Virus record (IMG/VR): IMGVR_UViG_2724679058_000006
Length of the DNA stretch: 7,016 bases
Source of the DNA: a virus
Taxonomy: Duplodnaviria; Heunggongvirae; Uroviricota; Caudoviricetes
Reading direction: 5' to 3' (one strand)
Below, in pieces: positions 1 to 7,016 of this stretch. The position numbers and the translations under genes were made by a program. The notes beneath the pieces were generated by a model. The model searched no databases and was not told the origin of the DNA. It worked only from the letters and a program-made list of their open reading frames with translations. Position 1 is the stretch's first letter, and each line of letters starts with the position of its first letter.

Positions 1-311
1 GGATACGGAGGACGGTTGTGGCGCACGTCTTCGGTGAACGCACTCTGGCCACACTGGAGCGTCTTCTGAGCCTGCTGTCGGCCTTTGAGGTCGTGGTATG
101 GATGACGGATGGCTGGCCGCTGTATGAATCCCGCCTGAAGGGAAAGCTGCACGTAATCAGCAAGCGTTACACTCAGCGCATTGAGCGACATAACCTGAAT
201 CTGAGACAACATCTGGCAAGGCTGGGACGGAAGTCACTGTCGTTCTCAAAATCGGTGGAGCTGCATGACAAAGTCATCGGGCATTATCTGAACATAAAAC
301 ACTATCAGTAA
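1..311 (+). CDS. insB: IS1 transposase InsB, C-terminal portion (5' partial; reading frame enters the window at position 3)
   Basis: Open frame from the window edge to TAA at 309..311. The GTG at 18 is an internal Val, not a start. Translation matches the InsB C-terminus from memory. Confidence 0.85.
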
Positions 312-326
312 GTTGGAGTCATTACC
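1..326 (+). mobile_element. IS1-family insertion sequence, right-hand part (window begins inside the element); right terminal inverted repeat ends at 326 (...aagttggagtcattacc)
   Basis: The encoded protein matches the IS1 InsB C-terminus as I recall it (..[80 protein letters not shown]). The sequence after the stop (agttggagtcattacc) matches the IS1 terminal inverted repeat. Left end and target-site duplication lie outside the window. Confidence 0.85.
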
Positions 327-347
327 GGCAACTTGTAATAAACATTA

Positions 348-1097
348 TCAGTCAATTGTTTTGTTTATTCCATCTGTGACGCCGATTATTTTCTCAAAAT
401 AATGAGATGGCGTGACACCATAATAATCTTTAAATGCACATATGAAATATGAAGTACTGTTATAGCCACATTTCTGGGCTACGACATTGATAGAATAAGA
501 GTTTGAAGTTATGAGTTTTTTTGCATACCTCATCCTAGTATCTCTCAATATTTCAGTAAATGACGTTCCTTCATCCCTTAATCTTTTTTTTATTAAACTT
601 TCACTCGTATAAATCAATTCCGCAATATCTTTTAAATGCCATTGCCGCTCAATATTAAAACTGATTATTCCAGTAATTTTACAGGTAAATGTATTTATAT
701 TTGTTAGTATAAATGAATTTACACTTTCGCGTTTTTTGAACATGGCAAGTAAGGATATACATAGTCTTTCTTTTAACCAAAGGGAGTGTGAGTCTGCTAT
801 TTTAATCCCTTCAAACAGAGAAAAAACAAGCGATAATGGAGGTTCCTCTTCAGCAATATAGCCATTCTTATCAAGAGTAAATTTGCCAGGCAGCTCATTA
901 TTCACGTCGATAAAAAAGGATAAACATGTTTTCTTATCTATATCAACAATTCTTAGTTTAGAGGGGCATACTGGTAACTCCCTTCTAATTTTGTCGCTTA
1001 CAATAAACAATGAATTTTTTTTGAACGAGATAACTCTCCTGTTTATAATTAAATCAAATGATTGACAGATGAAAACTACGGAGCAAACATAATCCAT
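348..1097 (-). CDS. appY: AraC/XylS-family transcriptional activator, AppY-like (249 aa)
   Basis: 249-aa ORF with a C-terminal AraC-type double helix-turn-helix (..[62 protein letters not shown]..). RBS AGGTG 4 nt upstream of the ATG. Low-GC gene next to prophage tail genes and a long AT-rich upstream region. The sequence matches my recollection of E. coli AppY starting [14 protein letters not shown]; this is not verifiable without a search. Confidence 0.75.
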
Positions 1098-1670
1098 CTT
1101 GCACCTATCATAAAATTAAAACAAGTTGATAGCAGTCAAATAACAACCAATTAAATACACAATCATAATCAGGATGATGTGCATTTATATTTTTATACAC
1201 AAAATTATAGTTTGCAAATTTTAATAAATTTCATTTAAGATTAAATTATTATATGTATATTGTTTTTTATTCTAACGTATTTCAAAGTTACATTTTTCAA
1301 CGCTTACTATACTTTTTATTAACATAAACTCACTACAACGCACCTGAAACCTCTTGCTATATATATGTCAACCGTTTGAATTTAAAATAAAAAGAGTATC
1401 ATTTTTACTTGCATTTCTTATCAAGTCACATTCAACAACAGTAAAAAAACATTATTAGAACCATTCAATTAACAAAAAACCAACATCCAGCTTGCTTAAT
1501 TTTTCTTTATTAAACGACATTGAAAATCAATTGATAAAATACATCTAAACAACCTTTTGGGGCGCAAAAGCATAACATCAAACAAACAAATAACACACCG
1601 AAAAAACTCACAATTAATAACCTATGATATACATACTGTTTATTATGGTTGAATAAGCCACTCGATATCT
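1098..1670. promoter_or_regulatory. Long AT-rich upstream/leader region of the AraC-family gene; probable xenogeneic-silencing (H-NS-type) target carrying the regulator's promoter(s)
   Basis: About 570 bp with no credible ORF on either strand and a very high A+T content with many A/T tracts, lying directly upstream of the minus-strand regulator. No promoter hexamers could be assigned confidently. Confidence 0.4.
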
Positions 1671-1772
1671 GGTGCTACGGAAGTGTCCACACGGTTTAGC
1701 AGCACCCGATACTTTTTCCAGGCTTCCAGCAACGAGTTTTCTTCCTCCGTTGCATATACAGCTCACCTTTTT

Positions 1773-2066
1773 TCACCCACGATTAACCAACAGCCAGACC
1801 AGCAGACACGCCACCACCGGCACAGCAAAATCCATCAGGCTTGCCACATCCCACGCGCGCGGATCAAAACCGCCCCACCACGGCATATTCATTCGCTTGC
1901 CATGCCCGAACATTTCGATCCAGCGATATTCTGCCTAGGTGTGTTCACGCGCAATGAAGAACGTACAACCGGCTATCGCCCCGTAAGCCCAGTTCCCGGT
2001 AAAAAGACCAATCAGTAGCTGCGCAGCCACAGCACAAAGCGCATGAAGGAAAGGTGTTATATCCAT
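1773..2066 (-). pseudogene. Small membrane protein gene (97 codons, two predicted transmembrane helices) interrupted by an in-frame amber codon at codon 44 (plus-strand cta at 1935..1937)
   Basis: Minus-strand ATG at 2064..2066 preceded by AGGA with a 5-nt spacer. Translation: MDITPFLHALCAVAAQLLIGLFTGNWAYGAIAGCTFFIAREHT-TAG-AEYRWIEMFGHGKRMNMPWWGGFDPRAWDVASLMDFAVPVVACLLVWLLVNRG*. Both halves are in the same frame and each contains one hydrophobic helix. The antisense plus-strand ORFs in the track translate to low-complexity Pro/His/Arg-rich sequence. Confidence 0.5.
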
Positions 2067-2079
2067 TTTCATCCTACCC

Positions 2080-2102
2080 AATAAAACGGGGCGCTCGGCC
2101 CC
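2080..2102 (-). terminator. Candidate rho-independent terminator after the S74 fiber gene (minus strand: GGGGCCGAGCGCCCC, then G and TTTTATT)
   Basis: 5-bp all-GC stem (GGGGC/GCCCC) with a 5-nt loop, followed on the minus strand by a U-rich tract. It sits between the stop at 2109..2111 and the next start at 2066. Confidence 0.45.
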
Positions 2103-2108
2103 TTAATA

Positions 2109-3149
2109 TTATTTAGACGCAAGCGCCGCCTCAATTGCAGATAATCTTTGTCTTAATTCTGCGTTTTCTTCTTCCAGTGCTGTTATCCTGTCGTCTGACT
2201 CTCTGGCTACCTGAACAAGCAAACCCGTTACGCCTGAGTAATCAACGGTATAGTATCTTTCTCCCTCTTCTCCATCAGACCCATTGTCCCCGCTCTTGTA
2301 CTTTATTGTGCTACCAACTGATTCAGGGATTGCATTAAGTGCCTCTTGCGCAATAACGCCAGCATAAGGCATACCATTAGACTTGAGACGGTAAGTATAC
2401 CCATTCATTAATCTGATGCGCTCAGTGGCATTATCAATAACCTGAATGTTTTCTTTAAGATCTCTGTCCGACACCTGGTCGAATGATGTAGCCTTGCATG
2501 ACCCGTTTATCTCAAGCTGATAGGTTTTATCTGGGTTCCTTTGTGCATAAAACAAAAAAAGCCCGCCATCATCCCTAATTTCATAAACAACTGGACGACT
2601 GGAATTTCCCCATAATAACGTCGACACACCAGAATACGCCGTACCTTGCGTGTTTAGTGTCATGGTCGACCCGTGATTAGCATATTTGATCTGCAATGAG
2701 TCTGTATTATCAAACTTAATAAGCGCGTTACTTCCCCGCACACCATACGACATGAGACAGTTCCCCATCTTAAGGTAACCATCACTGCCTGGAAAAATTA
2801 AAGTTCCTCCGTAAAGATCACTAAAGTCCCAAAAGATACCTTTTGTCCCGTTATGTGTGACGATCCTCGTCATTGTATCTTTAGTACCATCAATATTTTT
2901 TCTGGTATATATGTCACTATAAGCGTTTTCCGTTTCACCAGTCTTATTTGACAAATGCAGCTTACCGCTGAATATAGTTCCAGTTGTTGGCAATGTTTTT
3001 TGATCATAGATTACATTGCAATAACCATTCCATGTTGTTTTATTGTCTACATAAGATTTTGTTGCGTAGTTTCCTTGATCGGTTTTTAATTTACTAACAT
3101 CCGATTTTAGCGTTTTGATGTCATCAGGAATTACTGTTTTTGTAACCAT
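2109..3149 (-). CDS. Tail fiber/tailspike-like protein (346 aa) with C-terminal peptidase-S74 intramolecular chaperone (autoproteolytic) domain
   Basis: RBS GGAG 7 nt upstream of the ATG at 3147..3149, and only 12 nt downstream of the preceding ORF's stop. The C-terminal ~120 aa (residues ~227-346, nt 2112..2471) carries the S74 hallmarks: SDRDLKENI, then YRLKSNGMPYAGVIAQEALNAIPESV, then YYTVDYSGVTGLLVQVARE, then a terminal coiled coil ITALEEENAELRQRLSAIEAALASK. The N-terminal ~226 aa are Gly/Thr/Asn/Tyr-rich, typical of beta-rich fiber tips. Confidence 0.8.
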   Translation of the reverse strand: MVTKTVIPDDIKTLKSDVSKLKTDQGNYATKSYVDNKTTWNGYCNVIYDQKTLPTTGTIFSGKLHLSNKTGETENAYSDIYTRKNIDGTKDTMTRIVTHNGTKGIFWDFSDLYGGTLIFPGSDGYLKMGNCLMSYGVRGSNALIKFDNTDSLQIKYANHGSTMTLNTQGTAYSGVSTLLWGNSSRPVVYEIRDDGGLFLFYAQRNPDKTYQLEINGSCKATSFDQVSDRDLKENIQVIDNATERIRLMNGYTYRLKSNGMPYAGVIAQEALNAIPESVGSTIKYKSGDNGSDGEEGERYYTVDYSGVTGLLVQVARESDDRITALEEENAELRQRLSAIEAALASK

Positions 3150-3161
3150 TGTCTTACTCCA

Positions 3162-3431
3162 TTAAGCCCATGTCCTTACATGCTGATCTGTCGTAATGAA
3201 AGGCATTAAAGAAGATATGTTTTTACTGCTATCAACAATCCTCATGTTTACGAAAAAACCACCGCGATCAATGCCCGTACATCTTTCGTTTTCTGGCTCC
3301 TCGTAATCAATAATGCAGCCAATAACATCAACAAGAACCCCATTTTCTTCTTCAAGACTGAACAGGCCACTGTCATATACAATTGCGTTAAACTGTTCTC
3401 TGTTATCGAATCGTAATGTTATATCCCGCAT
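3162..3431 (-). CDS. Hypothetical small acidic protein (89 aa), translationally coupled to stf; candidate fiber assembly or adaptor factor
   Basis: Its ATG (3429..3431) overlaps the stf stop codon (3431..3433) in a TAATG arrangement. Its stop lies 12 nt before the next gene's RBS. No motif recognised; function unknown. Confidence 0.55.
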   Translation of the reverse strand: MRDITLRFDNREQFNAIVYDSGLFSLEEENGVLVDVIGCIIDYEEPENERCTGIDRGGFFVNMRIVDSSKNISSLMPFITTDQHVRTWA

Positions 3432-5789
3432 TATACGTATTCCTTAAGCTGCGTATCTGACAATGCTCTGTTCCAGAAACGGAGGTTTTTTATATGACCA
3501 TTAAGGTGTCGTAATCCTGTCGTCGTTTGCCCCCCGATTCGAATCACGGCTGCTTCACGAATATATTTCCATACTGTTTTGGTTTCAGTGCTTATATGCT
3601 TATTTGCAAATGAGCATGTCATGCCGTCAGCCTTAACCCTGAATCCCATAACGAGATCTCTTACTCCGCATGACTCATATACACGCCGGTTAGCCCCGCC
3701 TATATCGCAATACGAATAACCATCCTGACTGATAGTTCCAGAAGAACCAAACCCCATAATAAATGGGCCTCCGGACTGGTGATTTTCTGAATCAATGACA
3801 CGCGGTGCAGCATTATGAGAAATAAACCAGTTTTTATGGACTTCCACCATGAACGTAAAAGGCATGGTATACATATTTTTCATCAGCGGAAATTTACATA
3901 AATCTGATGCACGAGTCGCTGGCTCTGTTGTCGTTATGATAAAGGAAGTTGCACAAGCACCATACTCGAATTGCGGGGTGGTTACTTCTATCCAGTCACC
4001 TGTTGCAAAAGCCCCCACTGCTCTGTCGGCTGCAATTTGCAGCTGCGTACCAACCATTCCCCATTCTGGCAGACATTTCAGTGTTGCCTGAAAATATATC
4101 CATCCACTACCAGGGTCGATTTCAAAGTTTGCTGTTAATAGCTGGGCATTACCACCCGTAATTTGTAGTTCATGAGTCTGTAATGACAAATAGGCGTCAC
4201 AAAGGAAAGTGTATCCTTCCGAGTTATACCGTTCAAAACGGATACGTGCGCGAACATTGAGATCACTTCTTACCCTGAACGACGCGGTAACATACGGACC
4301 TTTACTGTACTGATCATCGCCAGTCACATCTATGCCTTTATTACCAGCAACTGTGCATATATTTCTCCCTGTTGTCGTTCCTGCTATGTCGCTTCCTACT
4401 GTGAAACGTCCATATTTAAACTCAAATTCATCTGTTGATGATGTTACAGATATACCACCGCTTTTATTCCACGCATCAGGATTAAAACTATTTACGAACA
4501 TGTTTGTTCGCTGATTCTCTATCAGCAAACCATATTTTTCAAAACGAGGAACGTTATTCCCTGCCACGGTAATATGCCCGGACTTATCAATATACGTTGC
4601 TGATGAAGCGCGGCTAAATTGGCATATGCCATTAACAGGCATTGTTATTTCATCACTGCCGATGGTTATTGTTTTATAGCCCGGGGCATACCCTGTTATC
4701 GCTTCCAGAGAATCATTCAAGGGTAGCCAGATATCAGGAAGCGGAGGGACTGAAGCAGGATCAGCGGCATCTTCTGCAATCCGGGCTGCATTCTCTGCTC
4801 TTGTTGCGGCTGACGTTGCTTCTATCTCGCTGGCTGCTGCTTTTGTTTCACTCGTCTTTGCGTTAGTTTCACTGGTTTTTGCAGCTTTTTGGCTATTAGC
4901 TGCCGCACTTGCAGAACCAGCTGCGGCACTCTCGCTTTGGGCCGCTGCATCCTGACTGTTTTTTTGCCGCAGTTTCGCTGGCTTTGGCATTCGTTTCGCT
5001 GGTCTTCGCTGCCGTCTGGCTGGACTTTGCGTTAGTTTCACTCGTCTTCGCAGCTTTCTGGCTGTTAGCCGCAGCAGTTGCTGATCCAGCTGCTGAAGTC
5101 GCAGAACCGGCTGCTGCGCTCTCGCTTTCAGCTGCTGCAGCCTGGCTATTTTTCGCCGCAGTTTCACTGGCTTTGGCATTCGTTTCGCTGGTTTTCGCTG
5201 CCGTCTGGCTGGACTTTGCGTTGGTTTCGCTCGTCTTTGCGGCTGTCTCGCTGTTTTTCGCGTTGGTTTCTGATTTTTTGGCTGCTGTCGCGGAGTTTGC
5301 CGATGCAGTCTGCGAGGACGCTGCCGCCTGTGCGCTGTTAGCTGCATTCGTTTCTGAGGTTTTCGCCGCGTTCTTCGATGATGCCGCTGCAGTTTCGGAT
5401 TTCTTTGCCACCGCTGCGCTCTGAGAGGCGGCTTCGGCGTTGCGTGCCGCTTCTTCCACCATTGCCTCAAAACGACGCAATGCCTCCGGCATGACATCAT
5501 CTTCCGTCATGGCACCGAGAAAATCATTCAGCGTACCTGGTCTGGAACCTTCATAGACGGTAATGGTTCCGGCATGTGAAGGCGGAAAACCTTCAACCAG
5601 CAGGGTGACGCTGTACTGGCCATACTCAACATCCATGCTGTAACGCCCGGCTTCATCCGGATTTTCAGAGGCCACCGTGTTCACCAGTACCGTGGTGCTG
5701 TTACGCTTTGCCTTCAGTTGAATAGTGCAGTTCTGTATTGGTTTTCCCGCACCATCTTTCAGCACACCTGAGATTTTTACTGCTGCCAT
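3431..5789 (-). CDS. stf: Side tail fiber protein Stf (~785 aa if contiguous): lambda-Stf-like N-terminus, Ala/Ser/Thr/Lys heptad-repeat shaft, non-lambda C-terminal LamG-like lectin-type domain. The frame is interrupted by a 1-nt insertion in an A7 tract (plus-strand T7 at 4959..4965), so it may be annotated as a pseudogene or as two fragments (4896..5795 and 3431..5500)
   Basis: N-terminus MAAVKISGVLKDGAGKPIQNCTIQLKAKRNSTTV..GRYSMDVEYGQYSV..GFPPSHAGTITVYE matches lambda Stf from memory. GGAG lies 5 nt upstream of the ATG at 5787..5789; the GTG at 5795 used in the ORF track is probably not the start. The two track ORFs (299 aa and 689 aa) are in adjacent frames and overlap. The first ~190 aa of the 689-aa ORF are Arg/Lys/Pro/Gln-rich out-of-frame translation of the repeats. 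Removing one A from the A7 run joins the frames seamlessly and gives ..ASETAAKNSQDAAAQSESAAAGSA.., parallel to the neighbouring repeat copy ..ASETAAKNSQAAAAESESAAAGSA... The C-terminus ..GHIKNLRFWNRALSDTQLKEYV resembles the conserved end of LamG_3/concanavalin-like domains. Confidence 0.8.
4881..5240. repeat. Imperfect tandem duplication (about 169 bp and 191 bp copies) inside stf; part of a longer low-complexity region (~4760..5405) encoding 7-residue Ala/Ser/Thr/Lys repeats (AAKTSET / NAKSSQT / NAKASET ...)
   Basis: Direct comparison of 4881..5049 with 5050..5240: shared blocks gcagcttt[t/c]tggct[a/g]ttagc ... gccgcagtttc[g/a]ctggctttggcattcgtttcgctggt[c/t]ttcgctgccgtctggctggactttgcgtt[a/g]gtttc[a/g]ctcgtctt. 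Copy 1 lacks ~21 bp present in copy 2 and has one extra T in its T-run. Confidence 0.7.
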
Positions 5790-5799
5790 ATCCACTCCA

Positions 5800-5827
5800 C
5801 AAAAAAGCCCGCCTGAACCGGCGGGCT
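5800..5827 (-). terminator. Candidate rho-independent terminator after lom (minus strand: AGCCCGCC GGTTCA GGCGGGCT then TTTTTT)
   Basis: 8-bp GC-rich stem (plus 5806..5813 pairs with 5820..5827), 6-nt loop, followed on the minus strand by T6 (plus A6 at 5801..5806). Lies between the lom stop (5854) and the stf RBS. Confidence 0.6.
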
Positions 5828-5853
5828 GTCATAACACTGTGTTACCTGGCTAA

Positions 5854-6453
5854 TCAGAATTTATAACCGACACCCACGATGAAACCGTCAGTGCGCCAGT
5901 CGCCACTGCCGGAGCCTTCATAAGCAATATCAATGGCCACGGATTCGGTCGGGTTAAACTGCACGCCAGCTCCCCACGCCAGAGACGTGTTGCTGTGGCG
6001 ATCGTCATCACTTCCGGTCAGCACATCGTGCGTTTTCCCCTTGTTGTCAGTTACGCGGAGATAATCCCCGGAGAACGTCGAAACACGGCTGTAAGCCACA
6101 CCTGCCATCGCATAAGCACTGAACCATTCATTCACGCGTACAGATGGCCCCGCCATCATGCTGAACCAGCGGTTACGCACTGAATCTTCATGCCAGCGGG
6201 TATCGCTGTAATGCGTTTTTTGCTCATCTTTGGCATTGGCATAACTGAATGACGTCACCAGCCCCAGCGTGTCCGTAAATTCATAACGGTATTTCACGTT
6301 AATGCCCTTCAGGTCATCACTGCCTGGCATATCAGTATAGGTCTGAAGATACCCGGCGCTTAGTGTGGACTGATGCTCTGCTGCGCTCGCTGGCGTACCA
6401 GCGGCAACCAGCCAGACTACTGCGGACAGAATAACAGCACATAATTTACGCAT
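5854..6453 (-). CDS. lom: Lom-like outer membrane protein (Ail/Lom/PagC family beta-barrel), 199 aa with signal peptide
   Basis: N-terminal signal peptide MRKLCAVILSAVVWLVAAGTPASA. C-terminus ..IDIAYEGSGSGDWRTDGFIVGVGYKF is identical in character to lambda Lom as recalled. KGINVKYRYE and AYAMAGVA motifs are shared with lambda Lom. RBS GAGAGG upstream of the ATG at 6451..6453. Confidence 0.9.
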   Translation of the reverse strand: MRKLCAVILSAVVWLVAAGTPASAAEHQSTLSAGYLQTYTDMPGSDDLKGINVKYRYEFTDTLGLVTSFSYANAKDEQKTHYSDTRWHEDSVRNRWFSMMAGPSVRVNEWFSAYAMAGVAYSRVSTFSGDYLRVTDNKGKTHDVLTGSDDDRHSNTSLAWGAGVQFNPTESVAIDIAYEGSGSGDWRTDGFIVGVGYKF

Positions 6454-6474
6454 AATTACCTCTCGCTTTTCTGC

Positions 6475-6502
6475 AATAAAAAAGGCGTCATTTCTGACGC
6501 CC
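6475..6502 (-). terminator. Candidate rho-independent terminator after J (minus strand: GGCGTCA GAAA TGACGCC then TTTTTTATT)
   Basis: 7-bp stem (plus 6484..6490 pairs with 6495..6501), 4-nt loop, followed on the minus strand by a U-tract (plus aaaaaa 6478..6483). Lies 19 nt after the J stop. Confidence 0.6.
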
Positions 6503-6520
6503 GTATTGGGGTTATAAAAT

Positions 6521-7016
6521 TCAGCTGATACTGATGCCTGCGGTGGCTTTCTTCATCACCACAACCAGCAAATCGCTGATACTTGCTGTGGGATACCAGC
6601 CATTTACCAGCCATGCCGATACAGAAAATTCCAGTGTCATGACACCACTGCCTGCAGGCATATCAATAACACCCGTATATATCAGCGTATTATCCAGAGC
6701 CGTTCGGTTATAAATTTCAGCACCGTTTTTTCGTACTATCAGACGGCATGAGGAGTAGATATCAGTATGATCTTGCTCATGTTTAGCGCCACTGAATGCC
6801 ACCGCCGGGATAACAATTTGCCGGTCAAACGGCTGATCGTCATAAACCCTGACGGTAATGGTTCCTGATGGCCACCGCTCCGGTGCACGGGAGTCCCGGG
6901 GGAAAGCTTTGCCCACCGTTTTAACGAGATCGCCTTCAATCTGGTTCGCGGACAGTTTTCCCAGAACCCGGCAGTTCTCGTTAATCGTGACGTTGTTGAG
7001 CGTCCCGGAGTTCGCA
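6521..7016 (-). CDS. J: Tail tip host-specificity protein J (central tail fiber), C-terminal 165 codons; gene continues beyond the right edge of the window
   Basis: The frame is open to the window edge. Translation ..[151 protein letters not shown] matches the lambda J C-terminus from memory. The GTG at 6916 used by the ORF track is an internal Val. Confidence 0.9.

Follow-up and report, generated by a model that had tools for sequence, protein, structure and literature searches.

What kind of side tail fibre does a prophage of E. coli encode when a lambda-type stf gene is followed by two further genes and by no intact tfa? We addressed this question in a window of 7,016 nucleotides, the whole stretch of DNA analysed (IMG/VR record IMGVR_UViG_2724679058_000006). 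A sequence-only reading had described here a module of stf, an 89-aa ORF (orf89) and a 346-aa ORF (orf346), had suggested a two-component or branched fibre, and had regarded the combination as undescribed. The two-component or branched interpretation draws support from the recurrence of the same gene order in five phage lineages and from the literature on homologues. The claim of novelty did not survive; the cassette is not unique, its gene order already being present in deposited phages and in PHROGs, and the fibres of AKFV33 and IrisVonRoten have been published. We consider it likely that the locus specifies a side tail fibre that is modular, in two parts and probably branched, and that operates by the full mechanism set out below, including the mounting of a tip by a short plug motif and the role that we assign to the small protein.

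Layout of the locus and make-up of Stf

The cassette genes, their domains and both hairpins described here lie on the minus strand. J (3' end) is followed there by lom, stf, orf89 and orf346, stf being directly downstream of lom and the C-terminal domain of J in the late operon. A strong terminator-like hairpin (5806..5827) separates lom from stf, and a terminator-like GC hairpin (2088..2102) sits directly 3' of orf346, in agreement with a terminator that had been placed after the third gene. As had also been read, stf and orf89 overlap in TAATG, and a 12-nt spacer, containing GGAG, leads from orf89 to orf346. Order, overlap and spacing uphold the idea of a three-gene unit, with the qualification that stf is frameshifted and, as sequenced, yields no full-length Stf. 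The statement that no Tfa follows is correct in that no intact gene lies downstream, but it overlooked a trace of Tfa, a C-terminal remnant of 37 codons at ~1643-1753. Between this remnant and orf346 is a fourth small ORF (1773-2066) with an internal TAG that is present here and in RefSeq records; we rejected it as part of the cassette, as the gene is widespread among lambdoids, including phage 21 and many Lambda-like isolates. An IS1 fragment is located near the cassette, as is the Tfa remnant.

The stf gene (3431..5789) matches phrog_1419 over its full length, and several features attributed to its product were borne out. The lambda N-terminal attachment domain is retained as phage_tail_N (5394..5789; Pfam PF08400, E 4.7e-67), and chains named 'Tail fiber protein' in PDB 9e7m/9mgh match Stf residues 3-95 (E 7e-49). 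Ala/Ser/Thr-rich repeats identified by Tandem Repeats Finder at 4838..5289 have periods of 21 nt and 42 nt, that is, true heptads, together with a 189-nt duplication, and make up the shaft. Near 4650-4800 the GC profile falls from ~0.55 to ~0.40-0.45, a drop that coincides with the start of a conserved C-terminal module (~440 aa, residues 349-785; 3434..4744) and agrees with the foreign, lower-GC distal part proposed earlier. The module, delimited by its identity to other fibres and its lower GC, begins at a PLPD.W.P.NDSL motif, and its start and end motifs are invariant across the upstream fibres compared. It is 32-47% identical to upstream fibres of T5-like, 9g-like, P1-like and HK97-like phages.

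The variable centre of the module is a CBM-like beta jelly roll (3908..4525), where a match to GTA_spike_fiber exceeds the NCBIfam cut-off and the modelled fold is a beta jelly roll. An AF2 model of the C-terminal 445 aa is confident for this central jelly roll only, with low confidence (pLDDT ~30) over residues 614-785. The LamG-like end that had been assigned to Stf fared less well. A Laminin_G_3 (ConA-like) match does occur at the extreme C-terminus (3446..3592), where the last ~49 residues align to profile positions 103-150, but it is weak, at 19.6-20.9 bits against a Pfam gathering cut-off of 27.6 bits; sub-threshold matches are likewise seen in 24 of 31 homologues. We propose that Stf would bind the tail tip through its lambda-type N-terminal domain, extend as a heptad-repeat trimeric shaft, and end in a horizontally acquired module of ~440 residues, the centre of which is a likely glycan binder and the conserved flanks of which may include a ConA/LamG-like tail.

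The three-gene order in other phages

A search for the cassette among other lambdoids, which the sequence-only reading had called for, found the order of upstream fibre, 88-93-aa ORF and downstream fibre in Tritos and in the plaque-forming phages PhiR11_1, PhiR47_1 and PhiR55_1. The same order occurs in Tequintavirus IrisVonRoten and AKFV33, in Queuovirinae (9g-like) JenP1 and VogelGryff, in P1-like phage-plasmids and in an HK97-like prophage. Across these lineages the conserved elements are the ~440-aa fibre module, the 88-93-aa protein and a 15-residue motif at the N-terminus of the downstream fibre. Virions of SIA3lw contain both large proteins (PMC12752171) and those of AKFV33, the fibre of which was already called a two-protein fibre in 2012, contain ORF137 (PMC3326045).

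The locus of IrisVonRoten (Bas32) encodes a proximal fibre (Gp22), a small protein (Gp23) and an S74-ended, T-shaped receptor-binding protein (Gp24); in an AlphaFold-Multimer model from the BASEL work of 2025, Gp22, with a galectin-like C-terminal domain, carries Gp24 as a tip mounted on the proximal fibre (PMC11990801). The prophage shares with it the order and spacing of the three genes, and the proteins are related: Stf residues 131-785 are 45% identical to Gp22 over 745 alignment columns, the small proteins are 33% identical, and the tips share 71% identity in their first 17 residues. The attachment domain, in contrast, is of the lambda Stf type (phage_tail_N) rather than the T5 Ltf type, the tip body is unrelated (346 aa here versus 574 aa with two receptor-binding domains), and the copy described here is frameshifted and resides in a temperate lambdoid prophage. 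A similar likeness holds for the branched L-shaped fibres of DT57C and DT571/2, where a second fibre protein is borne by the first, receptor-binding proteins are S74-ended, and lateral fibres recognise O-antigen or glycan. The branched LtfA/LtfB fibre of DT57C is, however, described as the product of ltfA and ltfB with no small ORF mentioned (PMC4728585, PMC10713586), and LtfA is itself S74-ended. No match to the 15-residue motif was seen in DT57C, and the IrisVonRoten tip matches by its residues 27-70 only, inside ltfA.

Compared with lambda Stf/Tfa, the prophage has the same N-terminal attachment domain, the same position after J and lom, and a small ORF translationally coupled 3' of stf. 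It departs from lambda in having an unrelated distal half of Stf, an 89-aa downstream ORF that lacks a Caudo_TAP signature, and a third fibre gene. The central jelly roll is homologous to that of the RcGTA head spike fibre Rcc01080 (PDB 6tb9; GTA_spike_fiber profile, E 1.6e-10), although Rcc01080 is a head-mounted, capsule-binding spike of a gene transfer agent. We know of no small partner or plug-bearing tip in RcGTA. JenP1 possesses phage_tail_N, the C-terminal module, a 92-aa ORF and a 351-aa S74 protein; JenP1 and VogelGryff are, unlike the prophage, virulent. The upstream fibre and small protein of JenP1 are just 39% and 29% identical to those of the prophage, whereas orf346 is 93% identical to the JenP1 'endosialidase-like' tip protein, and therefore only the tip body has been exchanged recently.

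The downstream fibre protein and its N-terminal motif

orf346 (2109..3149), a distal or branch fibre protein, matches phrog_4563 over its full length. Its first 15 residues, MVTKTVIPDDIKTLK (3105..3149), form the motif, here termed the plug, that is common to all downstream fibres; all 16 three-gene loci have it, as M..T.IP.DI..LK, at the start of the downstream gene. Beyond these 15 residues the downstream fibres diverge completely, as swapped tips that are either S74-ended or Tfa-dependent. DNA homology to PhiR55_1 stops, and homology to JenP1 starts, at window positions ~3106-3113, which is exactly the end of the motif, so that what is exchanged is the tip body. Since the plug is found on phages with unrelated tails, it also follows that its attachment partner must travel within the module. 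The 346-aa protein would be a second, exchangeable receptor-binding tip, mounted on the Stf module by its N-terminal motif, through a physical contact between Stf and tip that we infer. A docking surface specific to three-gene loci was not found in the module, the conserved flanks of which are shared with two-gene loci.

The expectation that the 346-aa protein bears an S74 chaperone was confirmed in Pfam. Residues 227-278, near the C-terminus, match Peptidase_S74 at 47.4 bits (cut-off, 22 bits), within a chaperone region (2112..2471) that starts at S227-D-R-D-L-K. The Ser-Asp...Lys motif at this point, in full S227-D-R-D-L-K-E-N-I, we take to be the cleavage motif on the basis of what is known of endoNF and T5 pb1. 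The S74 domain would fold and trimerise the tip and then be cleaved off at a putative site at Ser227, leaving a predicted mature tip of ~226-227 aa. Tip chaperones vary by lineage, with S74 in siphoviruses and a separate Caudo_TAP protein in P1-like loci. As tips bring their own chaperone, whether S74 or Caudo_TAP, orf89 is not the tip chaperone.

The small protein and the rival readings

orf89 (3162..3431; phrog_1361) encodes an acidic 10.3-kDa protein, translationally coupled to stf through the TAATG. As anticipated, it has no match in Pfam or NCBIfam. We rejected a Tfa / Caudo_TAP chaperone, as the PF02413 signature of these proteins (~170-200 aa) is absent. The predicted structure is compact and confidently folded (pLDDT 80.6, pTM 0.70), and structure comparison returned no informative neighbour and no known fold relative. 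An alignment query recovered a family of 88-93-aa proteins in 135 clusters, 28-40% identical between lineages, in which R-x-W-A at the extreme C-terminus and several core residues are invariant; a single-sequence word-index search gave four fragments. An exhaustive search of representatives with orf89 returned few relatives, and we deemed spurious two repetitive Ig-/cadherin-like matches and one that was a frameshifted junk translation.

The small protein co-varies only loosely with either neighbour. In a Mantel-type test against parts of the upstream module the correlation was weak (r 0.24-0.34) and located no interface. In two-gene loci the small proteins are 83-90% identical alongside fibre CBM parts that are 23-32% identical, and between Tritos and a P1-like fibre the CBM parts are 97% identical and the small proteins 46%. 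A specificity-matched chaperone is therefore unlikely. Moreover, loci consisting of fibre and small protein with no tip gene sit at the end of the late operon, which ties the small protein to the upstream fibre and speaks against an adaptor devoted to the tip. We suggest that it would act as a dedicated partner of the upstream module, in the genomic niche of Tfa, and that it most likely helps Stf to assemble or caps its end. A more far-reaching view is that the 88-93-aa proteins, with no kinship to Tfa, constitute a novel class of factors that assemble or connect tail fibres, and that they form with the fibre-end module and the 15-residue motif a universal socket-and-plug connector, mounting any plug-bearing tip on lambda-, T5-, 9g-, P1- and HK97-like fibres; we put this forward tentatively, at somewhat below even chances.

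The sequence-only reading had instead suggested orf89 as an adaptor between the Stf shaft and the tip, and a structural hinge retained in virions and joining the C-terminus of Stf to the tip motif would account for the position of the gene, which in every case separates the two fibre genes, coupled to the one and lying 8-12 nt ahead of the other, as well as for the compact fold and the invariant R-x-W-A and core residues. The T4 long tail fibre, which has a small connector, offers a comparison. Nevertheless, loci in which no tip gene follows and the late operon ends carry near-identical small proteins, the small protein of the three-gene locus of AKFV33 is 56-58% identical to two-gene ones, and nothing in the small-protein sequence tracks the presence of a tip; the protein is also unreported from virions, in published gels that sampled no proteins below 19 kDa. 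We regard the adaptor as unlikely. Much less probable still is a 346-aa protein that forms a second fibre of its own, fixed elsewhere on the tail (at J or the tip complex, say) and merely sharing a transcript with stf. Such an arrangement would fit a protein that carries its own folding chaperone, the frequent clustering of fibre genes whose products make no physical contact, and the low-contour density of DT57C LtfB near the tail tip, which leaves the geometry of LtfB ambiguous. It sits poorly with a single N-terminal motif shared by lambda-, T5-, 9g-, P1- (myovirus) and HK97-like phages with unrelated baseplates and tips, and with the plug never being found without the upstream module and the small protein.

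A separate issue is the state of the copy in this strain. The 5' part of stf is read from the ATG at 5789 and the 3' part in the frame ending at TAA (3431-3433); one extra A splits the gene into frames of 299 aa (4896-5795) and 689 aa (3431-5500). The +1 frameshift lies in an A7 homopolymer (4959..4965) that is A6 in every matching complete E. coli genome, A7 occurring in 0 of 970. The A6 allele of strain FDAARGOS_497 aligns as an intact 785-aa Stf, and the extra A is the sole difference from the window across 3.8 kb. Because of the frameshift, full-length Stf is not made at a normal level from the window. We rejected the A-run as a designed site of programmed frameshifting or phase variation, given that A7 is in no other genome and a +1 correction would be required; the extra base either arose by mutation in this strain or is an error in sequencing the homopolymer. 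We see about an even chance that the cassette in this strain is a decaying, non-functional remnant, the mutations being genuine and the prophage, at the DLP12/appY site, domesticated. The singular A7, the internal TAG of the fourth ORF, and the nearby IS1 fragment and Tfa remnant are in keeping with decay; on the other side, no sequencing or assembly error is commoner than a one-base change in a homopolymer, and the remaining 3.8 kb is identical to intact alleles. The matter bears on the state of this copy only, and not on the identity of the module.

For this strain, then, the practical point is that the side fibre gene of the prophage either is disrupted at a homopolymer or was misread there in sequencing. 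The modular two-part fibre that we favour has wider implications. Siphoviruses and myoviruses alike retain its small partner protein, on which no study has ever been made; deciding between chaperone and virion component would supply a missing piece in how multi-protein fibres are modelled. Host recognition begins with the lateral fibres; a plug motif with a crossover at its end would explain how tips are traded between temperate lambdoid prophages and virulent phages, and would offer a natural splice point for host-range engineering.

Gene layout and the reading frame of stf

In the window, the 3' end of J (Ig_GpJ_C; stop at 6521) and lom (5854-6453), both on the minus strand, are followed on that strand by stf (5789 down to 3431), orf89 (3162-3431) and orf346 (2109-3149), encoding the side tail fibre, an 89-aa protein and a 346-aa downstream fibre, or tip, respectively. 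The chaining of these genes that had been read from the sequence is borne out: stf and orf89 overlap at TAATG, orf89 and orf346 lie 12 nt apart with GGAG in the spacer, and the sole convincing hairpin in the cassette, a GC hairpin at 2088-2102, lies 3' of orf346. A strong GC hairpin terminator with a T-run also lies between lom and the start of stf (5806-5827); stf expression would require read-through, presumably via Q-antiterminated late transcription.

As sequenced, stf is not the single ORF it had been taken for; the ORF list splits it into frames of 299 and 689 aa. E. coli strain FDAARGOS_497 carries the identical region at the appY-ompT-envY site, preceded by a full lambda-type tail gene set, and its alignment with the window revealed one difference in 3.8 kb, an extra A at 4959-4965 (A7 in the window, A6 in FDAARGOS_497). 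The A6 version encodes an intact 785-aa Stf. Among 970 complete E. coli genomes matching the stretch, A7 did not occur; it is therefore either a mutation particular to this strain or a sequencing error in the homopolymer, a conserved recoding site at the A-run being ruled out. RefSeq/PGAP splits the intact 785-aa stf of FDAARGOS_497 (12062-14419) into a partial pseudogene (12062-12428) and a separately annotated "phage head spike fiber domain-containing protein" (12440-14419). Since both pieces share a frame with no stop between them, this split looks like an annotation artefact.

Downstream of the cassette, the view that no Tfa follows stands in that just a 37-codon C-terminal remnant is present (~1643-1753, minus strand), but the remnant itself had been overlooked. 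It is annotated as partial in RefSeq and may be left over from a stf-tfa pair that formerly occupied the DLP12/appY site. A 97-codon ORF (1773-2066, minus strand) has an internal TAG at 1935-1937, a stop present in the window and in RefSeq records. Its product is a small hydrophobic protein of phrog_1443 with no Pfam family. Uninterrupted copies are found in PhiR11_1, Tritos, phage 21 and numerous Lambda-like isolates, and lambdoid phages commonly carry this gene behind their fibre genes. An AT-rich spacer separates the Tfa remnant from appY (348-1097), which adjoins an IS1 InsB fragment (18-311); only a few complete genomes, such as that of strain EC11, have IS1 at this position, a clue to the lineage from which the source strain comes.

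A conserved fibre module and an exchangeable tip

Stf begins with a phage_tail_N domain (E 4.7e-67), to which "tail fiber protein" chains of the solved structures 9e7m and 9mgh are matched; a shaft and a ~440-residue C-terminal module follow. The shaft is correctly described as heptad-repeated, because its repeat periods are 21 nt and 42 nt, and GC falls from ~0.55 to 0.40-0.45 at the start of the distal part, as had been noted. The module opens with an invariant PLPD.W.P.NDSL and ends with RIGGQT..G.RHL.GH..N.R.W; its centre matches NCBIfam GTA_spike_fiber and, when used as a profile, the RcGTA head spike fibre Rcc01080, whose structure is solved (E 1.6e-10). The proposed LamG-like end corresponds to a Laminin_G_3 match that recurs at the fibre C-terminus in 24 of 31 homologues, but its score is sub-threshold, and the structure model of the module is unreliable over this region.

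At a coverage of at least 80%, the cassette occurs in some 75 complete E. coli genomes. The viable temperate phage PhiR11_1 has the same three-gene order at 94% identity, with stf intact. The same succession of fibre, small ORF and second fibre is found in the viable temperate phages PhiR47_1, PhiR55_1 and Tritos, the virulent Queuovirinae JenP1 and VogelGryff, the Tequintaviruses IrisVonRoten and AKFV33, P1-like phage-plasmids (within a Cin-invertible segment) and an HK97-like prophage (between head and tail-tube genes). Across lineages, the module that ends the upstream fibre is kept at 32-47% identity.

The orf346 product matches phrog_4563 over its full length and, as predicted from the sequence, carries a bona fide Peptidase_S74 domain, starting at S227-DRDLK. 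Its N-terminal segment, MVTKTVIPDDIKTLK, is a putative plug: the motif M..T.IP.DI..LK occupies residues 1-15 of the downstream fibre in 16 of 16 three-gene loci, 8-12 nt past the small gene. Past the plug, the downstream fibres are unrelated to one another; those of siphoviruses are S74-ended, and the P1-like one contains a Gp34_trimer domain, with a separate gene for a Caudo_TAP chaperone behind it. In DNA, the window ceases to be homologous to PhiR55_1 at ~3106 and becomes so to JenP1 at ~3113, the end of the plug codons; moreover, the JenP1 tip is 93% identical to that of orf346, yet its small protein is just 29% identical to that of orf89. From these breakpoints and this disparity, we infer that the tip body is the unit of exchange. 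Since the tail tips and baseplates of these phages are unrelated, and the plug was never seen without the upstream module among the loci compared, the shared plug most plausibly serves to anchor the tip on that module, an arrangement that would give a two-part or branched fibre.

In three P1-like phage-plasmid contigs (L010-L012), the Cin-invertible C segment occurs in differing orientations; encoded within it, and adjacent to two Caudo_TAP genes, are the fibre-end module, a small protein of 92 aa and a 365-aa tip with the plug. The putative socket-and-plug module is thus joined to DNA-inversion host-range switching. The position of the three genes between head-completion and tail-tube genes in the HK97-like prophages L021-L023 suggests a neck or head fibre. 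Public calls start the S74 gene of these prophages too late (4341 or 4650); the gene really begins at 4290, where the MASVTVIPTDINNLK motif is encoded 10 nt past the small gene.

The small protein

The orf89 product is acidic (pI 4.4), belongs to phrog_1361, annotated "unknown function", and is predicted to fold as a small alpha/beta sandwich (pLDDT 80.6). It has no Pfam or NCBIfam family and no informative structural neighbour of its model was found, in keeping with the earlier judgement that it is not Tfa-like. Its family comprises 135 clusters, every one named "hypothetical", with 28-40% identity across lineages.

A role as tip chaperone is ruled out because the tips supply their own. In a clade with an 88-aa homologue (lambdoid prophages L013-L020), the upstream gene encodes a 595-598-aa fibre bearing the same module, and only the small gene stands between it and the prophage end or an integrase. 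Because such tip-less loci exist, the small protein would belong with the upstream fibre, in the slot held by Tfa after lambda stf. In these prophages the small proteins are 83-90% identical and the central domains of the fibres merely 23-32% identical. Neither the tip nor any part of the module was found to co-vary tightly with the small protein, which, at the level of sequence, argues against a specificity-matched chaperone. This leaves two options, either a general factor assisting assembly of the conserved scaffold or a cap with a structural role. An assembly or partner role at the Stf end is favoured; the adaptor between shaft and tip that the sequence-only reading had suggested is kept as a live but less likely rival.

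Relation to described fibres

AKFV33 was described in 2012 with a two-protein fibre, of which ORF137 is found in virions and resembles E. coli prophage side tail fibres (PMC3326045). In DT57C, LtfA carries LtfB (PMC4728585, PMC10713586), and the BASEL 2025 study models IrisVonRoten Gp24 as mounted on Gp22, a proximal fibre with a galectin-like domain at its C-terminus that perhaps serves as an additional receptor-binding domain (PMC11990801). Both large proteins of SIA3lw are virion components (PMC12752171). A two-part or branched fibre matches the published proposals for AKFV33, DT57C and IrisVonRoten; the small ORF is not addressed in the papers on AKFV33, DT57C, IrisVonRoten or SIA3lw (PMC3326045, PMC4728585, PMC10713586, PMC11990801, PMC12752171).

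The anatomy proposed by the sequence-only reading was largely right and its observation real, but the cassette was already known and this copy is frameshifted. Nor is the combination undescribed, as had been thought: it is in PHROGs and in long-deposited phages, and the concept has been published for T5-like relatives. The window copy represents a new lambdoid example of an already described cassette, frameshifted as sequenced.

Follow-up and report, generated by a model that had tools for sequence, protein, structure and literature searches.

A short fibre gene with an S74 chaperone in an E. coli lambdoid prophage: a candidate distal subunit of a two-part side fibre

How does a short phage fibre, a third of which is predicted to be cut away after folding, come to sit on the virion when it carries no obvious attachment domain of its own? 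The question is posed by ORF346, a reading frame of 346 aa that begins with ATG and occupies positions 2109-3149 on the minus strand of the 7,016-nucleotide stretch of DNA analysed here (the window). The window forms the right-hand end of a lambdoid prophage, located in E. coli at the DLP12/appY site. The answer that we favour, and to which we attach reasonable though far from full confidence, is that ORF346 encodes the distal or branch subunit of a two-part side fibre, which matures by S74 self-cleavage and plugs into the end of Stf by its N-terminus. On this model, the S74 chaperone (residues 227-346) of the 38-kDa precursor would trimerise the protein and fold the beta-structure upstream of it. 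The chaperone would then remove itself at the Val226/Ser227 bond, with Ser227 activated by Lys232, and its loss would expose the tip of a 25-kDa mature trimer. This trimer would be mounted on the far end of Stf and not directly on the tail, with a conserved N-terminal peptide and a short coiled coil acting as the plug and the LamG-like C-terminal domain of Stf as the socket. ORF89, encoded between the two, would be a folding or capping partner of the LamG-like end or else a part of the joint. We infer the attachment step from gene order, from co-occurrence and from the homologous gp22-gp23-gp24 cassette of phage IrisVonRoten.

The identity of the gene is the simplest part of the problem. PHROG 4563 ('tail fiber protein') covers ORF346 over its full length (1-346/346, E 4.9e-200), and the coordinates and all three peptide strings quoted in a preliminary description of the window are found as given in the translation. 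We take the product to be the precursor of a short distal side-fibre subunit, with a calculated mass of 38.3 kDa for the whole chain, 25.1 kDa for residues 1-226 and 13.2 kDa for residues 227-346, the last of these in agreement with the fragment of ~13 kDa that had been expected. The gene starts 12 nt past the stop of ORF89 and is served by a GGAG Shine-Dalgarno sequence at 3157-3160, nine bases before the ATG. Seven nucleotides beyond its stop begins a GC-rich, terminator-like hairpin found by a consensus scan (GGGGCCGAGCGCCCC with a T-run; 2088-2102, minus strand), which closes the gene cassette described below. Its stem consists of five GC pairs without mismatch (GGGGC...GCCCC) and is flanked by T-rich tails on either strand, and this hairpin is likely to be a bidirectional terminator at the end of the cassette. 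ORF346-type proteins form a large family in public data. At a coverage of at least 80%, 610 of the 5426 complete E. coli genomes contain such a gene (~11%, roughly one in nine), and among the matches listed every row is an intact 'tail fiber domain-containing protein'. The protein itself is ordinary, already catalogued both as PHROG 4563 and under this RefSeq name.

If the tip gene is intact, the fibre on which it would be mounted is not, a circumstance that the preliminary description had missed. In the window, a 1-nt insertion in a run of seven A (4959-4965, minus strand) divides stf into two frames, as becomes apparent when it is aligned with the stf of the lambdoid phage PhiR55_1, which is intact and ~98% identical; where PhiR55_1 has GCGGCGAAAAACAG, the window has GCGGCAAAAAAACAG. 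Positions 1-277 of PHROG 1419 match the N-terminal frame of stf and positions 272-793 the other frame. The frameshift parts the phage_tail_N anchor from the C-terminal socket: the N-terminal ORF (4896-5795, minus strand), with phage_tail_N (PF08400, E 4.7e-67) and AAKTSETNAK repeats, ends prematurely and is marked as a pseudogene in RefSeq, where the C-terminal half is a separate CDS of 659 aa whose own N-terminus is an out-of-frame read-through of the same repeats. Programmed frameshifting at this run was considered and set aside, the intact PhiR55_1 allele being without the extra base and mutation being the simpler reading. Because stf is broken by the insertion, display of ORF346 is improbable here, and the protein, intact as it is, is probably not mounted on the particles of this strain.

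One might go further and regard ORF346 as an inert leftover of a decaying prophage end, intact by chance and without a current role, an alternative that we consider unlikely but by no means negligible. The state of the neighbourhood lends it some colour: besides the frameshift in stf, the next downstream gene, an ORF of a 97-aa type (1773-2066, minus strand), is disrupted by an in-frame stop at codon 44, the tail fibre assembly gene tfa is reduced to a fragment (1643-1753, minus strand), and an IS1 fragment with the C-terminal part of the transposase InsB (18-311, plus strand) lies nearby, all of this in the DLP12/appY region, with appY itself at 348-1097 (minus strand). However, neither ORF346 nor its Shine-Dalgarno sequence or terminator is damaged, the annotation gives the head and tail genes upstream as complete, and intact members of the family persist in ~11% of complete E. 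coli genomes as well as in lytic phages. Upstream of stf, the window holds lom (5854-6453) and the C-terminus of J (6521-6916), both on the minus strand. Note that the leftover alternative concerns present function in this strain and not the identity of the protein, and as such is compatible with the two-part side fibre that we propose.

Some further properties of this prophage end are worth recording. An intact copy of the 97-aa protein, a predicted membrane protein with no Pfam family, follows the cassette in PhiR55_1, and a gene of ~95 aa occupies the same position in the phages ev243 and PEC41; it may be a moron or an exclusion gene. The window is 100% identical to strain EC11 and, from position 327 on, also to 44 further complete genomes. 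That only EC11 matches from base 1 and the other genomes from base 327 points to an IS1 insertion adjoining appY in EC11. Between appY and the prophage remnants, the stretch at ~1000-1500 is very AT-rich (25-30% GC), compared with 40-57% GC in the fibre genes.

What, then, might ORF346 be attached to where stf is whole? ORF346 is not an orphan but the third gene of a cassette that is exchanged among unrelated E. coli phages, in which a proximal fibre of ~600-800 aa with a LamG-like end is followed by a protein of ~90 aa and a short S74 fibre. In the window, the first place is taken by the C-terminal part of stf (3431-4972, minus strand), the putative socket for ORF346, which is recognised by NCBIfam NF048003 (48.3 bits; cut-off 36) and comprises a PDIWLPLND junction, a region like the GTA head-spike fibre and the LamG-like end, where Laminin_G_3 scores 21 bits, below threshold. 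The second place is taken by ORF89 (3162-3431, minus strand; ~90 aa, PHROG 1361), whose start codon shares one base with the stop codon of stf. The same cassette is present in Nonagvirus JenP1 (Queuovirinae), where the ORF346 orthologue is 93% identical, in the Seuratvirus VogelGryff, in a T1-like contig of 50 kb, in the lambdoid phages PhiR55_1 and PEC41, both of which have an intact stf, on a plasmid of 106 kb and, as gp22-gp23-gp24, in the T5-like Tequintavirus IrisVonRoten. The similarity to the last of these extends to the proposed socket, with 48% identity between the C-termini of Stf and gp22 over 499 aligned residues (E 6e-169), and to the middle protein, ORF89 and gp23 being 33% identical over their full length and aligning with 8-14 invariant columns. 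PhiR11_1 is a further relative with an intact cassette. About 200 sequenced phages have the cassette in common and, judged by sequence, it is conserved across at least four unrelated tail types.

For IrisVonRoten, the BASEL study predicts that gp24 is attached to the proximal fibre gp22, the end of which is a galectin-like domain; the small protein gp23 and the N-terminal motif are absent from its discussion (PMC11990801). In the literature that we searched, there was no description of an ORF89-type middle protein or of an N-terminal docking peptide, nothing on a three-gene cassette in connection with the branching of lambdoid Stf, and nothing relevant on the virion proteomics of JenP1-type phages or on ECOR temperate phages.

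Two sets of loci bear on how the members of the cassette depend on one another, namely 63 ORF89 loci (58 from IMG/VR and five reference loci) and 33 matches in IMG/VR to a degenerate DNA pattern that encodes the N-terminal motif of ORF346; note that many members of both sets are near-identical E. coli prophages and that the independent lineages number about five or six. In each of the 63 ORF89 loci, the gene upstream of ORF89 encodes a fibre that ends in HLxGH[IV][KR]N.R.W. What comes after ORF89 is less uniform: a protein that starts with the motif in 40 loci, no such protein in 16 and the end of the contig in the remaining seven. Phage records tell the same story, with the ORF89 family in 207 of them and the LamG-like fibre end in 205, and with the same taxon breakdown. 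(The Stf C-terminus used as a single query retrieves near-identical prophages alone, and the counts of phage records are thus taken from tblastn searches of phages.) The distribution of ORF89 thus follows that of the proximal fibre end, not that of the distal fibre. ORF89 is found without a fibre of the adaptor-motif type in a clade of ~53-kb phages, in the lambdoid phage ev243 and in Vequintavirinae such as EmilHeitz, and may for this reason be unconnected with the docking of ORF346.

As to what ORF89 does, the family has no Pfam or NCBIfam model, and structure prediction yields a beta-alpha-beta-beta-alpha-beta unit of the generic ferredoxin-like kind, for which no match was informative. From sequence and context, ORF89 could serve the fibre end as its own chaperone or cap, or it could belong to the joint as a structural component. 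The family is broad, with at least 277 clusters at 90% identity. It extends to rV5-like myoviruses, where a 110-aa version is encoded (loci L128, 4193-4525, and L129, 3678-3956), and is also found in phages that lack any distal S74 fibre.

The other half of the proposed joint is the N-terminus of ORF346. Residues 1-15 (MVTKTVIPDDIKTLK; 3105-3149, minus strand) form a conserved element that, given its conservation and gene context, we regard as a candidate docking peptide, of the form MVTKTVIPxDIxxLK, for the Stf end or for its ORF89 partner. The preliminary description had noted that nothing in ORF346 resembles the N-terminal attachment domain of Stf. This is correct insofar as PF08400 is absent from ORF346 and sits in the separate N-terminal stf ORF (4896-5795); it is incomplete insofar as the conserved peptide is there instead. 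In the AlphaFold (AF2) monomer model the peptide is poorly predicted (pLDDT ~45-54), and residues 9-27 (3069-3125, minus strand) are a helix of low pLDDT. An alignment of ORF346 homologues contains a variable number of heptad-like, 7-residue repeats after the motif, and residues 9-27 are probably a short trimeric coiled-coil stalk whose length differs among homologues.

The motif is conserved out of proportion to what follows it. Homologues that are 36-42% identical overall are 66-73% identical over residues 1-20 and 50-96% identical over the S74 domain, compared with 2-46% over the body. The comparison with IrisVonRoten gp24 is the most extreme: similarity is limited to the S74 domain and the first 17 residues, of which 12 are identical, including all of the first eight. 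Bodies of at least seven kinds (227/234, 231, 330/340, 338, 346, 384 and 574-586 aa) are headed by the motif. The motif has the variants MVTKTVIP, MATVTNIP and MAKTITNIP. Conversely, the same tip and S74 module is also found behind other N-terminal anchors, for example one that begins MIYTTGTIAINGNTVTG, including a virion anchor of the T1/Dhillonvirus type, and we therefore regard the first ~15-30 residues as an exchangeable attachment module.

Two kinds of variant on the cassette may be described here. At locus L063 (514-6282), a proximal fibre of 1325 aa with a T1/Dhillonvirus-type N-terminal anchor, which starts with an N-terminus of the MIYTTGTIAINGNTVTG type, is followed by an ORF89 homologue of 88 aa and then by an S74 fibre of 500 aa that begins with MSITTEGKVTAEKG in place of the usual motif; this N-terminus may fit the same socket as a plug of a second type. 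Elsewhere, the third gene behind ORF89 is an alternative of 227-234 aa, as in PhiR55_1 (L005, 6283-6966) and at the IMG/VR loci L007, L008, L012, L026-L028, L030-L032 and L034. This shorter fibre has the usual N-terminal motif and a heptad-rich helix, with S74 from residue 109 on, and its predicted mature part would be ~108 aa.

An arrangement of this kind might also arise if ORF346 were an independent short fibre, attached directly to the tail tip (to J or some other tail protein), with neither Stf nor ORF89 as intermediary. Short S74 fibres that are attached directly to the baseplate do exist in other phages, gp114 of ManiWeber being a case in point (PMC11990801), the proposed contact between ORF346 and Stf is drawn from gene context, and ORF89 can occur without an ORF346-type fibre. 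Two observations nonetheless make this alternative improbable in our view. First, the same two genes lie upstream in lambda-like, T1-like, T5-like and Queuovirinae phages; tail tips differ among these phages, so the cassette is the only constant partner. Second, the N-terminal motif is never found apart from an ORF89-family gene in IMG/VR, all 33 matches being located 13-16 nt downstream of one. Returning to the plug-and-socket attachment to Stf, we suggest, more tentatively and at rather less than even odds, that it is general: the motif x-T-x-T-x-I-P-x-D-I-x-x-L-K, the LamG-like end and ORF89 may together form a universal joint for swapping distal fibres, with ORF89 as its adaptor or chaperone.

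The opposite end of ORF346 is better charted. An S74 domain had been proposed at the C-terminus, and Pfam Peptidase_S74 (PF13884) does match residues 227-278 with 47.4 bits (E 2.3e-12; profile positions 1-57 of 58), well above the gathering cut-off of 22 bits. The intramolecular chaperone domain as a whole spans residues 227-346 (2112-2471, minus strand; 13.2 kDa). In the AF2 monomer model (mean pLDDT 70.5), the part after residue 227 has an S74-type fold, in which a mixed alpha-beta unit is followed by a long terminal helix (304-345). The reference is the T5 fibre pb1, in which cleavage takes place between Thr1263 and Ser1264, Lys1269 activates Ser1264, and the receptor-binding tip is masked by the chaperone until the chaperone departs (PMC4690869). 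The stretch S227-D-R-D-L-K232 of ORF346 has the same Ser/Lys(+5) spacing as Ser1264 and Lys1269 (PMC4690869). By this spacing, the predicted scissile bond is Val226/Ser227 (2469-2474, minus strand), and the predicted general base is Lys232 (2454-2456, minus strand), five residues past Ser227. Across 72 homologues, S227, D228, R229, L231 and K232 are at least 90% conserved, so that Ser227, the residue named earlier as the likely site of cleavage, stands with its lysine partner alongside. We regard self-cleavage at Val226/Ser227 as a well-founded prediction from family membership and motif conservation. R185 and E190 of ORF346 are also invariant or nearly so, though spaced unlike T5 Arg1250 and Asp1239, residues of the neighbouring chain that sense correct folding of the trimer; the model of ORF346 covers a single chain.

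Between stalk and chaperone lies a variable, beta-rich body or tip (residues 28-226; 2472-3068, minus strand), delimited by alignment and the AF2 model and the candidate receptor-binding part. The model places strands at residues 58-118 and 151-214. Among close homologues, variability is greatest in the blocks 41-50, 71-80, 91-100 and 191-220, the last of which adjoins the predicted cleavage site, a pattern that fits a binding tip. Residues ~165-222 (2484-2657, minus strand), the best-predicted region of the model (pLDDT ~88-92), contain a repeat of the T4 gp34 type, WG..R..V.E....FY.Q.N......NG. This repeat becomes visible when the family profile is compared with PDB sequences (5nxh/5nxf/4uxe, E 7e-10 to 6e-9); a single-sequence PDB search gave just a marginal match to S16 gp37. 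Upstream of the chaperone, no sequence or fold likeness to the 'bullet' domain of T5 pb1 (PDB 4UW7/4UW8) was found.

The preliminary description had allowed for a glycan-degrading tip. This part of its proposal finds no support: a Pfam search with residues 1-226 gave nothing even at E<=10, fold searches with the mature part gave no significant match and none to any hydrolase or lyase, and the sole detectable similarity is to the T4 gp34 fibre repeat. We accordingly consider it very improbable that mature ORF346 is an enzyme, endosialidase-like or some other depolymerase, since the label 'putative endosialidase-like protein' on the JenP1 orthologue was probably taken over from the title of the Pfam domain, 'Chaperone of endosialidase', whereas the empty Pfam and fold searches speak against catalysis and 226 residues that already include a coiled coil and a gp34-type repeat leave little space for a beta-helix or propeller catalytic domain. 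The role of the body (~28-226) is most probably to bind a surface glycan and not to degrade it.

How does the proposed fibre compare with systems that are already understood? T5 pb1 resembles ORF346 in its S74-type C-terminal chaperone and in a serine nucleophile with a lysine five residues downstream. Cleavage unmasks the receptor-binding tip of pb1, which binds O-antigen reversibly and has no enzymatic activity. Yet pb1 is one chain of 1396 aa with its own N-terminal tail anchor, whereas ORF346 is a separate chain of 346 aa. IrisVonRoten comes closer in architecture: its homologous cassette is predicted to form a proximal-plus-distal fibre (PMC11990801), and gp24 starts with MVTKTVIPxDI and ends in S74, as judged by a Pfam match. 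It differs in that gp24 has 574 aa and two receptor-binding domains ('T-shaped'), in contrast to the single small body of ORF346, which is unrelated in sequence, and in that IrisVonRoten is a virulent T5-like phage whereas the element that hosts ORF346 is a lambdoid prophage. A second fibre that is borne by the first instead of by the tail is also seen in DT57C, where LtfA and LtfB each recognise a different O-antigen; there, however, LtfB docks onto an internal region of LtfA through an N-terminus like that of phiEco32 gp15, and no ORF89-type protein is described (PMC4728585, PMC10713586).

The remaining comparisons concern single modules. The chaperones of K1F endosialidase (3GW6) and of MyRF (ICA; 7DC3) differ in their cargo, which is a triple beta-helix/sialidase or a transcription factor stalk. 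T4 gp34 (5NXH, 4UXE) has the repeat WG..R..VfEvg....FYsQrN.dg...nG in common with ORF346 residues ~165-222, but there the repeat is a shaft element within a fibre of 1289 aa, whereas in ORF346 no further folded unit stands between it and the cleavage site. In S16, gp37 (6F45) is a fibre subunit that likewise ends in an S74-type chaperone, a likeness detected weakly, but a separate adhesin, gp38, binds the tip that cleavage exposes, and no adhesin gene follows ORF346. A gp38-like adhesin on the cleaved ORF346 tip was considered and rejected on these grounds, the downstream ORF being a disrupted membrane-protein gene.

What is new here is modest. S74 chaperones and two-part lateral fibres are both already known, and the novelty lies in the conserved plug, its socket and the partnership with ORF89. 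The frameshift in stf adds a caution, in that an intact tip gene does not guarantee a working fibre. If the joint is real, unrelated siphoviruses, be they lambda-like, T1-like, T5-like or Queuovirinae, would exchange distal receptor-binding fibres as single-gene cassettes, and in ORF89 the joint would have a structural adaptor, or a chaperone of its own, that had gone unrecognised. Host range could then be reprogrammed through one small gene behind a constant socket, which would make for a compact engineering handle. Should the joint work as we suggest, it would also explain how O-antigen specificity is traded between lambdoid prophages and virulent phages.

Follow-up and report, generated by a model that had tools for sequence, protein, structure and literature searches.

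Gene organization around ORF89

The window, that is, the whole stretch of 7,016 nucleotides analyzed in this study, is the right end of a lambdoid E. coli prophage. It contains the C-terminal part of J, lom, stf, an open reading frame of 89 codons (ORF89), a second fibre gene with a Peptidase_S74 domain (fibre B), decayed genes, appY, and a short ORF (18..311) which we take to be a fragment of IS1 InsB. An identical 3.9-kb stretch was found in dozens of complete E. coli genomes, beside appY-ompT-envY, a site that in K-12 is occupied by the DLP12 remnant. The features referred to in the text are as follows.

5806..5827, minus strand: terminator-like hairpin after lom, bounding the stf-ORF89-fibre B unit on its upstream side
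3431..5795, minus strand: stf, the whole side-tail-fibre gene, with a phage_tail_N N-terminus (PF08400, E=5e-67), Ala/Ser/Thr-rich repeats and a lectin-like tip; frameshifted
4959..4965 (about), minus strand: frameshift site of stf, an A7 run
3434..4753, minus strand: C-terminal ~440 aa of Stf, the GTA-head-spike-fibre/LamG (galectin-like) distal region (NCBIfam, Pfam, PHROG 1419)
3441..3445, minus strand: Shine-Dalgarno-like AAGGA inside the end of stf, 9 nt 5' of the ORF89 ATG (read from the sequence)
3162..3431, minus strand: ORF89, 89 codons, ATG start, TAA stop at 3164..3162 (ORF list and sequence)
3150..3161, minus strand: 12-nt spacer from the ORF89 stop to the ATG (3149..3147) of the 346-aa fibre gene, with GGAG at 3160..3157
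2109..3149, minus strand: fibre B, 346 aa, with an N-terminal docking motif and a C-terminal Peptidase_S74 domain (PF13884, E=2e-12), PHROG 4563
2088..2102, minus strand: terminator-like GC hairpin immediately 3' of fibre B, bounding the same unit on its downstream side
1773-2081, minus strand: gene of a PHROG 1443 protein
348-1097: appY (AraC-type regulator), flanking the prophage end

ORF89 is read on the minus strand, from 3431 to 3162, a point on which the original prediction was silent. As that prediction had stated, ORF89 starts within the stop codon of stf; the sequence at the junction is TAATG, in which the last A of the stf TAA (3433..3431) also belongs to the ORF89 ATG (3431..3429). 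The gap of 12 nt behind ORF89 has the size that was predicted, but it ends elsewhere. That is, it reaches the next start codon, and the ribosome-binding site that was thought to bound it lies inside it.

The ORF89 protein has a mass of about 10 kDa and is acidic, with a pI of 4.38 and 16 Asp and Glu residues as compared to 8 Lys and Arg residues. The highest Kyte-Doolittle mean over 19 residues was 1.25, and thus no transmembrane segment is predicted in it. Both properties agree with those claimed before.

We searched the minus strand at the two junctions of ORF89 (3150..3161 and 3431..3445) and found no terminator-like site, and neither a promoter of its own nor an internal terminator was found flanking the gene. 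Since the hairpins lie only outside the three genes and none is present at the ORF89 junctions, stf, ORF89 and the second fibre gene look like a single transcription unit.

In this window, stf is divided into two overlapping ORFs (4896..5795 and 3431..5500). A global DNA alignment to the intact 787-aa gene of another prophage (L055) showed a +1 frameshift, in which the window has A7 where intact alleles read G+A5 (GCGGCAAAAAAACAG versus GCGGCGAAAAACAG), and the length of the gene is 2365 nt here as compared to 2364 nt. Thus, stf is broken in this lineage by one extra base in the poly-A run at about 4959-4965. In RefSeq, a pseudogene flag is set on the N-terminal part of stf. The lineage with the broken stf keeps ORF89 and the second fibre gene intact, and the Stf of PhiR55_1 is intact. 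Slippage could occur at the A7 homopolymer.

Two further observations were made downstream in the prophage. At about 1643-1753 (minus strand), the RefSeq annotation has a truncated tfa remnant, which is probably what is left of an older Stf-Tfa allele that the present cassette replaced. A membrane protein of ~97 aa with two transmembrane segments (PHROG 1443, of unknown function) recurs in phage 21, PhiR55_1 and other prophages, where its gene lies just 3' of the fibre module (for example, at 5590-5883 of locus L117 and 6970-7263 of locus L001). The copy in the window is a pseudogene with an internal stop. This protein may be the product of an exclusion or cargo gene.

Conservation and distribution of the ORF89 family

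ORF89 had been regarded as an orphan without a recognizable motif. This description has to be given up, because ORF89 is a member of PHROG 1361 ("unknown function"), a family of more than 100 sequence clusters. Residues 1-89 of ORF89 aligned to profile positions 1-92 of 92 with E=9.6e-31, and the rV5-like homologue also matched PHROG 1361 (E=6.5e-27). A search with an alignment as the query gave 115 homologous clusters, all of 88-92 aa and all labelled 'hypothetical'; a query with the single sequence gave only 4 fragments.

ORF89 is 100% identical to a gene of PhiR55_1 (complete genome, host E. coli C), and the same allele (at least 95% nucleotide identity) was found in 141 of 5,426 complete E. 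coli genomes. When the window's ORF89 was used in tblastn (E<=1e-3), 40 phage records were obtained, with 28-37% identity outside its own clade. The homologues of Warwickvirus tunus and Vequintavirus JeffSchatz were missed by tblastn and matched the profile with E=6e-39 and 1.6e-16, respectively. Taken together, homologues of 88-110 aa with 28-40% identity and a maintained reading frame were found in lambdoid phages (phage 21 among them), T5-like phages, T1-like phages, Seuratvirus/Nonagvirus, rV5-like myoviruses and metagenomic contigs.

The residues M1, D3, F8, D35, I37, G38, G58, N62, R64, R86 and W88 are nearly or fully invariant in the family, and M1, D3, G38, R64 and W88 are invariant in the alignments of the homologues. 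Both ends of the protein are conserved, the N-terminus as M followed by D(I/L/F)xL and F, and the C-terminus as P(I/L/V)RxWA. The pN/pS values among the ORF89 alleles of three clades were 0.17, 0.41 and 0.08, which point to purifying selection. A chance ORF is ruled out by the full-length match to PHROG 1361, by the conservation of frame and length in related prophages and phages, and by these pN/pS values. On the same grounds, the claim that ORF89 is a really translated gene is well supported. No homology to a family of unrelated function was found.

The family has few members and a narrow distribution. A profile search of 1.84 billion representative proteins gave 98 matches, some of which are spurious, and no relative was found among the GTDB species representatives (one genome per species). 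We judged six giant multi-repeat proteins (P0137, P0143, P0157, P0173, P0179 and P0188) to be spurious relatives. They contain PKD-like repeats in which a motif of the YxVxVRVxDDDG type occurs 5-10 times, so that the likeness is one of composition and motif.

Nearly every record that we inspected labels the members of this family 'hypothetical protein'. The homologue of IrisVonRoten (GenBank MZ501075 bas32_0023) is labelled 'tail fiber protein'.

Predicted structure of the ORF89 protein

An AF2 model of ORF89 was built from an alignment of 75 sequences and was moderately confident (pLDDT 78, pTM 0.68). The model predicts a small alpha/beta protein with the order beta1-alpha1-beta2-beta3-beta4-beta5-alpha2. 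The C-terminal tail with the invariant RxWA was modelled at low confidence (pLDDT 63 in the last block of 10 residues).

Foldseek, which the original prediction had proposed as a check, gave no match of this model in the PDB below E=0.02, and no solved fibre chaperone resembled it. A search of BFVD with the model gave only uncharacterized small phage proteins. At the sequence level, a Pfam scan at E<=1 gave a sub-threshold match to Herpeto_peptide only, with neither PF02413 nor PF13884; the NCBIfam search gave nothing relevant, the PDB sequence search was empty, and PADLOC gave 0 hits. These structure and sequence searches indicate that ORF89 is neither a Tfa/Caudo_TAP nor an S74 protein and is unlike any solved chaperone. 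That is, it has no relation in sequence or fold to the known chaperones.

Association of ORF89 with the LamG-like tip of the fibre

The distal region of Stf matched GTA_spike_fiber of NCBIfam (E=1.7e-12) and Laminin_G_3 of Pfam (E=1e-3), both of which are weak matches. This LamG-like C-terminal region is present in 205-226 phage records. In IrisVonRoten, the homologous region of Gp22 has been called a 'galectin-like domain' that projects from the end of the fibre (PMC11990801). When the fibres that precede ORF89 homologues were aligned, their N-terminal parts were specific to each phage, and the C-terminal region of ~440 aa was common to them.

We then used the fibre C-terminus as the sole query against IMG/VR. 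In 78 of 80 loci (the best 80 of 306), an ORF matching the ORF89 profile began at -1 to +14 nt from the fibre stop. One of the two exceptions was a contig that ended 27 nt past the fibre gene, and the other had an IS3 insertion. Since the closest 80 of the 306 loci were taken, this set consists mostly of E. coli prophages. The tight link between ORF89 and stf that was claimed earlier is supported by this adjacency.

In every phage locus that we inspected, the ORF89 homologue begins at or just past the fibre stop (within 14 nt). The loci in which the fibre gene is followed by the homologue are listed below.

Lambdoid phages: PhiR55_1, phage 21
Tequintavirus: IrisVonRoten, AKFV33, KookSpook
Seuratvirus: VogelGryff, SA126VB, phiG7
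Others: Warwickvirus tunus, Vequintavirus JeffSchatz

The same arrangement was seen in the remote metagenomic relatives, of which we examined six (profile E down to 1e-11). Five of them follow a large ORF ending in a LamG-like tail (...HIRxLRIWHRALTDxQIKGLR). The contig of the sixth (L124) begins just before the small ORF, and a LamG-like ORF lies directly downstream.

The distances among ORF89 alleles and those among fibre tips were moderately correlated in a non-redundant set (r=0.31), and no segment of the fibre stood out. A mirror-tree comparison of fibre segments with ORF89 gave rho values of 0.33-0.72, a flat distribution without a peak in which population structure dominates, and we kept this correlation out of the evidence for a partnership. 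In two related loci (L031 and L032), the last ~150 aa of the fibre differ and the small ORFs are nearly identical.

Some records with other host names (MG0656xx, 'Campylobacter phage'; OR84xxxx/OR85xxxx, fragments of 'Listeria' and 'Salmonella' phages) contain T5-like or rV5-like fibre modules that hardly differ from those of E. coli phages. The host labels of these records look doubtful.

Allelic exchange at fibre-tip loci

The fibres of rV5 (gp41, 1272 aa) and JeffSchatz (gp26, 1479 aa) share 91% identity over residues 1-1049, beyond which they diverge. The end of rV5 gp41 is a Peptidase_S74 intramolecular chaperone, and a six-frame search of the rV5 fibre locus with the ORF89 profile gave no match. 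The end of JeffSchatz gp26 is a LamG-like region, which is followed by an ORF89 homologue of 110 aa. From 5 nt past the respective stops, the DNA of the two phages is identical, through a hairpin, a promoter-like region, the ribosome-binding site and gp40. This pair of loci (rV5 gp41-gp40, L127, and JeffSchatz bas55_0026-0028, L035) thus presents a clean allelic replacement with a breakpoint near fibre residue 1050. Because the flanks are identical and one allele ends in S74 and the other in LamG plus the small ORF, the ORF89 homologue lies inside the exchanged cassette and in the place of the chaperone of the other allele. ORF89 is strictly adjacent to the LamG-like tip and is transferred together with it.

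A similar relation is seen among the lambdoid phages. Phage 21 has a LamG-tipped Stf and an ORF89 homologue without tfa, and lambda has Stf and Tfa. This bears out the proposal that ORF89 occupies the position in which such phages keep a fibre chaperone. The fibres of T5 and DT57C carry S74 chaperones, and no ORF89-like gene is reported for them (PMC4728585).

Possible function of ORF89

We think that the ORF89 protein is probably a trans-acting assembly partner of the LamG/galectin-like fibre tip. This reading is favoured by the stoichiometric co-expression, the obligate adjacency to a single type of tip in siphoviruses as well as myoviruses, the co-transfer, and the occupancy of the chaperone slot. 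Among the roles suggested for ORF89 at the outset, that of an assembly factor fits the co-occurrence data best, and the function itself is proposed from sequence.

The proposed mechanism is as follows. ORF89 is a translated late gene of the PHROG 1361 family, encoding an acidic protein of predicted alpha/beta structure, and it is obligately linked, as a gene, to the LamG/galectin-like distal domain within a horizontally mobile cassette of side or lateral tail fibres. By the overlapping stop and start codons, the protein would be made in step with the fibre from a common transcript. It would most likely bind conserved parts of the fibre C-terminal region and help this region to fold or assemble, and it would take the role that a separate Tfa or an attached Peptidase_S74 has in other alleles at these fibre loci. 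The ORF89 protein is conserved and not hypervariable, as seen in the L031 and L032 pair. This speaks for contact with conserved portions of the fibre and against contact with the receptor.

Several points count against an assembly partner. A globular lectin-like domain can often fold unaided, and the need for a chaperone is therefore not self-evident; moreover, the tracking of allele distances between ORF89 and the tip is only moderate (r=0.31). In addition, the fibre complex of IrisVonRoten as published in an AF-Multimer model does not include the ORF89 homologue (PMC11990801).

It is possible, although we consider it rather unlikely, that the ORF89 protein is a structural component, present in stoichiometric amounts and retained on the virion, where it would clamp or cap the lectin-like tip. 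There it might hold the three chains together, mask or tune the glycan-binding site, or add a receptor contact. In a more specific form, about which we are likewise doubtful, a permanent subunit of ~10 kDa would dock by its RxWA tail on the three lectin-like domains and either nucleate trimerisation, in a fibre without a C-terminal trimeric knob, or gate glycan binding until virion release. The translational coupling, which implies near-equimolar synthesis of ORF89 and the fibre, speaks for a virion subunit, and co-transfer with the fibre tip fits a subunit as it does an assembly partner. The invariant RxWA end, with its low confidence in the model, would fit a docking tail. The GenBank label on the IrisVonRoten homologue also speaks for a structural protein, and gp38 of T2 may be likened to an ORF89 protein retained on the virion. 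A precedent is offered by the Alteromonas phages, for which 'transient chaperone caps' were proposed (PMC10579305).

On the other hand, the literature gave no virion proteomics for any phage carrying ORF89; the virion proteomics of rV5 is silent on this protein because rV5 has the S74 allele without the ORF. ORF89 is also not hypervariable in the way of an adhesin in contact with the receptor, since the small ORFs of L031 and L032 are nearly identical despite their different tips.

The second fibre

The original prediction offered another role for ORF89, that of a new fibre adaptor. Spelled out, ORF89 would then link Stf and the 346-aa protein as a branch adaptor, by which the second fibre (in other phages, the T-shaped fibre) is docked onto the distal end of Stf. 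In most of the lambdoid, T5-like and Seuratvirus loci, ORF89 does sit between two fibre genes. The first ~15 residues of fibre B (window 3105-3149, minus strand; M-xTxTxIPxDIxxLK) are kept in the modules of these three groups and in LtfB of DT57C. Beyond the N-terminus, fibre B is freely exchanged, and its counterpart in PhiR55_1 shares only the first ~37 aa. The N-terminal motif looks like a universal docking peptide. In VogelGryff, the second fibre (MZ501110 bas25_0024) is labelled 'putative lateral tail fiber chaperone'.

If ORF89 served to attach the second fibre, it should be absent when the second fibre is absent. On the contrary, at least five types of loci have an ORF89 homologue without fibre B. 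They are phage 21; L012, L013 and L068, in which the homologue is the last prophage gene and is followed by host genes which we take to be zntB/dbpA from their N-terminal sequences; L031 and L032, in which the fibre N-terminus is myovirus-like as judged by eye; the deletion variants L060 and L062; and the rV5-like L035. Conversely, the fibre B motif was found in 155 phage records, most of which are without ORF89, including LtfB of DT57C, Dhillonvirus and T1-like fibres, as compared to the 40 records obtained with ORF89 by tblastn (E<=1e-3). Furthermore, no ORF intervenes between the adjacent genes of Gp9 and Gp10 in AnnaHegner, and in the model published for IrisVonRoten, Gp24 is joined directly to Gp22 (PMC11990801). 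In that paper the naming is inconsistent, the proximal fibre being Gp22 in the figure legend and Gp23 in the text.

Because ORF89 occurs without a second fibre and the fibre B motif is widespread without ORF89, an adaptor role is improbable. Fibre B is an optional neighbour of ORF89, not an obligate partner.

The suggestion that ORF89 is a small moron, that is, an accessory gene with no link to the fibre (for defence, exclusion or host modulation, for example) that is merely carried along behind the late genes, could appeal to the lack of an assigned function and to the cargo often held at prophage ends (e.g., sitABCD in phage 21), but it is very improbable, since ORF89 has no promoter or terminator of its own and no PADLOC match, its homologues in strictly virulent T5-, rV5- and T1-like phages always abut one type of fibre, and it is exchanged strictly together with the LamG-like tip.

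Significance of a probable assembly partner

The tips of tail fibres are the main target of host-range engineering, and more than 200 coliphages and Salmonella phages that have been sequenced possess the LamG-like tip. If this tip needs ORF89, engineered tip swaps must carry ORF89 along. The natural exchanges in the rV5-like phages do carry the ORF89 homologue along with the tip.

An assembly partner would give the PHROG 1361 family a working function, and it would be a third solution for fibre-tip assembly in Enterobacteria phages, beside Tfa and S74. If the protein were instead a permanent subunit, it would represent a new class of fibre-tip accessory subunit common to siphoviruses and myoviruses. 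Helper genes 3' of fibre genes are already known, and in this respect the finding is incremental. What would be new is a structurally unrelated family of fibre helper, one that is catalogued but uncharacterized.

Comparison with known systems

In our search of the literature we found no paper that assigns a role to the ORF89 family. The window resembles the T5-like branched or T-shaped fibres, namely LtfA-LtfB of DT57C and Gp22-Gp24 of IrisVonRoten, in having a proximal fibre and a second fibre that docks by a conserved N-terminus (PMC4728585, PMC11990801). DT57C has neither ORF89 nor the lectin-like tip, and in IrisVonRoten the ORF89 homologue is Gp23. Neither of these papers assigns a role to the homologue; for IrisVonRoten, the BASEL follow-up presents a model of Gp22 and Gp24 and no discussion of Gp23 (PMC11990801).

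The fibres of the Alteromonas phages A5 and V22 are like the present case in that a fibre and a small cognate partner form a module common to morphologically unrelated families (PMC10579305). Their partner may be a chaperone, a transient cap, or both. The protein families and the fold of the tip are different from those of ORF89, and chaperone dependence in the Alteromonas phages was tested experimentally (PMC10579305), whereas ORF89 is known here from sequence comparison.

The Tfa-type proteins (lambda Tfa, P2 gpG and Mu gpU; Caudo_TAP, PF02413) are encoded, like ORF89, by a separate gene directly 3' of the fibre gene. Also like ORF89, they are exchanged together with the C-terminal receptor-binding part of the fibre, a trait that the 78 of 80 loci (best 80 of 306) share. 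In contrast, ORF89 has ~90 aa as compared to ~190 aa for Tfa, it has no Caudo_TAP match and no structural similarity in the PDB, and it partners a globular lectin-like tip, whereas Tfa partners a Tfa-dependent fibre tip.

The S74 chaperones (T5 pb1, DT57C LtfA/LtfB, rV5 gp41 and the K1F endosialidase) differ from ORF89 in that they are covalently attached, self-cleaving domains of the fibre, whereas ORF89 is a separate polypeptide. ORF89 has no PF13884 match, and its partner Stf ends in a LamG-like region, not in S74; the 346-aa neighbour carries an S74 domain of its own. Nevertheless, the S74 chaperones and ORF89 hold an equivalent 3' place in the tip cassette, and in Vequintavirus the S74-tipped allele and the LamG-tipped allele with its small ORF replace each other between identical flanks.

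Follow-up and report, generated by a model that had tools for sequence, protein, structure and literature searches.

Laboratory lambda (PaPa) is the closest described counterpart of the locus analysed here. Its side tail fibre gene, stf, carries a frameshift, and the phage has no side fibres, plates normally and adsorbs more slowly (PMC12617516). Compared with Ur-lambda, a one-base difference leaves the two ends of the PaPa gene in different frames, as separate N-terminal and C-terminal ORFs (orf401/orf314). Similar lesions have been recovered by deliberately selecting lytically growing phage for low adsorption: frameshifts accounted for 15 of the 19 stf mutants selected, and every indel but one lay in a short homonucleotide run (Gallet, Shao and Wang 2009, PMC2762979). 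Indels at such runs, arising by replication slippage, were the main route to stf knockout, and loss of Stf can benefit a phage in dense or structured habitats (PMC2762979).

Overlapping frames that meet at an A-rich heptamer are also found at programmed sites, including dnaX (A-AAA-AAG), the A-runs of IS elements and the tail chaperone G/GT of lambda. A-rich runs are known slippery sites (PMC1851650), and heptamers of the A-AAA-AAA type favour a −1 shift (compare PMC1851650). No slippage of E. coli RNA polymerase was detected on runs of fewer than 8 A, nor was rescue by deletion seen on any poly(A) tested (PMC6260861).

We analysed a 7,016-nucleotide stretch of viral DNA (the window), numbered from its first letter, which contains a broken copy of a lambda-type stf. 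The window resembles PaPa in the gene family, in the J-lom-stf position and in having its N- and C-terminal ORFs put out of frame with each other by one base. As in PaPa, the lesion is a single-base indel and the intact ancestral allele is extant in relatives; by analogy, a fibreless but viable phage adsorbing through J would be expected (PMC12617516, PMC2762979). The two differ in that the window lesion adds one base (+1) to an A run in the Ala-rich shaft repeats, and in that it affects another stf allele, one that encodes 785 aa, ends in a C-terminal domain of another type and has genes for proteins of 89 aa and 346 aa after it instead of tfa. A further difference is that the window lesion may not exist in the organism. 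With the selected mutants of Gallet et al. the window shares an indel at a short mononucleotide run, of the kind produced by replication slippage, whereas its stf belongs to a resident prophage, bears no mark of selection and represents a single event.

The stf gene is divided between two frames

The N-terminal domain and the gene neighbourhood identify the broken gene as stf, the side tail fibre gene, within a lambda-like prophage. Residues 3–132 of its product form the prophage tail fibre domain PF08400 (E = 4.7e-67), and residues 3–95 match PDB entry 9e7m ('Tail fiber protein'), in which residues 1–94 are the Ur-lambda Stf collar domain (PMC12617516). Upstream on the same, minus strand lie lom (5854–6453), which encodes an Ail/Lom outer-membrane protein (PF06316, E = 1e-126) and directly precedes stf as in lambda, and the 3′ end of gene J (6521–6916), which encodes the C-terminal receptor-binding domain of the central tail fibre (PF12421) and runs past the window end. 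The identical order of J, lom and stf is annotated in relatives and phages. At the C-terminus of the stf product there is a weak match to Laminin_G_3.

From its ATG at 5789 the stf frame runs on the minus strand to a stop at 4896–4898, giving a 297-aa product (4896–5789) that ends in ..ETAAKKQSGCSGPKRECRSWFCKCGS and comprises the PF08400 collar, a portion of the Ala-rich repeat shaft and, at its end, 21 aa read out of frame. The break falls at codons 276–277, where the coding strand reads ..GAA ACT GCG GCA AAA AAA CAG TCA GGA.. and has seven A (A7; window 4965–4959, T7 on the plus strand), one more than in relatives. The remaining 509 codons, N277 to V785, and the stop codon (3431–4960, minus strand) lie in the +1 frame, which is open from 5500 to 3431 and encodes what remains of the shaft, followed by the C-terminal distal part; in the A7 sequence these codons cannot be reached from the start codon.

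Owing to the extra A, codons beyond 276 are read in a shifted frame, and translation ends 21 codons on. The window product has 276 aa in common with the intact protein, after which a frameshifted tail (..KQSGCSGPK) stands where the wild-type frame has the junction peptide ..ASETAAKNSQDAAAQSESAAAGSASAAANSQK. In all, 509 aa are lost, so the 560 aa given for the C-terminal part in the original prediction is about 50 too high. That prediction was otherwise accurate about the lesion: the gene is stf, the run of seven A lies at 4959–4965, one A is in excess of an ancestral six (A6), and rescue would be in the +1 direction. The two frames that it described, one stopping at 4896–4898 and the other open from 5500 to 3431, are both seen.

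The run lies in the second copy of a tandem duplication of 189 nt, or 63 codons (4911–5255, minus strand; 1.8 copies, 87% identity). At the equivalent site the first copy has GCG AAA AAT AGC, within GCGGCGAAAAATAGCCAGG, and reads AAKNSQ. As proposed from this upstream copy, deleting one A from the run restores that reading and gives ..ASETAAKNSQDAAAQ.., which is exactly the protein of relatives with A6. More widely, the shaft region (4780–5400, minus strand) is rich in Ala, Ser, Thr and Lys and is made of 21-, 42- and 189-nt repeats.

In the repeat region the coding strand contains 8.5% T, and the +1 frame is free of stops for about 690 codons. The openness of this frame from 5500 follows from the scarcity of T, which makes stop codons rare there. 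We considered the +1 ORF from 5500 as an overlapping gene and rejected it, since the T-poor repeats explain why it is open and the 180 upstream codons are no evidence of coding. The general lesson is that a long open alternative frame in T-poor repeats does not show dual coding.

Similarity to the stf genes of many phages (2G7b, ev207, Tritos, HannyBb, PhiR46_1 and PhiR49_1) ends at about window position 4898 (stf query position 892). This point is a mosaic joint between a common collar-and-repeat part and an exchangeable distal part, and it coincides with the premature stop by chance.

Relatives have six A and an intact gene

Complete E. coli chromosomes, for example those of FDAARGOS_497 and FUJ80154, match window positions 327–7016 with no mismatches and one gap, and these relatives read A6. 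Against L001 and L002 the sole gap in 6,690 aligned columns is in the A run. The remaining part, positions 1–326, is identical to an IS1 copy in strain EC11 (326/326). Apart from the extra A, all 7,015 bases are identical to other genomes, which bears out the earlier statement that no further disabling mutations lie downstream.

Full-length, near-identical copies are present in 37 of 5,426 complete E. coli genomes. The A is the only difference in 19 of these copies; another 7 have one further mismatch, and the rest have two to six more differences. That the lone gap against 19 otherwise identical copies lies in the run shows that the break relative to relatives is real and not an artefact of reading. 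The suggestion of cryptic prophage decay, by contrast, was overstated, as the lesion is single and private and the segment is otherwise identical to copies with intact genes.

With A6, stf is a single ORF of 785 aa. PGAP annotates it as intact in EC11 and isolate 648 (WP_023909117.1), and the A6 protein matches phrog_1419 from end to end (1–793/793). The isolated, plaque-forming phages PhiR11_1, PhiR55_1 and PhiR47_1 have copies that are 97–98.6% identical, each annotated as a single CDS, 'side tail fiber protein'. Comparison of the tract length in related prophages, which had been put forward as a check, gave 6 nt at the run-equivalent position in all 12 relatives fetched. The codons at this position vary: close copies have GCA AAA AAC, PhiR55_1 and 2G7b have GCG AAA AAC, and Tritos has GCG AAA AGC. 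Collar, shaft and distal part are encoded in one continuous ORF in every relative with 6 nt here and in two frames in the window. These comparisons show that A6, encoding a single 785-aa Stf, is both ancestral and universal.

RefSeq/PGAP treats the intact A6 gene differently from genome to genome, as in L001 (4112–6469, equivalent to window 3431–5789) and also in L002 and L013–L015. Some A6 genomes have an N-terminal piece labelled 'pseudo, missing C-terminus' together with a 659-aa or 403-aa 'phage head spike fiber domain-containing protein', others have 2 kb left unannotated, and in yet others the CDS is whole, at 785 aa. Annotation in pieces can make relatives seem broken. We rejected it as a sign that stf is broken in them, as both pieces lie in one frame with no stop between them.

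The A7 allele is a singleton in the collections searched

We searched the 5,426 complete E. coli genomes by megablast with 41-mers centred on the run, a length at which seeds form only where the run length matches. The A6 control 41-mer was found in 59 genomes and the A7 41-mer in none, and the A5 and A8 41-mers likewise had no match among these genomes. Exact pattern scans for A7, with 41-nt and 26-nt patterns, showed it to be absent from GTDB representative genomes, IMG/VR and JGI metagenomes. A6 is present on 5 IMG/VR contigs, and an exact protein look-up placed the intact 785-aa protein on 792 contigs.

The truncated product, with either an ATG or a GTG start, is absent from 15 billion proteins and from 153 billion gene positions. 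Exact look-up of six possible C-terminal products returned only the 403-aa form with an internal start. We set this form aside as uninformative about A7, because intact genes are the source of its annotation. Within these collections the A7 allele is a singleton.

The run does not behave as a recoding site or a contingency tract

Given these results, A7 is almost certainly a private, non-programmed change from an ancestral A6. Two kinds of function might nonetheless be imagined for it, and even when all functional readings are taken together they have a very slight probability. One is recoding, in which A7 would give full-length Stf at a set low level, through a +1/−2 ribosomal frameshift on GCA-AAA-AAA-C or through RNA polymerase dropping one A. 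As at the programmed sites, an A-rich heptamer joins overlapping frames and, as in lambda G/GT, it does so in a phage tail gene. In addition, tRNA-Lys is sterically able to re-pair perfectly one base forward in the run and the product would be wild-type AKNSQ, the junction peptide of full-length Stf from an A7 template being ..ETAAKNSQDAAAQ.. in this case.

Unlike the programmed sites, however, the junction in the window is unconserved: all homologues keep the frame, with 6 nt at this site, and in the functional relatives PhiR55_1, 2G7b and Tritos other bases break up the run. Rescue needs a +1 shift, whereas the efficient shift at A-AAA-AAA is −1, which here leads into a frame that stops 45 codons later. 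The +1 route is without a slow A-site codon, the next codon being AAA. By sequence, no Shine-Dalgarno-like element is evident just upstream of the run, and folding of the downstream RNA gives no sign of a stimulatory structure (z = −0.79, no different from shuffled sequence). Transcriptional rescue would require one A to drop from the mRNA-sense A7, and the run is below the published threshold of 8 A (PMC6260861). The locus thus has none of the features of programmed frameshifting or slippage, namely a conserved site, a suitable motif with stimulators and a sufficient run length, and we consider recoding highly improbable.

A weaker form of the same idea is a real but leaky A7, in which a +1 slip of tRNA-Lys or loss of an A by the polymerase would yield a few percent of full-length Stf beside the 297-aa collar-only fragment. 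Were this so, virions would have few or no side fibres, and the run would provide one-step reversible tuning of the lambdoid adsorption rate. We give it an even smaller chance than recoding at a set level.

The other kind of function is phase variation, in which the run length would flip often and switch the side fibres of the phage population on or off. A homopolymer within a host-range gene would suit such a role, as would the advantage that loss of Stf can confer in some habitats (PMC2762979). Against this, the allele has A6 wherever it was found, in 59 complete genomes and 5 viral contigs, and there is no polymorphism of run length, with A5, A7 and A8 absent among the complete genomes searched. 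The run is also unconserved between stf alleles and is only 6–7 nt long. Characterised contingency tracts typically exceed this length. We attach scarcely any probability to phase variation, on a par with the leaky allele.

Of the three alternatives in the original prediction, a consensus error and a genuine inactivating mutation both stand. The third, a usefully slippage-prone tract, is unsupported: the two-frame layout is unconserved, the run is interrupted, variants with A5, A7 or A8 are lacking among the complete genomes, the −1 frame is dead and the run is shorter than 8 A (PMC6260861).

Genuine mutation and consensus error are closely balanced

The choice between a genuine mutation and a consensus error is close to even. 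We lean slightly towards a genuine, recent replication-slippage mutation, to which we assign an even chance. An error of sequencing, assembly or polishing, which would leave the organism itself with A6 and an undamaged stf and confine the extra A to the deposited consensus, is a serious alternative at somewhat less than an even chance. One homopolymer +1 is the sole difference from 19 otherwise identical genome copies, and A7 is a singleton that is absent, like its product, from all collections searched. A 7-kb match that is 100% identical but for the length of one homopolymer is the pattern classically left by errors of sequencing or consensus calling. The window also extends 326 nt into an IS1 copy, hinting at a long-read or older long-read-like assembly. 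Assemblies that run into an IS hint at data of this type, in which homopolymer miscalls are the main residual error.

The lesion therefore looks like a homopolymer consensus error in being a single +1 in a run of 6–7 nt that gives an apparent frameshift in an otherwise perfect match. It differs in that no other homopolymer in the window is affected, longer ones included: the remaining 22 runs of at least 6 nt, among them two 8-mers, which are more error-prone, and three 7-mers, agree with relatives.

Inherited homopolymer indels, moreover, occur in the same segment of other genomes. The T8 run of appY (584–591) is T7 in CH10508, 500010 and isolate 648, in which PGAP calls appY 'frameshifted'. 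These genomes share linked SNPs, at 6339 in all three and at 5986/6076/6082 in two of the three, and the appY T8-to-T7 indel is therefore inherited and real. Its presence in three relatives weakens an argument that we had considered for error, based on prior odds and the rarity of real indels. Indel rates in E. coli climb exponentially with run length (PMC8510543).

Two observations on homopolymers concern other genomes. CH10508, 500010 and isolate 648 constitute a natural appY knockout lineage. The A7 run at 1443–1449 is A6 in ST648 only (NZ_CP008697), a singleton in a non-coding or pseudogene stretch.

If the A7 of stf is real, it is a natural counterpart of the fibreless allele of laboratory lambda, and stf calls for annotation as a frameshifted pseudogene; if the extra A is an artefact, the record has to be shortened by one base. 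A7 is either a fresh instance of a well-known type of lesion or an artefact. Its significance beyond annotation is small, and new biology is indicated in neither case.

Predicted effect on the side fibres

Under the preferred reading, a genuine mutation, A6 would have become A7 by replication slippage in the stf of a lambda-like prophage next to appY. The 297-aa product would retain the tail-docking collar domain and lose 509 residues, probably including the distal receptor-binding part. By analogy with laboratory lambda (PaPa), virions would lack working side fibres and adsorb via J alone, and they may be viable. Any full-length Stf arising from +1 slippage on GCA-AAA-AAA-C, or from transcriptional loss of an A, would probably be incidental and very low in amount. 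The premature stop might also have a polar effect on the downstream genes for the 89-aa and 346-aa proteins.

The region downstream of stf

Downstream of stf are the 89-aa gene, the 346-aa fibre gene, two pseudogene remnants, appY (348–1097) and a piece of IS1 (1–326; the 3′ part, PF03400), and in relatives ompT lies beyond appY. The 89-aa gene (3162–3431, minus strand; phrog_1361), of unknown function, overlaps the stf stop codon. The 346-aa tail fibre protein (2109–3149, minus strand; phrog_4563) has a C-terminal S74 intramolecular chaperone domain (PF13884). No tfa chaperone gene follows stf, its place being taken by the phrog_1361 gene and the separate S74 fibre protein (2109–3431), an arrangement suggestive of a side fibre module that is branched or made of two parts.

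The pseudogene remnants, at 1643–1753 and 1773–2066, come from a tail fibre assembly gene that lacks its N-terminus and a hypothetical gene interrupted by an internal stop. They sit between the fibre genes and appY. Both are identical in every relative, and they therefore represent older decay, separate from the A7 event.

IS1 adjoins the rest of the window 21 nt past the appY stop (326/327). This IS1-appY junction occurs in one piece in no complete E. coli genome, EC11 having IS1 inside appY. The junction could serve as a lineage marker with which to identify sister isolates.
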